Below are positions 1-64,000 of a DNA stretch of 64,000 nt, in pieces. Source of the stretch: an uncultured Oscillospiraceae bacterium. GTDB taxonomy: Bacteria > Bacillota > Clostridia > Peptostreptococcales > Anaerovoracaceae. The number at the start of each line of letters is the position of its first letter. The first letter of the stretch is position 1. A program made the position numbers and the translations under genes. Location of the stretch: NCBI GenBank assembly GCA_964345365.1, contig CAYFQR010000002.1, forward strand, positions 33 to 64,032, in the 5' to 3' direction. The notes under the pieces were generated by a model. That model saw nothing but the letters and a program-made list of their open reading frames with translations. It was not told where the DNA came from and did no database searches.

Positions 1-242
1 ACGCTTACTTGCTTTCTGGTCTTGTCTTTTCTTTCGAATTTGACATCTCCGTCAATCTTAGCAAACAATGTATCATCTCCGCCGATACCTACGTTATTTC
101 CCGGATGGAGCTTGGTTCCTCTCTGTCTGACTAATATGCTGCCTGCGCTTACGAACTGTCCATCGCCGGCTTTTAACCCAAGACGTTTAGACTCAGAGTC
201 GCGACCGTTTTTAGAGCTACCTACACCTTTTTTACTTGCCAT
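1..242 (-). CDS. rpmA: 50S ribosomal protein L27 (C-terminal end cut by window edge)
   Basis: Reverse translation from ATG at 240-242 gives [52 protein letters not shown]..., the L27 signature. It is absent from the ORF track because there is no stop codon inside the window. Confidence 0.9.
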
Positions 243-272
243 AAGTGCACCTCCTAACTAAAAATCAGTAAA

Positions 273-785
273 TTACTTGCCAGCGTTTTCAATAGCTTCG
301 ATGATTACAGCCTTAGTTGCTTTTTCATCGATTGCAATATTGTTAGCTTTAGCAATAGCAATAAGTTCATCTTTTTTCATTGAAGCCGATACTTTAATAG
401 TTTCTGCCGCTACAGCTTCTTCTACTACGGCTTCTGCTTTCGGTTCGGATTTTTTCTCTGCCTTCTTAGGTGCAGCTTTACCGCCGAGTGAAGTAATCTC
501 AACTTCCGTGAACGGCTGTCTGTGTCCCTGTTTCTTTCTGTAGTCCTTCTTAGCCTTATACTTGAAGATAACTACTTTCTTGCCTTTTCCTTCGCTTAAA
601 ACAGTTCCCTCTACTACGTCTCCCGTGTAAGGTGTCCCGATTTTAACGTCGGCACCCTCTCCGATTACGAGAACATGGTCAAAGCTAACCTTCTCGCCTT
701 CTTTGACATTGAGTTTCTCTACTCTTATAACGTCTCCGTTCTCTACTCTGTACTGCTTGCCGCCTGTTTCGATAATTGCGTACAT
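273..785 (-). CDS. rplU: 50S ribosomal protein L21 with a ~68-aa C-terminal extension
   Basis: MYAIIETGGKQYRV... is the L21 signature. I chose the internal ATG at 783-785, which is preceded by AGGAGG. The canonical domain ends near ...FTEVEITSLGG, followed by a K/A/E-rich linker and a helical tail. Confidence 0.9.
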   Translation of the reverse strand: MYAIIETGGKQYRVENGDVIRVEKLNVKEGEKVSFDHVLVIGEGADVKIGTPYTGDVVEGTVLSEGKGKKVVIFKYKAKKDYRKKQGHRQPFTEVEITSLGGKAAPKKAEKKSEPKAEAVVEEAVAAETIKVSASMKKDELIAIAKANNIAIDEKATKAVIIEAIENAGK

Positions 786-882
786 GCTTTTCTTTCCTCC
801 TTTATCAGGTCTCGCCATTAACGGTAGCGATAATTATTTTTATCGCACTTCAAAAAACCGTATTTGAGCGGTCAACCATTAG

Positions 883-911
883 ATAATATCAAAGAACAAT
901 CTAAAAGTCAA
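883..911 (-). promoter_or_regulatory. Candidate sigma-A promoter for rplU-rpmA
   Basis: On the minus strand: TTGACT (plus 906-911), a 17-nt spacer, then TATTAT (plus 883-888). It lies ~95 nt upstream of the rplU start, leaving room for an L21-type leader. Confidence 0.45.
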
Positions 912-933
912 GAAAAACTTCTTGACTTTTAGA
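900..933 (-). terminator. Hairpin downstream of recA, a likely terminator that overlaps the rplU -35 box
   Basis: Perfect 15-bp inverted repeat TCTAAAAGTCAAGAA-aaac-TTCTTGACTTTTAGA, followed on the minus strand by a T-rich stretch (ttgttcttt). Confidence 0.55.
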
Positions 934-1048
934 ATTTATTTACTACTTTTTATAAATTTGGAGTGAAAGCACACAAGAAGACTTATTTTTGGGGTAATTA
1001 TCCCACATATTCCCATGTTTTTTCATTCCAATGAATCGCAAAAATATG

Positions 1049-2155
1049 TTATTTTTCGATTATCACGCCGTCCTCATCGACGAAAAGGTCCATAATTTCG
1101 TCAAGTTCGCTCTGGTTTATATCGTTATCAGCCTCCTGCTCCGAAGCCGGTGTGCTCTTAAGAGTTTCTCGGAGAAGCGTTTCTATCTTATCCATAGTGT
1201 CACGATGCTGAATGAGATAATCCTTGACGTTTTCTCTTCCCTGTCCTATTCTCTCTCCTTCAAAACTGTACCATGAACCGGCTTTGTCGACAATCTTCGC
1301 CTCGACCGCGCAATCCAATATATCGCCCGCTTTTGAGATGCCGTGTCCGTCCATTATGTCGAATTCGGAAATCTTGAACGGAGGGGCCACCTTGTTCTTG
1401 ACTATCTTGACTCTCGTGCGGTTGCCGATGACATTATCTCCGACCTTCAGGCTCTCCACACGCCTGACATCAAACCTCATTGACGAATAGAACTTAAGAG
1501 CCCTGCCGCCTGTCGTAACCTCAGGGTTGCCGAACATGATTCCGACCTTTTCACGAAGCTGGTTGATAAATATGACACAGGTATTTGACTTATTAACCGT
1601 ACCCGTAATCTTACGAAGAGCCTGAGACATAAGCCTTGCCTGCAGACCTACATGTGAGTCTCCCATCTCCCCCTGTATCTCGGCACGCGGCACAAGAGCC
1701 GCTACGGAGTCAATTACGATAATATCGAGAGCTGCTGAGCGTGCGAGCATGTCACAAATCTCAAGCGCCTGTTCTCCTGTATCGGGCTGCGAAACGAGAA
1801 GTTCGTCAACATTGACGCCGAGATTCCTCGCATATGCGGGGTCGAGCGCGTGCTCCGCATCTATGAATGCAGCTCTGCCGCCTGTCTTCTGCGCCTCAGC
1901 CACTATGTGAAGCGCAAGCGTGGTCTTACCTGACGACTCCGGTCCGAAGATTTCAACAATCCTTCCCTTAGGAACACCGCCTATACCCGTTGCGATGTCA
2001 AGCGATATAGAGCCCGTAGAAATCGCGTCGATGTTAAGATGAGTTTCGTCACCAAGTTTCATTATGGAACCCTTCCCGAACTGCTTCTGTATCTGTGCGA
2101 GAGCGGCTTCAAGGGCCTTATCTTTATCGGATTTATTAACTGTATTATTTGCCAT
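1049..2155 (-). CDS. recA: Recombinase RecA
   Basis: 368 aa. Contains [23 protein letters not shown], the Walker A motif [12 protein letters not shown], and RecA core motifs. Confidence 0.98.
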
Positions 2156-2284
2156 AATCTGTCTCCTTAATAAAATAGAACATTTGTTCGTGTTTTAATC
2201 ATACACTAATTTCTTTGTCCGGTCAAGGAAAATTTAAGGATATTATGCAATTATTTAAACTGTCGAAACAGGTTAAATCAAATA

Positions 2285-2884
2285 TTACAATGCTGCGATT
2301 ATCTCATCATAAAGCTCATCGAAAGTTTCAAGAGCTTTGTACATAGGATAGTCTTTTTTCAGCTGCTCGGTACTTCTGAAAAGGAAGCCTTTTTTAGAAG
2401 CCTGAATCATGCCGAGGTCGTTAAAGCTGTCCCCTGCCGCTATCGTTTCAAACCCCATAGCCTGCAAGCATTTTACCGTTGTCAATTTTGATTCTTTACA
2501 TCTCATTTTGAAATCGATTATTTCACCGTTTTCGCCGACCACGAGTTCATTGCAGAATATCGTAGGATAACCCATCTTCTTAACCAGCGGTTCTGCGAAC
2601 TGAGTGAAGGTATCGCTTAGAATAATCACCTGTGTCTTAGCCCTGAGCTTATCCATGAACTCTTTCGCTCCGGGAAGCAGGTCTATCTTTGATATCGTTT
2701 CCTGAATCTCTTTAAGACCCAAGCCGTGTTCCCTTAATATATCCAGCCTGTAATTCATGAGCTTGTCATAATCAGGCTCGTCTCTCGTAGTTCTCCTTAA
2801 TTCAGGTATTCCGGTCTCCTCTGCAAATGCAATCCAAATCTCCGGCGTAAGAACACCCTCCATATCCAAACATACTACGTTCAT
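2285..2884 (-). CDS. thrH: HAD-family phosphoserine phosphatase / homoserine phosphotransferase (ThrH-like)
   Basis: 199 aa. The DMEGVL nucleophile motif and ...PEIWIAFAEETGI...RTTRDEPDYDKLM...ILSDTF... closely track Pseudomonas ThrH as I recall it. Confidence 0.7.
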   Translation of the reverse strand: MNVVCLDMEGVLTPEIWIAFAEETGIPELRRTTRDEPDYDKLMNYRLDILREHGLGLKEIQETISKIDLLPGAKEFMDKLRAKTQVIILSDTFTQFAEPLVKKMGYPTIFCNELVVGENGEIIDFKMRCKESKLTTVKCLQAMGFETIAAGDSFNDLGMIQASKKGFLFRSTEQLKKDYPMYKALETFDELYDEIIAAL

Positions 2885-2886
2885 AC

Positions 2887-3825
2887 TTATTCCTCCTCGT
2901 TTTTTTTATTTGTAAATACGCTCAGCAACCTTCTGAGAAAAGGTTTTGCCGGCACTACATTTTCTATTTTTTCGTTAAAAAGCAGTTTCCTTATGGCGTA
3001 AGCCACCCCTTCGTCCTCATTTGAAAGGGTGATATAGTCCGCAACATCTTTTACCTCGTCCTCACCGTTCGCCATAGCGACTCCGAAGCCCGCTTCCTTT
3101 ATCATATCTATATCGTTCGGACTGTCGCCGAAAGCGATTACCCTCTCAAGCCCTATCCCGGTAAGCTCCGACAGGATTCTGAGCGCGTTCGCCTTTGAAG
3201 TTGTTTCGGCTCCGATTTCAAGGTTCGCCTTGGTAGAAGAAGTCAAAGTGAAACCGCTGAGCTTACCGAGCCTCTCTCTCATTTCAGCCTTGTCTTCCTG
3301 CTCCCTGAAGTGAATATTGATATTTTCTATTTTATCGATATTGTCTCTCCAGAATTGCCATATATCCGGCACCGGCTTCCTCGTGCGTAATATATATTTT
3401 GCGCTCAAAAAATCCGAGCCGTTCAATTTCAAATCGTCATAAAGTGACTGTGAAACGAAAGCTTCTCCTTCAGAAAAAACTTCCACCGGATGCGCCATAT
3501 CTTTCAAGAAATCAACCAACATTGCGGAAGTTTCTGCGTCAATATATCCCGAATAAAGAAAGTTACCCGTCGCAACTTCAACGATGTGGGCGCCGTTTGA
3601 ACAAAGCACGTATTCAAGTCCCTCAATGCCGAGAACATAATCGGGAACCGCAACTATAGGTCTCCCCGTCGCAATCACGACATGATAGCCTCGCCTTATG
3701 GCTTCCTCCAATGTCTCCTTCGTCCTCCTCGTAAGCCCTGCCCTTGTCAATGTAGTGTAGTCAAGGTCGAGTGCGATAAGCCCGATGTCCTCGGGCAAAG
3801 TCCTTTTTGAATTATTTACTGTCAT
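2887..3825 (-). CDS. Cof-type HAD-IIB phosphatase
   Basis: 312 aa. Has LDLDYTTL (DxD motif), ATGRP, and the C-terminal GDSPNDIDM motif. Confidence 0.85.
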   Translation of the reverse strand: MTVNNSKRTLPEDIGLIALDLDYTTLTRAGLTRRTKETLEEAIRRGYHVVIATGRPIVAVPDYVLGIEGLEYVLCSNGAHIVEVATGNFLYSGYIDAETSAMLVDFLKDMAHPVEVFSEGEAFVSQSLYDDLKLNGSDFLSAKYILRTRKPVPDIWQFWRDNIDKIENINIHFREQEDKAEMRERLGKLSGFTLTSSTKANLEIGAETTSKANALRILSELTGIGLERVIAFGDSPNDIDMIKEAGFGVAMANGEDEVKDVADYITLSNEDEGVAYAIRKLLFNEKIENVVPAKPFLRRLLSVFTNKKNEEE

Positions 3826-5054
3826 TTTATCAGCCTGTATACCTCGTTAACCATTCTTAAAGCAAAATATATCCTGTTATATTCTCTGCCCTTGCTCCTC
3901 CTTTTGACTTCAACACACTCGGTTTTTCCCATATATGAAATACCTATATATGCCAGTCCCGCAGGTTTATCGGGGCTTAAGTCATCCGGTCCGGCAACAC
4001 CTGTTATAGATATACAGATGTCCGAACCCGTTTTCTTTTTGAGGCCTTCCGCCATCTCGACGGCAACCTCCTCGGATTCAGCGGTATATTTTTTCAAAGT
4101 TTCGGGTTTCACATATAGCTCTTCCTCTTTCGCTCTATACGAATAGGTGACGATTCCTCTGTCGAAAACCTTTGAAATGCCCGGAACATCCGTGAACATC
4201 TTCGCAAATAAGCCGCCCGTGCAACTCTCACAACAAGAGATGCTTATATTCTTTTCAATAAGAAGCCTGCCGACAATGTCAATGAGATTCTCATTGTTTT
4301 CACTATAAATATAATCGCCGATTATTCCCTTTACTTTCTCTATCATCTCAAGGCAAGCCCTTTCAGCCTCTGCGTAGGTGCTGCGCTTTGAGGTGATTCT
4401 GAGACTGCACTCTCCTTCCTTCGCATAAGTGGCGATAGTAGGGTCGGTCTGGCCGTCAATCAGCGGCAGGAGCATCGTTTCAAGTGTAGACTCCCCAAGG
4501 TTTCTTGTCCTGATTATTCTGTAATAGATTACACCGTCCCTTTTTTTCTCAAGGTACGGAACCACATGTGCATTAAATATCGACTTCATTTCATTAGGCG
4601 GTCCCGGAAGTGCAACCACTACTTTGCCGTTCTTTTCCAGGAGAAATCCCGGTGCCGTTCCCGCAGAATTTGTTAAAACTATCGCATTCAACGGGAAAAA
4701 TGCCTGTTTAAGATTATTGTCCGACCACTTATACTTTGCTTTTTCAAAGTGATTTTTTATCTTTTCGGTTTCTTCGGGGAACTCCACAAGTTCTTCCCCG
4801 AAATACTCCGTTATTATCTCTTTTGTTATGTCATCCTGCGTAGGGCCGAGACCACCCGTTGTGATTACCATATCGCAATCCTCGTACGCGACATCAAGCA
4901 TCTTTTTAAGTCTCTTCGGGTTGTCACCCACCGAATAATGATACAGCACATCCATGCCTAAGTTTTGAAGCTGCTCCGAAATATAGGCAGCATTTGTATT
5001 TACAATTTGTCCGAACAGTATCTCTGTTCCTACCGTCAATATCGCCGTTTTCAT
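3822..5054 (-). CDS. cinA: Competence/damage-inducible protein CinA (MoCF-binding domain plus PncC-type nicotinamide-nucleotide amidase)
   Basis: 410 aa. Has MKTAILTVGTEILFGQIVNTN, and the C-terminal half contains CCESCTGG. Confidence 0.9.
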   Translation of the reverse strand: MKTAILTVGTEILFGQIVNTNAAYISEQLQNLGMDVLYHYSVGDNPKRLKKMLDVAYEDCDMVITTGGLGPTQDDITKEIITEYFGEELVEFPEETEKIKNHFEKAKYKWSDNNLKQAFFPLNAIVLTNSAGTAPGFLLEKNGKVVVALPGPPNEMKSIFNAHVVPYLEKKRDGVIYYRIIRTRNLGESTLETMLLPLIDGQTDPTIATYAKEGECSLRITSKRSTYAEAERACLEMIEKVKGIIGDYIYSENNENLIDIVGRLLIEKNISISCCESCTGGLFAKMFTDVPGISKVFDRGIVTYSYRAKEEELYVKPETLKKYTAESEEVAVEMAEGLKKKTGSDICISITGVAGPDDLSPDKPAGLAYIGISYMGKTECVEVKRRSKGREYNRIYFALRMVNEVYRLIK

Positions 5055-5146
5055 AATTATCCTTTAATTTATTTACCTCGATAAAAATTATAAACTTAAA
5101 TTATAAACTGTATATTGTCAAATCTAAATTTCCTAATACGAAACCG

Positions 5147-5671
5147 TTACTCCGAAAACACCTGCTTGTTATCGAGTACATACTCGATTCCGGAAATTAC
5201 GGTCATGATGAGTGCAGCATAAAGCATTACCTGTGAAGCAGCGAAATACCAATCCGTTTCCATCACGGGACATAAGAGCAGCATACATACCGCTATCATC
5301 TGAAGTACGGTCTTTATTTTGCCGCTCATACGAGCTGCTATGACTATGCCCTCGGATGCAGCCACCGTTCTCACGCCTGCGACCAAAAACTCCCTTGCGA
5401 GTATCAAGACGAACACCCATGCGGGTACATATTTCGGCACCATTAAACAAAACGCGGAATACACAAGGATTTTATCTGCAAGAGGGTCCATAATCTTTCC
5501 GAAATTTGTTATAAGATTATGTTTGCGGGCTATCTGTCCGTCAAGCATATCTGTAAATGATGCCGCAATAAAAATTATGAAAGCAGGAATATACCGGCCT
5601 GTCATATATGCCGCTATAAAAAACGGAACGGCTATCACTCTTGCAACTGTAAGTTTATTAGGCAAATTCAT
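5147..5671 (-). CDS. pgsA: CDP-diacylglycerol--glycerol-3-phosphate 3-phosphatidyltransferase
   Basis: 174 aa membrane protein with the CDP-alcohol phosphatidyltransferase motif DMLDGQIARK...DPLADK. Confidence 0.9.
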   Translation of the reverse strand: MNLPNKLTVARVIAVPFFIAAYMTGRYIPAFIIFIAASFTDMLDGQIARKHNLITNFGKIMDPLADKILVYSAFCLMVPKYVPAWVFVLILAREFLVAGVRTVAASEGIVIAARMSGKIKTVLQMIAVCMLLLCPVMETDWYFAASQVMLYAALIMTVISGIEYVLDNKQVFSE

Positions 5672-6993
5672 CCCTGTTCCTCCACTTCTCTTCCGACAAG
5701 GTCATAATCATAAGCATCGATTATCTCAACCTTTACGATATCTCCTGCCTCTAATTCTCTGTTTGCACTGAATATGACGGAATTATCAATTTCGGGGGCG
5801 TCATATTCCGTTCTCCCGATATAACTGCCGTCATCGTCACGTGCTTCCACAAGTACAGACAGTGTCTTTCCGATTAGATTCCGATTCAGTTCATAGCTGA
5901 TTTCAAGCTGTAACCGCATTACTCGGTCGAGGCGTTCCTGTTTTACGGATTCTTCTATCTGATTATCCATATCGCCCGCAACAGTTCCCTCTTCCCTTGA
6001 ATATGCAAAACATCCGAGCCTGCTGAATCTCTGTTCGCTTACGAAGTTCAAAAGCTCCTCAAAGTCCTTTTCGGTTTCGCCGGGGAAACCGACAATGAGA
6101 GTTGTCCTAATAGCAATATCAGGTACAGCTTCACGGAGCTTCTTAATCGTATCTCTGATGCTCTCCGCAGTCGAGCGTCTTCTCATAGACCTGAGCACGC
6201 TGTCCGACGAATGCTGAATCGGAATATCGATATATTTGCATATCTTAGGCTCATCTTTTATCACTTCAATAAGCTCATCGTCTATCCTGTCTTCATAGCA
6301 ATACATGAGCCTTATCCACTCTATCCCGTCAATCTTGACAAGTGAGCGCAAAAGTTTCGGCAGACATCTCTTTCCATACAAGTCATAACCGTAAATTGTC
6401 ACGTCCTGAGCTATAAGTATCAGCTCTTTACAACCCTTTGAAGCAAGAATCTCAGCTTCATTCAAGATGTCTTCCTCTTTCTTACTCCTGAAACTCCCCC
6501 TTATATGCGGTATTACGCAGTATGCACAGCGATTGTCGCAGCCTTCCGCGATTTTTAGGGTGGCGGAGTAAGGATTATCCGAAAGCACTCTCTCGCTATA
6601 CTTCAAAAAATCATCATGGGAATGAGTTACATTGCACCTTTTCTCGAAATTTCCGAGGCTTTTTAAGATTTCGGGAAGCTTATGATATTCGTTGACACCG
6701 ATAAACATATCGACCTCCGGCATCTCAAGTGTAAGCTCCTGCGAATATCTTTCCGAAAGGCAGCCGGAAACGACAAGTTTCTTTCCGCCGGCTTTATATT
6801 CCGCCATCTCGAATATTTTCTCAATAGACTCCCTTTTGGCATCGTTTATAAAACCGCAGGTGTTAACAACTATGACATCCGCATCGTCGGGGTTGTCGGC
6901 AAGCTCGAAACCGTCTTTTATGAGGAAGCCCTTTGCAACCTCACTGTCATTGAAATTCTTAGGACAACCTAATGTTTCAAAAAATATTTTCAT
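5668..6993 (-). CDS. rimO: Ribosomal protein S12 methylthiotransferase RimO
   Basis: 441 aa. N-terminal LGCPKN, a radical-SAM CxxxCxxC motif (CDNRCAYC) and a TRAM-like C-terminus. The stop overlaps the pgsA start. Confidence 0.85.
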   Translation of the reverse strand: MKIFFETLGCPKNFNDSEVAKGFLIKDGFELADNPDDADVIVVNTCGFINDAKRESIEKIFEMAEYKAGGKKLVVSGCLSERYSQELTLEMPEVDMFIGVNEYHKLPEILKSLGNFEKRCNVTHSHDDFLKYSERVLSDNPYSATLKIAEGCDNRCAYCVIPHIRGSFRSKKEEDILNEAEILASKGCKELILIAQDVTIYGYDLYGKRCLPKLLRSLVKIDGIEWIRLMYCYEDRIDDELIEVIKDEPKICKYIDIPIQHSSDSVLRSMRRRSTAESIRDTIKKLREAVPDIAIRTTLIVGFPGETEKDFEELLNFVSEQRFSRLGCFAYSREEGTVAGDMDNQIEESVKQERLDRVMRLQLEISYELNRNLIGKTLSVLVEARDDDGSYIGRTEYDAPEIDNSVIFSANRELEAGDIVKVEIIDAYDYDLVGREVEEQG

Positions 6994-9557
6994 TAAAACA
7001 ATGTCTCCTGTTTGTTCTGATTTTCGGCATAAGCCTCAAACTCCTCTCTCGTCATCAAAACCTGACGAGGTCTTGAGCCGTCCTGAGGGCCCACAACGCC
7101 CATCTCCTCCATTATATCGACTATCCTCGCCGCTCTGTTATATCCGATTCTGAATCTTCTCTGGAGCATTGATACCGATGCCTGCCCCGAATCTATCACA
7201 AGCTCCATAGCATCCATAAGAAGTTCGTCCGTATCGGCGGAATTACCGTCGGAGGCTCCGTTTCCGTTCACATCCGAGCGCTCAATTCTCGCTAAAATCT
7301 CCTTCTGTTTGCTGTCATCGGCATTGGCGACAGACTGTGATTTCACATAGTCTATTACTGAATTAACCTCTCTGTCGCTCACGAAACAACCCTGTATTCT
7401 GGTCGGCTCACCCTGCCCCATAGGTCTAAACAACATATCGCCTTTACCTAAAAGCTTTTCTGCACCTTTTTCGTCAAGTATAGTCTGTGAATCCACATGT
7501 GAAGATACCGCAAAAGCAATACGTGAAGGTATATTTGCCTTAATCACTCCCGTTAATACATCCACAGACGGCCTCTGAGTCGCGACAATCAGATGCATCC
7601 CGGCCGCACGGGCTTTTTGAGCTATCCTGCAGATCGAATCCTGAACCTGCGAAGATGCCGCCATCATTAAATCCGCAAGCTCGTCTATGACAATGACTAT
7701 TTGCGGAATGACTTTTTCTTCCTCATTGCTCAACCTTACAATATCATTGTATGTTTCAAGGTCTTTCGCACCCTCGGTATGAAATTTATTATACCTTTCC
7801 TCCATTTCCGCAACCGCCCAGTTGAGTGCAGCTGCGGCTTTCGTAGGGTCTGTAACCACCGGTATTAAAAGATGCGGTATACCGTTATAGTTGGAAAGTT
7901 CGACAACCTTAGGGTCGATTATAATCATCTTCACCTCATCGGGAGTCGCCTTGTATAGAAGCGAAGTAATAATTGAATTGATACATACAGATTTACCGGA
8001 ACCGGTAGAGCCGGCGATAAGGAGATGCGGCATAGCTTTAAGGTCTCCTACAATAACGTTTCCCGAAATATTCTTGCCTACCGCAAAAGTAATCTTTGAT
8101 TTTGCTTCCTTAAAGGCGGGTGAATCAATGATTTCCCTCAAGTTGACAGGAGAAAATCCTTCATTCTCTATTTCAATTCCTATCGCCGCCTTTCCCGGTA
8201 TCGGGGCTTCTATCCTGATGCTCCTTGCTCTGAGATTGAGTGCGATGTCATCGGCAAGATTTACAACCTTTGCCACCTTGACACCGACAGCGGGCTGTAT
8301 TTCATACCTTGTGACCGTAGGCCCCTGTGTGACCTGAACCACCGATGCATCGACGTTGAATGAACGGAGAGTTTCTTCAAGCTTCATAGCTTTTGCCTTA
8401 AGAGAGCTCTCCGGCTCTTTATTGGCGGCTACCGCCCTGTTAAGCAGATTTATCGGCGGAAGCTTATATTTCTTACCCGTAGGAGAAATATTCAATTCCT
8501 CGCTTTTAAGCATAGCCTCACTCGCTTCTCTGTTTGTTATCCTCTTTTGAGGCTCCTTGTCAGCCGTACCGTACTCCTGAGAAACAATATTGTCAACGAT
8601 GACGTCATCTCCATCCAGCCCGTAGCCTGACACCTGAACTCTCGGTTCCTCAAGGCCGTAGCTTCCGCTTTCGGTTCTGCCGAACAGAGAATCATCCTTC
8701 ATATAGCCTATAATCGTCTTTTTGCCGGCTGAATTATTGACACCGGTTTCTGCTTTCGCCGACGGAGGTATATATTCCTCTTCTCTTCTTGATGCGACAG
8801 TTCCGGCTGATACGGTCGAAGGCTTTTGAATATCGGTCTTCGACGGTCTTTTAACCTCAGGCCAAGGGTCGTTATTCATCACTGTCTGCGTTCCCTGTTC
8901 GTCTTGGTAAACCTCGTCCAAATGAGAGTGTTCCTTGATAAGACGCCTCTCCTCCAGCTTTTCACTTATCTTATGTATGAATCTTGAAAGCGGTGTATTG
9001 ATTAGTAAAAGAAGACAAACGAGCGCAGTGACTATCGAAAAAATCCAGCAACCTGCAACACCGAGCCATTTAATAAGAGCCGATGCGATGAGCATGCCTA
9101 TGAAGCCGCCGGATTCAAGCAGAATTCCTTTGGTATAGAAACCTGAAAGTGCCGCCTTGCTCCATACTATCTGTTCCGCGGAAACGAATCGAATCGAATT
9201 CATCGTGCAAAGCATGAATATGAATAAAAGCATCAACGGAACCGTTCTTACACTGAAATGAGAGGTTTTTCTTGCGAACAGAAGTACACCGAATATAACC
9301 ATGAAAACGGGCAGGACAAAAGATATCCAACCGAAAGTCCCTCTCATAACTTCTCTTAATATGTTTCCTAATTTTCCGGCACCCTCCGTAAAAACAGCAA
9401 CAGCAAAAAACACGCCGATTGCGATAATGATTATCGCCCATATCTCGTCCATTACACGTTTGTCCGCTTTTCTCTTAGCCTGTATCTCTTCAGCTTTCTG
9501 TCTTGCCCTTGATGTCGGTTTCGATTTTGAAGCACCCCTGCCGCTAGCGTTAGCCAT
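6993..9557 (-). CDS. ftsK: DNA translocase FtsK/SpoIIIE
   Basis: 854 aa. N-terminal transmembrane segments, the motor domain with GSTGSGKSV Walker A, and a C-terminal gamma winged-helix domain (LQRRFRIGYNRAARI). Confidence 0.93.
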   Translation of the reverse strand: MANASGRGASKSKPTSRARQKAEEIQAKRKADKRVMDEIWAIIIIAIGVFFAVAVFTEGAGKLGNILREVMRGTFGWISFVLPVFMVIFGVLLFARKTSHFSVRTVPLMLLFIFMLCTMNSIRFVSAEQIVWSKAALSGFYTKGILLESGGFIGMLIASALIKWLGVAGCWIFSIVTALVCLLLLINTPLSRFIHKISEKLEERRLIKEHSHLDEVYQDEQGTQTVMNNDPWPEVKRPSKTDIQKPSTVSAGTVASRREEEYIPPSAKAETGVNNSAGKKTIIGYMKDDSLFGRTESGSYGLEEPRVQVSGYGLDGDDVIVDNIVSQEYGTADKEPQKRITNREASEAMLKSEELNISPTGKKYKLPPINLLNRAVAANKEPESSLKAKAMKLEETLRSFNVDASVVQVTQGPTVTRYEIQPAVGVKVAKVVNLADDIALNLRARSIRIEAPIPGKAAIGIEIENEGFSPVNLREIIDSPAFKEAKSKITFAVGKNISGNVIVGDLKAMPHLLIAGSTGSGKSVCINSIITSLLYKATPDEVKMIIIDPKVVELSNYNGIPHLLIPVVTDPTKAAAALNWAVAEMEERYNKFHTEGAKDLETYNDIVRLSNEEEKVIPQIVIVIDELADLMMAASSQVQDSICRIAQKARAAGMHLIVATQRPSVDVLTGVIKANIPSRIAFAVSSHVDSQTILDEKGAEKLLGKGDMLFRPMGQGEPTRIQGCFVSDREVNSVIDYVKSQSVANADDSKQKEILARIERSDVNGNGASDGNSADTDELLMDAMELVIDSGQASVSMLQRRFRIGYNRAARIVDIMEEMGVVGPQDGSRPRQVLMTREEFEAYAENQNKQETLF

Positions 9558-9569
9558 AGTGATTTCTCC

Positions 9570-10403
9570 TTAAAAAAACATTGTTTTAGCTATTATCCCT
9601 ACACCGATAACAAATAAATAATAGGAAAAGTATTTCAGCTTATTGTTTTTCACGATTTTCAGCATGACCTTTATTGCAAAAAGCCCGCTGATAAATGAAA
9701 TGAGCACCCCGACAGCAACGGGTCCCGCTTCGCCCGGAGCCAAGCCCGCCTTAATTCCGTCGGGAAGTTCCAAAAGAAATGAACCCAATATTGTGGGAAT
9801 TGAAATTAGGAACACAAACCTAACAGCAAATTCTCTGTCAAGCTTGCAAATCAGCGAAGCAAACAACGTAGAACCCGACCTTGATATTCCGGGTATAATT
9901 GCAATACCTTGCACAATCCCGATAAATAAGGAATTTCTATAATTGAACTGTTCGATATTTCTATCACCGCCACCGTATTCCTCGGCAATCAAAAGCAAAA
10001 CGCCTGTAACGATGAACATCGCGGCAACAAAAGCGGGATAAGCATACATGCTTCCGAAAAGATCTCCGAAAAACAAGCCGATAATTGCGGTCGGCACACA
10101 AGAAACAAGTATCATCACTCCTAATTTTCTGGTTGGATTGTCTTCCAACCTCAAACCTTTGCCCGTACATAAGTCTTTTATTGTTAACACTAATTCTTTC
10201 AGCAATTCCCAAATATCTTTCCAAAATACGATGAAAACTGCAATCAGTGTTCCTAAATGCAGTAGAACGGCAAAGAACACCATGTTTTCTTCTTTGATTC
10301 CGAAATAGTTTTCAACTATTGCCAGATGTCCCGACGATGAAATCGGTAAAAACTCCGAAAGTCCCTGAACGAGTCCGAGAACCGTCGCCTCAAAATAACC
10401 CAT
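9570..10403 (-). CDS. uppP: Undecaprenyl-diphosphatase
   Basis: 277 aa polytopic membrane protein with the BacA signatures LSEFLPISSSGH and PGISRSGST. Confidence 0.9.
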   Translation of the reverse strand: MGYFEATVLGLVQGLSEFLPISSSGHLAIVENYFGIKEENMVFFAVLLHLGTLIAVFIVFWKDIWELLKELVLTIKDLCTGKGLRLEDNPTRKLGVMILVSCVPTAIIGLFFGDLFGSMYAYPAFVAAMFIVTGVLLLIAEEYGGGDRNIEQFNYRNSLFIGIVQGIAIIPGISRSGSTLFASLICKLDREFAVRFVFLISIPTILGSFLLELPDGIKAGLAPGEAGPVAVGVLISFISGLFAIKVMLKIVKNNKLKYFSYYLFVIGVGIIAKTMFF

Positions 10404-10406
10404 TGT

Positions 10407-11501
10407 TTATTTCTCCTTATTTTCCAAATATCCCATTTTATAGAGCGTCTCCGCACCGAGCACTCCCCCGCCTGCGGCTCCACGGAGCGTATTATGTGAA
10501 AGCCCTATGAACTTCCAATCATAAATACTATCTTCTCTTATTCTCCCTACGGAGATTCCCATGCCGTTTTCCCTGTTTACATCCGCCGTTACCTGCGGTC
10601 TGTCATCTTCACGGAAGTACTTTATAAACTGCTTCGGTGCTGACGGAAGCCCATTTTCCTGCGGATATCCCGAATAGTTTTCTATCGCCTCTATCAATTC
10701 TTCTTTAGAGGCTTTCTTTCCGAGTTTGACAAAACAGGCCGCAGTATGACCGTTTAACACCGGAACCCTTATGCATTGACAGCTGATACGGATATTGTCC
10801 GCATTTACTATTGCCCCGTTCTCTATTTTTCCCCATATCTTAAGAGGCTCTTCCTCGGATTTTTGTTCTTCTCCGCTTATATAAGGTATGATGTTTCCTG
10901 CCATTTCCGGCCAGGAGCCAAAATCCTTGCCCGCACCCGAAATAGCCTGATATGTCGTTATGACGGCCTCATAAGGCTCCCACTTTTTCCAAGCCTCAAG
11001 AACAGGCACATATGACTGAATCGAGCAGTTCGGCTTAACCGCAATAAATCCCCTCTTTGTTCCGAGCCTCTTTCTCTGACTTTCAATTATCCTGTAGTGC
11101 TCAGAATTGATTTCAGGAATTACCATAGGAACGTCCTTTGTCCAACGATGTGCCGAATTATTCGATACGACAGGGGTTTCAGCCTTGGCGTAGTCTTCCT
11201 CTATCTTAATTATCTCTTCCTTATCCATATCAAGTGCGCTGAAGCAAAAATCGATAAGATCGGAAACCTCGTCAACCTTGCTCACATCCATCACCTTCAT
11301 TTCTCTGACGGACTCGGGGATATCGATATCCATCTTCCATCTTCCGCTAACCGCTTCCTCATAGCTCATTCCTTCTGAGCGAGGACTTGCGGCAACTGCC
11401 GCTATTTCAAACCACGGGTGATCATGGAGAAGTGTAATAAACCTCTGCCCTACCATTCCTGTAGCTCCTAAAATACCTACTCTTAATTTTTTCATTATCA
11501 T
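10407..11501 (-). CDS. asd: Aspartate-semialdehyde dehydrogenase
   Basis: GILGATGMVGQRF Rossmann motif and PNCSIQ active-site Cys. The start is moved to the internal ATG (11499-11501) after a GAAAGG RBS, because the longer ORF overlaps nth. Confidence 0.85.
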   Translation of the reverse strand: MIMKKLRVGILGATGMVGQRFITLLHDHPWFEIAAVAASPRSEGMSYEEAVSGRWKMDIDIPESVREMKVMDVSKVDEVSDLIDFCFSALDMDKEEIIKIEEDYAKAETPVVSNNSAHRWTKDVPMVIPEINSEHYRIIESQRKRLGTKRGFIAVKPNCSIQSYVPVLEAWKKWEPYEAVITTYQAISGAGKDFGSWPEMAGNIIPYISGEEQKSEEEPLKIWGKIENGAIVNADNIRISCQCIRVPVLNGHTAACFVKLGKKASKEELIEAIENYSGYPQENGLPSAPKQFIKYFREDDRPQVTADVNRENGMGISVGRIREDSIYDWKFIGLSHNTLRGAAGGGVLGAETLYKMGYLENKEK

Positions 11502-11515
11502 CAGCCTTTCTATAT

Positions 11516-12151
11516 TTATTTCTTTGTCTTTTCTTTCCATTCGCACAGCTCGTTTATCGGGCAAGCAGGGCAATCGGGCTTTCTTGCTGAGCATATATTC
11601 CTGCCATGAAAAATCAGGCTGTGGTGTGTCTTTGTCCACCTGTGCTCAGGTATGTTTTTCATCAGTGACAGCTCCGTCTTAAGTACATCTGCGCCCTTTG
11701 CTATGCCTATTCGGTTCGACACCCTGAATACATGAGTGTCCACGGCTATTCGCTGCTCTCCGAAACCTACGGAAAGAACTACATTCGCGGTCTTCCTGCC
11801 GACTCCGGGAAGCTTTATCAGCTCATCGTATTCATTCGGTACTTTTCCGGAATGTTTCTCAACGATAATCTCTGACAGTCCGATTATATTCTTTGCTTTT
11901 TGGTGATACATCCCTATTCTTTTTATACACTCTTCCACTTCACTTATCTCGGCGGACGCAAGCAAGTCCGGAGAAGGATATCTTGCGAAAAGCTCCGGCG
12001 TGACCACATTCACCGCCTTGTCGGTCGTCTGTGCCGACAGAACCACGGCAATCAGCAGTTGGAACACATTTTTATGGTCGAGCGCACACTCCGCTTCGGG
12101 ATATGTCTCTTCTAATATATCTAATATTTTTTTAATTTTTTCTTTTACCAT
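11516..12151 (-). CDS. nth: Endonuclease III
   Basis: 211 aa. HhH-GPD motif (LPGVGRKTANVV) and a C-terminal 4Fe-4S Cys cluster (CSARKPDCPACPINELC). Confidence 0.92.
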   Translation of the reverse strand: MVKEKIKKILDILEETYPEAECALDHKNVFQLLIAVVLSAQTTDKAVNVVTPELFARYPSPDLLASAEISEVEECIKRIGMYHQKAKNIIGLSEIIVEKHSGKVPNEYDELIKLPGVGRKTANVVLSVGFGEQRIAVDTHVFRVSNRIGIAKGADVLKTELSLMKNIPEHRWTKTHHSLIFHGRNICSARKPDCPACPINELCEWKEKTKK

Positions 12152-12208
12152 TGATTTGACACATCTTCTTTGCTAAAATTGTATACAATCTATACCCGGA
12201 GGTTAAAC

Positions 12209-12877
12209 ATGTTAAAATTAGATTTCCTTGACAGTAATTATATTGATAATCGTCCGATATCCGAAAAAATATGCGAACAGTTGAAAATCGAGATTCTTTC
12301 GGGTGAAATAAAGCGCGGCCAGCGCATTACCGAAAGCTCGATATGCGAGAAATATTCGGTTTCACGTCCGCCTGTCCGAGAGATAATGAACAGGCTGGCA
12401 GCAGACGGATATATCTCTCTTATTCGTAACAAAGGAGCCGTTGTGGAGGGTTTTAACGCCCAGGTCGTAGACGACCTCCTTTATATGCGCAATCACCTGT
12501 ATCCTCAGGCAGTTCAATGGGCGATTGAAAGGATTACCGTGGATGAGTTCGATCTTCTCCGAGAAACCATAGGTTTCATCAGATTTTATACGAAGACCGG
12601 TGACGTCGAGAAAATCCTGAAGTTCTGCGACGGTTTCAACAGAATCATATATTATGCCACAAAGAACGCCGAGCTTGAAAACGTAATGATTAAATATGAC
12701 TTCGTTATCAGACATTCGATTAAGCATCAGCGTTTCCCTGTAAATCTCCTTGAAATCCTGAGAGACGAGTATGATGCCATATTCAACGCTTTTCTCAAGA
12801 GAAACGTATCGCAGGGAACGGAAGCCGCTCAGATACATATTTTCAGGTCGCTTCTCAGACTTAAGGCTCAGAAATAG
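12209..12877 (+). CDS. GntR-family transcriptional regulator (FadR/FCD type)
   Basis: N-terminal winged helix-turn-helix (GQRITESSICEKYSVSRPPVREIMNRL) and a helical C-terminal domain. The ATG at 12209 is preceded by GGAGG. Confidence 0.8.
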   Translation: MLKLDFLDSNYIDNRPISEKICEQLKIEILSGEIKRGQRITESSICEKYSVSRPPVREIMNRLAADGYISLIRNKGAVVEGFNAQVVDDLLYMRNHLYPQAVQWAIERITVDEFDLLRETIGFIRFYTKTGDVEKILKFCDGFNRIIYYATKNAELENVMIKYDFVIRHSIKHQRFPVNLLEILRDEYDAIFNAFLKRNVSQGTEAAQIHIFRSLLRLKAQK

Positions 12878-12991
12878 CCGTTTCTCAATCGCATCCAGGC
12901 TTAATACCCTTTCATTGTTTCAGTCGATGCAGGAGAATGTTTCGAAAGTAGCCGCTGCAAAAGACTTTTCACAAGAAGCCGTTGCTCAAAA

Positions 12992-13702
12992 CTATCCCAC
13001 TATAACCGACATCAGCCATACAACCGGCGGTGTTATAATAATCGATGTAACATTAAATATTATAAGTGCCATAAGTATCAAAGTGCCTCTTTGATATATA
13101 GGATACCACCAGCTGTATTTTCTAAGGTCGAATATCTGTGTTATTATACCCCAGCCGTCAAGCGGAGGGCAAGGTATCAGGTTGAATATCATCAGTACGA
13201 GGTTAATATATACCGTAAAGAACACCATGTCGAACAGGATTCCGTTTGCCATTGAGTTCTTAATCATAATCCTTGCAATAATTCCGAAGAACACGGCAAT
13301 CAGTAAATTGATTGTAACTCCCGCTATAGATACGATGAACTCGTCACGCCTTTTGTTCTTATAAAAATACGGGTTTATTTCAACAGGCTTTCCCCAGCCG
13401 AATCCCGCAATGATTATAAAAACCATACCTATGGGATCAATATGTGTCATAGGACTTATAGACAGTCTCCCTTGCGACTTCGGTGTCGGGTCACCCAATA
13501 AATGCGAAGCATAGGCATGCCCCGCCTCATGTAGCGATATTCCTATAATTATACCCGGGAGCAGAACCAACTTAGCATACAGCCAGGCGCCCGGATTACT
13601 CATGTTAAGCAATCTTTCTACAATGAGGATTGCAATAAAAACCCAGAATATCGGGTCCATTCTCCTGAAAAATCTTTTTATATCGTCGATTATTTTTCTC
13701 AT
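12992..13702 (-). CDS. Site-2 protease family (peptidase M50) membrane metalloprotease
   Basis: 236 aa, multi-transmembrane. HEAGHAYASH (HExxH) and NLIPCPPLDG motifs. Confidence 0.8.
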   Translation of the reverse strand: MRKIIDDIKRFFRRMDPIFWVFIAILIVERLLNMSNPGAWLYAKLVLLPGIIIGISLHEAGHAYASHLLGDPTPKSQGRLSISPMTHIDPIGMVFIIIAGFGWGKPVEINPYFYKNKRRDEFIVSIAGVTINLLIAVFFGIIARIMIKNSMANGILFDMVFFTVYINLVLMIFNLIPCPPLDGWGIITQIFDLRKYSWWYPIYQRGTLILMALIIFNVTSIIITPPVVWLMSVIVG

Positions 13703-13778
13703 CTTTCTCCTTTTTAACGGTCATGATTTATCTAAACTGATTTATTCAATTCAGTCTTGACACTCGGCAGTCGGTCTT

Positions 13779-14510
13779 TCAATAATAAAAGCCTCTTTTT
13801 ACATCGGAATATTCCTCAACCCTCGCCAAATACGCCTCCATCGCCGCCTCCTCATGTGCGAGCTTGGGTTCCTCTATCCCGATGCTCCTTAAAAGCATCT
13901 CGGTAAACGGAGGATTAAGCACCAGAAGCGGCCCGATTAAGTATGTCCCGATGAAGTTGTTTTTCTTTATCCCCTCTTCCGTAATTTCGGGGTTAAAACC
14001 TGAGCCTCGTTTTGTCATAAAAGCATAACACTCTTCGACGCCGGTATAGCAGCTATGTGAAAACTGTGATTTATATCCGACAATAATTGTATCGCCGTAC
14101 TTACCGGAATATTCTCCGAGATAGAGCGAATTAAATCTCTTCATAAGGTCAAGCTTCGCATATGTATTGAAGATACCGAGACACCTGAAGATTTCCCCGT
14201 CCGCAGATTCAATCCTGTCACCGAAGACTTCGATTGCATTTCCCGTTATCAAAAAATGCACGCCCAGCTCTATGAGCTCTCTTATTCTCTCCACATATTT
14301 TCCGAGTTTGTCCGTCACAAGACGCTGTGATGACTCCGACATCGTGCCCATATATATTAAGTCGGGCAGATTATTTGCAAAATACGGTTCTTCGGTCAGG
14401 TAATCCTCAACAACCTCAATCTCGTCCGAACATTTTTTTAGATAGCTTATATTCTCAAGGTCACCGTAAAGATTGGCGACCTCCGGAAACAATATTTCTA
14501 TTTTAATCAT
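13779..14510 (-). CDS. GatD-like CobQ-type amidotransferase homologue lacking the catalytic Cys and His (pair A)
   Basis: Collinear with S. aureus GatD as I recall it (NLYGD..., GTY.xGP). The nucleophile elbow reads LITGNAIEVFG instead of LTICGGYQFLG, and GTYLIGP replaces GTYLHGP. The ATG at 14508-14510 follows GGAGGG and overlaps the upstream stop by 8 nt. Confidence 0.75.
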   Translation of the reverse strand: MIKIEILFPEVANLYGDLENISYLKKCSDEIEVVEDYLTEEPYFANNLPDLIYMGTMSESSQRLVTDKLGKYVERIRELIELGVHFLITGNAIEVFGDRIESADGEIFRCLGIFNTYAKLDLMKRFNSLYLGEYSGKYGDTIIVGYKSQFSHSCYTGVEECYAFMTKRGSGFNPEITEEGIKKNNFIGTYLIGPLLVLNPPFTEMLLRSIGIEEPKLAHEEAAMEAYLARVEEYSDVKRGFYY

Positions 14511-15882
14511 TGAAGTCGCCCTCCTCAAGCCTTTTTTTAACCATATCGGCAACCTTTATTCCGAGTTCCAAAGAATCCGTTCCATAGAGAACAAATATAT
14601 TATCATTCTCAAAAAACTTCAATCTGTCCGGTGCATCGATTTCCTTTTCGGCGAATGAAAGACGGCTTTCATCTACGCCTGCGAGCAAAAGTCTGAGCTT
14701 ATGGTCGTGCCTTCTCGGGCCGCAGAGCACGATATTCTTAATATTATCTCTGTTAAGAAACTCGAAATCGCAGTCATAAAGCCAGCAGGTATTTTCACTC
14801 CAGTGTTTCATATCTCCCTGACATGAGTTCATCAGAATTATTTCCTTGTCGCCCGGCATCCCTGAAATATAATCAAAAACCCTCGTCGTAGCGAAAGCAT
14901 TTTTTTCTTTTGCGAGCATTCTGAACAGCTTCTTATCCCCGAATTGTTCTTCATCAAATCTCGACTCGACCAAGTTTACCCTTTCAAAAAATCCTTTTAT
15001 TTCTCCTGAGCCGTATCCGAGTTCAAACAAAAGCGTTATTACGGAAACTTGGTTATATATATTAAATATGCTGTCGTTCAAAAGGCGGTAACAGCCCGTT
15101 TCTGACGGCGTGTTCACGTCAATCGACATTCTGTCGGTGTCCGGGTTTTCCGCCGTATAATCGTATTCCGGAGACTTAAATCCGCAATTATCACAATAAG
15201 CCTTGCCGATATGATTATACCTCAGATACTCGTATTTCAACCTGTGGCTGCAAACGGGACAAACTTGAAAGTCATTTATAAGATTAATGCATTCCGTAAT
15301 GTCATTCTCAAGCCTGTTAACACCGTAATATACCCTCTTGTTTAACGGTGCTATTCTCGAAGATATAAGGTCATCAGCATTTAGAATGAGTATCGAATCC
15401 TCGGGTATATTATTTGACAGGAAATCGGCGATATATTCAGGGTGAGCATTTCTCATTATCGAATCTCTGCTTAGGTTTGTTACCAATATATATTCGGGCT
15501 TCAAGAAAGGAAATACCCTCTTCGCCGACCTCTCGTCAACCTCAAAAACTCCTATCTCGTATTTTTCCGAGCCGAAAATGCTCATTCCCTGCACGAGTGC
15601 CGTGGCAATTCCCGTGTCAATATTGGAACCCGCCGAGTTATTCAGAACTATTTTATTGTCAACTCTTAAAATGTCGGTTATCAGATTGGAACAAGTAGTC
15701 TTGCCGTTTGTACCGGTAACCGCAATTATTTTTTTCGGCTTTTTTGCATAGCTTAAGAATGACGGGCAGATCTTAAGTGCGACAATACCCGGGAAATTTG
15801 TCCCGTTATGTTTGGTTATCCTAAGTGCGACAATCGCAAGCTTAGCCGCCCAAAGCGCTATGATATATCTGATAAAGCCCAT
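14503..15882 (-). CDS. MurT-like Mur-ligase-family protein with a DUF1727-type C-terminal domain (pair A)
   Basis: VTGTNGKTT P-loop, FEVDE, TNLSRD, a Cys4 ribbon (CPVC...17 aa...CDNC) and a C-terminal WLYDCDFEFL...KLRLLLAGV segment. The start is set at ATG 15880-15882 (GGAGG RBS, TAATG overlap with the upstream stop). The resulting N-terminus matches paralogue B. Confidence 0.8.
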   Translation of the reverse strand: MGFIRYIIALWAAKLAIVALRITKHNGTNFPGIVALKICPSFLSYAKKPKKIIAVTGTNGKTTCSNLITDILRVDNKIVLNNSAGSNIDTGIATALVQGMSIFGSEKYEIGVFEVDERSAKRVFPFLKPEYILVTNLSRDSIMRNAHPEYIADFLSNNIPEDSILILNADDLISSRIAPLNKRVYYGVNRLENDITECINLINDFQVCPVCSHRLKYEYLRYNHIGKAYCDNCGFKSPEYDYTAENPDTDRMSIDVNTPSETGCYRLLNDSIFNIYNQVSVITLLFELGYGSGEIKGFFERVNLVESRFDEEQFGDKKLFRMLAKEKNAFATTRVFDYISGMPGDKEIILMNSCQGDMKHWSENTCWLYDCDFEFLNRDNIKNIVLCGPRRHDHKLRLLLAGVDESRLSFAEKEIDAPDRLKFFENDNIFVLYGTDSLELGIKVADMVKKRLEEGDFND

Positions 15883-16934
15883 TATTTTATCGCCTCCGTT
15901 ATGGATTTGTATGTTCCCTGTTTCAGCTTCAAATCTTGACAAAGGTCTTGTGACGGGTAGCTGTTTCCTTCAATCAGAAGAGGCCCGTGGTCCTCGGAGA
16001 TGCATACGTCCCATCCGACATAACCCACCTGCGGCACCAGATTGGCTGCTTCCTGAATCATGCCGAGAACTTCGTCCCATTTCGGAATTCGGAAACCCTT
16101 CAGCACCGTTCCTGAACCGGGTACTCTCTCGAACACATTTCTGTCTTTATCGAAACCGTCGGAAATGATTTCTCCCGTCTTAAAATCATAAATTGTAGAA
16201 ATACCGCCGTTATTGAAATTATCCACCACAGAACCGGGTTTACCCATCCTTATCCCGCCGGAAACTATTACAGCCTTGCCGTCTTTTAATATTGTGATAA
16301 CCCTAATGGTGTTCACGGAATCGGCGCTTAAGAGATTCATCGTCTTGTCCTGTTTCACCACTTCCTCCGCAAGCGGCTTATCATTATCTACGAGGTACAT
16401 ATAAAGCTCCTCGGTATCCCAATCCGAAACTTTAATCTTTTCGATACCTCTTCCGCAGCTCTCATGAAGAGGCTTGACCATTATATATTCTTTGCCTACA
16501 AGAAAAGCTTTGAAGGCTTCAGCATCGCTTCCCTCGACTCTGTCCGTTTCCTTAAGTGCAGTCCCTTTGATGTCTCCGAACATCTTCCCTTTGCCGAGGA
16601 CTATCCAGTCGCGCTTCATAAAGCTGTTGAATTTTTTGTTAAAAATCGCCTTGTCCTCGAAATACTGTATATATCTCCTGTCGTTGAACCTTTTGAAGAT
16701 CTTGTTATTCTTGCCGAGTGTGAGGATTTCATCCCTCTCCTTATGGTTTTTATTGTACATCTCAAAAAACTCATAATCGACATGGCCCGAGCCGTACCTG
16801 AGCGTACAGTAAAATATGTCCCGACGTACCGCCCTCCACGATTTCCCCGTTTTAGCGGCTATCCTCTTTGCCGTTTCATCGAACCTCGACAAGTCTGTTG
16901 TTTTAAGTTTTTTAATGTAGAAGCTAAGATTCAT
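15882..16934 (-). CDS. ATP-grasp fold ligase (resembles the sugar-transfer-associated ATP-grasp / RimK-related amino-acid ligase family)
   Basis: 350 aa. The C-terminal half (IMVKPLHESCGRGI..., NFNNGGI, VGYVGWDVCISEDHGPLLIEGNSYP) is typical of an ATP-grasp fold. ATGA overlap with the upstream gene. Confidence 0.7.
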   Translation of the reverse strand: MNLSFYIKKLKTTDLSRFDETAKRIAAKTGKSWRAVRRDIFYCTLRYGSGHVDYEFFEMYNKNHKERDEILTLGKNNKIFKRFNDRRYIQYFEDKAIFNKKFNSFMKRDWIVLGKGKMFGDIKGTALKETDRVEGSDAEAFKAFLVGKEYIMVKPLHESCGRGIEKIKVSDWDTEELYMYLVDNDKPLAEEVVKQDKTMNLLSADSVNTIRVITILKDGKAVIVSGGIRMGKPGSVVDNFNNGGISTIYDFKTGEIISDGFDKDRNVFERVPGSGTVLKGFRIPKWDEVLGMIQEAANLVPQVGYVGWDVCISEDHGPLLIEGNSYPSQDLCQDLKLKQGTYKSITEAIK

Positions 16935-17647
16935 GTAAGTGTTCTCCTCAATTCGTTAAGTCTGTAATTATATGCCTCAATGATGTTTTTTTCAAACGCT
17001 ATCTCATCATTGAGTCCCATAAGTCTCAAGAGATATTTGACAAAATACGGGTTAAAGATGAGATATGGCCCGAGAGAGTACGTGGCAAAGAAATTATTGA
17101 CATGAATCCCCTCTCTCCCGGTTTCCGGATTCATCCCGATTCCCGTTTCAATTTTCAAAAAATAATCCTTAAACTCACCGTAGCTGAAGCTGAATTGGCT
17201 CCGGTGCCCGAGCAGCGTCATGTCTTCAAACGTCGCTATATACTGCGAATTATGCCTCGGCAAATCCATATTCCTCACGGAATAAAAATCAAACAACCCG
17301 AGTGCGGGCACTTCTTTTATCAAATTGCCCGACAAGTCATTTTCTTTTATTAGATTCCCGAATATTTCGATTGCATTGCCCGTTACCAAAAATATGGTGC
17401 CGGCAGCTATCGCCGCCTCTATCTCGCCTCGATACCCCCTCAAAAGCTCTATCGTCTTTTCCTGATGTCTTTCCGTCATGCATCCGATATAGACCATATC
17501 GGCATCTGCTGTGAGGAACCTCGGCTTTTCGAGATGATGTGTCATGATAACCTCAAGCTCGTCGCTGCTTTTTTTGAGATATTCGATATTGTAACATTCA
17601 CCGTAGATATTGGTAAACTCAGGATAAATAAATTCAATCTTTTTCAA
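16931..17647 (-). CDS. GatD-like CobQ-type amidotransferase homologue lacking the catalytic Cys and His (pair B)
   Basis: 238 aa. Has FLVTGNAIEIFG at the nucleophile elbow and ATYSLGP at the His position. TTG start in a TTGA overlap with the upstream stop, preceded by an AAGGGGG RBS. Confidence 0.75.
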   Translation of the reverse strand: MKKIEFIYPEFTNIYGECYNIEYLKKSSDELEVIMTHHLEKPRFLTADADMVYIGCMTERHQEKTIELLRGYRGEIEAAIAAGTIFLVTGNAIEIFGNLIKENDLSGNLIKEVPALGLFDFYSVRNMDLPRHNSQYIATFEDMTLLGHRSQFSFSYGEFKDYFLKIETGIGMNPETGREGIHVNNFFATYSLGPYLIFNPYFVKYLLRLMGLNDEIAFEKNIIEAYNYRLNELRRTLT

Positions 17648-19002
17648 CTGTTTGCCCCCTTCGCATATTCTACGATGCTGTCACGCATATTTTTCGCCTT
17701 GGTAACATAATCAATTTCAAAAAGCACATATACTTTATCTATTCCTTCCCTGTCCACATGCTGCGGAATATCAGCCTCCTCCTCAACCGCCACAATCTTT
17801 TCCTCTGGCACTCCTGCGAGGAGCAGCCTCAGCTTATGATTGAGAAACATGTGTCCGCCCACCACAATCTTCTTGATATGCGGGCGATTCAAAAACTCAT
17901 AGTCGGTTTCATAAAGCCATGAAATCGTTTCGGTCGGATGATGTCTATCCTGCACCTCGTCCATAAGAAGAACCACATTTTTGTCGGACGGCTCGTCTGC
18001 CATATATTCGAATACCGTAGCAGCCGCCGAAACATTCTGCGATTTAGCCGCATAAGCAAAATATTCTATCCCGTTATACGTTACCGACGACTCTCTGATA
18101 TCCGTTATCTTCTGCCTTTGCATAAACTCCGAAATAACACCCATCTCATAGCCAAGTTCCAGAAAAAGAGCCGCTGCGGTAAGCACGTTGAAGCAGTTGA
18201 ACATCGTATCCGAAATCAGAGGCACGGTTTCTCCGTTCAATGTCATCGTTTTATTTAAGAGGTCTATATTTTTTGCGAGATATTTGCTCTCGGGAGTCTT
18301 GAAATCACAGCTCTCGCAGTGATATTTTCCTATATGTCTGTAGAGTCTGTAATCGTATTTTATCTTGCCGTCGCATACGGGACAGACTGAAATATCCCTC
18401 GAAATATTCGGCAGCGGTCTGAAACTGTCATCATCGATACCGAAAAATACCCTTTCAATATTTTTGGCAAGCCCGATTGAAATCGGGTCATTGGCATTTA
18501 ATATCGCCTTTGCGCCTTTTTTTGACATCCTCATGCACTTTTCCATGTGATTGAAGATGTTCTCGGGATGCCCGTTTCGTCTTAAACTGTCCTTGCATAT
18601 ATTGGTTACAACTATGTAATCCGGCTTAAGCTTCACCATCTCCGTATCCATCGAAAGCTCATCCGCCTCAAGCACCGAGCAGTCCACCTGCGGCTTGTTG
18701 AAAATATTCACTCCCCTGATGAGATTAACGGCAAACCCCGCCATGAGATTTGCACCCCAGTCGTTAAAAGAAGTCGACAGTCCCCGCTCGCTCAAAAAAT
18801 CGTTCACAAGCACGGATGTCGTAGTCTTGCCGTTTGTGCCTGTAATGGCTATCGTGAGCTTCGGTTTAGAAACAATTTCTAAAAAATCCGGACAAATCTT
18901 ACACGCCAGGAGCCCCGGCATATCCGTCTTCGGTGTGCCTCTGAGCTTATAGAATAACATCATCATTTTCGCTCCCCACAGAGCGATAAAAAATCTGAGC
19001 AT
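17644..19002 (-). CDS. MurT-like Mur-ligase-family protein with a DUF1727-type C-terminal domain (pair B)
   Basis: 452 aa. ITGTNGKTT, LEADE, TNICKD, a Cys4 ribbon (CPVC...17 aa...CESC) and SWLYETDYEFL...KLRLLLAGV. GGGAG RBS. It starts 10 nt after the cls stop. Confidence 0.8.
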   Translation of the reverse strand: MLRFFIALWGAKMMMLFYKLRGTPKTDMPGLLACKICPDFLEIVSKPKLTIAITGTNGKTTTSVLVNDFLSERGLSTSFNDWGANLMAGFAVNLIRGVNIFNKPQVDCSVLEADELSMDTEMVKLKPDYIVVTNICKDSLRRNGHPENIFNHMEKCMRMSKKGAKAILNANDPISIGLAKNIERVFFGIDDDSFRPLPNISRDISVCPVCDGKIKYDYRLYRHIGKYHCESCDFKTPESKYLAKNIDLLNKTMTLNGETVPLISDTMFNCFNVLTAAALFLELGYEMGVISEFMQRQKITDIRESSVTYNGIEYFAYAAKSQNVSAAATVFEYMADEPSDKNVVLLMDEVQDRHHPTETISWLYETDYEFLNRPHIKKIVVGGHMFLNHKLRLLLAGVPEEKIVAVEEEADIPQHVDREGIDKVYVLFEIDYVTKAKNMRDSIVEYAKGANS

Positions 19003-19012
19003 ATTGCACTCC

Positions 19013-20488
19013 CTAAAGTATCTCGGTGAGAAGCCTTGAGATACTCTCCTTGAATCTTACAAAAATCGGACGTTTATTATAATCTTCCATTGTCAGTTCA
19101 CGGCTGTTCTTCATATCTTCCTCAAAGGATTTTACCATTTGCTCCGTAAATTCCTTATCGAAGATAAATGCATTTGTTTCAAAATTCAGCTTAAACGACC
19201 TTATGTCGAAGTTACATGAACCTATGGACGTGACCTCCCCGTCCGCAAATATCGCTTTTGCATGCAGGAAACCTCCGTCATAGATGAACACCCTGCATCC
19301 GTCCTTGAGCAGCTCTCCCACATTGGAAAGGGTCGCCCAATATACGAAAATATGGTCAGGCTTATTCGGTATCATTATGTTGACTTTAACTCCCGATTGC
19401 GATGCCATCTTGCATGACTCTATAATCGATGCGTCCGGAACGAAATAAGGAGATTGAATATATACGGAATCCGTAGCAGCGGTAATCATCTTCATGAAAC
19501 CGCGCTTGATTTCCTGCTTTGGAGCTTCAGGCCCGCATGAAACGATTTGCAGTCCCATATCGCCGGCAACCTCGGTATTGATACGCCCCGCATCAAGCAA
19601 ATCGAGCTTCTCCTTAGTTACGAAACGCCAATCGAGAATGAATCTCGTGTTAAGCTCGTTCACTCCCGTTCCCCTGATTCTCACGTGTGAATCACGCCAA
19701 TGTCCGAATTTCGGTGCCAAATCACAATATTCGTTGCCGATATTATATCCGCCCGTATACCCTATTTTGTTGTCGACCACCAGAATCTTTCTGTGGTTTC
19801 GGTAGTTGAGGTTAAGCCCTATCTTTATCCCCATCCTTGCCAATCTCGGAGGGAAAAAATATGCCACCTTGCCGCCTGCTTTAATATATTCTCTGAGCAC
19901 TAAGTTATTCAAACCTCTTGAGCCGAGAGAGTCTACGAGCAGCCGAACTTCCACGCCTTCTCTCGCTTTCTCCGTCAGCGCCGCTATGAAACGCTTGGCT
20001 GTCTTATCATTTTTGATTATAAAATATTCCGCATTAACGGACGTTTCGGCATTTCTTATATCTTCAAGCATCCTGTCAAACAGCTCATTCCCGTCCACGA
20101 TGAGTTCTATATCATTCGTTTCGCTATATATGGCATTGCCGTAAACCTGATTCAGTATTACCAAATCCCTCCACTTGTATGCGGAGTAGTTATCAAGCCT
20201 GAGTTTCCCTTCCTCCAGCTCTTTAATCTGATAATCGAGATAGCCTCTTATAACGCTTTCCTCGTTATCATAGAGTTTGTTTATCTTGATTCGGGTAAGG
20301 TTCTGATTAAAAATCAAGTATAGTATGAACCCCAACACCGGAACAAACGCCAAAACCATAATCCACGCCAAAGTAGCAGTCGATGTTTTTCTCTCGAAGA
20401 ATATGACTGCCACGATTAATATGAAGTTTATTCCATATACCACCATTGTAGAGGATATATAGCCAAGCGGCGTTTCCATTTCAAACAT
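19013..20488 (-). CDS. cls: Cardiolipin synthase (PLD family)
   Basis: 491 aa. Two N-terminal transmembrane helices and two HKD motifs (NHRKILVVDN..., FLHAKAIFADG...). Confidence 0.9.
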   Translation of the reverse strand: MFEMETPLGYISSTMVVYGINFILIVAVIFFERKTSTATLAWIMVLAFVPVLGFILYLIFNQNLTRIKINKLYDNEESVIRGYLDYQIKELEEGKLRLDNYSAYKWRDLVILNQVYGNAIYSETNDIELIVDGNELFDRMLEDIRNAETSVNAEYFIIKNDKTAKRFIAALTEKAREGVEVRLLVDSLGSRGLNNLVLREYIKAGGKVAYFFPPRLARMGIKIGLNLNYRNHRKILVVDNKIGYTGGYNIGNEYCDLAPKFGHWRDSHVRIRGTGVNELNTRFILDWRFVTKEKLDLLDAGRINTEVAGDMGLQIVSCGPEAPKQEIKRGFMKMITAATDSVYIQSPYFVPDASIIESCKMASQSGVKVNIMIPNKPDHIFVYWATLSNVGELLKDGCRVFIYDGGFLHAKAIFADGEVTSIGSCNFDIRSFKLNFETNAFIFDKEFTEQMVKSFEEDMKNSRELTMEDYNKRPIFVRFKESISRLLTEIL

Positions 20489-20490
20489 GA

Positions 20491-21816
20491 TTAAATCAAT
20501 TCTCCTTCTAAGCTGAAAGTGTTTGAAGCTGTTATTTTAATATCTGCAAGTTCACCTGTCATACCCGGCTTTCCTTTGAAATTAACGAGTTTGAAGGTTT
20601 CGGTTCTTCCGCTGTAATTGTTTGAGTTACGTTTCGAAAGTCCGTCAACCAATACTTTCTGTACGGTACCGACATATTCGGCATTTTTTTCGGCGGAAAT
20701 CCTGTTTATACATTCGACGAGCCTGTTAAACCTTTCGTGTTTGACCGTTTCAGGAATCTGATTCTCATATCCCGCCGCCGGTGTTCCTTTTCTTATCGAA
20801 TAGAGAAAGGTAAATGCGGAGTCGAATCTTATCTCCTCGCAAAGACTCAGCGTTTCGTCAAATTCGTCCTCGGTTTCCCCCGGAAAACCTACGATAATAT
20901 CGGTGCTGATAGCAATCTTAGGGTCAACCGCCCTGAGTTTTTTAATAAGCTCGATATACTTTTCTCTGCTGTATCTCCTGTTCATCTTAGATAGAACATT
21001 ACTGCTTCCCGACTGAACGGGAAGATGAAAATAATGGCAAAGGCTCTTGCAATCCCGATAACACTCTATGAGTTTATCCGAAAGATCCTTGGGATGAGAT
21101 GTCATAAATCTTATCCTCTCGATACCCTCTATCTTGTCAACGGCCCTTATCAGATCCGGAAAGTCCCACTTCACGCCGGAGCTTTCGCCAATATAGCTGT
21201 TTACATTTTGACCGAGGAATGTAACTTCTTTAACGCCTTCGGAAACGAGTTTTTTCACTTCATTTATGATGTCCTCGGGTTTCCTCGACCTCTCACGCCC
21301 CCTTACATACGGTACTATGCAATATGTGCAAAAATTGTTACAGCCGAAGGTAATATTGACATAAGCTTTGTGCTTAAAAAGTCTCTTTGACGGAAGGTCT
21401 TCCACTATCTCCGCACCGTCTTGCCAAATTTCAAGCTGTTTCCGCTTTTCGTTGTATAAATTATCAAGGAGCTTAGGCAGCTCATGTATATTATGAGTGC
21501 CGAAAACGATGTCGACCCACGGATATTTTGATTTTAACGTGTCGATTATATGCTGTTGCTGCATCATACAGCCACAGACGCAGACCGTAAGGTTCTCACC
21601 CTCCTGTATTTTTCTGTGCTTAAGTTGTCCGAGCGTGCCGAAGAATCTCTTATCGGCATTTTCTCTTATGGAGCATGTGTTAAAAAGAACTATATCCGCT
21701 TCCTTTCTCTCCCGAACAGGTTCATATCCTTTTTCGATAAGCATACCTGCAATTATCTCCGAATCATGCTCATTCATCTGACAACCGAATGTTGTAATAT
21801 GAAATCTCTTACTCAT
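20491..21816 (-). CDS. miaB: tRNA-2-methylthio-N6-dimethylallyladenosine synthase MiaB
   Basis: FHITTFGCQMNEHDSE, radical-SAM CNNFCTYC, and a TRAM C-terminus. The start is set at ATG 21814-21816 (AGGAAAG RBS). Confidence 0.88.
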   Translation of the reverse strand: MSKRFHITTFGCQMNEHDSEIIAGMLIEKGYEPVRERKEADIVLFNTCSIRENADKRFFGTLGQLKHRKIQEGENLTVCVCGCMMQQQHIIDTLKSKYPWVDIVFGTHNIHELPKLLDNLYNEKRKQLEIWQDGAEIVEDLPSKRLFKHKAYVNITFGCNNFCTYCIVPYVRGRERSRKPEDIINEVKKLVSEGVKEVTFLGQNVNSYIGESSGVKWDFPDLIRAVDKIEGIERIRFMTSHPKDLSDKLIECYRDCKSLCHYFHLPVQSGSSNVLSKMNRRYSREKYIELIKKLRAVDPKIAISTDIIVGFPGETEDEFDETLSLCEEIRFDSAFTFLYSIRKGTPAAGYENQIPETVKHERFNRLVECINRISAEKNAEYVGTVQKVLVDGLSKRNSNNYSGRTETFKLVNFKGKPGMTGELADIKITASNTFSLEGELI

Positions 21817-22792
21817 GTTTTTCTTTCCTGCCCATGAGAAGTCCCACACTCTCTTCCGCAGTGACTTTCCCTTCTATGAGCTTATACATAAGCTCCGTTA
21901 TAGGCATCTCAACTTTATATTTTTTTGCAAGCTCATAAGCCGCCTTTGTGGTGGTTATCCCTTCCACAACCATTCCGACTTTCTCTTTGGCGGCGTCGAC
22001 ATTCATGCCCTTGCCGATTAAAATTCCGCATCTCCTGTTTCTTGAATGCATCGAAGTACAAGTTACAATCAGGTCTCCAAGCCCCGTCAGACCCGAAAAA
22101 GTCTCGGGTTTGGCACCCATCGCTTCACCGAGCCTTATCATTTCCGCGAGTCCCCTCGTCATGAGAGCGGCTTTGGAATTGTCGCCGAGTCCGATTCCGT
22201 CGCAGACTCCGGCACCGAGTGCAATAATATTTTTGAGCGCACCGCCGAGCTCAGCACCTATTATGTCGTTATTGGTATATACTCTGAAATTTTCCGACAT
22301 GAAAATCTTCTGAACCTTTAGTGCAAACTCGCGGTCTTCCGAAGATACCGTAACTGTAGTCGGCAGAAATCTCGCGACCTCCTCGGCATGTGACGGCCCC
22401 GAAAGACAGGCATATTTCGCAGATGTACAAACCTCTGCAGCAACCTCCGAAAGCCTTTTGAGAGTCTTGATTTCCAAGCCCTTTGCAACGTCTACTATAT
22501 TAAGTGAATCCGAAATATTTTTAACCTCTGTAAGAAGCTCTCGAAACGACTGCGCAGGCACGGCGAATACCTGAATATCGGAATCTTTTATCGCTTCACT
22601 CAGATTGGATGTAATCCCAAGTCCCTCCGGAAGCTCTATGCCCGGAAGATATTTGTGGTTCCCTTTCGTTTTGGACATCATATCCGCCTGAACCTGATTT
22701 CTCGCCCAAAGCACGGTGTCGAACCCCTTTGCGCTGAGCTGAATTGCGAGAGACGTTCCGAAGCTTCCCGCACCTAATACTGCAATTCTCAT
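21809..22792 (-). CDS. gpsA: NAD(P)H-dependent glycerol-3-phosphate dehydrogenase
   Basis: MRIAVLGAGSFGTSLA Rossmann motif and GpsA core motifs. ATG at 22790-22792 follows a GGTGGAG RBS. Confidence 0.9.
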   Translation of the reverse strand: MRIAVLGAGSFGTSLAIQLSAKGFDTVLWARNQVQADMMSKTKGNHKYLPGIELPEGLGITSNLSEAIKDSDIQVFAVPAQSFRELLTEVKNISDSLNIVDVAKGLEIKTLKRLSEVAAEVCTSAKYACLSGPSHAEEVARFLPTTVTVSSEDREFALKVQKIFMSENFRVYTNNDIIGAELGGALKNIIALGAGVCDGIGLGDNSKAALMTRGLAEMIRLGEAMGAKPETFSGLTGLGDLIVTCTSMHSRNRRCGILIGKGMNVDAAKEKVGMVVEGITTTKAAYELAKKYKVEMPITELMYKLIEGKVTAEESVGLLMGRKEKHE

Positions 22793-22793
22793 G

Positions 22794-23417
22794 TTAACCG
22801 TCTCCACCTTTCTTTTTTACGAATATTGACATCGGAGGCTCTTCTCCCTTGATGAGCCTCGCTATATTTCCCTTATGCTTGACAAGTATTACGGTCGCCA
22901 GAACCGCGGCAAACGGCAGGAACTCCGGTTCAAGCAGCCAAGCTGTCGGCACGGCACTTATCGCCCCGGCAATGGAACCTACCGACATCCTCTTGGAAAG
23001 TACGGTGAGCACCGCAACAATGAGCAGCAGAATAAGTGCAAGCTTCCAATTCACACCTAAAAGTCCGCCGAAGGCTACCGCCACGCCCTTTCCTCCCTTA
23101 AAGCTGTAATAAACAGGGAAGATATGACCTATAAATGCAGCCGCACAGGCAAAATATCCGAAAAGCGGGTCTCCCGTAAGCGTTGCCGACAAAAAAACCG
23201 CAGCAGTCCCTTTCAATATATCAATGCATAGAGTTATAACGGCTGCTTTGCCCCCGAGCACCCTCAGAGCATTGGTGGTGCCGGCATTTCCGCTCCCCTC
23301 TTTTTTTATGTCGATGCCCCTCATCTTAGCGATTATGGTGGATGGAGAAATGCTGCCGATAAGATAGGACGCCGCTATTACGACTATGTAGAATATAATT
23401 TGATTCCTGTCAGCCAA
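22794..23417 (-). CDS. plsY: Glycerol-3-phosphate acyltransferase PlsY
   Basis: 207 aa membrane protein with GSGNAGTTNALR and FKGGKGVA motifs. Confidence 0.9.
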   Translation of the reverse strand: MADRNQIIFYIVVIAASYLIGSISPSTIIAKMRGIDIKKEGSGNAGTTNALRVLGGKAAVITLCIDILKGTAAVFLSATLTGDPLFGYFACAAAFIGHIFPVYYSFKGGKGVAVAFGGLLGVNWKLALILLLIVAVLTVLSKRMSVGSIAGAISAVPTAWLLEPEFLPFAAVLATVILVKHKGNIARLIKGEEPPMSIFVKKKGGDG

Positions 23418-24744
23418 TGTAATCGTCCCTCTCTCCTTTTTCTCTGAAAACGAATTTCACCGATGTCCCCTCGAAACCGAAACTCTCTCGAATCCTGTTC
23501 TCAAGATATCTCGAATATGAGAAGTGCATCAGCTCCCTCTTGTTAATTTGAAAGCTGAACAGAGGCGGTTTAACACCTATCTGTGTCACATAATATATCT
23601 TTAGCCTCTTGCCCTTATCCGAAGGAGGCTGCTTCATAAGAATCGCGTCTTGAATGAGCGAATTGAGCTGCCCTGTAGGAACCCTCATGCTTCTGTTTTC
23701 CGATACAGCCTTACAAATATCCATAACTTGATTTACTCTCTGTTTTTCAAGAACGGAAATAAAGATTATCGGAGCATAGCTCATAAACAGGAGCTCCGCC
23801 TCAAGTCCGCGCTTAAAGTCACGCATGGTATTTGTTTCTTTCTCAATCAAATCCCATTTGTTTACAGCTACTACAATACCCTTGCCCGCTTCATGTGCAA
23901 TTCCGGCAATTTTTTTGTCCTGTTCCGTCAAGCCCTCCACCGCGTCAATCATTACAAGACATACGTCACAGCGTTCAACAGCTGCAACGGCCCTGATTAC
24001 CGAAAATTTTTCGATATCGTCACTTATCTTTGACTGTCTCCTGATACCTGCGGTATCTATGAGAACGTATTTCTCTCCGTCCTTTTCAAAAGGCGTATCA
24101 ATGGAATCCCTTGTGGTTCCCGCTATATCCGAAACTATCACTCTATTTTCGCCGAGCAGGCAATTCACAAGCGAAGACTTGCCTACATTCGGCTTACCTA
24201 TAACCGCAATCTTAATGCTGTCGTCGTCTTCCTCATATGCTTCCTTAGGGAAATTCTCAACTATCTCATCGAGCACATCGCTGAAATTGAGCATATTTGC
24301 TGCTGATACCGGAATGGGCTCGCCTAAACCGAGTTCATAAAAATCATAGAAGAAATCCGGTAGCTTGCTCGGTTTATCAATCTTGTTAATTATTAGGATG
24401 ACTTTTTTGCCCGTCCTTCTGAGCATATCCGCCACCTCGATATCTGCATGAGTAATCCCTTCCTTGCCGTCGCAAATAAACAGGATTACATCCGACAGAT
24501 CCATCGCAATCTGTGCCTGTTCCCTCATCTGTGAAAGTATAACATCCGAGGATGAGGGTTCTATTCCGCCGGTATCAATCAGACCGAATACTATGCCGTT
24601 CCAGTCGGTTTCGGCATATATCCTGTCTCTCGTAACTCCCGGCGTATCTTCCACGATGGAGATTCTCCTGCCGACAAGCCTGTTAAACAATGTACTTTTC
24701 CCGACATTCGGTCTCCCGACTATCGCAACAACCGGTTTACTCAT
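23410..24744 (-). CDS. der: Ribosome-biogenesis GTPase Der (EngA)
   Basis: 444 aa. Two tandem GTPase domains (GRPNVGKST and GKPNVGKSS) plus a KH-like C-terminus. Confidence 0.93.
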
Positions 24745-25636
24745 TGAATATTCCTCCGATAAAAGTTTCGGGGTCGAAGACTTCCAAATCCTCTATCCCC
24801 TCACCTGTGCCTATGAACTTAACGGGCATATCAAACTCTTCGGAAATGGTTATGGCTATGCCGCCTTTAGCGGTTCCGTCAAGTTTAGTTATAACTATAC
24901 CCGTCAAATCGGCGACCGTGCCGAATTCCTTAGCTTGAGATATGGCATTCTTGCCTGTCGTAGCGTCTAAAATGAGAAGTGTCTCTCTCTCCGCCTCAGG
25001 CCACTCCATCGAAATAACCTTATTCATCTTTTCAAGTTCGTTCATGAGATTCTTTTTGTTTTGGAGTCTGCCTGCCGTGTCGCAGATAAGCACGTCGGTT
25101 CCCCTCGCCTTAGCAGACTGAATCGCATCGAATATAACAGCCGACGGGTCGGCACCTTCCTTGTGTTTAACCACATTAACGCCGCATCTGTCTCCCCATA
25201 TCGAGAGCTGCTCCGAAGCCGCCGCTCTGAATGTATCGGCAGCAGCAAGCATAATTTTGTTCCCTTCTCCCTGCAGTCTGTGAGCAAGCTTGCCTATCGT
25301 GGTAGTCTTACCGCCTCCGTTTATGCCTATCATCAGCACGACAAGCGGTCTTTTATCGGAAAGCCTATGTCTTTCACCCTTGTCAACACATTCTTTTATG
25401 ATACCGGTCAAGGCTTTTTTAACATTCTCCGGCTTTACTATATAGTCAACGGATAGTTTTTCTCTCAGCTTATCCATAATAACCATCGTCGTCTCCATAC
25501 CGATATCTGATGTAATAAGAGTCTCCTCTATTTCATCCATAACATTCTCGTCAACCTCCATCCTCGCACGCAAAGTATTGGAAATTTTTTCTCCGAGACT
25601 CCCGAAAAACCCCTTTTTTTCTTTGAAAACACTCAT
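24737..25636 (-). CDS. ftsY: Signal recognition particle receptor FtsY
   Basis: 299 aa. NG domain with [20 protein letters not shown] and [10 protein letters not shown]. Confidence 0.93.
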
Positions 25637-25648
25637 ATGTTTCTCCTT

Positions 25649-28600
25649 TTATATTTCGAATTCATCGCCGAGCTTAAGCGAGAGCACCTTGGAAATGCCC
25701 TGCTCAGGCATGGTAACTCCGTAGAGTACGTCGGCATACTCCATAGTAGCTTTTTGGTGAGTTACTACCGCGAATTGAATGTCGTTAAACTTTTTAAGAT
25801 ATCTTGCAAATCTGTCAATGTTCGCATCGTCAAGCGCCGCTTCCACCTCGTCCAAAATGCAGAAAGGGGTCGGCTTGGTCTTTAACACCGCAAACATGAG
25901 CGCAATGGCGGTCATCGACTTCTCTCCGCCCGAAAGAAGATTGATATTCTGGAGCTTCTTTCCGGGCGGCTGTGCAATTATATCTATCCCCGACTCTAAA
26001 GGATTGTCCTCATCCTCAAGCCTGAGTTCCGCTGTACCTCCGCCAAAAAGCTCGCGGAATATCTCCTCAAAATTGACGACAATCTCGTTAAAGTTCTTTT
26101 TGAACCTCGACTTAATGTTTATGTCCATATCGCTTATTATGTCATTAAGCTCATCCATAGCATCGGTGATATCTTTTCTCTGCTCCTTCAGAAAGCCGTA
26201 TCTTTCGGAAACTCTGTCAAACTCGTCGATTGCACCTACGTTTATCTCTCCTAATTCTTCAAGCCTGTTCTTGATTTCACGGCTTTCTTTTACGGCACTT
26301 GAGTAAACAAAATCTTCTTTTTTAAGTTCGAGCGCCTGTGCATAATTGATTTCAAAGTCTTCAATGAGCTTCTGTTTGGCTGCTTCGAGTTGGGCTTCGT
26401 TTCTCGCAAATCTGATTTCCTGCTGCTGCTTTTGATCCGCATAGGAGTTATATTCCTCCGTAATTCTGTCAAACTCGAGCTTAATCTCTGAAATCTCCGA
26501 AATCACGCCTGCCCTATCCTTATCGACATGTTCGATATATTCCTCTAATTCCTGCTTTTCAGAACACAAGTTATTGTAAACCTCTATCGAATCCCCCGAC
26601 CCGAACATAAGCTTATCTCTATAGCCTTCTATTCTTTCTTTGTCCTCTACCTTGCTGTCTATCTGCTCGGTAAATTCATCTATATTATCCTGGGATATCT
26701 CCAGCAATGTTTCGAGCGAATCAAGCTTGTTATCAATTTCGGTCTTCTTAACCCTTGCCTCCGTAATAGCTTCGTTTGATAAGCTTATCTTCGCCTGAAT
26801 ATCTTCAAGAAGCTCCATTTCCTTCAAAGAATCTTCTTCAAGGGCCTTTATCTGTTCATCCAATCCGTCAGCCTTCAGGTTTGCCTCCTCAATCAGTTTA
26901 TCGGCATTCCGGTAATCATTTTCGATAGCATCAAGCTCCCTGTCCCTCTTCTCATTAGCTTCCTGAGCGTTTCTGCCCGTTTCGTTAAGAGTTATAATCT
27001 TCGCCTGAATATTGGCTTCACGGAGCATAAGTTCGGACAAGCCGCTTTCAAGCACCTCTATTTCTTTTTCAAGACCGCTCTTCAAAGCCTCTTTTTCAGA
27101 AATTGCGTCCTTTGTCTCTTTTAACGATTTTTCGAACGCCGTAAGTTTTTCTTCCAACTTGGAAATCTCATTTTTTCTTGCAAGAAGATCGGCTGTTTGA
27201 TTCTTATATTTTCCGCCTGTAATGGCACCCGACGCGTTTATGACCTCTCCGTCAAGAGTTACGAATCTGATGCCGCTGCCGACATTTTTCGACAACCTTA
27301 TGGCAGTATCGATATGATCAACAATAACAACCCTGCCGAGCAGATATTCGGCAATTCCGCCGTATTTTTTTTCAAAACTTACGATATCCGACGCAAGCCC
27401 TTCAAATCCTCTCGCACCCGATATGGTCTTATCCAAGTTGATTTTTTTGCCGCGTACGGACTCGATGGGCAGAAAAGTCAGTCTTCCGGACTTTGTATCC
27501 TTAAGGAGATTTATCGCTTTCTTCGCATCTTCGTCCTTTTCACAAACAATATTCTGAAGGGAACCGCCGAGGGCCGTTTCTATAGCAACCTCGTAACCTT
27601 TGGGTACATTTATGAGCTCGGCGACAACACCTGAAATACCCCTGAGGTTACTTTTCATTATAAACTTTACGGCTCCGTTATATCCCTCGTAATTTGCTTC
27701 CATTTCCTCTATCGTAGTCTTTCTCGACAGAGCCTGTGAGGATTTTATCCTGAGCTCCTCACCCCTCGTGAAGAGCTCCTTCAATTCTTTCGACAGCTTA
27801 TTTTTATGCTCGATTGCGGAAAATTTCTTTTCGGTTTTTTCTGAAATCCGGCGTTCTGTTTCATCTTTTTCTTTTTCTGCCTTTTCTATCTCGGCGTAAA
27901 CCGCACCGGAGCTTGAAGCAAGTTCCTCCGCTTCGGCGATTACCTCTTCTTTTCTCTTAAGGAGAGACTCCTTAAGCCCTCTTACCGAAGCAGCTTCGCT
28001 CCTCAAGGATGAAACCTTGTTTGAGATTCCCAAAATCATATTCTTATTCTCATCAATAGCAGATTGATGTTCCAGAGATGATTTTAAGAGCTTATTATAT
28101 TCATCAATTCGCTCAGCAAGTTCAAGAGACGATTTCTCTATGCCGACCGAAAGCTCTTCCTTTTTCTTTTCATTTTCGTAAGAAGCTGTGATTTCTTTTT
28201 CGAGCTTGGCGTTCAAGGCTTCTATTTCTCTGCCCAGTCTTCCTAAATCTCTCTCGAATCCGGCCATCTTTTCGTCGGAAAGTTGATTTTCATTGGTCAT
28301 GCGGTTGATTTCATTGACCTTATCGAGCAGCTTTTCCCTCGCCTCATTGCCGAGCTGAAGCAAGGCTTCACTTCTGTCGCGGGCCTCCTGTATCTTGACT
28401 TCAAGTGTGTTCCTATCAACCGTAAGCCTGTTTATGTCCTTGGAAAGCTTGGAAATATCATCTGCTCCGGATTCATTGGAATCATTGAATTTCTCAATAT
28501 TACGAAGCGTGATATTGATGTCGAGTTCTCTTTTCTTTTCCCTGAGTACGAGAGCCTCTTTAGCCTTTATGCTCTCATCTTCAAGCGAACCTATCCTGTC

Positions 28601-29197
28601 CTCAATCTCGCCGATTATATCATTTACCCTGTCAAGGTTAATATTCGCATTTGCGAGCTTACGCTCCGCTTCCTGTTTTTTGGTTTTGTACATCACAACG
28701 CCGGCTGATTCCTCGAAGATTTCTCTCCTTTCATCAGCCTTTCCGTCTATGATATTCTGTATTTTCCCCTGTCCTATCAAAGAATACCCGTCAACACCGA
28801 TTCCGGTATCCATGATAAGCTCTCTTATATCTCTTAAACGGCACTGATTATTATTAATCAGATATTCGGATTCGCCGGAACGATACATCCTTCTGGTAAT
28901 CGCAACTTCATTGTAATCAATGGGTAATATGTTTTCGGAATTATCGATTACAAGCGTAACTTCCGCCATTCCTCTGGATTTTCTGGAGGCCGTGCCGTTA
29001 AAGATTACCTCTTCCATTTTGCCGCCCCTCAGCATTTTAGGGCTCTGCTCACCGAGTGCCCAACGGATTGCATCGCTTATATTTGATTTTCCCGAACCGT
29101 TCGGCCCTACAATACAGGTAACTCCCGGATGGAAGTCTATTATCACCGGCTCCGCAAAGGACTTGAACCCGTGCATTTCAATTCTCTTAAAATACAT
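25649..29197 (-). CDS. smc: Chromosome partition protein Smc
   Basis: 1182 aa. N-terminal GPNGSGKSN Walker A, long coiled coils, a hinge, and C-terminal LSGGEKSMTAIAL plus Walker B ILDEVEAALD. Confidence 0.95.
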   Translation of the reverse strand: MYFKRIEMHGFKSFAEPVIIDFHPGVTCIVGPNGSGKSNISDAIRWALGEQSPKMLRGGKMEEVIFNGTASRKSRGMAEVTLVIDNSENILPIDYNEVAITRRMYRSGESEYLINNNQCRLRDIRELIMDTGIGVDGYSLIGQGKIQNIIDGKADERREIFEESAGVVMYKTKKQEAERKLANANINLDRVNDIIGEIEDRIGSLEDESIKAKEALVLREKKRELDINITLRNIEKFNDSNESGADDISKLSKDINRLTVDRNTLEVKIQEARDRSEALLQLGNEAREKLLDKVNEINRMTNENQLSDEKMAGFERDLGRLGREIEALNAKLEKEITASYENEKKKEELSVGIEKSSLELAERIDEYNKLLKSSLEHQSAIDENKNMILGISNKVSSLRSEAASVRGLKESLLKRKEEVIAEAEELASSSGAVYAEIEKAEKEKDETERRISEKTEKKFSAIEHKNKLSKELKELFTRGEELRIKSSQALSRKTTIEEMEANYEGYNGAVKFIMKSNLRGISGVVAELINVPKGYEVAIETALGGSLQNIVCEKDEDAKKAINLLKDTKSGRLTFLPIESVRGKKINLDKTISGARGFEGLASDIVSFEKKYGGIAEYLLGRVVIVDHIDTAIRLSKNVGSGIRFVTLDGEVINASGAITGGKYKNQTADLLARKNEISKLEEKLTAFEKSLKETKDAISEKEALKSGLEKEIEVLESGLSELMLREANIQAKIITLNETGRNAQEANEKRDRELDAIENDYRNADKLIEEANLKADGLDEQIKALEEDSLKEMELLEDIQAKISLSNEAITEARVKKTEIDNKLDSLETLLEISQDNIDEFTEQIDSKVEDKERIEGYRDKLMFGSGDSIEVYNNLCSEKQELEEYIEHVDKDRAGVISEISEIKLEFDRITEEYNSYADQKQQQEIRFARNEAQLEAAKQKLIEDFEINYAQALELKKEDFVYSSAVKESREIKNRLEELGEINVGAIDEFDRVSERYGFLKEQRKDITDAMDELNDIISDMDINIKSRFKKNFNEIVVNFEEIFRELFGGGTAELRLEDEDNPLESGIDIIAQPPGKKLQNINLLSGGEKSMTAIALMFAVLKTKPTPFCILDEVEAALDDANIDRFARYLKKFNDIQFAVVTHQKATMEYADVLYGVTMPEQGISKVLSLKLGDEFEI

Positions 29198-29200
29198 TTA

Positions 29201-29890
29201 TTACCTCTCAATTAACTCAAGTGTTGCTTTTGCGGCATTCTGTTCCGCCTCTTTTTTTGTTTTGCCGCAACCTCTTCCGTATTTTTTGCCGTCACATATA
29301 AGATGCGCATAAAACAGCTTGTCATGTGCAGGGCCTTCTTCTCCGTCAATTATGTAGCTGAGATCCACATTGCCGTGCTTAGCCTGAAAAAGCTCCTGAA
29401 TCTCGGACTTGTAATCCGAAAATATCTCTCCGTCAATGGCTTTTTTTATGGTTGGCTCGAATAATCGTTTAATCATCGCCATCGTCTCATCCAAATCGCT
29501 ATCCATAAAAATCGCCCCTATAATTGCTTCCAGACAGTCTGCAAGTATGGAGTCCTTATCTCTGCCGCCGTAATGTTTTTCACCGTTACTTAAATAAATG
29601 AACTCGCCCAGATTAAGTTTCCTCGCTATTTCCGCAAGTGACCTCTCACATACCACCTTCGCTCTCGTCTTCGAAAGTACTCCCTCCGACACCGTCGGCA
29701 TCTTTTCATAAAGCACGAGGCCGATGACAGCATCTAAAAGAGCATCTCCTATGAATTCGAGTCTCTCATTAAATTCGGACTTCTTCATCCCGACATCATT
29801 TCCATAGGAGCTGTGCGTAAGCGCCGTCTTCAAAAGTTTTATATCCTTAAACTCATAGCCGAGCAAGCTCATAAGTTTTTTCTCATTCAT
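29201..29890 (-). CDS. rnc: Ribonuclease III
   Basis: 229 aa. NERLEFIGDALLD signature and a C-terminal dsRBD. Confidence 0.93.
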   Translation of the reverse strand: MNEKKLMSLLGYEFKDIKLLKTALTHSSYGNDVGMKKSEFNERLEFIGDALLDAVIGLVLYEKMPTVSEGVLSKTRAKVVCERSLAEIARKLNLGEFIYLSNGEKHYGGRDKDSILADCLEAIIGAIFMDSDLDETMAMIKRLFEPTIKKAIDGEIFSDYKSEIQELFQAKHGNVDLSYIIDGEEGPAHDKLFYAHLICDGKKYGRGCGKTKKEAEQNAAKATLELIER

Positions 29891-30882
29891 TTGATATATT
29901 CCTGAATCTTCTCCACTACATCCTTTTCCACAAAAGGAATAGCCTTTAATATCGTGTTCTTTACGCCTTTACCGGAAGACGAACCGTGCATTTTGACAAG
30001 CGGTTTTTTGAGCCCTAAAATCGGTGCTCCGCCATACTCTGAATAATCCGTCTCTTTCTTTATCTCCATGAGCTTGTCCACAAGGAGAAGCGAGCCTATT
30101 CTGGCATGAATACCGCTCGTAAATTTTTTCTTGATAACCTTGAAGATATTCCATGCCATCCCCTCGGTGAGCTTAAGAATTACATTGCCGGTAAATCCGT
30201 CCGTCACTATTACATCGCACCTTCCTTTAGGTACGTCTCTTGCTTCCATATTGCCGATGAAATTAATTCCGCTCTCTTTAAGGAGCCCGTAAGCCTCCTT
30301 AGTGAGAGATGTCCCTTTTTTTTCTTCGGTTCCGATATTTACAAGAGCGACCATAGGATTTTCTCTGCCAATTACTTTTTCCATGTATATGGAGCCCATA
30401 ATGCCGAAATCATATAAATTCTTCGGCTTGCATTCCGCATTGGCTCCAGCATCACAAAGAAGTGAAGGCCTCCCGCCGATTATAGGGTATATGCTGCAAA
30501 TCGCAGGCCTGTCTATGCCCTTGACTCTTCCGATATTGAACAATCCGGCAGCAAGCAAAGCTCCCGTCGAACCGCCGGAAATAAAGATATCCGCCTCTCC
30601 GTCCTTTAACATTCCTATGCCTTTAACGATAGTGGAATCTTTCTTTTTTCTGACCGCAAGAGCAGGGCTCTCGGAATTGGTAATAACCTCCGTAGCGTCT
30701 ACAAAGGAAATGCTGCCCTTTAGCTGCCTCTTTTTCATATGTTTTTCGGCCAAAGACCGTATCGTCTCAATAGGCCCTATAATACAAATCTCATGTTCGG
30801 TTTCCGTTGCCGCTAAAACCGCACCCTCTACTACCGCTTCAGGAGCGTTATCTCCGCCCATTCCGTCTATTAATATTCTCAA
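29887..30882 (-). CDS. plsX: Phosphate acyltransferase PlsX
   Basis: 331 aa. Has MRILIDGMGGDNAPEAVVEG and PlsX core motifs. The stop overlaps the rnc start. Confidence 0.92.
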   Translation of the reverse strand: MRILIDGMGGDNAPEAVVEGAVLAATETEHEICIIGPIETIRSLAEKHMKKRQLKGSISFVDATEVITNSESPALAVRKKKDSTIVKGIGMLKDGEADIFISGGSTGALLAAGLFNIGRVKGIDRPAICSIYPIIGGRPSLLCDAGANAECKPKNLYDFGIMGSIYMEKVIGRENPMVALVNIGTEEKKGTSLTKEAYGLLKESGINFIGNMEARDVPKGRCDVIVTDGFTGNVILKLTEGMAWNIFKVIKKKFTSGIHARIGSLLLVDKLMEIKKETDYSEYGGAPILGLKKPLVKMHGSSSGKGVKNTILKAIPFVEKDVVEKIQEYIK

Positions 30883-30940
30883 GTCATTCCTCCTATTTCA
30901 GGACACAAATTTACGAGTACTATTTTAACACAAAAAATGC

Positions 30941-30968
30941 AAAAAAGCCAATGTTTATTGGCTTTTTT
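30941..30968 (-). terminator. Rho-independent terminator after glyA (bidirectional shape)
   Basis: AAAAGCCAAT-gttt-ATTGGCTTTT hairpin flanked by A and T runs. It lies 22 nt downstream of the glyA stop. Confidence 0.75.
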
Positions 30969-30989
30969 GGAGTAAAACCCGGGATTTTT

Positions 30990-32219
30990 TTACGCTTTTT
31001 TTTCTTCTCTCAATTCTTTTATGATAGCGTCGATTCTTCTGACAACAACTCTGAAATCTTCCTCGCCGTAACCCCTTGTAGTCATAGGTGCGGTACCGAT
31101 CCTCACACCCGAAGTCTGCATAGGAGAACGCTTCTCGTTCGGAACGCAATTCTTATTAAGCGTGATGCCTCTTAAGTCACATTTCTCCTGAAGTTCCTTG
31201 CCGCTGAACGCCTCATCGGATAAGTCCAAAAGAATTAAGTGATTATCGGTTCCGCCGGTAACAACCTTATATCCCAGTTTGATAAATTCATCGCAGAGAG
31301 CCGCACAATTTTTAACGACCTTTTGAGCATATTCCTTGAAGTCCGGTCTGAGAGCCTCTGTAGCACAAACGGCTTTTCCGGCGATTATGTGTTCGAGCGG
31401 GCCGCCCTGAGCAAAAGGAAAAATAGCCGAATCGACTTTTTTTGCAAGCTCAAGCTTGGAGAATATAAGACCGCCTCTCGGTCCCCTTAATGTCTTGTGA
31501 GTTGTTGTGGTGATGAGGTCGGCAATTCCGAACGGAGAAGGATGTACGCCTCCTGCTACAAGCCCCGCAATATGAGCCATGTCCACCATGAAATATGCGC
31601 CGACTTCCTTTGCAATCTTACCGAACGCCTCAAAATCTATAATTCTCGAATATGCGGATGCACCCGTAAGAATGAGTTTAGGCTTACATTCAAGAGCCTT
31701 TTCTCTCACGCTGTTCATATCGATGAAACCGTTTTCATCGACATCATAAAACACCATATTATATGTCTTACCGCTGAAATTCACAGGGGAACCGTGCGTA
31801 AGGTGTCCGCCATGGTCAAGGTCGAAGCTCAGAACGGTATCACCCGGCTGAAGCACGGCATTAAACGCACCGAAATTAGCCTGCGACCCCGAATGCGGTT
31901 GAACGTTCACATGATAGTCGGTATTAAAAACCTTTCTCCACAGGTCGCAACAATATTCTTCAAGCTGATCGACGAATTCGGTTCCGCCATAGTATCTCCC
32001 CTTGTTTCCCGAATATCTTTCATAAGGATAACCCTCCGCATACTTCCATGAAAGACAGCTTCCGCAAGCAGCCATAACGGCATCCGAGCAATAATTCTCC
32101 GATGCGATAAGCTCAACATTATTTGTCTGTCTGTCAAACTCCTTTTGGACAAGATCGGCCACTTCAGGCGAAGCGGTTCTGATTACATCGATGTTTTCCT
32201 TATTGTATTTCTCATACAT
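30990..32219 (-). CDS. glyA: Serine hydroxymethyltransferase
   Basis: 409 aa. ELIASENY, and TTTTHKTLRGPRGG (PLP-binding Lys). Confidence 0.95.
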   Translation of the reverse strand: MYEKYNKENIDVIRTASPEVADLVQKEFDRQTNNVELIASENYCSDAVMAACGSCLSWKYAEGYPYERYSGNKGRYYGGTEFVDQLEEYCCDLWRKVFNTDYHVNVQPHSGSQANFGAFNAVLQPGDTVLSFDLDHGGHLTHGSPVNFSGKTYNMVFYDVDENGFIDMNSVREKALECKPKLILTGASAYSRIIDFEAFGKIAKEVGAYFMVDMAHIAGLVAGGVHPSPFGIADLITTTTHKTLRGPRGGLIFSKLELAKKVDSAIFPFAQGGPLEHIIAGKAVCATEALRPDFKEYAQKVVKNCAALCDEFIKLGYKVVTGGTDNHLILLDLSDEAFSGKELQEKCDLRGITLNKNCVPNEKRSPMQTSGVRIGTAPMTTRGYGEEDFRVVVRRIDAIIKELREEKKA

Positions 32220-32441
32220 AACTAAGTCCCTCTTTTCGTTAGTTTATAGCAAATAAGCTTAAATTTGTGCATGAGCCTCTCAATCTCATACCACAGATAG
32301 ATACATTATATATATTCGCCGATGAAAAATCAATCTTCTATTGCGCATATTTTATTAAAAATCCGAACCTGCCGACCTTGATTTTGACAGCATCATATTG
32401 TAAAATATCGTCAGACAAAACAATTAACAGGGAGAAACCGA

Positions 32442-33113
32442 TTGAAAAGAACGAAATTGTCGGACAGAGAGCTTCCCGATTACACAGGAGGCGAAGAAAT
32501 ACTTAATACCGTTTCACATTCGGTTGGCGCCGTCTTGGGCGTCCTCGCTTTAATTTTTTGTCTGATACGCTCCGTAAATCATCAAAATGTCTGGGCAATC
32601 GTCGGCAGCACCATATACGGTTCATCACTCATATGGCTCTATACGATGTCCTCCGTTTACCACGGAGTCACTAAGCCAATGCCGAAAAAAGTCCTCCAGA
32701 TACTTGACCATTGCACCATATATTTTCTGATATGCGGCTCATACACGCCCATACTTCTCTGCTCTATACGTCTCGTATCACCGCTTACCTGTTGGTTGCT
32801 TTTCTCTGCAATATGGGGCATTGCGGTAATCGCCATAGTCTTCACGGCCATTGACCTCAAAAAATACGCCGTATTCTCAATGGTCTGTTATATCGGGCTC
32901 GGCTGGTCTGTGGTTTTCGCAATAAAACCTACCTTACAGGCACTTCCGATGCCGGCAATAATATGGCTTCTGGCAGGAGGTATTGCATATACCGTAGGTG
33001 CCGTCATGTATGGATTCGGGTCGAAATACCGCTACATACATTCGGTATTTCACATATTCGTGCTGCTCGGAAGCATATTGCAATTCATCGCGATATATGA
33101 ATATGTTATCTGA
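32442..33113 (+). CDS. Hemolysin-III / PAQR family membrane protein
   Basis: 223 aa with 7 predicted transmembrane helices. The N-terminal EEILNTVSH, SSVYH and C-terminal HSVFH motifs are typical of the family. TTG start after GGGAGAAA. Confidence 0.8.
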   Translation: MKRTKLSDRELPDYTGGEEILNTVSHSVGAVLGVLALIFCLIRSVNHQNVWAIVGSTIYGSSLIWLYTMSSVYHGVTKPMPKKVLQILDHCTIYFLICGSYTPILLCSIRLVSPLTCWLLFSAIWGIAVIAIVFTAIDLKKYAVFSMVCYIGLGWSVVFAIKPTLQALPMPAIIWLLAGGIAYTVGAVMYGFGSKYRYIHSVFHIFVLLGSILQFIAIYEYVI

Positions 33114-33225
33114 CCTGTCACTAATCGACATTGACGGAAAAAATTCGGCATTTACGAGAAATAATCTGCATTGACAGCAAAAAAGACTGTTCAAAGCAAT
33201 ACAAAAACTTTCAAGGAGGAAGCAG

Positions 33226-34152
33226 ATGAATATAAAAGGACTATTGGTTCCTGCACTCACTTTTTTTAATAAAGACGGAAGCCTTGCGAAAGATTTCATA
33301 AGGTGGCATCTTAACTGGCAGCTTTCAAACGGAGTAAACGGTCTGTTCGTCACAGGGACATACGGCTCCGGCTATCTCATGAAACCCGAAGAACGCGCAA
33401 GAGTTTACTCCATAGCAAAAGAAGTAAGCGCGACACATGCCGGCAGCTTCGTAATAGCTCACGTCGGCACAAACGATACTGACAGCTCCGCATATTTGAC
33501 TTCTGAAGCAAAAAAGCTCGGAATTGATGCGGTTGCTGCAGTCAACCCCTGTACATTCAAATATACCGATGACGAACTCGTTTCTTATTATCGCTCGCTT
33601 ACGGATGCGGCAGACGGCATGCCCGTATTCGCATATAACAACCCTTCCCTCACTTCTAAACCCATAGATATCGAGCTTATTAAGAAATTGGTTTCAGTAG
33701 GAGTGTGCGGCATCAAGGATTCCACTTCAAATGTTGAATATGCCGAGAAAATACTCTCTGAAATACCGAATTTCCAATATATCGCCGGCTCTACAAAAAA
33801 CTGGGCAAAAATGCGCAAGCTCGGAATCGATACGCTCATATCCGGAATGTGCAACTATATCCCTGAACTGATATCATCGATGTATACAGCTTCAATGAAC
33901 GATGACGAAGAACTTTTCTACGCTCTGTTTAATATGCTTGAAGATGTCGGTGACACGGTTAAAAAAGGGAATTCCGTCGTTTCATCACAGCTTGCCCTGA
34001 AATCAAGAGGCTACAATGTACCTTATATGAAACGTCCCCTTTTCGCAGACTATGATAATAATGCGTCCCGGATGTCCGAGATGTCCGAAATAATCTCGGA
34101 AACGGACAAAAAAATAAAAGACCTCATTTCCGACTTCAGATTCGTAGAATGA
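33226..34152 (+). CDS. Dihydrodipicolinate synthase / N-acetylneuraminate lyase family protein (substrate unknown)
   Basis: 308 aa. Class-I aldolase pattern: GLFVTGTYGSG, FAYNNP (Tyr) and GIKDS (Schiff-base Lys). GGAGGAAG RBS. Confidence 0.7.
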   Translation: MNIKGLLVPALTFFNKDGSLAKDFIRWHLNWQLSNGVNGLFVTGTYGSGYLMKPEERARVYSIAKEVSATHAGSFVIAHVGTNDTDSSAYLTSEAKKLGIDAVAAVNPCTFKYTDDELVSYYRSLTDAADGMPVFAYNNPSLTSKPIDIELIKKLVSVGVCGIKDSTSNVEYAEKILSEIPNFQYIAGSTKNWAKMRKLGIDTLISGMCNYIPELISSMYTASMNDDEELFYALFNMLEDVGDTVKKGNSVVSSQLALKSRGYNVPYMKRPLFADYDNNASRMSEMSEIISETDKKIKDLISDFRFVE

Positions 34153-34185
34153 GGTAAGCATTGACTTGCCTTATATTAAACTGAA

Positions 34186-34626
34186 TCAAAACTCCAACTT
34201 CATGACCTTAGGGAAACATGAAACCTCGTATTGAGGACATTGACCGCACTCGAAGAAATTCGGTGCGGTTTCGTTGTCTATCGCAGTAAATCCGAGTTTT
34301 TCAAAAAATGCGGGAACTTTGGCAACAAGGAAAACTCTGTTTCCGCCGCGACTCTTTATCTCCTCTACAGCCTTATCGAGCATTATTCTTCCGATACCGG
34401 TCTTTCTCATTGGAGGGTCGACCGCTATACCGTCTATAATATATTCTCCCTCTCTCATTGCCAAAATTATTCCTCCGACGAGAAAATCAGGTTCTTGAGT
34501 TACTTTCCAGCACTTTATTATATCCGTGTCGACTTCATCCTCAACATCAAATTCCAAGCCGAAAGGAATCATGAAATCAACCAATCTGTCATATTCGTCA
34601 GTCTGACTGAGTTTGAATCTCATCAT
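34186..34626 (-). CDS. GNAT-family N-acetyltransferase
   Basis: 146 aa. Acetyl-CoA binding motif (RKTGIGRIMLDKAVEE) and a Cys-containing C-terminus. Confidence 0.7.
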   Translation of the reverse strand: MMRFKLSQTDEYDRLVDFMIPFGLEFDVEDEVDTDIIKCWKVTQEPDFLVGGIILAMREGEYIIDGIAVDPPMRKTGIGRIMLDKAVEEIKSRGGNRVFLVAKVPAFFEKLGFTAIDNETAPNFFECGQCPQYEVSCFPKVMKLEF

Positions 34627-34637
34627 AGTTTATCGCC

Positions 34638-35927
34638 TCATTTGTTTTTCTTGTCCGTGACATGTTTTTTAACATACTCGGAATAATATCTGTATACTAT
34701 TACGACAACCAAAAATCCGAGAGATATGGCTAACGCAACCTCAAGCGCAATTTTCCCGAAATACGCCGCGTACTTTTCTTCATCTTCAATTATGAACCTC
34801 ATCGTGCTGTATAGCGCCGAGCCCGGGATAAGAGTTACAGCACCCGGTGCCAAGAAAACCGTTGCAGGCGCTTTTTTCGTTTTAGCCATAATCTCCGCAT
34901 AAACAGCTGCGAAAATTGCCGCCAATAAGTTCGTAATAAAGAGGTCATGTTTGAATATCGAAGATAAAAAAAGATATATACCCCAAGTCAGAGTACCGCC
35001 TACGGCTGCATAAACGACATGGTTTTTCTTAAGATTATAATAAAGTGAAAAACCTACGCATCCGATAAACGCAGCCGATATCTGCACCGCAATCCTGAAA
35101 TCCCCGCTTCTTGCCGCAATCGACAGCGCATTGGGAAACAGCTCTATCGGTAAGACATTTTGCAGCTGCCTTATAAATGCCAGCGGTATCGCGAAACCGA
35201 ATGCTATAAACAAGGCTGTCAGTATCGAATTGACAAGCCTTATCATGCCCGATGCGACATCACCGATAAGCATATCCCTTATGGAGTTAGTCATGGCAAT
35301 GCCCGGTATCAAAAGCATAATACTTCCGATAGCAATCTTATCTACCGCGCCGAGTCCGAGAGCCGATAAGGTGATTGATACCGTGCCCGCTACAAGCGAG
35401 GTGGTAAATATCAAAGCAATTTGGTTCCTGCCGTATTTCCCGAGGTGTATCAGGAAAAACATGATAACCATTCCGACTAAAGCGGAACTTAAGCCGTCAA
35501 TAAAGGTTCCGTCAAAGAATACGGCGAAACCGCCCGCAACCGTTATCGCACTTAAATATCTGATAAATGGCGAGTATTTCGGCTTTGACATCACCTCATC
35601 ATATCTTCTTTTTATTTCTTCACGGTCAGGCTTATAGCTGCATATATATCTCGACAAGTCATTCAGGCGGTCGATTCTTTCATAATTGGAGTCAGATCTG
35701 ATAACCTGTCTTATCTGTGTAATGATATTACCTTCCGGGTCTTCAAATGTCACCTGAATATTGGATGTTATGATGAACACATTTACTCTCGTAGGATCAC
35801 AGCCGTAAGCGGCACACATCCTGACAATGCTGTCCTCAACTCTATTGACTTCGGCACCTGCAACGAGCATCTCCTCGGCTATATCCAAAACCGTCTGTAA
35901 AAATTTACTATAATTCATTTCTGTCAC
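34638..35927 (-). CDS. Threonine/serine exporter (ThrE) family membrane protein, fused two-domain form
   Basis: 429 aa. The N-terminal part (LDIAEEMLVAGAEVNRVEDSI) is followed by about 10 transmembrane helices. Confidence 0.75.
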   Translation of the reverse strand: MTEMNYSKFLQTVLDIAEEMLVAGAEVNRVEDSIVRMCAAYGCDPTRVNVFIITSNIQVTFEDPEGNIITQIRQVIRSDSNYERIDRLNDLSRYICSYKPDREEIKRRYDEVMSKPKYSPFIRYLSAITVAGGFAVFFDGTFIDGLSSALVGMVIMFFLIHLGKYGRNQIALIFTTSLVAGTVSITLSALGLGAVDKIAIGSIMLLIPGIAMTNSIRDMLIGDVASGMIRLVNSILTALFIAFGFAIPLAFIRQLQNVLPIELFPNALSIAARSGDFRIAVQISAAFIGCVGFSLYYNLKKNHVVYAAVGGTLTWGIYLFLSSIFKHDLFITNLLAAIFAAVYAEIMAKTKKAPATVFLAPGAVTLIPGSALYSTMRFIIEDEEKYAAYFGKIALEVALAISLGFLVVVIVYRYYSEYVKKHVTDKKNK

Positions 35928-35934
35928 CTAATTG

Positions 35935-37221
35935 TTATGACTGTCGGAGTATGCTCCTTGCCGCTCCGATGAAGTAAAGTGAGCCTGTAAACAATATTAA
36001 CTCATACTCTTCTTTTAATCCTATTGCCTTTTTCACGGCATCTCTGCAGTCATCAACAGCTTCAACCCTTGCTCCCTTTGCTTCAAGCTTCTTTTTCAGT
36101 TCCTCCGCTTCCATTTTGCGTGAATTTTCGGGCTCTGTCGCAATAAAATCACTTGCTATGGACGTTAATTGCTCTATTATTTCGTCGGTATCCTTATCCT
36201 TTAACATTCCCGTAACAATGAGAGTTTTTTTATCCGGAGCATATCTTAAGACTGTGTCAACAAGCATGTGTGCCCCGTCCGCGTTATGTGCACCGTCGAT
36301 GACGATAAGCGGTTCTCTTTTCATTATTTCGAATCTGCCTATCTGTTTGGCTCTTAAAAATCCTTCAAGAACCGCTTTTCTGCTTATCTTAAAGTCGGTG
36401 GTCACCTCATATATTGCAAGAGCCGCCAAAGCTGCAACCGCATTTTCAACTTGATGCCTGCCCGCCATGCCGATCCTCAGATTTTCGACATTGACGCCTT
36501 GAATCAGAACGTCCATTAGTGTGCCGTCTATCGATTCCTCTTTGATGTTGACAGGAAGGTTTTTTGTGAAAAAGAACAGCGAGCCTTCTTCTTTTGCCTT
36601 TTCTTCGATTACCGCAAGAGCCTCCTCATCCTTTACGGAAGTAACTACGGGACAGCCTTTTTTGGTAATACCCGCCTTGTTCGCCGCTATCTCCGAAAGC
36701 GTATTCCCGAGCCTGTCCATATGGTCGTATGAAATAGAGCTTATGACGGAAACCACAGGGTTCTTTATGATATTGGTGGAGTCGCCGATTCCGCCGAGTC
36801 CCACTTCAAGCACCACATAATCGGCTTTTTTTTCTTTGAAATAAAGAAAAGCCACAGCGGTTATTACTTCAAATTCAGTCGGAGAATCCTCTCCCCTGTC
36901 TGTGAGTATTTTTACTTTTTCAAGAACTGTGTCCGTGTACTTTTCCAAGTCTTCATCCGAGATAAATGCATGGTCAAACTCTATCCTCTCATTAAAAACT
37001 TCAAGAAAAGGAGATGTATACAAGCCTGTTTTGAAGCCTTCCGCTTGAAGCGCCTCATAAATATACTTACATACGGAGCCCTTGCCGTTCGTGCCCGCCA
37101 CATGAAAACATTTCAGTTCATCCTGGGGATTCCCGAGCTCAGCCATAAGCGAGGTCATTCTCTCAAGACCGAGTATGCTCCCGAACTTCTCAAATTCGTG
37201 TATTTTATCTATCGCGTTCAT
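35935..37221 (-). CDS. folC: Bifunctional folylpolyglutamate synthase / dihydrofolate synthase
   Basis: 428 aa Mur-ligase-fold protein with HVAGTNGKGS P-loop and FolC core motifs. Confidence 0.88.
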   Translation of the reverse strand: MNAIDKIHEFEKFGSILGLERMTSLMAELGNPQDELKCFHVAGTNGKGSVCKYIYEALQAEGFKTGLYTSPFLEVFNERIEFDHAFISDEDLEKYTDTVLEKVKILTDRGEDSPTEFEVITAVAFLYFKEKKADYVVLEVGLGGIGDSTNIIKNPVVSVISSISYDHMDRLGNTLSEIAANKAGITKKGCPVVTSVKDEEALAVIEEKAKEEGSLFFFTKNLPVNIKEESIDGTLMDVLIQGVNVENLRIGMAGRHQVENAVAALAALAIYEVTTDFKISRKAVLEGFLRAKQIGRFEIMKREPLIVIDGAHNADGAHMLVDTVLRYAPDKKTLIVTGMLKDKDTDEIIEQLTSIASDFIATEPENSRKMEAEELKKKLEAKGARVEAVDDCRDAVKKAIGLKEEYELILFTGSLYFIGAARSILRQS

Positions 37222-37280
37222 TATATTCCCCCTTGCCGTTTTCCCCCGTACCGTAATAATATTTAATGCGATAACAGTCC

Positions 37281-39995
37281 TTATATCTTGTCGCGGACAG
37301 CTTCCAGCTGCTCGTTAACTTTTTCGAGCATCTCCTCATAAGATTTCAGCTTATCTCGCTCCGCCTGTATCTTGTCTTGAGGTGCCTTGGAGGTGAAACC
37401 CGTATTGTTAAGCATTCCGGAAGAACGCTTAACCTCTCCCTCAAGTCTTGTTTTTTCCTTTGTCAGTCTCTCAAATTCCTCTCTGAAGTCAACAAGCTCA
37501 TCTAAAGGCAGATATATTTCGGCACCGTCTATAACAGCGGATACGGCATCGGCAGGGATATCTTTTCTGTCATCGGTGAAAACCAGTTCGCTTATATTAG
37601 CGAGATTTTTGAGATAAGCCTCGCCTGCCTTTATAGTACCGAGCTTTTCATCGGCCAATATCACCGTACTGATTTTTTTGGACGGTGCAACATTTTTTTC
37701 AGCTTTGATGTTTCTTATCGCCTTGACAGCCTCCATGGACATCTCGACCACCCTTACGGCCTCAGGGAAAATATAATTGAGACTCGTCTTCGGCCAATCG
37801 GCTTTTATTAAGAAGTTATTCTCTTCCTCATTAGGCAGGAAGCTCCATATCTCTTCAGTAATGAACGGCATGAACGGATGAAGGAGCTTCAGCATGTTTT
37901 TGAGGCACATAACAAGAACGAATCTGACAACCTTCTTATCGTCCTCATCATCACCATACAGCCTCGGTTTCACGAGCTCAATATACCAATCGCAGAATTC
38001 ATTCCATATCAGGTCATAGACTTTTTGACCCGCAAGCGCTAAATCATATCTGTCCATAGACTGATTGATATATGCGGTAGCATCGTTAACCTTATTGATT
38101 ATCCACTTATCTTCATCCTTTAATGCGATATTTGTAAAGTCGGTGGTGTTGGAGCATGCGCAGCCGCAGCAATCCGCACAACACTTGGCAAGCTCCTTAA
38201 AGCTTCCGTCCTCTTTCTTGAGATTCATTATTACGAATCTCGATGCATTCCAAAGCTTGTTCGCAAAATTGCGCGCGGATTCGATTTTTTCCGTCTGGAA
38301 CCTCATATCGTTCCCCGGTGAAATGCCGGTGGAAAGCGTGAACCTCAAAGCGTCGGCTCCGTACGAATCTATTATTTCAAGAGGGTCAATTCCGTTTCCG
38401 AGGGACTTGCTCATCTTCCTGCCTTCCGCGTCTCTTACGAGCCCGTGAATATACACGTCGTAGAACGGAACTTCACCCATATATTCAAGTCCGGAGAACA
38501 TCATCCTTACAACCCAGAAGAATATAATATCATATCCGGTAATCATTGACGTCGTCGGATAAAAATATTCGAGATCCGGTGTTTTTTCAGGCCAGCCCAA
38601 AGTCGAAAACGGCCATAAAGCACTTGAGAACCAAGTATCCAATACGTCTTCATCCTGACGGAGATGTGTGCTGCCGCACTTTGGACATGAGTTCGGCTCA
38701 TCATAAGCAACGATTATCTCGGGGCATTCGTCGCAGTAATATGCCGGTATTCTGTGCCCCCACCAAAGCTGACGCGAAATACACCAGTCTTTGATTCCCT
38801 CAAGCCAATGAAAATATGTCTTGTCGAATCTTTCAGGGATGAACCTGGTGGTTCCGTCCTTTACTGCTTTTATCGCAGGTTTAGCGAGCTCTTCCATGGC
38901 TACGAACCATTGATCACTGAGCATAGGCTCTATTGCAGTGTGGCATCTGTAGCATTCGCCCTGCGGTATTACGACTTTTTCAAGTTTAACAAGATATCCT
39001 GCTTCATCTAAGTCCTTAACCCACGCTTTTCTGCATTCATACCTGTCCATTCCCTCATACTTACCCGCCAATGCCGTCATCTTTGCATCCAATCCTATGC
39101 ATGACTCATATTTGAGACCGTGTCTCTGTCCGACCTCGAAGTCGTTAAAATCATGAGCCGGAGTAATCTTTACAGCACCCGTACCTTTTTCAGGGTCGGG
39201 ATAATCGTCGGCAATAACAGGGATTTCCCTGTTCGTAAGCGGAAGGATGACTTTTTTGCCTATTATATCGGCATATCTCTCATCATCACCGCGAACCGCT
39301 ATCGCTACGTCGGCAAACATAGTTTCAGGTCTTGAGGTGGCAACGGTGACTCCTTCAAACGAGCCGTCTGCTGACGGATATCTGAAATACCAATAATTTC
39401 CGTCCCTGTCATTATGCTCAACCTCGGCATCCGAAAGCGAGGTTCCGCAATCAGGGCACCAGTTTATAAGTCTGTTTCCCCTATAGATGAGCCCCTTTTC
39501 ATATAGCTTTATAAAGGCAGCTTTTACCGCTTCGGAGCATCCCTCATCCATTGTGAATCTTTCTCTTGACCAGTCGCATGAATCTCCCAACTTACGACAC
39601 TGACGAGTTATCCTGCCGCCGTATTCTTCTTTCCATGCCCAGGCACGTTTGAGGAACTCATCTCTTCCGAGTTCTTCCTTTTCAAGACCTTCCTCAGCTC
39701 TAATTTTCTCTATTACTTTAACCTCGGTAGCTATTGACGCATGGTCGGAACCGGGGAGCCAAAGAGCCGAAAACCCCTGCATTCTCTTATACCTCGTAAG
39801 TACGTCCTGAAGGGTATGATCAAGCGCATGTCCCATGTGAAGCTGACCGGTTATATTAGGAGGAGGCATTACTATAGTGTACGGTTTCTTGTTCTCATCA
39901 ATGTGAGCAATGAAACAGCCCTCAGTTTCCCACTTTTCGTATATTCTCTCCTCAAAGTCTTTCGGATTATATGTCTTTGACAAGTTGTTTTTCAT
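37281..39995 (-). CDS. valS: Valine--tRNA ligase
   Basis: 904 aa. PPPNITGQLHMGH (HIGH), KMSKSLGN (KMSKS), a CP1 editing domain and a C-terminal coiled coil. Confidence 0.96.
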   Translation of the reverse strand: MKNNLSKTYNPKDFEERIYEKWETEGCFIAHIDENKKPYTIVMPPPNITGQLHMGHALDHTLQDVLTRYKRMQGFSALWLPGSDHASIATEVKVIEKIRAEEGLEKEELGRDEFLKRAWAWKEEYGGRITRQCRKLGDSCDWSRERFTMDEGCSEAVKAAFIKLYEKGLIYRGNRLINWCPDCGTSLSDAEVEHNDRDGNYWYFRYPSADGSFEGVTVATSRPETMFADVAIAVRGDDERYADIIGKKVILPLTNREIPVIADDYPDPEKGTGAVKITPAHDFNDFEVGQRHGLKYESCIGLDAKMTALAGKYEGMDRYECRKAWVKDLDEAGYLVKLEKVVIPQGECYRCHTAIEPMLSDQWFVAMEELAKPAIKAVKDGTTRFIPERFDKTYFHWLEGIKDWCISRQLWWGHRIPAYYCDECPEIIVAYDEPNSCPKCGSTHLRQDEDVLDTWFSSALWPFSTLGWPEKTPDLEYFYPTTSMITGYDIIFFWVVRMMFSGLEYMGEVPFYDVYIHGLVRDAEGRKMSKSLGNGIDPLEIIDSYGADALRFTLSTGISPGNDMRFQTEKIESARNFANKLWNASRFVIMNLKKEDGSFKELAKCCADCCGCACSNTTDFTNIALKDEDKWIINKVNDATAYINQSMDRYDLALAGQKVYDLIWNEFCDWYIELVKPRLYGDDEDDKKVVRFVLVMCLKNMLKLLHPFMPFITEEIWSFLPNEEENNFLIKADWPKTSLNYIFPEAVRVVEMSMEAVKAIRNIKAEKNVAPSKKISTVILADEKLGTIKAGEAYLKNLANISELVFTDDRKDIPADAVSAVIDGAEIYLPLDELVDFREEFERLTKEKTRLEGEVKRSSGMLNNTGFTSKAPQDKIQAERDKLKSYEEMLEKVNEQLEAVRDKI

Positions 39996-40028
39996 CAGCC
40001 GGCGTCTCCTTTTAACTATATTTTTAGT

Positions 40029-40613
40029 TTACAATAAATTACTTATGAAAATTTTAATGCCTATCAGTATAAGTATCGTTCCACCTAAAACAGATGCTTT
40101 ACCGGCAAGTAAAACACCCGCTTTTTTCCCGGCTTTGACCCCGAGAAGACACAATGCGTATGTCACCGCAGCTATTATGCCTGCCTCTGCCAAGGCGGAT
40201 AAGATATTGAGCTCCGATATCGTAAACCCGACCGACAGAGCATCTATCGACGTTGCTATCCCCTGCAAGATAAGAGTCCTTGTTTCAAGATTATCCTTAC
40301 CGCCTGCAATATCGCAACTGATTTGATTTCTTTCCTTAATCATCTTAATGCCGATATAGGCGAGAAGAATAAGAGCAATCCAAGGGATGTATACACTCAT
40401 TCTGCTAAAATATATTACAAAAGAATGTACAAGGAACCACCCAATGAGCGGCATTATAAACTGAAAACCCGCAAAAGTAAGCGCAATTAGATTTTCTTTC
40501 GATTTCGAAAGAGAGCTTATGCACATTCCGTTTGCAAGAGAAACCGAGAAGGCATCTGCAGCCAAGCCCGAACCGAGCAGCACCGCCGTAATAATAAAAG
40601 AAATATCTAACAC
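40029..40613 (-). CDS. mntP: Manganese efflux pump MntP
   Basis: 194 aa with 6 transmembrane helices and paired DAFSVS / DALSVG motifs. GTG start after GAGGA. Confidence 0.82.
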   Translation of the reverse strand: MLDISFIITAVLLGSGLAADAFSVSLANGMCISSLSKSKENLIALTFAGFQFIMPLIGWFLVHSFVIYFSRMSVYIPWIALILLAYIGIKMIKERNQISCDIAGGKDNLETRTLILQGIATSIDALSVGFTISELNILSALAEAGIIAAVTYALCLLGVKAGKKAGVLLAGKASVLGGTILILIGIKIFISNLL

Positions 40614-40935
40614 TGAGTTTTTTCCTCGCCTAAATTAATTCAGTTAAATCAATATAAACAGATTTAATATATTGATAAGCCTTGCACGATATAAATGCTG
40701 TAATTTTTGTTTTCATAATTAAGCAATTATATAGTATTTTCAATTAAAATGTATATTATAGTATTATATCATGTTTACAACTAAAAGTACAAAAAATTTA
40801 TTCTCAAGTTTTCTGAAAATTTACGTTTTTTGTATTTACTATGTTGATTTGGTGTGTTAATATATTTGCATATTTATTTTTGGCAAAATAAAACGGTTCA
40901 ACCGATATAATAAAAAAACAACTTGGAGGTGTCAA

Positions 40936-42114
40936 ATGAAAAAAAGAAAAATTCACTGCTTAAACTCTATTTCCCCTGTCGGTCTCGACCTTTTCAGAAA
41001 GGGATATTCTATAACAGATAAGATTGAAGAATCTGCCGGTATCCTCGTTCGTTCAGCCAACATGCTTGATATTGATTTTCCGCGCGATCTACGAGCCGTC
41101 GCCCGTGCCGGAGCGGGTGTCAATAATATTCCTCTCGAAAGATGTGCCGAGCAAGGCATAGTTGTCTTCAATACACCGGGTGCAAACGCCAACTCGGTAA
41201 AAGAACTGGTGCTTACCGCTCTTCTGCTCTCATCAAGAAATATTTTAGAGGCAACTGAATGGATTAAAGCCAACAAAGACGATGAAAATATTGCTAAAAC
41301 AGTTGAAAAAGCCAAGTCTCAATTTAAAGGTTCCGAAATAAAGGGCAAATCTTTAGGAGTTATCGGTCTGGGTGCAATAGGCGTTCTCGTATGCAATATG
41401 GCGATAGAACTCGGAATGAACGTCTACGGATACGACCCTTTCGTTTCTCTTAAGTCCGCTTGGAACCTTCATCCAAAGGTAAAATATGTGGATAATCTTA
41501 ATAAGCTATGCTCTCAGTGTGATTTTGTTACGATTCACGTACCTGCAGTGGAAGCGACTAAAAACATGATAGATGCGAAGCTGATTTCAAATATGAAACA
41601 AGGCGTCCGTTTCCTAAACTTCTCAAGAGACAGCCTCGTTGATGAGGTTGCTATGAGCAAGGCGCTTTCCGAAGGAAAGGTTGCAAAATACATTACAGAT
41701 TTTGCGAATCCGCTCTCCGTTCATTTTGAAAACGCAATAGTATTTCCACATCTCGGCGCTTCGACAAATGAAGCGGAAGATAACTGCGCTATAATGGCGG
41801 TACAGCAGCTACAGGACTACCTTGATAACGGTAACATAAGTAATTCCGTGAACTTCCCGGCAATCGATGCCGGCATATGCACTTCCGAAGCAAGAGTGGC
41901 CATACTCCATAGGAACATCCCTAATATGCTCTCACTCATAACCGCATTTTTCGGAAAAAATGAGCTCAACATCGAAAAAATGGTAAACGAAAGCAGGGAC
42001 GGCTATGCATACACATTGATTGACCTGTCTATGCCGATGCCGCGAGACACCGTTGCCACACTTCAAAAAATCGAAGGCGTATTGAGAGTCAGAAGAATAT
42101 ATGAGAATAACTGA
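40936..42114 (+). CDS. serA: D-3-phosphoglycerate dehydrogenase with a C-terminal ACT-like domain
   Basis: 392 aa 2-hydroxyacid dehydrogenase. GVIGLGAIG NAD motif and HLGAST. GGAGG RBS. Confidence 0.85.
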   Translation: MKKRKIHCLNSISPVGLDLFRKGYSITDKIEESAGILVRSANMLDIDFPRDLRAVARAGAGVNNIPLERCAEQGIVVFNTPGANANSVKELVLTALLLSSRNILEATEWIKANKDDENIAKTVEKAKSQFKGSEIKGKSLGVIGLGAIGVLVCNMAIELGMNVYGYDPFVSLKSAWNLHPKVKYVDNLNKLCSQCDFVTIHVPAVEATKNMIDAKLISNMKQGVRFLNFSRDSLVDEVAMSKALSEGKVAKYITDFANPLSVHFENAIVFPHLGASTNEAEDNCAIMAVQQLQDYLDNGNISNSVNFPAIDAGICTSEARVAILHRNIPNMLSLITAFFGKNELNIEKMVNESRDGYAYTLIDLSMPMPRDTVATLQKIEGVLRVRRIYENN

Positions 42115-42171
42115 TTGCCTAAACGGTATTTTCTGTTGCAATCAAACTCATTCACTTGTAAAATAAATATT

Positions 42172-42227
42172 AACAGCCTGCACTATCAGAAGTTTTACCC
42201 TCAGTTTAACCCTAAGTGCAGGCTGTT
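42172..42227. terminator. Long-stem hairpin between convergent serA and the GNAT gene (bidirectional terminator candidate)
   Basis: 12-bp perfect stem AACAGCCTGCAC...GTGCAGGCTGTT with a 32-nt loop. A T-rich tail follows on the plus strand. Confidence 0.5.
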
Positions 42228-42317
42228 TTATTCTGCAATACCGACAATCCGCTCAGGACGATGAACAATCCTGACAATATTTGTATCCCAATACTCGTGG
42301 CTCCGGTCACAAGAGGT

Positions 42318-42656
42318 TTAACCCCTTTTGATGCCGCATGCAGGCCCTGCCAACATTTCGGCTTTTTCATATTCCTTTTCGGGATCCTTCAGCACATCTT
42401 CATATTCCCTATGCATTGCGAACCATTTTGACGAATAAGAACAGGACAGCACCGCTTGCTTACCTTGTTTCCTCAATTCCTCTGCAAGAGCCTCCGTCAT
42501 CTTACCCGCAATGCCCTGCCCGGTCAGCGAGCCGTCAACAAAAGTATGAGTAATATCGACTGTTTCTTCATCAATCTTCGGAAAATCTATCACTGCTACA
42601 GTTCTTCCGGATTCATCTTCAAGCCAAAGCTTCTTCTCGTTCTTCTTAAATTCCAT
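42318..42656 (-). CDS. Small GNAT-like N-acetyltransferase (YjdJ-type)
   Basis: 112 aa. Has THTFVDGSLTGQGIAGKM...LSCSY, typical of the single-domain YjdJ-like family. Confidence 0.7.
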   Translation of the reverse strand: MEFKKNEKKLWLEDESGRTVAVIDFPKIDEETVDITHTFVDGSLTGQGIAGKMTEALAEELRKQGKQAVLSCSYSSKWFAMHREYEDVLKDPEKEYEKAEMLAGPACGIKRG

Positions 42657-42671
42657 GTCACGCCTCCATAT

Positions 42672-43331
42672 TTATAGTATGTTTTTCAAAAAAGACCTTC
42701 TGTGAATCGGACAAATACCATGTTCCTTTATTCCGGCATAATGTGCCGCCGTGCCGTAGCCTTTGTTTCTTTCAAAAGCATAATGAGGGTACTCTTTCGA
42801 GTATTCCGTCATTAGCCTGTCTCTCGTAACCTTCGCGACGATTGAAGCCGCAGCTATCGAAAGACTCGTCGCATCGCCCTTTACAACACTCGTTTGCTCC
42901 ACAGACAAGCCTTCAAGCTTAACCGCATCTATGAGAACATGCTGAAGTCCCAAACAACCTTTTGATTTTAACGACGTATCTGCGGCGTCAATTGCCTCTT
43001 TCATCGCTCTTTTGGTCGCTTCAAGTATATTTATCACATCGATGACTTCACTCGACACGGAGCCGATTCCGTAAGCAATGCAGCCCGATATGATAAGAGC
43101 ATAAAGCTCTTCTCTCTTCTTTTCGGAAAGCTTCTTCGAGTCATCGATTCCGAGTATTTCGAAATCTTTGGGAAGCACAACACATGCGGTAACCACCGGC
43201 CCTGCTAAGGGGCCGCGTCCGACCTCGTCAACTCCTCCGAAAAACTCGGCACCTCCGGAAGCCTCAATATCGAAGCTCTTCATAAGGTTGAATCTCTCTA
43301 TCAGTTTCTGTTCTCTTTCAGTTTTTGTCAT
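42672..43331 (-). CDS. rnhB: Ribonuclease HII
   Basis: 219 aa. GVDEVGRGPLAGPVV and DDSKKL motifs. Confidence 0.93.
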   Translation of the reverse strand: MTKTEREQKLIERFNLMKSFDIEASGGAEFFGGVDEVGRGPLAGPVVTACVVLPKDFEILGIDDSKKLSEKKREELYALIISGCIAYGIGSVSSEVIDVINILEATKRAMKEAIDAADTSLKSKGCLGLQHVLIDAVKLEGLSVEQTSVVKGDATSLSIAAASIVAKVTRDRLMTEYSKEYPHYAFERNKGYGTAAHYAGIKEHGICPIHRRSFLKNIL

Positions 43332-43369
43332 ATTATATTCCCTTTATATCAATGATTAAACAATATGCC

Positions 43370-44272
43370 TTAATCACTCGGCAGTTCAAGAGTGATTTTG
43401 CCGATAAGCGCCGACCTGAACTCATCCAAGACGGTCTTAGCGGTTCTCTCGTAGTCAATACGCCTGCCCGACAGTATGAAACCTCTTTTTTTTGCGATGG
43501 CTTCCATGTTGGCAATGGCAGCCTCCTGTTCTCCGTCAATCTCACGCCCCGATTCTTCGCTATAATCGCCGTCCTTCAAAATATCGTCGAGCTTATACCT
43601 GTTTATCAGAAGCTCGGGATACCTCTTTGAAAGAATCTTTATCAGCTCAAGCGACAGCTCAGTAAGGTCAATTATCTCATCCTTTATCGAGCCGCAAAAC
43701 GCAAGATTGAGCCCGACCTTAGGGTCATCGAACTTCGGCCATAGAATGCCCGGTGTATCAAGGAGCTGCATATTATTTTCTAAGCTGAGCCACTGTTTGC
43801 CCCGTGTCACGCCAGGTCTGTCACCGATTTTGGCTGATTTTTTGCCGGTCATTCTGTTTATCAACGAGGATTTACCTACATTAGGTACGCCGACTATCAT
43901 CATCCTTAGCGGCTTCTTGAGAGCTTTTTTGTTATTTTTTTCATCCTGAACCTTCTCAAGAAGTCTGAAAAGCTCCTTTATGCCGTCACCCCTGTTTGAA
44001 TTCATCCTGATGACCATATCCCCGTCTTTTCTGAATTTCTTCTCCCACTCGGCATTAGCCTTATCATCCGAAAGGTCGCTCTTGTTGAGCACAATGAGCC
44101 TCTGTTTAGATTTAACAAGCTCGTCAATGATAGGATTTCTTGATGAAACGGGTATCCTCGAATCGATAACTTCTATCACCAAATCAACCATTTTAAGATT
44201 CTCCTGTATGAGCTCTCTGGTCTTTTTCATGTGTCCGGGGTACCAGTTGATATTTTTCAAATTATCGTTCAT
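43370..44272 (-). CDS. rbgA: Ribosome biogenesis GTPase A (YlqF/RbgA)
   Basis: 300 aa circularly permuted GTPase. WYPGHMKK, NKSDL and [12 protein letters not shown]. Confidence 0.9.
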   Translation of the reverse strand: MNDNLKNINWYPGHMKKTRELIQENLKMVDLVIEVIDSRIPVSSRNPIIDELVKSKQRLIVLNKSDLSDDKANAEWEKKFRKDGDMVIRMNSNRGDGIKELFRLLEKVQDEKNNKKALKKPLRMMIVGVPNVGKSSLINRMTGKKSAKIGDRPGVTRGKQWLSLENNMQLLDTPGILWPKFDDPKVGLNLAFCGSIKDEIIDLTELSLELIKILSKRYPELLINRYKLDDILKDGDYSEESGREIDGEQEAAIANMEAIAKKRGFILSGRRIDYERTAKTVLDEFRSALIGKITLELPSD

Positions 44273-44317
44273 TTCATCTTCCCTTAGCTTTTGCCGTATA
44301 TTTTTATTGTTCCGCGG

Positions 44318-44737
44318 TTAAATGCTGTGAATTGCGTCACAGTAAATGCAACGGTATGCTCTCTCCTCTTTATCGACAAGACGGAACTCGTGCACGATTT
44401 CCTGCTCAACCGAAGTGATGCACCGCGGATTCTTACACTTGATTACATCTCTGAGCGTAGTTGGAAGCGCCATGTGAAGCTTCTTAAAAAGCTTGTGGTT
44501 CTTAACTATATTAACCGTGATGTTGCTGTCCACATATCCTAACTTATTATAGTCCAAATCTATAATTTCGTCTATCTTTATAATGTCTTTCTTTCCGTAT
44601 TTCACGCTTGAAGCGTTCTGAATAACCGCCACGCAATTATCGAGCTTGTCGAGCCCCAACAGCTCATATATTTCCATACTCTTGCCCGCTTTGATATGGT
44701 CGAGTATGATTCCGTTTTCTACACCGTCAATATTCAT
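44318..44737 (-). CDS. pyrI: Aspartate carbamoyltransferase regulatory chain
   Basis: 139 aa. IENGIILDHI-type N-terminus and a Zn-binding Cys4 (CKNPRC...CIYC). Confidence 0.9.
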   Translation of the reverse strand: MNIDGVENGIILDHIKAGKSMEIYELLGLDKLDNCVAVIQNASSVKYGKKDIIKIDEIIDLDYNKLGYVDSNITVNIVKNHKLFKKLHMALPTTLRDVIKCKNPRCITSVEQEIVHEFRLVDKEERAYRCIYCDAIHSI

Positions 44738-44822
44738 CTCTTACCCTCCGTATATATCTCAATCTTTTTCATCCGACATATTTCACTCGCAAAAAACACG
44801 CAAGCAAAATATTTTAAACTTT

Positions 44823-45758
44823 TTACTTTTTATTTTCCTTTTTTATTCCGAGCAGGAATAAAATCAGCGCCATCCTTATATGCTTACCCGACATAGCCTG
44901 ATAAAAATAACATGCTCTCGGGTCATCATCAACCTCCACGGATATTTCATTCACTCTCGGCAGCGGGTGAAGTATTATAAGATTCTCTTTTGCCGTCTTG
45001 AGCTTTTCCAAAGTGAGAATATAGCTGTCTTTGAGCCTTATATAGTCTTCTTCGTTAAAGAAGCGTTCTTTCTGAACCCTCGTCATATAGAGAACATCAA
45101 GCTCCGGCATCGCATCCTCAAGAGAAGTCACCTCTTCCCATTCCGCACCCTTATTATCCATCCTTTCCTTTACATAGTCGGGAATCTGCAGCTCTACCGG
45201 CGATATGAGAACGAATTTGATTCCATGATATCTGAGTAATGCTTCAATGAGTGAATGTACCGTTCTTCCGAACTTAAGGTCTCCGCAAAGACCGACAGTC
45301 ATATTATCGAAACCGCCTTTTTTTCTTTTAATAGTGAGAAGATCCGTCAATGTCTGTGTCGGATGAAAATGCCCTCCGTCACCGCCGTTTATGATTGGCA
45401 CGGTAGTCTTCTGTGAAGCGACTATCGGTGCTCCTTCCTTAGGGTGCCGCATTGCTATAATGTCAGCATAGCATCCTACTGTCCTTATGGTGTCTGATAC
45501 GCTTTCTCCTTTTGCCGCAGAGCTTGAATCCGCCGACGAAAATCCGAGAACGCTGCCTCCGAGTTCAAGCATTGCCGATTCAAAGCTCAGCCTCGTCCTC
45601 GTGCTCGGTTCAAAGAAGAGAGTCGCGAGTTTTTTGTGTCTGCATATATCCTCGTAATCCGCAGGATTTTCAGCTATATCGTCCGCCACTTCGATTAGAC
45701 CTTCTATCTCCTCAAAGGTCAAATCCGTAATATTTATCAGATTTCTGATTTCTCTCAT
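44823..45758 (-). CDS. pyrB: Aspartate carbamoyltransferase catalytic chain
   Basis: [17 protein letters not shown] and HPLPR motifs. The start is set at ATG 45756-45758 (GGAGAGAGGAG RBS, TAATG overlap with the pyrE stop). Confidence 0.93.
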
Positions 45759-46405
45759 TATTTTCTCTCCTCTCTCCAACTCTCATCCGACGGATTGTTT
45801 CTGAACCTTATAATTTTTTCTTTATCGCTTTCTTTAATATATCCTTCCGTAACGGCAATCTCCACTAAGGCGTCAAGGTCACAAAGGCTTACATTCCTTA
45901 CGTTGCTCTCAGCCATTCTGTCGAGACCTCTTTTCATGCCGTAGGTGAATATGCTTGCTATTCCGAGTACCTCGGCACCGAAATCCCTGAGAATATTTAC
46001 CGTTTCTAAAACCGAACCGGCCGTTGAAATCAGGTCTTCAATAACCACTACTTTCTGTCCCTTTTCGAGTTTGCCCTCTATCCGATTGCTTCTTCCGTGA
46101 TCCTTCGCCGACCCTCTCACATATCCCATAGGAATATTCATAAGGTGAGCCGTTATTGCCGCATGTGCTATTCCGGCTGTACTCGTGCCCATAAGCACCT
46201 CACATTCAGGGAAGTTTTCAAGTATAACTTCCTTAAGGCTCTCCTCAATGACAGTTCTCACTTCCGGTGCTGTCAGCGTAAGCCTGTTATCACAATAAAT
46301 CGGGCTCTTGATTCCGCTCGCCCATATAAACGGCTCCTCCGGTCTCAAAAAAACCGCGCCTATCGAAAGCAGCCCCTCCGCCACCTTTTTCTTAATCTCA
46401 CTCAT
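45758..46405 (-). CDS. pyrE: Orotate phosphoribosyltransferase
   Basis: 215 aa. PRPP-binding motif [13 protein letters not shown]. Confidence 0.9.
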
Positions 46406-46433
46406 ATTCAGCCTCCTGATTTACATAATTTTT

Positions 46434-47132
46434 TTATCCTAAAAACTCTCTATATGCTCTCTTATATGCATCTACCGGATTCAACGCCTCCGTTATCGGT
46501 CTGCCGACAACGATATAATCCGAACCTAATTCCTTTGCTTTTTCAGGGGTTGTCACCCTTTTTTGGTCGCCTTTCTCTCCCCCTTCGAACCTGACTCCCG
46601 GAGTCACTGTCAAAAAACCTTCTCCACAGACCCTATGCACTCTACCGGACTCAAGCGGTGAACACACCACTCCGTCAAGTCCGGCTTCCTTTGCATTTGC
46701 CGCATATTTTTCAACCACCTCTTCGAGCGGTCTGTCTATCAAAAGCTCTCGCCGCATCGTTTCTTCATCCGTTGAAGTAAGTTGAGTAACAGCGATGAGC
46801 AGCGGTCTTTTGCCGTTCTCTACCGTTAGCCCGTCAATCGCTGCGGACATCATCTTGGCCGTTCCCGCCGCATGAACGTTCACCATGTCTATGTCCAATC
46901 TGCTGAGCGATCTCATGGCCTTCATAACGGTATTCGGTATATCGTGAAGCTTCAAATCGAGAAAAACCTTATGTCCCCTCTTTTTTATTTCCCTCACCAT
47001 ATCAGGCCCTTCCGCATAAAAAAGCTCCATGCCTATCTTGACAAACGGCTTGTCTTCCTCGAACCTGTCCAAAAACTCAAGAGTTTCTTTTTTACTTGCG
47101 AAATCGCAGGCGATTATTACATCCTTTCCCAT
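46434..47132 (-). CDS. pyrF: Orotidine 5'-phosphate decarboxylase
   Basis: 232 aa. IIACDF, and FLDLKLHDIPNT. Confidence 0.92.
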   Translation of the reverse strand: MGKDVIIACDFASKKETLEFLDRFEEDKPFVKIGMELFYAEGPDMVREIKKRGHKVFLDLKLHDIPNTVMKAMRSLSRLDIDMVNVHAAGTAKMMSAAIDGLTVENGKRPLLIAVTQLTSTDEETMRRELLIDRPLEEVVEKYAANAKEAGLDGVVCSPLESGRVHRVCGEGFLTVTPGVRFEGGEKGDQKRVTTPEKAKELGSDYIVVGRPITEALNPVDAYKRAYREFLG

Positions 47133-48046
47133 TCTCTTAAACCCCCTATAATATCACTCAATTTATCTATGCCGTACTTATCCATTACGGCGGGAAGCTC
47201 CTCTATTATTTCCTTGCAGGCGAAAGGATTGACGAGGTTCGCCGCGCCGACCTGAACCGCCGTCGCACCCGCAAGCATCATCTCGATTACGTCCTCCGCC
47301 TTAGAGATTCCGCCCATCCCGACTACGGGAATCTTTACCGCCTCATAGACCTGATATACCATCCTGAGAGCCACCGGGAATACGGCGGGGCCGCTCATGC
47401 CGCCCGTTATATTGGCTAAAACCGGCTTTCTCCTGTTTAGGTCAATCCTCATCCCGAGCAGCGTGTTTATGAGGCTGATTCCGTCCGCGCCTTCACTCTC
47501 ACAGGCTGAAGCTATCTCGGCAATATCGGTTACATTGGGCGAAAGTTTAATGATTACCGGCTTTTCGGTAACTTTCTTAACGGACTTCGTAACCTCGGCA
47601 GCCGCTTTTTTATCAGTACCGAAAGCCATTCCGCCACCATGTACATTCGGGCAGCTTATATTTATCTCGAACCAGCCTATCTGCTCGGAATCGTTCAATA
47701 TCCTGACGGTCTCCACATAATCATCTATGCTGAAACCGCTGACATTAGCCATGACGGGCTTATGAAAATAACCTCTCATCTCCGGCAGTATTTCATCTCT
47801 CACACGGATTGCACCCGGATTTTCAAGCCCTACGGAGTTTAACATTCCCTGCGGTATCTCAGCTATTCTCGGCAGCGGGTTTCCCTCTCTCTCATTAAGT
47901 GTGGTTCCTTTGAAAGAGAAAGTTCCGAGCATGTTGATATCATATAGCTCGCTGAATTCCTTCCCGAATCCGAATGTACCGGACGCGGGTATGATAGGGT
48001 TGTCAAGCTCGATATTACATAGCTTTGTTTTCAATCTGTCTACCAT
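47117..48046 (-). CDS. pyrD: Dihydroorotate dehydrogenase 1B, catalytic subunit
   Basis: NPIIPASGTFGFG and ISCPNV motifs. The start is set at ATG 48044-48046 (GGAGG RBS), overlapping the pyrK stop. Confidence 0.9.
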   Translation of the reverse strand: MVDRLKTKLCNIELDNPIIPASGTFGFGKEFSELYDINMLGTFSFKGTTLNEREGNPLPRIAEIPQGMLNSVGLENPGAIRVRDEILPEMRGYFHKPVMANVSGFSIDDYVETVRILNDSEQIGWFEINISCPNVHGGGMAFGTDKKAAAEVTKSVKKVTEKPVIIKLSPNVTDIAEIASACESEGADGISLINTLLGMRIDLNRRKPVLANITGGMSGPAVFPVALRMVYQVYEAVKIPVVGMGGISKAEDVIEMMLAGATAVQVGAANLVNPFACKEIIEELPAVMDKYGIDKLSDIIGGLREWERM

Positions 48047-48777
48047 ATTATTTCCTCCCTCTTGAGTACCGGGCCGTCTTTGCAGATTCTCTTGTTTCCG
48101 TATTTTGTCTTGCACGAACAGCCCATGCATACACCGAAGCCGCAGCCCATGCGCTCCTCGAAGCTGTACTCACCGCCTGATGCGGCAATCTTCTCTATCG
48201 CCTCAAACATTGCCATCGGCCCGCAGGTATACAAATATGTATAGCTGAGGGTTTTCATAACGTCAGTCACGAAACCCTTCTCGCCCACACTTCCGTCTAC
48301 CGTGCAGACATAGGTGTTCACTCCAAGCGCCCTGAACTCATCCGAAAAAAAGACCTCATCAGAACCGTTAAATCCCAAAATTACCGAGATATCTTCAGGC
48401 TTAACTGTCTTAATAAGTTCCTTTGCGAGTTCATACATCGGCGGTATCCCTACGCCTCCCCCGATCAGCAGAGGTCTATTGCCCGCCCTTGATACGTCAA
48501 AGCCGTTTCCGAGCCCTGTGAGGACATCGAGGGTTTCGCCCGTCTTCATCTCCGACATTTTGCCCGTACCCGCTCCTACTTTTTTATAGATTATCGTAAG
48601 TTTATCGCCGTCCGAAGAAGCTACCGAAATCGGTCTCCTCAGATAGAGCCCGTCGAGCTTTATGTTTATGAACTGTCCGGGCTTCGTAAGAGCAGAGCAG
48701 TCTCCCTCAAGCTCCATGAGGTAGATTTTCTTCGCAATCTCCCTGTTGTCCCTTATTCTAAATATCCCTTGCTTCAT
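48040..48777 (-). CDS. pyrK: Dihydroorotate dehydrogenase 1B, electron-transfer subunit
   Basis: 245 aa. FAD/NAD-binding fold and a C-terminal 2Fe-2S Cys cluster (CGFGVCMGCSC). Confidence 0.88.
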   Translation of the reverse strand: MKQGIFRIRDNREIAKKIYLMELEGDCSALTKPGQFINIKLDGLYLRRPISVASSDGDKLTIIYKKVGAGTGKMSEMKTGETLDVLTGLGNGFDVSRAGNRPLLIGGGVGIPPMYELAKELIKTVKPEDISVILGFNGSDEVFFSDEFRALGVNTYVCTVDGSVGEKGFVTDVMKTLSYTYLYTCGPMAMFEAIEKIAASGGEYSFEERMGCGFGVCMGCSCKTKYGNKRICKDGPVLKREEIIW

Positions 48778-48891
48778 GTATTTTTACCTGCCTTATTTTT
48801 TTTCATATTCATAGACATGTTTATTAATTATCAGCCGCCCTGTCACTGATGTGCCTATTAAATGCTTTTCCGAACTTATTTAGAGTTGCAT

Positions 48892-50085
48892 CTATATATT
48901 CTCATGGATTCTGAATCCGTCCACAACGCTTAATATACACCTTCCGTAAACCTTCATGCCTGTGAACGGAGTGGCTCTTCCCATCGACTTGAAACTCTCC
49001 GGCTTTATCTCATACTCGTTCTTTACCTCCCAAACCGAGAAGTTTTCCGTCCTGTCCAATTCATCAAGCCCGAATCTCCTTCTCGGATTCGCGCTCATAA
49101 GTTCAACGAGCTTTTCGAGGCTGATAATTCCTTTTTTTACGAAGTTCGAATACATTATCGGGAAGCAGGTCTCAAGCCCGACTATCCCCATCGCGCTGTC
49201 CCTCAGCCCCTTGGATTTTTCTTCTACGGAATGAGGCGCATGGTCTGTCGCTATCATATCTATCGTGCCGTCCTTAAGCCCCTCGACAAGTGCGAGCCTG
49301 TCTTCCTCACTCCTTATCGGCGGATTCATCTTGAATCTTCCGTCTTCCTCAAGGCACATATCATTTAATATAAGGTAGTGAGGCGCCGTTTCGCAGCTTA
49401 TGTCTATACCCTCGTTTTTAGCCTTACGAATCAATTCTACGCTTTCTTTTGTCGATATGTGACATACATGGAACTTACAGCCTGTTTCTCTCGCGAGCCT
49501 TATATCCCTTTCTATCGGCTTCCACTCACTCTCGGATGATATGCCCGCATGCCCGTGCAGCCTTGCATATTCACCCTCATGAATATATCCTTTATTTCTC
49601 AGCTTCATATCCTCGCAATGCGCCGCTATCACTTTATTTAATTTTTTTGCACGGAACATAGCATCTCGCATGAGTTCTTCATTATTGAGCCCAACTCCGT
49701 CATCCGAGAAACCACAGACAAAAGGTGCAATTTCTTCAAGCTCCGAAAGCTCAAACCCCCGCTCTCCCTTGGTAATCGACCCGTACGGAATAACGCTTAT
49801 GTATGAATCTCTGTTAATTATGTCGAGCTGTTCTTTCAGGTTCTCCAAACAATCAGGGACAGGATTGAGATTAGGCATGCTGAAAACATGCGAGTAGCCT
49901 GAAACTGCCGCCGCCTCGGTTCCCGTCTTTATGGTTTCTTTATAAAAAAATCCCGGCTCTCTCAGATGTACGTGAACATCTGTAAAAGACGGGACAATAA
50001 TAATATCGGATTCCGGGTATTCCGATAAACGTGAATACTGCTCCTCCGTGACATATTTTTTTATGTTTTCCCTTTCGGTTATCAC
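48892..50085 (-). CDS. pyrC: Dihydroorotase
   Basis: 397 aa amidohydrolase. DVHVHLREPG and DHAPH motifs. GTG start after AGGAGG. Confidence 0.88.
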   Translation of the reverse strand: MITERENIKKYVTEEQYSRLSEYPESDIIIVPSFTDVHVHLREPGFFYKETIKTGTEAAAVSGYSHVFSMPNLNPVPDCLENLKEQLDIINRDSYISVIPYGSITKGERGFELSELEEIAPFVCGFSDDGVGLNNEELMRDAMFRAKKLNKVIAAHCEDMKLRNKGYIHEGEYARLHGHAGISSESEWKPIERDIRLARETGCKFHVCHISTKESVELIRKAKNEGIDISCETAPHYLILNDMCLEEDGRFKMNPPIRSEEDRLALVEGLKDGTIDMIATDHAPHSVEEKSKGLRDSAMGIVGLETCFPIMYSNFVKKGIISLEKLVELMSANPRRRFGLDELDRTENFSVWEVKNEYEIKPESFKSMGRATPFTGMKVYGRCILSVVDGFRIHENI

Positions 50086-50106
50086 GCCAAATTCCTCCTA
50101 CGATAT

Positions 50107-50228
50107 GAAAAAACGGCTATTCACTAAAGAACAGCCGTATGCATGACAAAATAATTATATCGCATAATATATAATCGAACTCGATCTTTAGCTGTCCTTC
50201 GCGGCCTCTCCGGACCGTCTCTTAAAGT
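50107..50228 (-). promoter_or_regulatory. PyrR-type transcription attenuator in the pyrC leader (binding loop plus terminator)
   Basis: The minus-strand RNA has CUUUAAGAGACGGUCCGGAGAGGCCGCGAAGGACAGCUAAAG (plus 50186-50227), matching the conserved PyrR-binding ...GUCCAGAGAGGC..GAAGGA... element. It is followed by the hairpin ACGGCU-N14-AGCCGU plus U6 (plus 50107-50138), just upstream of the RBS. Confidence 0.6.
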
Positions 50229-50236
50229 ACAACTAC

Positions 50237-50265
50237 ATGATAAAACAAATCTCTGAAAAATTCAA
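50237..50265 (-). promoter_or_regulatory. Candidate sigma-A promoter of the pyr operon
   Basis: On the minus strand: TTGAAT (plus 50260-50265), a 17-nt spacer, then TATCAT (plus 50237-50242). It sits immediately upstream of the PyrR-binding element. Confidence 0.45.
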
Positions 50266-50315
50266 CTGTTTTTTTGAAAGTTCCCCTGCAAAAAATTTGC
50301 AGAAAACTTGCACCT

Positions 50316-53300
50316 TTACTTCTTAAAATACTCGACCGCGGCTCTGAACAGCTGCATGTCATAATTGCCCGGCACATTCATATAAAGGCCGTTTCCGATT
50401 CTCTCGGAGTGTCCCATTTTGCCGAATACCCTGCCGTCCGGCGACAACAAGCCTTCCACAGCCAAGTCCGAGCCGTTAGGGTTGAATTGAACATCGAATG
50501 TGGCATTCCCCTCTAAATCCACATACTGTGTCATAATCTGCCCTCTGCCGATGAGTTCTCTCTTAAGCTTCTCGGGTGCTATGAATCTTCCTTCGCCGTG
50601 TGAAATAGGAACGGAATATATTTCGCCTACTTCACAGTATTTGAGCCATGGGGAATTCACCGAAGCTATCCTCGTCCTTACTATCTTCGACTGGTGGCGT
50701 GCTATCCTGTTAAATGTTAAAGTCGCACATTCCTCATCGGTGTCGATTATCTTACCGTACGGTACGAGCCCGAGCTTGATGAGGGCTTGGAAGCCGTTGC
50801 ATATTCCCGCCATGAGACCGTCCCTATTGTCTAAAAGGTCAGTCACAGCCTCTTTAATTTCCTCGTTTCTGAAGAATGCCGTTATAAACTTGCCGGAACC
50901 CGACGGTTCGTCTCCTCCCGAAAATCCGCCCGGAATAAATATCATCTGACTGCTTCTTATCTCTTTTGCAAAATCCTCCACGGATTTTTCCACCATTGCG
51001 GAATTTAGGTTCTTTATTATGAATATCTCCGTATCCGCTCCTGCCGCCCTGAATGCCTTGGCGGAATCATATTCGCAATTTGTACCCGGGAATACCGGAA
51101 TCAGAACCTTAGGCGTTTCAACCCTTCTCACAGGACTTGCCATCGGTCTTGCTCGGAACGAAATATTCGAAACTTCGTCTGACGGCGTTTCAATGTTACA
51201 TGTAAACACAGGCTCCAGTTTATCCTCATATATCTTTTCAAGTTCGGCGATTTCGATTTTTTCACCGGCCCTTGAAATATATGATTCGCTTGTCGTCATA
51301 CCGAGTAGCGTGCCGAAGAACGCGGCATTTTCAAGTACTGAATACCTGATTTCCTCCGCCGCTTCCAAAATGAACGAGCCGTAAGAATAGCCGAATATTT
51401 CTTCAAGTGAAATGTCGTTGGCATAAATGAAGCCATGTCCGTTACCGATACACATCTTGAATACCGCTTCCGCGATTCCTCCGTATGTCGGAGTGTAGAG
51501 CGCATTTATGTTTTGATTTTTCTTTTGTTCTCCTATGAATCTGAAAATTTCCTTTAAGGAATCTCTGTCCGGAAGTCCTCGCTCATCATATCTCGGCTTT
51601 AACAGATATACCCTTGAATCCGATTTTTTGAACTCCGGCGAAATTACGTCGGTTAGCCTGCCCGTAGTAACGGCAAATGATATAAGTGTAGGAGGAACGT
51701 GAATGTCCTCGAATGTTCCCGACATCGAGTCCTTGCCGCCGATTGCAGCGAAGCCCATATCCATCTGAGCGTCGAGTGCGCCGAGAAGCGCCGCGAAAGG
51801 AACTCCCCATTTACGCGGGTCTTTTCCGAGTTTCTCAAAATATTCCTGGAACGAAAGATATACATCCTTAAGCTCCGCTCCGTGTGCTGCCAGCTTACAT
51901 ATAGATTCGATTACCGCAAGATATGCTCCGTTAAAAGGATTCCTCTCGGTGATAAACGGGTTATATCCGTATGACATGAAGCTTACGGTGTCCGTATCTT
52001 CCTTCTCAACGGATATTTTGTTAACCATTGCCTGTACAGGCGTCCTCTGATATTTGCCGCCGAAAGGCATGAGCACCGAGCCTGCACCTATCGTGGAGTC
52101 AAACCTCTCGGAGAGCCCGCGCTTAGAGCAAACATTGAGGTCTCCTACAAGCTCGGCATACCCTGCCTTAAAGTCGTCCGGAACATCTTTTTCATATTCT
52201 GAAATCTCGCCGACGTTTACGCTCATGTGCTTTTCCGCACCGTTTGAGTCAAGGAATTCTCTCGAAATGTCCACTATAGCCCTGCCGTTCCAATTAAGAA
52301 CGAGCCTCGGTTCTTCCGTCACAACGGCAACCTCCGTCGCTTCCAGGTTCTCCGTTTCGGCAAGCTCGATGAATCTTTCTTTATCTTCAGCCTCAATAAC
52401 GACAGCCATTCTCTCCTGAGATTCGGATATGGCAAGCTCAGTTCCGTCAAGTCCCTCATATTTCTTTGGAACTTTGTTGAGGTCAACTATAAGTCCGTCG
52501 GCAAGCTCGCCTATCGCAACGGAAACACCGCCCGCGCCGAAGTCGTTGCAGCGTTTTATAAGCGATGATGCCTCATGATTCCTGAAAAGCCTCTGCAGCT
52601 TTCTTTCTTCGGGCGCATTGCCTTTCTGAACCTCCGCCCCGCAGGATTCGAGTGATTCCACACTGTGTGACTTAGAGGAGCCTGTCGCGCCGCCGAGTCC
52701 GTCTCTTCCCGTCCTCCCGCCGAGGAGTATAACAATATCTCCCGGAGCGGGAACCTCGCGCCTTACGTTCCTTTGAGGAGCCGCAGCGATAACCGCGCCG
52801 ACTTCCATTCTCTTTGCTATGTATCCCGGATGATAGATTTCCTCAACCTGTCCGGTTGCGAGCCCTATCTGATTGCCGTAAGAGCTGTAGCCGTTTGCGG
52901 CGGTTTTGACAATCGTCCTCTGAGGAAGCTTGCCCGGCAATGTTTCACTTACCGGAACAAGCGGGTTGCCGGCACCCGTAACTCTCATTGCCGCATAAAC
53001 ATAACTTCTTCCCGAAAGAGGGTCTCTTATTGCGCCGCCTACGCATGTTGCCGCACCGCCGAAGGGCTCGATTTCGGTAGGATGATTGTGAGTTTCGTTC
53101 TTGAAAAGCAGAAGCCAATCTTCGTCTTTGTCCCCAACTCTTACCTTTATCTTTACCGTACAAGCATTTATCTCGTCGCTTTCATCAAGCTTATCTAAAA
53201 GTCCGCGCTTTTTAAGAGATTTCGCGGCAATAGTTCCGATATCCATAAGAGATATCGGTTTCGTTCTGCCCAGGTCTTTTCTTATGTTGATATATCTCTC

Positions 53301-54032
53301 ATACGCTTCTTGGATATAATCGTCATCAAAGAGCACACCGTCTATTATCGTATTAAAAGTGGTATGTCTGCAGTGATCCGACCAATAAGTGTCTATCACC
53401 TTTATTTCCGTGACGGTAGGATTTCTTCTTTCAGAAGCAAAATATTCTCTGCAAAAGATTAAATCCGGCAAGTCCATAGCAAGTCCGGTCTCTTTAATCA
53501 TCTCTTCAAGTTCTTCATCGGAACTGTCGATGAAACCGTCAAGAACCTCAACATCCGAAGGTATTTCATACTTCATCTCGAGAGAATTCGGAACTTCAAG
53601 AGACGCTTCTCTTGATTCAACAGGATTTATGAGATATGTTTTTATTTCACATAATTCATTTTCTGTCAACTCGCCCGAAAGAAGATAAACTCTTGCCGAC
53701 CTTACCTCAGGTCTTTCGCCTTTTGATATGAGCTGAATACATTCGGCGGCGGAAGAAGCTCTCTGGTCAAACTGTCCGGGCAGATATTCGACTGCGAATA
53801 CGTAGTCCGCTTCAGGCAGCTCGGTCATGGTTTTGTCGAGCTGCGGCTCAGAGAACACCGTTCTTACGGCGTAGTCAAACAGCTCGCTGCTTATCCCTTC
53901 ACAATCATATCGGTTAAGAAGTCTGAGCCTTTTTAAGCCGCTTATTCCGAGCAGCTCTTTTATGTCAGCTAAAACTCCTCTCGCCTCATTGTCAAGTCCC
54001 TGTTTTTTTTCAACATAAATTCTGAATACCAT
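50316..54032 (-). CDS. purL: Phosphoribosylformylglycinamidine synthase, large single-chain form (PurS/PurL/PurQ fused)
   Basis: 1238 aa. The C-terminal glutaminase is intact: nucleophile GICNGFQ and MGHSER. Confidence 0.93.
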   Translation of the reverse strand: MVFRIYVEKKQGLDNEARGVLADIKELLGISGLKRLRLLNRYDCEGISSELFDYAVRTVFSEPQLDKTMTELPEADYVFAVEYLPGQFDQRASSAAECIQLISKGERPEVRSARVYLLSGELTENELCEIKTYLINPVESREASLEVPNSLEMKYEIPSDVEVLDGFIDSSDEELEEMIKETGLAMDLPDLIFCREYFASERRNPTVTEIKVIDTYWSDHCRHTTFNTIIDGVLFDDDYIQEAYERYINIRKDLGRTKPISLMDIGTIAAKSLKKRGLLDKLDESDEINACTVKIKVRVGDKDEDWLLLFKNETHNHPTEIEPFGGAATCVGGAIRDPLSGRSYVYAAMRVTGAGNPLVPVSETLPGKLPQRTIVKTAANGYSSYGNQIGLATGQVEEIYHPGYIAKRMEVGAVIAAAPQRNVRREVPAPGDIVILLGGRTGRDGLGGATGSSKSHSVESLESCGAEVQKGNAPEERKLQRLFRNHEASSLIKRCNDFGAGGVSVAIGELADGLIVDLNKVPKKYEGLDGTELAISESQERMAVVIEAEDKERFIELAETENLEATEVAVVTEEPRLVLNWNGRAIVDISREFLDSNGAEKHMSVNVGEISEYEKDVPDDFKAGYAELVGDLNVCSKRGLSERFDSTIGAGSVLMPFGGKYQRTPVQAMVNKISVEKEDTDTVSFMSYGYNPFITERNPFNGAYLAVIESICKLAAHGAELKDVYLSFQEYFEKLGKDPRKWGVPFAALLGALDAQMDMGFAAIGGKDSMSGTFEDIHVPPTLISFAVTTGRLTDVISPEFKKSDSRVYLLKPRYDERGLPDRDSLKEIFRFIGEQKKNQNINALYTPTYGGIAEAVFKMCIGNGHGFIYANDISLEEIFGYSYGSFILEAAEEIRYSVLENAAFFGTLLGMTTSESYISRAGEKIEIAELEKIYEDKLEPVFTCNIETPSDEVSNISFRARPMASPVRRVETPKVLIPVFPGTNCEYDSAKAFRAAGADTEIFIIKNLNSAMVEKSVEDFAKEIRSSQMIFIPGGFSGGDEPSGSGKFITAFFRNEEIKEAVTDLLDNRDGLMAGICNGFQALIKLGLVPYGKIIDTDEECATLTFNRIARHQSKIVRTRIASVNSPWLKYCEVGEIYSVPISHGEGRFIAPEKLKRELIGRGQIMTQYVDLEGNATFDVQFNPNGSDLAVEGLLSPDGRVFGKMGHSERIGNGLYMNVPGNYDMQLFRAAVEYFKK

Positions 54033-54052
54033 TGTTTTTCTCCTACTCTGTT

Positions 54053-55312
54053 TCAGTTTTTTGCTTCAAGAGCTCGTTTTCCTATATCTTTTCTATAAAA
54101 CGCATTTTCAAAATGAACGCTCTTTAGAGTTTCATATGCTCTGTTAATCGCTTCTTCAAGGGTCGGCGCGGTTTCGGTAACTCCGAGCACCCTGCCGCCC
54201 GATGTCACCAATCGTCCGCTGTCGAGCTTCGCCCCTGCCACATATATGTTCTTTTCAGAAGGCATTTCTATCTCAAAGCCTTTTTCGTAGCTTTCAGGGT
54301 ATCCCTTTGACGCCATTACCACGCAGCAAGCCGAGTCGTCGCTGAAGCATACATCGGCATCCGCAAGTTTTCCTTCGCTTATCTTAATCATTATATCAAC
54401 CAAATCCGATTCAAGCAGCGGAAGCACCACCTGAGTTTCCGGGTCTCCGAACCTGCAGTTATATTCTATAACCTTAGGCCCGTCCGATGTGAGCATCAGC
54501 CCGAAATAAAGACAGCCCGAAAAAGTTCTTCCTTCTTTATTCATTGCCTCAACCGTCGGGATAAATATCTTTTCCATGCATTCAGCCGCAATTTCATCGG
54601 TATAATAAGGGTTGGGAGCTACTGCGCCCATTCCGCCCGTATTGAGGCCCATATCGCCGTCCAGCGCTCTTTTGTGGTCCATTGAGGAAACCATCGGTAC
54701 TATGGTCTTACCGTCCGTAAAGGAAAGTACGGATACCTCAGGACCCGTTAGAAACTCCTCGATAACCACCGAATTACCGGAAGCGCCGAACTTTTTCTCA
54801 TTCATTATCTCGTTCAAGGCATCAAGCGCGGCCTCTCTCGTTTCACAGATTAAAACACCCTTCCCGAGCGCAAGACCGTCAGCCTTCACAACCACAGGTA
54901 TCTTACATTGGCTTACATATTCAGCAGCAGCCTCATATTCGGAAAAAACCCCATACTCCGCAGTCGGTATGCCGTATTTCTTCATGAGATTTTTAGAAAA
55001 CACCTTTGAGCCTTCGATGACTGCCGCTTTTTTGTCAGGTCCGAACGTCCTTATTCCCGCCTCTCTAAGAAGGTCAACCGCTCCGAGCACCAGAGGGTCA
55101 TCAGGTGCAACTATTACCAAGTCAACTTTTTTCTCCACGGCAAAATCTCTGACAGCTTCAATGTCCGTAGCACCGATGCTTATACATTCCGCATCGCTCG
55201 CAATCCCGCCGTTCCCCGGGAGCGCATAGATTTTTGCTACCGATTCCGATTCTTTGATTTTTTTGATAATGGCGTGCTCCCGTCCGCCGCCGCCGACCAC
55301 AACTACTTTCAA
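54053..55312 (-). CDS. purD: Phosphoribosylamine--glycine ligase
   Basis: 419 aa ATP-grasp protein. MKVVVVGGGGREHA. TTG start after AGGAG. Confidence 0.93.
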   Translation of the reverse strand: MKVVVVGGGGREHAIIKKIKESESVAKIYALPGNGGIASDAECISIGATDIEAVRDFAVEKKVDLVIVAPDDPLVLGAVDLLREAGIRTFGPDKKAAVIEGSKVFSKNLMKKYGIPTAEYGVFSEYEAAAEYVSQCKIPVVVKADGLALGKGVLICETREAALDALNEIMNEKKFGASGNSVVIEEFLTGPEVSVLSFTDGKTIVPMVSSMDHKRALDGDMGLNTGGMGAVAPNPYYTDEIAAECMEKIFIPTVEAMNKEGRTFSGCLYFGLMLTSDGPKVIEYNCRFGDPETQVVLPLLESDLVDIMIKISEGKLADADVCFSDDSACCVVMASKGYPESYEKGFEIEMPSEKNIYVAGAKLDSGRLVTSGGRVLGVTETAPTLEEAINRAYETLKSVHFENAFYRKDIGKRALEAKN

Positions 55313-55440
55313 TTCAGTTCTCCTCGTATAAAATGTTTTACCGACACATTTTCTTATTGAAAAATGTCATAAAATAACTTGTCCTAATTGAACACTCCAT
55401 CCATACAAATGTTATCGGATGCTCTGATATAATCGAAAAA

Positions 55441-56625
55441 TCAGTGATGGAACAGCCTTATCCCCGTAAACACCATGAGCATATCGTATCGATTACAGGT
55501 CTCGATTACATTATCGTCCCTGACGGAGCCGCCCGGCTGAATTACATAACTCACGCCGCTCTTATATGCACGGTCAATATTGTCACCGAACGGGAAAAAT
55601 GCGTCCGAGCCGAGAGTAACTCCGCTTATACCGCTCAGATATTCCCTCTGTTCTTCCCTTGTGAATGCAGCAGGCTTCTCATAAAAAAGCCTCTCCCAGC
55701 ATCCGTCCCCTATTACTTCCTCACAATCTTCCGAAAGATACAAGTCTATCGCATTATCCCTGTCAGGTCTTCCTATTTCTTCCTTAAACGGAAGCGAAAG
55801 AACCCTGTCAGACTGCCTGAGATGCCATTTATCCGCTTTTTCTCCCGCAAGCCTCGTGCAGTGAATTCTCGACTGCTGCCCGGCGCCTACGCCGATTGCC
55901 TGGCCTTTCTCAGCGAATACGACAGAGTTCGACTGAGTATATTTCAGCGTTATAAGGGCAACCATCATATCTCTCTTTATCTCGGGGGTCAGCTCTTTTC
56001 TTACGGTTACTATATTCTCGAAATTCTCATTCCTTACCTTGAAATCGTTATGTCCCTGCTCGAAACAAACTCCGAAAACCTGTTTTTTCTCAATAGGCGC
56101 ACATGCATAGTCCGGATTGATTTTTATTATGGCATAGTTTCCTTTTTTCTTCTTTTTCAGTATTTCGAGAGCCTCATCATCATAGTCCGGTGCAATGATT
56201 CCGTCCGAAACTTCTCTTGCGATAAGCCTTGCGCAAGTCAGGTCACATTTTTCGGAAAGAGCTATCCAGTCACCGAAAGAGCTCATCCTGTCAGTTCCTC
56301 TCGCTTTGGCATAAGCGGTAGCGATTCGGGATTCATCTATGCCCTCTATATCATCGACAAAAAACGCCTTCTTTTCTCTTTCGCTCAATTTCACATATAC
56401 GGCCGCTGAAGTAGGACTTACATGCTTGAACGATGTGGCGGCGGGAAGTCCGACAGCCTCGCTAAGCTCCTTTACAAGCTGCCAGCTGTTAAACGCATCG
56501 AGCAGATTGATGTATCCCGCACGCCCGTTAAGCACCTCGAAAGGAAGCTCACTTCCGTCATCCATATATATCTTCGCGGGTTTCTGATTCGGATTACATC
56601 CGTATTTAAGTTCGTATTCCTTCAT
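55441..56625 (-). CDS. purH: AICAR formyltransferase (PurH C-terminal domain only, no MGS-like IMP cyclohydrolase domain)
   Basis: 394 aa. Starts with ...YGCNPNQ and ends with GGSVRDD...FTGIRLFHH, which is the AICARFT domain alone. Confidence 0.85.
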   Translation of the reverse strand: MKEYELKYGCNPNQKPAKIYMDDGSELPFEVLNGRAGYINLLDAFNSWQLVKELSEAVGLPAATSFKHVSPTSAAVYVKLSEREKKAFFVDDIEGIDESRIATAYAKARGTDRMSSFGDWIALSEKCDLTCARLIAREVSDGIIAPDYDDEALEILKKKKKGNYAIIKINPDYACAPIEKKQVFGVCFEQGHNDFKVRNENFENIVTVRKELTPEIKRDMMVALITLKYTQSNSVVFAEKGQAIGVGAGQQSRIHCTRLAGEKADKWHLRQSDRVLSLPFKEEIGRPDRDNAIDLYLSEDCEEVIGDGCWERLFYEKPAAFTREEQREYLSGISGVTLGSDAFFPFGDNIDRAYKSGVSYVIQPGGSVRDDNVIETCNRYDMLMVFTGIRLFHH

Positions 56626-56714
56626 TGCAATCTCCCATATTCAATGCTTATATTTATGTACACATTATACAACTATCTAACTGTTTCTATATATATCATA
56701 TCCCCTCGCTGAGC

Positions 56715-56783
56715 CGCTATGCTTTTAATTTCGCAGCGTGGATATCATGCTATCATAGCCTGCTATGCTTTTGATTTCGCAGC
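56715..56783. repeat. Two copies of a 23-nt direct repeat (21/23 identical, 46-bp period) in the intergenic gap between the IMP cyclohydrolase gene and purH
   Basis: cgctatgcttttaatttcgcagc (56715-56737) and tgctatgcttttgatttcgcagc (56761-56783). Extra GCTAT/ATAGC palindromic pieces lie between them. Confidence 0.8.
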
Positions 56784-56800
56784 AGTCATATCAGGTTATA

Positions 56801-57523
56801 TTATTGTGTATTCCTGTTAAACGTTATTTTCTCACTCTCAAGTGTTTCTATGTCTACATATCTGACATGAAGCGAAATCCTGTTTTCGCCATTAAGGTTC
56901 TCCCATATTTCCTTGAAAAGCTCCTCTTTGGTGTCGGGGATGATTACCCTCTTGGGCTCCCCGACAAAAGACGGCAGAGGATTGCCGTCACCCATGTATG
57001 TATGTATGAAATGACCAAGTCCCGCCATAGAACCGTATGAGAAGGTATATCTCGCACAAGATGAACCCTGAGCATCCATGCTTTTTAATACACTCATTTC
57101 ATAGGAAAAATCATGATGCTCAAAATTAACTATTCCCGATATCCTCGGTGTGAGGTTCGGCGCATCAGGCTCGAAACACCTTGTTTCAAGGGCTTTTTTG
57201 AATTCAACTCCCCTCTTAAGACCCTCAAACACGGTATCCGTCTGGTCGCCGTTTGTCACAATAATTATATTATTGTAAACTTTAATCGGCGAGTAAATAA
57301 TGAGGCTCGGGTCCTCGACTTTAGCTTCATCAAACGGATAAATAACGAGATTTTCACCGTCTTCAACAAACACCCTGTTTCTCGAATTCACCGACCTTCC
57401 CATTATAAAATAAGCGATTACGGCTTTTTTACCGTCTGCGGACTTTCCGATAATGATGCCTCTTCCCTGATAGCTGCTTTCTTTAAGCAGAGTTCCGATT
57501 CCGCTCTTTTCAAAATAATCCAT
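56801..57523 (-). CDS. IMP cyclohydrolase, archaeal PurO-like family
   Basis: Has YQGRGIIIGKSADGKKAVIAYFIMGRSVNSRNR...IVTNGDQTD, typical of the stand-alone IMP cyclohydrolase family. The start is set at ATG 57521-57523 (GAGGTGG RBS). Confidence 0.75.
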   Translation of the reverse strand: MDYFEKSGIGTLLKESSYQGRGIIIGKSADGKKAVIAYFIMGRSVNSRNRVFVEDGENLVIYPFDEAKVEDPSLIIYSPIKVYNNIIIVTNGDQTDTVFEGLKRGVEFKKALETRCFEPDAPNLTPRISGIVNFEHHDFSYEMSVLKSMDAQGSSCARYTFSYGSMAGLGHFIHTYMGDGNPLPSFVGEPKRVIIPDTKEELFKEIWENLNGENRISLHVRYVDIETLESEKITFNRNTQ

Positions 57524-57533
57524 GACTGCCACC

Positions 57534-58151
57534 TCACTGTTTAGACATGCTCTTAAGATATTGCCTGCACACATATTCCGTTGCCTGAGGGAGTATTATC
57601 CACTCCGCTTCCCTCATAACCCTCTGCTGAAGGCTCAGAGCATTATCATCAGGCTCCACATCTACCGCTTTCTGAAGAATTATCTCACCCCCGTCAGGTA
57701 TCTCGTTCACGTAGTGTACCGTCGCCCCCGTAACCTTAACGCCGTGTTTAAGCGCCGCCTCATGCACATGTATACCGTAATATCCTTTACCGCAGAATGC
57801 AGGGATAAGAGAAGGATGTATGTTGATAATCCGTCTCGGATATGAGTCTATAAAGTCAGGGCTTAATATGGCCATATATCCTGCCAAAACAATTATATCA
57901 ATTTCATATTTCTGTAAAACACCCTTAATCGCTTCTTCAAACTCGGCATGGCTTTCGTAATCCCTTTTTTTAATAACAGCATAAGGGATACCGCTTGCCT
58001 CGGCTCTCCTGATTCCGTAAGCCTCGTCATTATTTGAAACCACGAGAGCAATCTCCCCGGTTTCAAGTATTCCCTTCTTTTCAGAATCTATAAGTGCTTG
58101 GAGATTCGTTCCGTTTCCCGATATGAATACGGCAATCCTGACCTTTAGCAT
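57534..58151 (-). CDS. purN: Phosphoribosylglycinamide formyltransferase
   Basis: 205 aa. [14 protein letters not shown], and NIHPSL. Confidence 0.92.
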
Positions 58152-59194
58152 AATTCCACCTTTTCATCATCACGTGCCTTAACTGTTTCCCCAAGTATAT
58201 AAGCCTCGATTCCTTGATTATTTAATATATCAAGAGCTTTCTCACAATCATCCCTTGATACTACGGCAACCATGCCTACCCCCATATTGAAGGTGTTATA
58301 CATATCCCTTTCAGGTATGCTTCCTGTAGCCATTATATGGTCGAATATCGGCAGCACTCTCACATCTTCTTTTTTGATTTTAGCCATATATCCGTCAGGG
58401 ATTGAACGAGGGATATTCTCATAGAAGCCGCCGCCCGTTATGTGAGAAACCGCCTTAACCGTAAGAGACTCTATAAGCTTTAGCATAGGTTTGACATAGA
58501 TGACAGTCGGTGTAAGCAATGTCTCACCGAGCGACTTTCCGCCAAGCTCCGCTACCGGCTTACTTAAATCGCGGTTTTCGATATCAAAGACCTTTCGTAC
58601 AAGCGAGAAGCCGTTTGAATGAACTCCCGACGAAGGGAGCGCTATAATCACATCGCCCTCCTTTATCTCGGAATTATTTAATAACTTGCTCTTATCAACC
58701 GCACCTACCGAAAAACCGGCTAAGTCATATTCGTCTACAGGATAAAAGCCCGGCATCTCGGCGGTCTCACCGCCGATAAGCTCACATCCCGATTGAACGC
58801 AGCCCTCCGCAACACCGGAAACTATCTCTGCAATCTTTTCAGGATAATTCTTGCCGCATGCGATATAGTCAAGGAAAAACAGAGGCTTGGCGCCGCAGCA
58901 TATTATATCGTTAACGCACATTGCCACACAGTCGATTCCGACCGTGTCATGCTTATCCATGAGAAATGCGAGTTTCAGTTTCGTCCCTACACCGTCCGTT
59001 CCGGAAACGAGAACAGGTCTTGTCATGCCGGTCATATCAAGCTCAAACAAGCCGCCGAATCCTCCTATGTCCGCGCTGCGCCCGCCGAGCATAGTCCTCG
59101 CAATATGCTTCTTCATAAGCTCCACCGCCTCATAGCCTGCGGTTATATCCACACCCGATAATGCATAGCTTTCAGATTGAGATTTTTTGTTCAT
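58145..59194 (-). CDS. purM: Phosphoribosylformylglycinamidine cyclo-ligase
   Basis: YALSGVDI, and DGVGTKL. The start is set at ATG 59192-59194, 2 nt after the purF stop. Confidence 0.92.
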
Positions 59195-59196
59195 TT

Positions 59197-60621
59197 CTAT
59201 TCCTTTCCGCTCCAGCAATATGTGCACAGCTTGCACTTGTCAATACCGATGGCTTCTGTTACACCCTCAAGCGTCTGAAATTCAATCGAGTCGAAATTAA
59301 AACGCTCACAGATTGCCTTTCTCAGATTCTTGCCGCGCTCCGTCTTTGAATCGGAGTATTCGTCTATGTGCCCAAGCCCCTCCTCGCCCTCAAGTTCGAT
59401 TATTATTCTCCTCGACAGAAGCTCCGTCTCGTTTTTTGAGGCTGAAAAATTGAGAAACTTACATACGTACATTATAGGCGGGCAGGCAGAACGCATGTGT
59501 ACCTCATCGGCGCCGTTCATATACAAAAAATCAACGGTTTCTTTCAACTGAGTTCCGCGGACTATCGAATCATCCACAAACATAAGTTTTTTGCCTTTTA
59601 TGAGCTCCGGAACAGGTATCAACTTCATTCTCGCAATCTTGTTCCTCTCGCTCTGATTTGCCGGCATGAAGCTTCTCGGCCATGTAGGAGTATATTTGAT
59701 GAACGGCCTTGAAAACTTGATTCCGGTCTCATTCGAGTAACCGATTGCATGAGGTGTCCCCGAATCCGGAACCCCGCAAACATTATCAAGTCTTGGAGCT
59801 AAACCGCTCTCTATGTCATAACGTGCCATGATTTCGCCGTTCCTGTAGCGCATCTGCTCGACATTGATTCCTTCATAATTGGAATTCGGATAACCGTAAT
59901 AAGACCAGAGAAATGCGCATATTCTCATTTCATCCCCCGGTTCTTTCAGTACCTTCAGTTCATCCGCACTTATCTCGACGATTTCTCCGGGGCCTAAGTC
60001 TCTCACATCCTCATATCCCAACTTTGTATATGCAAAAGATTCCAGCGAAACACAATACCCGCACTGACTTCTTCCTATTGAAACCGGCAATCTGCCCAGT
60101 TTGTCTCTTGAAGCGATCAGTCTGCCGTCGTCGAGCATTATTAAAATCGACATCGTGCCGTCAACAAGCTCCTGAACGTACTCGATTCCTTCGACAATTT
60201 TTTCTTTGCGGTTGATTATTGCCGCTACAAGCTCCGTAGTATTCACCTTACCGCCTGTCATCGCACTGAAGTGACCCGAGTTACCCGAAAGATATTCGTC
60301 AATAAGATTTTTTTCATTCCTGATAAGTCCGACAGTGCATATGGCATAAGTCCCGAACCTCGACCTTATTAAAAGAGGCTGAGGGTCTGAATCGCTTATG
60401 CAGCCGATAACCGAGGTGCCGCGCATCTCATTAAAAATATTCTCAAACTTCGTTCTGAAAGGAGAGTTCTCAATATTATGAATCTCCCTCTGAAGCCCTA
60501 TTTCAGGGTCATAAGCCGCCAAGCCTCCCCTTCTCGTTCCAAGATGCGAATGATAGTCCACCCCGAAAAACACATCGGAAAGAGCATCATACTTGGATAC
60601 TACTCCGAAAAATCCACCCAT
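59197..60621 (-). CDS. purF: Amidophosphoribosyltransferase homologue lacking the N-terminal nucleophile Cys
   Basis: The PRTase half is canonical ([17 protein letters not shown]). The N-terminus reads M-G-G-F-F-G-V instead of (M)CG(I/V)xG. ATG at 60619-60621 follows AAAGGAAAAG. Confidence 0.8.
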
Positions 60622-60781
60622 CAAGCTTTTCCTTTCTGCTATAATATATTTCAGTCATCTGTTATTTTGCCGAACTTGTAAAATCAAGACAATCACACGG
60701 CGATATAATTCCATATAACAGCAGCGTTTGCAGCTGTTACACCTTACATTCGACAAGGAGCTATCCGCCTTATTACTTAAG

Positions 60782-61468
60782 CTACTTAAAAAACAGCTCA
60801 GACAATGTCATAGGCTCTATATAGCTTCCGTCCTTGTATACCCTCATATTTCCGGATGCTATTTCATCTATGAGCATTACCCTGCCGTCCTTATCATATC
60901 CGAATTCAAATTTAATATCATACAGAACCAGGCCTTTTTCAGCGAGGTCATCCGCTACAATCTTCGTAATCTTTTGTGTCATCAGCTTGATGTCCTCATA
61001 CTGCTCATCAGATAAAACACCTAAAGCAATGAGCGCGTCTTTGGTTACGAGAGGGTCACCCTTCTCATCGTTCTTAAAAGTGGTTTCCACATATGAAGGA
61101 AGCACCGCTCCCTCCTCGATATATTCGCCGTATCTTCTGATAAAGCTTCCGACGGCTCTGTTTCTGCAAATAACCTCAAGACCGTGACCGAACGGTTTGG
61201 CAGGAAGAACTTCCATGGTCGTGCTGTTTAAGTCTGCCGATACGAAATGAGTCAATATGCCCGCGGCATTTACCTTTTCGAAGAAATATACCGACATGCG
61301 AAGATTCACATCGCCCACACCCTCTATTGTAAGACCTACCGTGTTTTCACCCGGGTCGAACACGCCGTCCTTTCCTGTGCAGTCATCCTTAAATTTAAGA
61401 AGATAATTGCCGTTTTCAAGTTCAAAAACATCTTTAGTTTTACCCGTATAAACCAATTTTATAGCCAT
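60782..61468 (-). CDS. purC: Phosphoribosylaminoimidazole-succinocarboxamide synthase
   Basis: [11 protein letters not shown] and SAICAR synthase core motifs. ATG at 61466-61468 follows AGGAGG. Confidence 0.92.
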
Positions 61469-61511
61469 ATTTTGCTCCTCCTGATATATAAACATTTGAT
61501 AGATTTCAGTT

Positions 61512-62006
61512 TTATTTATTAAACTCTATCTCAACTTCAGCATTCTTTTTAAGTACCGCTTCACTGTCCTTTTTTCTCTTAGCCTTGAGTTTTTCGGCAA
61601 GCTCCGCATCGGATATTGCGAGCATCTCCGCCGCCAAAATCGCGGCGTTCGCCGCGCCGTCTATCGCAACAGTTGCAACCGGTATTCCTGTCGGCATCTG
61701 CACCGTGGCTAATAATGCGTCGAGTCCGTCCAAATTAGCTGACTTCACCGGTACACCGATTACCGGAAGAACGGTATTTGCCGCCACGGCTCCCGCCAAG
61801 TGAGCCGCCATACCCGCAAGACAAATTATGACGCCGAAACCGTTTTTTTCGGCACCTTGTGAAAACCTGCCCGCTTCCCCGGGCGTCCTGTGAGCGGAGT
61901 AAACATGAACCTCGTATCCGACACCGAGCTCATCAAGAATTGCGCACGCCTTTTTTGCTACTTCAAGGTCGCTGTAAGACCCCATAACTATACCGATTTT
62001 TTTCAT
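61512..62006 (-). CDS. purE: N5-carboxyaminoimidazole ribonucleotide mutase (class-I-like PurE)
   Basis: 164 aa. [14 protein letters not shown] and AGMAAHLAG motifs (class-I pattern). Confidence 0.88.
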
Positions 62007-62067
62007 TTTATCCTCCGAAAAAATATATAAAAACGTCTAAAAAATATTCCGCCATTTTACATCTTTA

Positions 62068-62095
62068 ATGATAACAAAACTGTAGAAAATTACAA
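62068..62095 (-). promoter_or_regulatory. Candidate sigma-A promoter of the pur operon
   Basis: On the minus strand: TTGTAA (plus 62090-62095), a 16-nt spacer, then TATCAT (plus 62068-62073). It lies directly downstream of the lipid-kinase terminator. Confidence 0.35.
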
Positions 62096-62097
62096 TT

Positions 62098-62137
62098 AAA
62101 AACAGCCAAAAACCTGTGATATATTGGCTGTTTTTTT
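62098..62137 (-). terminator. Rho-independent terminator after the lipid kinase gene (bidirectional shape)
   Basis: AAACAGCCAA-N14-TTGGCTGTTT stem flanked by A5 and T7 runs. Confidence 0.7.
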
Positions 62138-62232
62138 ATCAATGTTCAATATAACTCGAACATTTATATTATGCTGTGCTGATTTATACGGATTATGCCG
62201 CCTTAATAACACAAATTTCAATAATAATTCAC

Positions 62233-63126
62233 CTACCTTTTCGGAACAATCAGCTGCGCCGCATGCATCTTGTTCTCAATGAAAATCTCCGAACTTCCCT
62301 TCTGATATTCACCGTCAAGCGACCAGTCCACATCTTCATCTATTTGAATATTAAACTTGGAACCCTCGACAAAAATAAACATATCGCTTTGTTCATACTG
62401 TTGGAGCGTTATGGCATTTACTATTTCGCCGAGTTCCATTAAATCATGCGGAACTTTAACAAGAAGCATCTCGAACTTGCCGTCGGACATATCAACGTCA
62501 TCCGGCTTAATCCTCAAAACGCCTCCCATGGAAGTAGAATTGGAGACGGCACCGAACAAATACTTATCCTCATATATTGCGCCCTCACTCTCAACCCTTA
62601 CCTTGATGGGTCTGATATCCGTAATTGATGTCATCCCGCTTAAAATATATGCTAAATGTCCGAGCACATTCTTAAACGGCTGCGGCGTTTCGTAAGTTAC
62701 GTTCGTGAACGCCCCGAAGCTTGCAACATATGTGAACACCCTGTCATTAAACAGCCCTATATCTACCGCCCTCGTCACGCCTGTGCAAACTACCTCTGCG
62801 GCGTCTTCAATCACCTTCGGAATGCCCATAGAAGTGGCGAAATCATTGGTAGAGCCCGTAGGTATATAGCCTATTCGTGCCTTGCTTCCCGCCTTTATCA
62901 TGCCGGAAACCACTTCATTATAAGTGCCATCTCCGCCCATAGCGACAACCAAATCATATTCCCCGGAAAACTTCTCCGCATACCTTACGGCATCCCCCTG
63001 CTTTAATGTGGATAGGCATGTGCTGATATAACCGTGTTTACTGAAAATTTCAATAACCGTGGATAGATTTTTTGCGGCCTTACGCGTACCCGAATTGGGA
63101 TTGTAAATCAAAAGTAATGTTTTCAT
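62233..63126 (-). CDS. Diacylglycerol kinase-family lipid kinase (YegS/DagK type)
   Basis: LLIYNPNSG, and MGGDGTYNEV. The start is set at ATG 63124-63126 (GAGGA RBS). The longer ORF has no support. Confidence 0.85.
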   Translation of the reverse strand: MKTLLLIYNPNSGTRKAAKNLSTVIEIFSKHGYISTCLSTLKQGDAVRYAEKFSGEYDLVVAMGGDGTYNEVVSGMIKAGSKARIGYIPTGSTNDFATSMGIPKVIEDAAEVVCTGVTRAVDIGLFNDRVFTYVASFGAFTNVTYETPQPFKNVLGHLAYILSGMTSITDIRPIKVRVESEGAIYEDKYLFGAVSNSTSMGGVLRIKPDDVDMSDGKFEMLLVKVPHDLMELGEIVNAITLQQYEQSDMFIFVEGSKFNIQIDEDVDWSLDGEYQKGSSEIFIENKMHAAQLIVPKR

Positions 63127-63203
63127 AAATTTCCTCTTAAAATATGCCTTCCTAACCCGAACAAAAAAACCGCATCGGTTATTTATGCACTCATTATTGT
63201 TAT

Positions 63204-63232
63204 ATTGTATCAAAGAATCATATTATTGGCAA
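63204..63232 (-). promoter_or_regulatory. Candidate promoter for the lipid kinase gene
   Basis: On the minus strand: TTGCCA (plus 63227-63232), a 17-nt spacer, then TGaTACAAT, an extended -10 (plus 63204-63212). It abuts the rplS terminator. Confidence 0.45.
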
Positions 63233-63257
63233 CAAAAAACCCCTGCCGAAGCAGAGG
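63233..63257 (-). terminator. Rho-independent terminator after rplS
   Basis: Minus-strand CCUCUGC-uucg-GCAGGGG hairpin followed by UUUUUUG. It lies 39 nt after the rplS stop. Confidence 0.75.
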
Positions 63258-63295
63258 TTCGGTTTGGTTTTTAATTTTGTCTTCGCTTTATCGGA

Positions 63296-63640
63296 TTATC
63301 TGTCCTTTGCCTTGATTCTGGCAGACTTGCCGGTTCTCTTGCGCATGTAGTTGAGCTTAGCTCTTCTGACACGACCCTCTCTTACAACCTCAATCCTGTC
63401 AATCTTAGGCGAATGAAGCGGGAATGTCTTCTCGACTCCTATGCCGCCGGAGAGTTTTCTTACCGTGAAAGTTTCGGATATTCCTCCGTTCTGTCTCTTA
63501 AGAACAAAACCTTCGAAAATCTGAATTCTCTCTCTGTTACCTTCTTTTATCTTGATGTGCACGCGAACCGTATCGCCCACACCAAAAGCAGGGATATCAT
63601 TTTTTTCGTATTCCTGAGTTATTGATTTAATTAAATCCAT
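63296..63640 (-). CDS. rplS: 50S ribosomal protein L19
   Basis: 114 aa. [29 protein letters not shown] is the L19 signature. Confidence 0.95.
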
Positions 63641-63740
63641 TTATTTTTCCTCCTTCCCTCCAAGGCGTTCATGGTATACACGGCTATTAACAATCCGTGT
63701 AAAAAAGGTCTCCAGAGGACCGCCCGTACTCAACTTTGAT

Positions 63741-63780
63741 ATTATAACAAAAAAAAAGTGCTTTGACAAGCACTTTTTTA
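63741..63780 (-). promoter_or_regulatory. rplS promoter overlapping the terminator hairpin of the upstream recombinase gene
   Basis: On the minus strand: TTGTCA (plus 63764-63769), a 17-nt spacer, then TATAAT (plus 63741-63746). The -35 box sits in the loop and 3' arm of the AGTGCTT-tgac-AAGCACT hairpin (63757-63774), which is flanked by A and T runs. Confidence 0.6.
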
Positions 63781-63812
63781 TTATAATCTAAGCTCTATTG
63801 TTTTTTCCGTTA

Positions 63813-64000
63813 TTAAGCTCTCGGATGAGTCTTATCATATACATCCTTTATCCTGTTTTTAGTTACGGCCAAATATGCCTGGGTTGCCGCAATGTCCTCA
63901 TGACCCATGAGTTCCTGAAGTGACTTGAGGTCAGCACCGTTTTGAAGCATGTGGACAGCGAAGCTGTTTCTGATAATCTGAGGAGTAAGACTGACGTCGA
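63813..64000 (-). CDS. Tyrosine recombinase, XerC/XerD-like (C-terminal fragment; N-terminus outside the window)
   Basis: Reverse translation gives ...[61 protein letters not shown]. This carries the R..H..LLGH...Y catalytic C-terminal pattern. Confidence 0.75.

What the first reader, a model, noticed from the sequence alone, without database searches (positions are those of the whole stretch)
15882..16934. ATP-grasp ligase wedged between the two MurT/GatD-like pairs by start/stop overlaps
Seen in sequence:
- The ORF is 350 aa. Its C-terminal half carries ATP-grasp hallmarks (MVKPLHESCGRGI, NFNNGGI, GWDVCISEDHGPLLIEGNSYP).
- Its N-terminal ~110 aa are basic and helical.
- Its ATG overlaps the upstream stop (ATGA), and its TAA overlaps the downstream ATG (TAATG).

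Established knowledge: the family it resembles (sugar-transfer-associated ATP-grasp, RimK-related) is predicted to ligate amino acids in cell-surface polymer pathways, but it has few characterised members.

Inference:
- Stoichiometric co-expression with the MurT-like ligases implies a shared pathway.
- One possibility is that this enzyme adds a residue whose carboxylates are then capped or extended by the MurT-like enzymes.
Basis: partly seen in the sequence, partly recalled or inferred. Interest (0 to 1): 0.65.

Follow-up and report, generated by a model that had tools for sequence, protein, structure and literature searches.

The report
ATP-grasp ligase partnered with glutaminase-dead MurT/GatD pairs
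A real ATP-dependent amide-bond-forming enzyme sits in a conserved three-to-five-gene module with cell-wall-type (MurT-like) ligases whose "glutaminase" partners have lost every catalytic residue. This points to an uncharacterised pathway in gut and rumen Clostridia that probably decorates cell-wall peptides with something other than a simple amide.

Summary
A 350-aa ORF lies at 15882..16934 on the minus strand, with the quoted motifs and the ATGA and TAATG overlaps. It belongs to PF14397 (ATPgrasp_ST, E=3e-47), keeps the invariant ATP/Mg residues, and models confidently as an ATP-grasp with a helical, basic N-terminal domain.

Co-occurrence holds in both directions:
- Every testable genome locus of its clade has a MurT-like/GatD-like pair next to it.
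- 21 of 21 testable metagenome loci of the GatD-like-1 type have a PF14397 gene adjacent, on either strand and in varied flanking contexts.

Cys94, His189, the oxyanion glycines and MurT Asp349 are all replaced, in every member and in the 150 top cluster representatives. The MurT-like ligase residues are intact. The pairs therefore cannot perform glutamine-dependent amidation.

One related locus inserts a diaminobutyrate transaminase and an ornithine-racemase-like gene into the module; another inserts an NlpC/P60 peptidase.

Best reading (about 0.4): a ligase set that builds a non-ammonia substituent or branch on peptidoglycan stem-peptide carboxylates. Rivals are free-ammonia amidation plus a bridge residue, or a non-wall polyamide. 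No literature describes this module. Interest is moderately high.

The parts
15882..16934 (-). ATP-grasp ligase (the finding): 350 aa, PF14397 ATPgrasp_ST. A helical, basic N-terminal domain (residues 1-108) is followed by the ATP-grasp core.
   Evidence: Pfam E=3.3e-47. NCBIfam gives only TIGR02291, at 53 bits against a cutoff of 314. Invariant K154, E190, R229, D238/N239, D309, E322, N324 in 84 homologues. AF2 pLDDT 92.5. Foldseek top hits are RimK, ArgX/LysX, YwfE/BacD, Ddl, PsnB and GshB, all at <=16% identity.
17644..19002 (-). MurT-like ligase 1 (452 aa): Mur_ligase_M + MurT_C with a Cys4 zinc ribbon. The ligase residues are kept; the glutaminase-triad Asp is lost.
   Evidence: Pfam PF08245 and PF08353. 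NCBIfam MurT equivalogs score 146 and 127 bits against a cutoff of 800. S. aureus MurT 6gs2/7q8e match at E about 1e-38. K59, E108, R298, K315 and N316 are kept in 20/20 orthologues; D349 is Thr in 20/20.
16931..17647 (-). GatD-like 1 (238 aa, TTG start): the GatD fold is retained but it is a pseudo-glutaminase.
   Evidence: PF07685 at 32 bits. GatD equivalogs score 45 bits against a cutoff of 450. Cys94->Gly, Gly95->Asn, His189->Leu, Gly60->Cys, with Arg128 kept. AF2 pLDDT 91.4; best PDB match is S. aureus GatD 5n9m at TM 0.81.
14503..15882 (-). MurT-like ligase 2 (459 aa, ATG at 15882): a paralogue 35-38% identical to MurT-like 1.
   Evidence: Pfam PF08245 and PF08353. MurT equivalog scores 187 bits against a cutoff of 800. 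Ligase residues are kept in 8/8 orthologues; D349->Asn in 8/8.
13779..14510 (-). GatD-like 2 (243 aa, ATG at 14510): the second pseudo-glutaminase.
   Evidence: PF07685 at 26.7 bits, just under the cutoff of 27. Cys94->Gly and His189->Ile. The junction ATGATTAA overlaps the MurT-like 2 stop.

Best explanation
The ORF encodes an active ATP-grasp carboxylate-amine ligase. It is the third constant component of a self-contained module, alongside one or two MurT-derived Mur-type ligases. Each MurT-like ligase is paired with a GatD-derived subunit that keeps the GatD fold but has lost the whole glutaminase active site.

Proposed mechanism:
1. The MurT-like ligases use ATP to activate a carboxylate of the lipid-linked peptidoglycan stem peptide. 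By analogy with MurT, this would be the alpha-carboxyl of D-iso-glutamate.
2. They couple it to an amine that is not glutamine-derived ammonia, most plausibly an amino acid or diamino acid.
3. The GatD-like partner serves as a structural subunit, and possibly as a ligand-binding one.
4. The ATP-grasp enzyme performs a further ATP-dependent amide ligation in the same pathway, either adding or extending a residue of that side branch.
5. The second pair, where present, adds a further ligation.

Shown: family membership, intact ligase and ATP-grasp catalytic residues, complete loss of the glutaminase triad, and tight bidirectional gene linkage across lineages and gene orders.

Inferred: the substrate (peptidoglycan precursor), the identity of the amine, and the order of steps.
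For: 1. The ATP-grasp is real and looks competent.
- PF14397 E=3e-47; invariant ATP/Mg residues.
- Confident model; the nearest folds are all amide or peptide ligases.

2. Linkage to the MurT-like/GatD-like pairs.
- Of the 80 genome loci, the 23 with >=43% identity form one NJ clade together with the window's own gene (24 sequences). All that extend far enough have a MurT-like/GatD-like pair beside the ATP-grasp.
- Flanking genes differ between lineages, so only these three families are constant.
- In the reverse direction, 21 of 21 testable metagenome loci of the GatD-like-1 type have a PF14397 gene adjacent, on either strand. Seven further loci pair divergent dead-GatD types with PF14397 genes that are only 28-37% identical to the window's.
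- Brotomerdimonas butyrica has pair, then ATP-grasp on the opposite strand, then pair.

3. The glutaminase is dead.
- In all 33 GatD-like proteins of the window and linked genome loci, Cys94 is Gly (once Ser) and His189 is Leu/Ile/Val/Thr. In the window's two copies and most others the oxyanion positions Gly60 and Gly95 are also replaced; Arg128 is kept in 32 of 33.
- MurT Asp349 is Thr (class 1, 20/20) or Asn (class 2, 8/8).
- C94G, C94A, H189A and D349N abolish glutamine-dependent activity in S. aureus (PMC3266927; PMC5871853; PMC6113224).
- The dead family is large and under selection: 241 clusters at E<=1e-30. All top 150 lack the canonical pairing of CGG and HGP motifs, and they share new conserved motifs.

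4. The ligase core of the MurT-likes is intact: K59, E108, R298, K315 and N316 in 31/31, and the Cys4 ribbon is visible in every aligned sequence.

5. Hints to substrate.
- The nearest solved relative of the MurT-likes is the lipid II enzyme MurT (E=1e-38).
- L163 reads, with 8-9 nt gaps: EctB-type diaminobutyrate transaminase (565 bits against a cutoff of 552), MurT-like, dead GatD, Orr-like racemase, ATPgrasp_ST.
- The same transaminase precedes MurT-like/dead-GatD pairs in L115 and L167.
- L023 has an NlpC/P60 peptidase between GatD-like and ATP-grasp.
- Unlinked sister-clade ATP-grasps sit in murA-spoIID-M23 or Mur-ligase neighbourhoods.
Against: - There is no direct evidence for the substrate. 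Nothing in the window itself names peptidoglycan; the module lies in a long housekeeping array next to cls and an M50 protease.
- The diaminobutyrate/racemase context is seen in one lineage only (3 loci), and the NlpC/P60 insertion in one locus.
- Münch et al. showed that a C94G GatD still supports NH3-dependent lipid II amidation, so a dead GatD does not by itself require a new nucleophile.
- Many dead-GatD/MurT-like pairs occur without any ATP-grasp nearby (29 loci, mostly one human-gut lineage). The pair therefore functions alone, and the ATP-grasp step is an add-on of unknown chemistry.
- I could not test whether the host genomes also carry a canonical murT/gatD.
- Pfam's own annotation of PF14397 points to polysaccharide rather than peptide substrates.
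Confidence: 0.4

Rival explanations
1. Ammonia-dependent capping plus a bridge residue (essentially the first reader's idea). The MurT-like ligases still amidate stem-peptide carboxylates but take free NH3 from the ammonia-rich gut or rumen. The GatD-like protein is kept only as the structural partner MurT needs. The ATP-grasp adds an acidic cross-bridge residue, in the manner of the D-aspartate ligase Aslfm of enterococci, and the second pair then amidates that residue's free carboxyl.
For: - S. aureus MurT with GatD-C94G keeps NH3-dependent activity, and MurT needs its partner for activity (PMC3266927).
- The natural substitution here is the same Cys->Gly.
- The fold and the C-terminal MurT-contact helix of GatD are retained.
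- Carriers come from rumen and gut samples.
- Stand-alone dead pairs are common, which fits a simple self-sufficient reaction.
- Two pairs would fit two different carboxylates.
Against: - NH3-dependent activity in S. aureus needed pH 8.5.
- Simple decay would not be expected to leave new strictly conserved motifs (TGN[AS]xE, RHNSQ, GHRSQFS) across the dead-GatD family, nor class-specific replacements of D349 and the DNAAD region.
- The Dab transaminase and Orr-like racemase inside the L163 module suggest a diamino-acid substrate rather than ammonia.
- No aspartate or glutamate racemase is linked.
Confidence: 0.25
2. The product is not peptidoglycan. The module would be a split, cyanophycin-synthetase-like machine (ATP-grasp plus Mur-type ligases) making a cytoplasmic or secreted branched polyamide or a small peptide, for example a diaminobutyrate-containing compound.
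For: - The combination of an ATP-grasp with a Mur-ligase-type enzyme is the architecture of cyanophycin synthetase. There are weak NCBIfam hits of the MurT-likes to cphA models (23-34 bits).
- The top structural neighbours of the ATP-grasp include RimK, L-amino-acid ligases and PsnB.
- Amino-acid supply genes are present in L163, and aminotransferases and GS-III flank the pair in L088.
- The module contains no membrane or wall gene.
Against: - The MurT-likes are far closer to lipid II MurT than to CphA, FolC or CapB (E=1e-38 against roughly 1e-6). They keep the MurT-specific Cys4 ribbon, the MurT_C domain and the GatD partner.
- No exporter, hydrolase (cyanophycinase), precursor peptide or regulator is conserved beside the module.
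- No riboswitch or T-box was found.
Confidence: 0.2
3. The target is a cell-surface glycopolymer, following the Pfam label 'sugar-transfer associated'. The ATP-grasp amidates a uronic-acid carboxyl of a wall polysaccharide or teichuronic-type polymer, and the MurT-likes act on the same polymer.
For: - The Pfam family description.
- The family is related to other sugar-carboxylate amidoligases (my own knowledge, not tested here).
Against: - No glycosyltransferase, flippase or sugar-nucleotide gene lies next to the module in any of the contexts examined.
- The partners are peptide-stem ligase homologues.
Confidence: 0.1
4. The adjacency is inherited synteny with no functional link. The ATP-grasp acts in an unrelated housekeeping process.
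For: - Within Anaerovoracaceae the whole region (der-plsY-gpsA-miaB-cls-module-M50) is syntenic.
- Sister-clade ATP-grasps exist without MurT-like neighbours.
Against: - The trio persists with unrelated flanks, on either strand and in several gene orders. It also persists with ATP-grasps only 28-37% identical to the window's.
- Reverse co-occurrence is 21/21.
Confidence: 0.03

Closest known systems
MurT/GatD lipid II isoglutaminyl synthase (S. aureus, S. pneumoniae, M. tuberculosis)
   Same: - Two overlapping genes.
- MurT-like protein with Mur_ligase_M + MurT_C domains, a GTNGKT P-loop, E108, and a Cys4 zinc ribbon.
- Partner with the GatD fold, including the C-terminal helix (TM 0.81 to 5n9m).
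-.
   Different: - The inter-subunit triad (GatD C94, H189; MurT D349) and the oxyanion glycines are all replaced.
- Scores are far below the NCBIfam equivalog cutoffs (127-187 against 800; 31-60 against 400-450).
- The DNAAD region is remodelled.
- The pair is often duplicated.
- It is obligately linked (type 1) to a PF14397 ATP-grasp.
-.
D-aspartate ligase Aslfm/AslA with its racemase, followed by AsnH amidation (enterococci, lactococci). Recalled from my own knowledge.
   Same: An ATP-grasp enzyme adds a side-chain or bridge residue to the stem peptide. It is genetically paired with a racemase (compare L163), and the added residue's carboxyl is later amidated.
   Different: - Family membership of Aslfm in PF14397 was not tested here.
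- The racemase in L163 is Orr-like (alanine-racemase fold), not an aspartate racemase.
- The partner ligases are MurT-derived, not AsnB-type.
Cyanophycin synthetase CphA1
   Same: Uses one ATP-grasp and one Mur-ligase-type active site to build a branched polyamide.
   Different: - CphA1 is a single fused polypeptide with an N-domain.
- The MurT-likes score only 23-34 bits against a cutoff of about 850.
- CphA1 has no GatD-like subunit.
RimK and the TIGR02291 'alpha-L-glutamate ligase-like' proteins
   Same: RimK is the best structural neighbour (5zct, 4iwx) and TIGR02291 is the only NCBIfam hit. All share ATP-grasp amide-ligase chemistry.
   Different: - 53 bits against a cutoff of 314; 13-15% identity.
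- A helical N-terminal domain of about 108 aa replaces the usual alpha/beta pre-ATP-grasp domain.
Pseudo-glutaminase subunits (catalytically dead class I GATase homologues)
   Same: The fold is retained while the nucleophile and base are lost, and the protein is kept as a partner of a synthetase.
   Different: I found no published description of dead GatD paralogues. Here the dead form defines a large family (at least 150 clusters at 50% identity).

Membership tests
Pfam PF14397 ATPgrasp_ST | Profile HMM score above the gathering threshold | tested here: met
   161.4 bits against 31.4, E=3.3e-47, residues 76-333.
ATP-grasp superfamily (active ligase) | ATP-grasp fold with the ATP-binding Lys, hinge Glu and Mg-binding Asp/Glu/Asn | tested here: met
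   AF2 pLDDT 92.5. Foldseek probability 1.00 to RimK, LysX, Ddl and GshB. K154, E190, D309, E322 and N324 are invariant in 84 sequences. Assignment of roles to these residues is by analogy.
TIGR02291 alpha-L-glutamate ligase-like (RimK-related) | Score above the NCBIfam cutoff | tested here: not met
   53 bits against a cutoff of 314.2.
MurT (lipid II isoglutaminyl synthase subunit), applied to the two neighbouring ligases | Mur_ligase_M + MurT_C architecture with P-loop, E108 and Cys4 ribbon | tested here: met
MurT (lipid II isoglutaminyl synthase subunit) | Equivalog-level score, and Asp349 completing the GatD triad | tested here: not met
   146-187 bits against a cutoff of 800. D349 is Thr (20/20) or Asn (8/8). 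D349N abolishes glutamine-dependent lipid II amidation in vitro in S. aureus (PMC6113224).
GatD / class I glutamine amidotransferase | Overall fold with the extra C-terminal helix | tested here: met
   AF2 pLDDT 91.4; TM 0.81 to 5n9m/6gs2.
GatD / class I glutamine amidotransferase | Catalytic Cys94 and His189, and oxyanion Gly60/Gly95 | tested here: not met
   In the window's copies these are Gly, Leu/Ile, Cys/Thr and Asn respectively. Cys94 and His189 are absent from all 33 linked proteins, all 90 metagenome GatD-like segments lack the CGG and HGP motifs, and the canonical motif pair is absent from all top-150 cluster representatives.
Cyanophycin synthetase | Equivalog score; fused ATP-grasp and Mur-type domains | tested here: not met
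   23-30 bits against cutoffs of 850-877; the proteins are separate.
D-aspartate ligase (Aslfm-type) cross-bridge enzymes | Sequence family membership; UDP-MurNAc-pentapeptide acceptor | not testable with these tools
Anti-phage defence systems (PADLOC) | Any model hit | tested here: not met
   No hit for any of the five proteins.

The most novel reading that the evidence does not exclude
MurT-derived ligases have swapped ammonia for an amino-acid or diamino-acid nucleophile (for example D/L-diaminobutyrate, ornithine or lysine). Their former glutaminase has been converted into a non-catalytic, possibly amino-acid-presenting subunit: the Gln-sequestering Arg128 is kept in 32 of 33 proteins. The PF14397 ATP-grasp extends the resulting branch.

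This would identify the long-unassigned enzymes that substitute the alpha-carboxyl of D-glutamate in peptidoglycan (type-B-style bridges, or amino-acid substituents in the Schleifer-Kandler scheme). It would also reveal an unrecognised wall chemotype in abundant gut and rumen Clostridia.
Probability: 0.3. Interest if true: 0.85.

Novelty: new variant of a known kind. Interest (0 to 1): 0.66.

Why it matters
- If the module modifies the peptidoglycan stem peptide, it defines a new branch of wall biosynthesis built from recycled MurT/GatD parts plus an ATP-grasp. It occurs in very prevalent gut and rumen anaerobes: the Brotomerdimonas GatD-like protein is indexed in 800 blocks of the public assembly collection.
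- Substituents on D-iso-glutamate govern cross-linking, lysozyme and antibiotic susceptibility, and recognition of muropeptides by host NOD receptors (my own knowledge).
- It gives a concrete, testable candidate for how amino acids become attached to the D-Glu alpha-carboxyl.
- It supplies the first functional context for PF14397.
- It flags that 'MurT/GatD' or 'glutamine amidotransferase' annotations in Clostridia are frequently wrong at the level of chemistry, because the glutaminase is dead in a family of at least 150 clusters at 50% identity.

Tried and rejected
- PDB sequence search with the ATP-grasp found nothing significant.
- Literature searches found nothing describing this module. 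Terms tried: PF14397/ATPgrasp_ST; MurT+GatD+ATP-grasp; MurT paralogues; type-B peptidoglycan + MurT; pseudo-glutaminase; DUF1727; Anaerovoracaceae peptidoglycan; M. luteus glycine substitution. The only MurT+ATP-grasp papers concern archaeal pseudomurein.
- A search for a conserved fourth partner by clustering flanking ORFs found none. cls and the M50 protease are lineage-restricted synteny, and other flanks are unrelated housekeeping genes.
- A search for riboswitch or T-box leaders that might name the amino acid found none in 17 related loci or in the window.
- PADLOC defence models gave no hits.
- The promoter/terminator scan was uninformative. There is no convincing terminator inside the module, and one promoter-like site lies just upstream of the ATP-grasp.
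- I considered the GatD-like-1 Cys at the Gly60 position as a migrated nucleophile. I do not adopt this, because His189 and D349 are also gone and GatD-like 2 lacks that Cys.
Full report
**1. The observation**

The ORF 15882..16934 exists, on the minus strand, with an ATG start and 350 aa. The three quoted motifs are at residues 152, 239 and 307. Read on the minus strand, its ATG overlaps the TGA of the upstream gene (ATGA). Its TAA overlaps the ATG of the downstream gene (TAATG), which sets that gene's start at 15882.

The other two internal junctions also overlap: TTGA for MurT-like1/GatD-like1 and ATGATTAA for MurT-like2/GatD-like2 (GatD-like2 starts at 14510). Residues 1-110 are basic (pI 9.9). 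In a confident AlphaFold2 model they are all-helical (pLDDT 92.5). GC content of the five genes (0.415-0.450) matches the window (0.442), so the module is native.

**2. What the ORF is**

- Pfam assigns it to PF14397 ATPgrasp_ST (161 bits against a cutoff of 31.4, E=3.3e-47).
- The only NCBIfam hit is TIGR02291 (RimK-related), far below its cutoff (53 against 314).
- No PDB chain matches by sequence.
- By fold, the nearest structures are RimK, ArgX/LysX, the L-amino-acid ligases YwfE/BacD, Ddl, PsnB and GshB, all at <=16% identity and TMq <=0.45. These are amide or peptide ligases.
- In 84 homologues the residues expected for ATP/Mg binding are invariant: K154, E190, D309, E322, N324. So are R229 and D238/N239.
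- The helical N-terminal domain is conserved across the family (D39, D53, Y54, N76 invariant) although it lies mostly outside the Pfam model.

It is therefore a bona fide, probably active, uncharacterised ATP-grasp ligase.

**3. The neighbours are not ordinary MurT/GatD**

The flanking ligases have the MurT architecture: Mur_ligase_M + MurT_C, a P-loop, and a Cys4 ribbon. Their closest solved relative is S. aureus MurT (E about 1e-38). However, they score 127-187 bits against MurT equivalog cutoffs of 800.

The GatD-like partners align to S. aureus GatD with the following substitutions. This is seen with phmmer, MAFFT and hhalign (98.7% probability):

| S. aureus GatD residue | GatD-like proteins here |
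|---|---|
| Cys94 | Gly |
| Gly95 | Asn |
| His189 | Leu or Ile |
| Gly60 | Cys or Thr |
| Arg128 | kept |

The GatD-like1 model (pLDDT 91.4) superposes best on GatD 5n9m/6gs2 (TM 0.81), including the C-terminal helix.

In the MurT-likes the ligase residues K59, E108, R298, K315 and N316 are conserved in 31/31 sequences. Asp349, the third member of the inter-subunit triad, is Thr in 20/20 class-1 proteins and Asn in 8/8 class-2 proteins.

The literature establishes the consequences of such changes in S. aureus:
- C94G, C94A and H189A abolish glutaminase or glutamine-dependent amidation.
- R128A abolishes glutaminase activity.
- D349N abolishes or severely reduces lipid II amidation in vitro.
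- Sources: PMC3266927, PMC5871853, PMC6113224, PMC6085368.

These pairs therefore cannot perform glutamine-dependent amidation.

The dead form is not a local accident. A profile of it finds 241 clusters (at 50% identity) with E<=1e-30 and 875 with E<=1e-10. Essentially all of the top 150 carry the TGN-type motif and none keeps the canonical pairing of CGG and HGP motifs. Four are MurT-like::GatD-like fusions. Strong conservation of new motifs (TGN[AS]xE, RHNSQ, GHRSQFS) indicates purifying selection on a non-glutaminase role.

**4. Co-occurrence**

*Forward direction.* A scan of one genome per species returned 80 loci. The 23 with >=43% identity to the window's ATP-grasp form one neighbour-joining clade together with the window's own gene. 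All that extend far enough have a MurT-like-1/GatD-like-1 pair beside the ATP-grasp. The 57 more distant loci do not, with one exception 8 kb away.

Gene-order strings show that only these three families are constant; flanks vary widely. The second pair is present in the window, L001, L009, L010, L012, L019, L022, L023 and L086/87. L020 has pair-pair-ATPgrasp, and L013 has ATPgrasp-pair.

*Reverse direction.* In a metagenome scan with the dead-GatD profile, 21 of 21 testable GatD-like-1-type loci have a PF14397 gene adjacent. It lies on either strand, and the second pair may be co-directional or convergent. Seven loci of other dead-GatD types have PF14397 genes only 28-37% identical to the window's. 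Twenty-nine loci, mostly one human-gut lineage, have a lone pair.

So:
- The pair is a stand-alone unit in many Clostridia.
- The ATP-grasp is an obligatory add-on for type 1 and a recurrent add-on elsewhere.
- The translational coupling seen in this window is not the conserved feature.

Cultured carriers are Mobilibacterium timonense (L014) and Brotomerdimonas butyrica.

**5. Clues to chemistry**

- In L163 the module reads, with 8-9 nt gaps: EctB-type diaminobutyrate-2-oxoglutarate transaminase (TIGR02407, 565 bits against a cutoff of 552), MurT-like, dead GatD, Orr-like PLP racemase (345 bits, below its cutoff of 480), ATPgrasp_ST.
- The same transaminase (68-70% identity) directly precedes MurT-like/dead-GatD pairs in L115 and L167.
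- In L023 a membrane-anchored NlpC/P60 protein lies between GatD-like1 and the ATP-grasp. That family includes gamma-D-glutamyl endopeptidases (my own knowledge).
- Unlinked sister-clade ATP-grasps sit in spoIIR-murA-[ATP-grasp]-rpiB-spoIID-M23 or tig-[ATP-grasp]-lon-Mur-ligase neighbourhoods.

These are circumstantial. Together they point to the cell-wall peptide and to a (di)amino acid, possibly in the D-form, as the incoming amine.

**6. Mechanism**

Best-supported model (confidence about 0.4): the MurT-like ligases activate a stem-peptide carboxylate on the lipid-linked precursor. By analogy this is the alpha-carboxyl of D-iGlu. They couple it to an amine other than glutamine-derived ammonia. 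The GatD-like subunit is a structural partner, possibly a ligand-binding one. The ATP-grasp performs a further amide ligation on the same branch. A second pair adds another step.

Rivals:
- Ammonia-dependent amidation with a vestigial GatD, plus an Aslfm-like bridge ligase (0.25). This is supported by the retained NH3-dependent activity of the C94G complex.
- A non-wall, cyanophycin-like polyamide or peptide (0.2).
- A glycopolymer target, as the Pfam name suggests (0.1).
- Mere synteny (0.03).

**7. Comparison with known systems, and novelty**

The system works most like MurT/GatD combined with an ATP-grasp side-chain ligase. It fails the defining catalytic features of GatD and the equivalog thresholds of MurT, GatD, TIGR02291 and CphA. 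No paper in the searchable library describes PF14397 function, dead GatD paralogues, or this gene combination. I rate it a new variant of a known kind.

**8. Negative results**

- No riboswitch or T-box.
- No defence-system hits.
- No conserved fourth partner.
- No informative terminators.
- Presence of a canonical murT/gatD elsewhere in carrier genomes could not be tested.

**9. Verdict**

Interest is 0.66. The finding turns an old open question, namely which enzymes put amino acids on the D-Glu alpha-carboxyl, into a directly testable one in two cultured species. The substrate itself remains inferred.

Noticed in passing
L163:4390-9824: The module is expanded by an EctB-type diaminobutyrate transaminase upstream and an ornithine-racemase-like PLP enzyme between GatD-like and ATP-grasp, with 8-9 nt gaps. 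The same transaminase also precedes MurT-like/dead-GatD pairs in L115 and L167.
   Followed up: partly
L023:9238-9981: A membrane-anchored coiled-coil NlpC/P60 protein (PF00877, E=4e-14) is inserted between GatD-like1 and the ATP-grasp gene. This was seen in one locus only.
   Followed up: partly
P0249, P0272, P0294, P0371 (representative library): Proteins of about 700-760 aa are natural fusions of a MurT-like ligase (with P-loop) and a C-terminal dead GatD-like domain. This is consistent with an obligate complex.
   Followed up: partly
window 16931-17647 (GatD-like1) and its orthologues: GatD-like-1 proteins carry a Cys at the position of oxyanion Gly60 (Y[ILM]GC..E) in all but one divergent sequence (L013). 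GatD-like-2 proteins have Thr, Gly or Ala there. Its significance is unknown.
   Followed up: no
window 16967-16995 (- strand): A promoter-like site (TTGAAA, 17 nt spacer, TATAAT; 11/12 matches) lies inside the 3' end of GatD-like1, about 30 nt upstream of the ATP-grasp ATG. It could be an internal promoter. This is a consensus match only.
   Followed up: no
window 15882-16934, residues ~114-135: An insertion of about 20 residues (GKGKMFGDIKGTALKETDRVEG) occurs only in the aligned close relatives of the window's ATP-grasp (62-77% identity) and is absent from the aligned homologues at <=52% identity.
   Followed up: no
L024-L080; L081:5250-11307: Sister-clade PF14397 genes without MurT-like neighbours sit in a conserved spoIIR-murA-rpmE-[ATP-grasp]-rpiB-DUF1146-spoIID-M23 array in Bacilli and 'Tenericutes'-labelled MAGs, or between tig and lon next to a Mur ligase.
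   Followed up: partly
window 19013-20488 and 12992-13702: A cardiolipin synthase lies immediately upstream (10-nt gap) and an M50-type membrane protease downstream. This arrangement is conserved only within Anaerovoracaceae-like loci (11 and 10 loci respectively), so it is lineage synteny rather than part of the module.
   Followed up: yes
L117-L151 (human-gut metagenome contigs): A very common human-gut lineage carries a lone MurT-like/dead-GatD pair with no ATP-grasp within 7 kb. In L119 it lies between aspS and a WXG100/FtsK-type (type VII secretion-like) cluster.
   Followed up: partly
window 35935-37221: Another Mur-ligase-family gene (FolC-like by eye, 428 aa) lies in the same window and is unrelated to the module. 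The rest of the window is housekeeping: purine and pyrimidine biosynthesis, valS, smc, ftsY, der.
   Followed up: no
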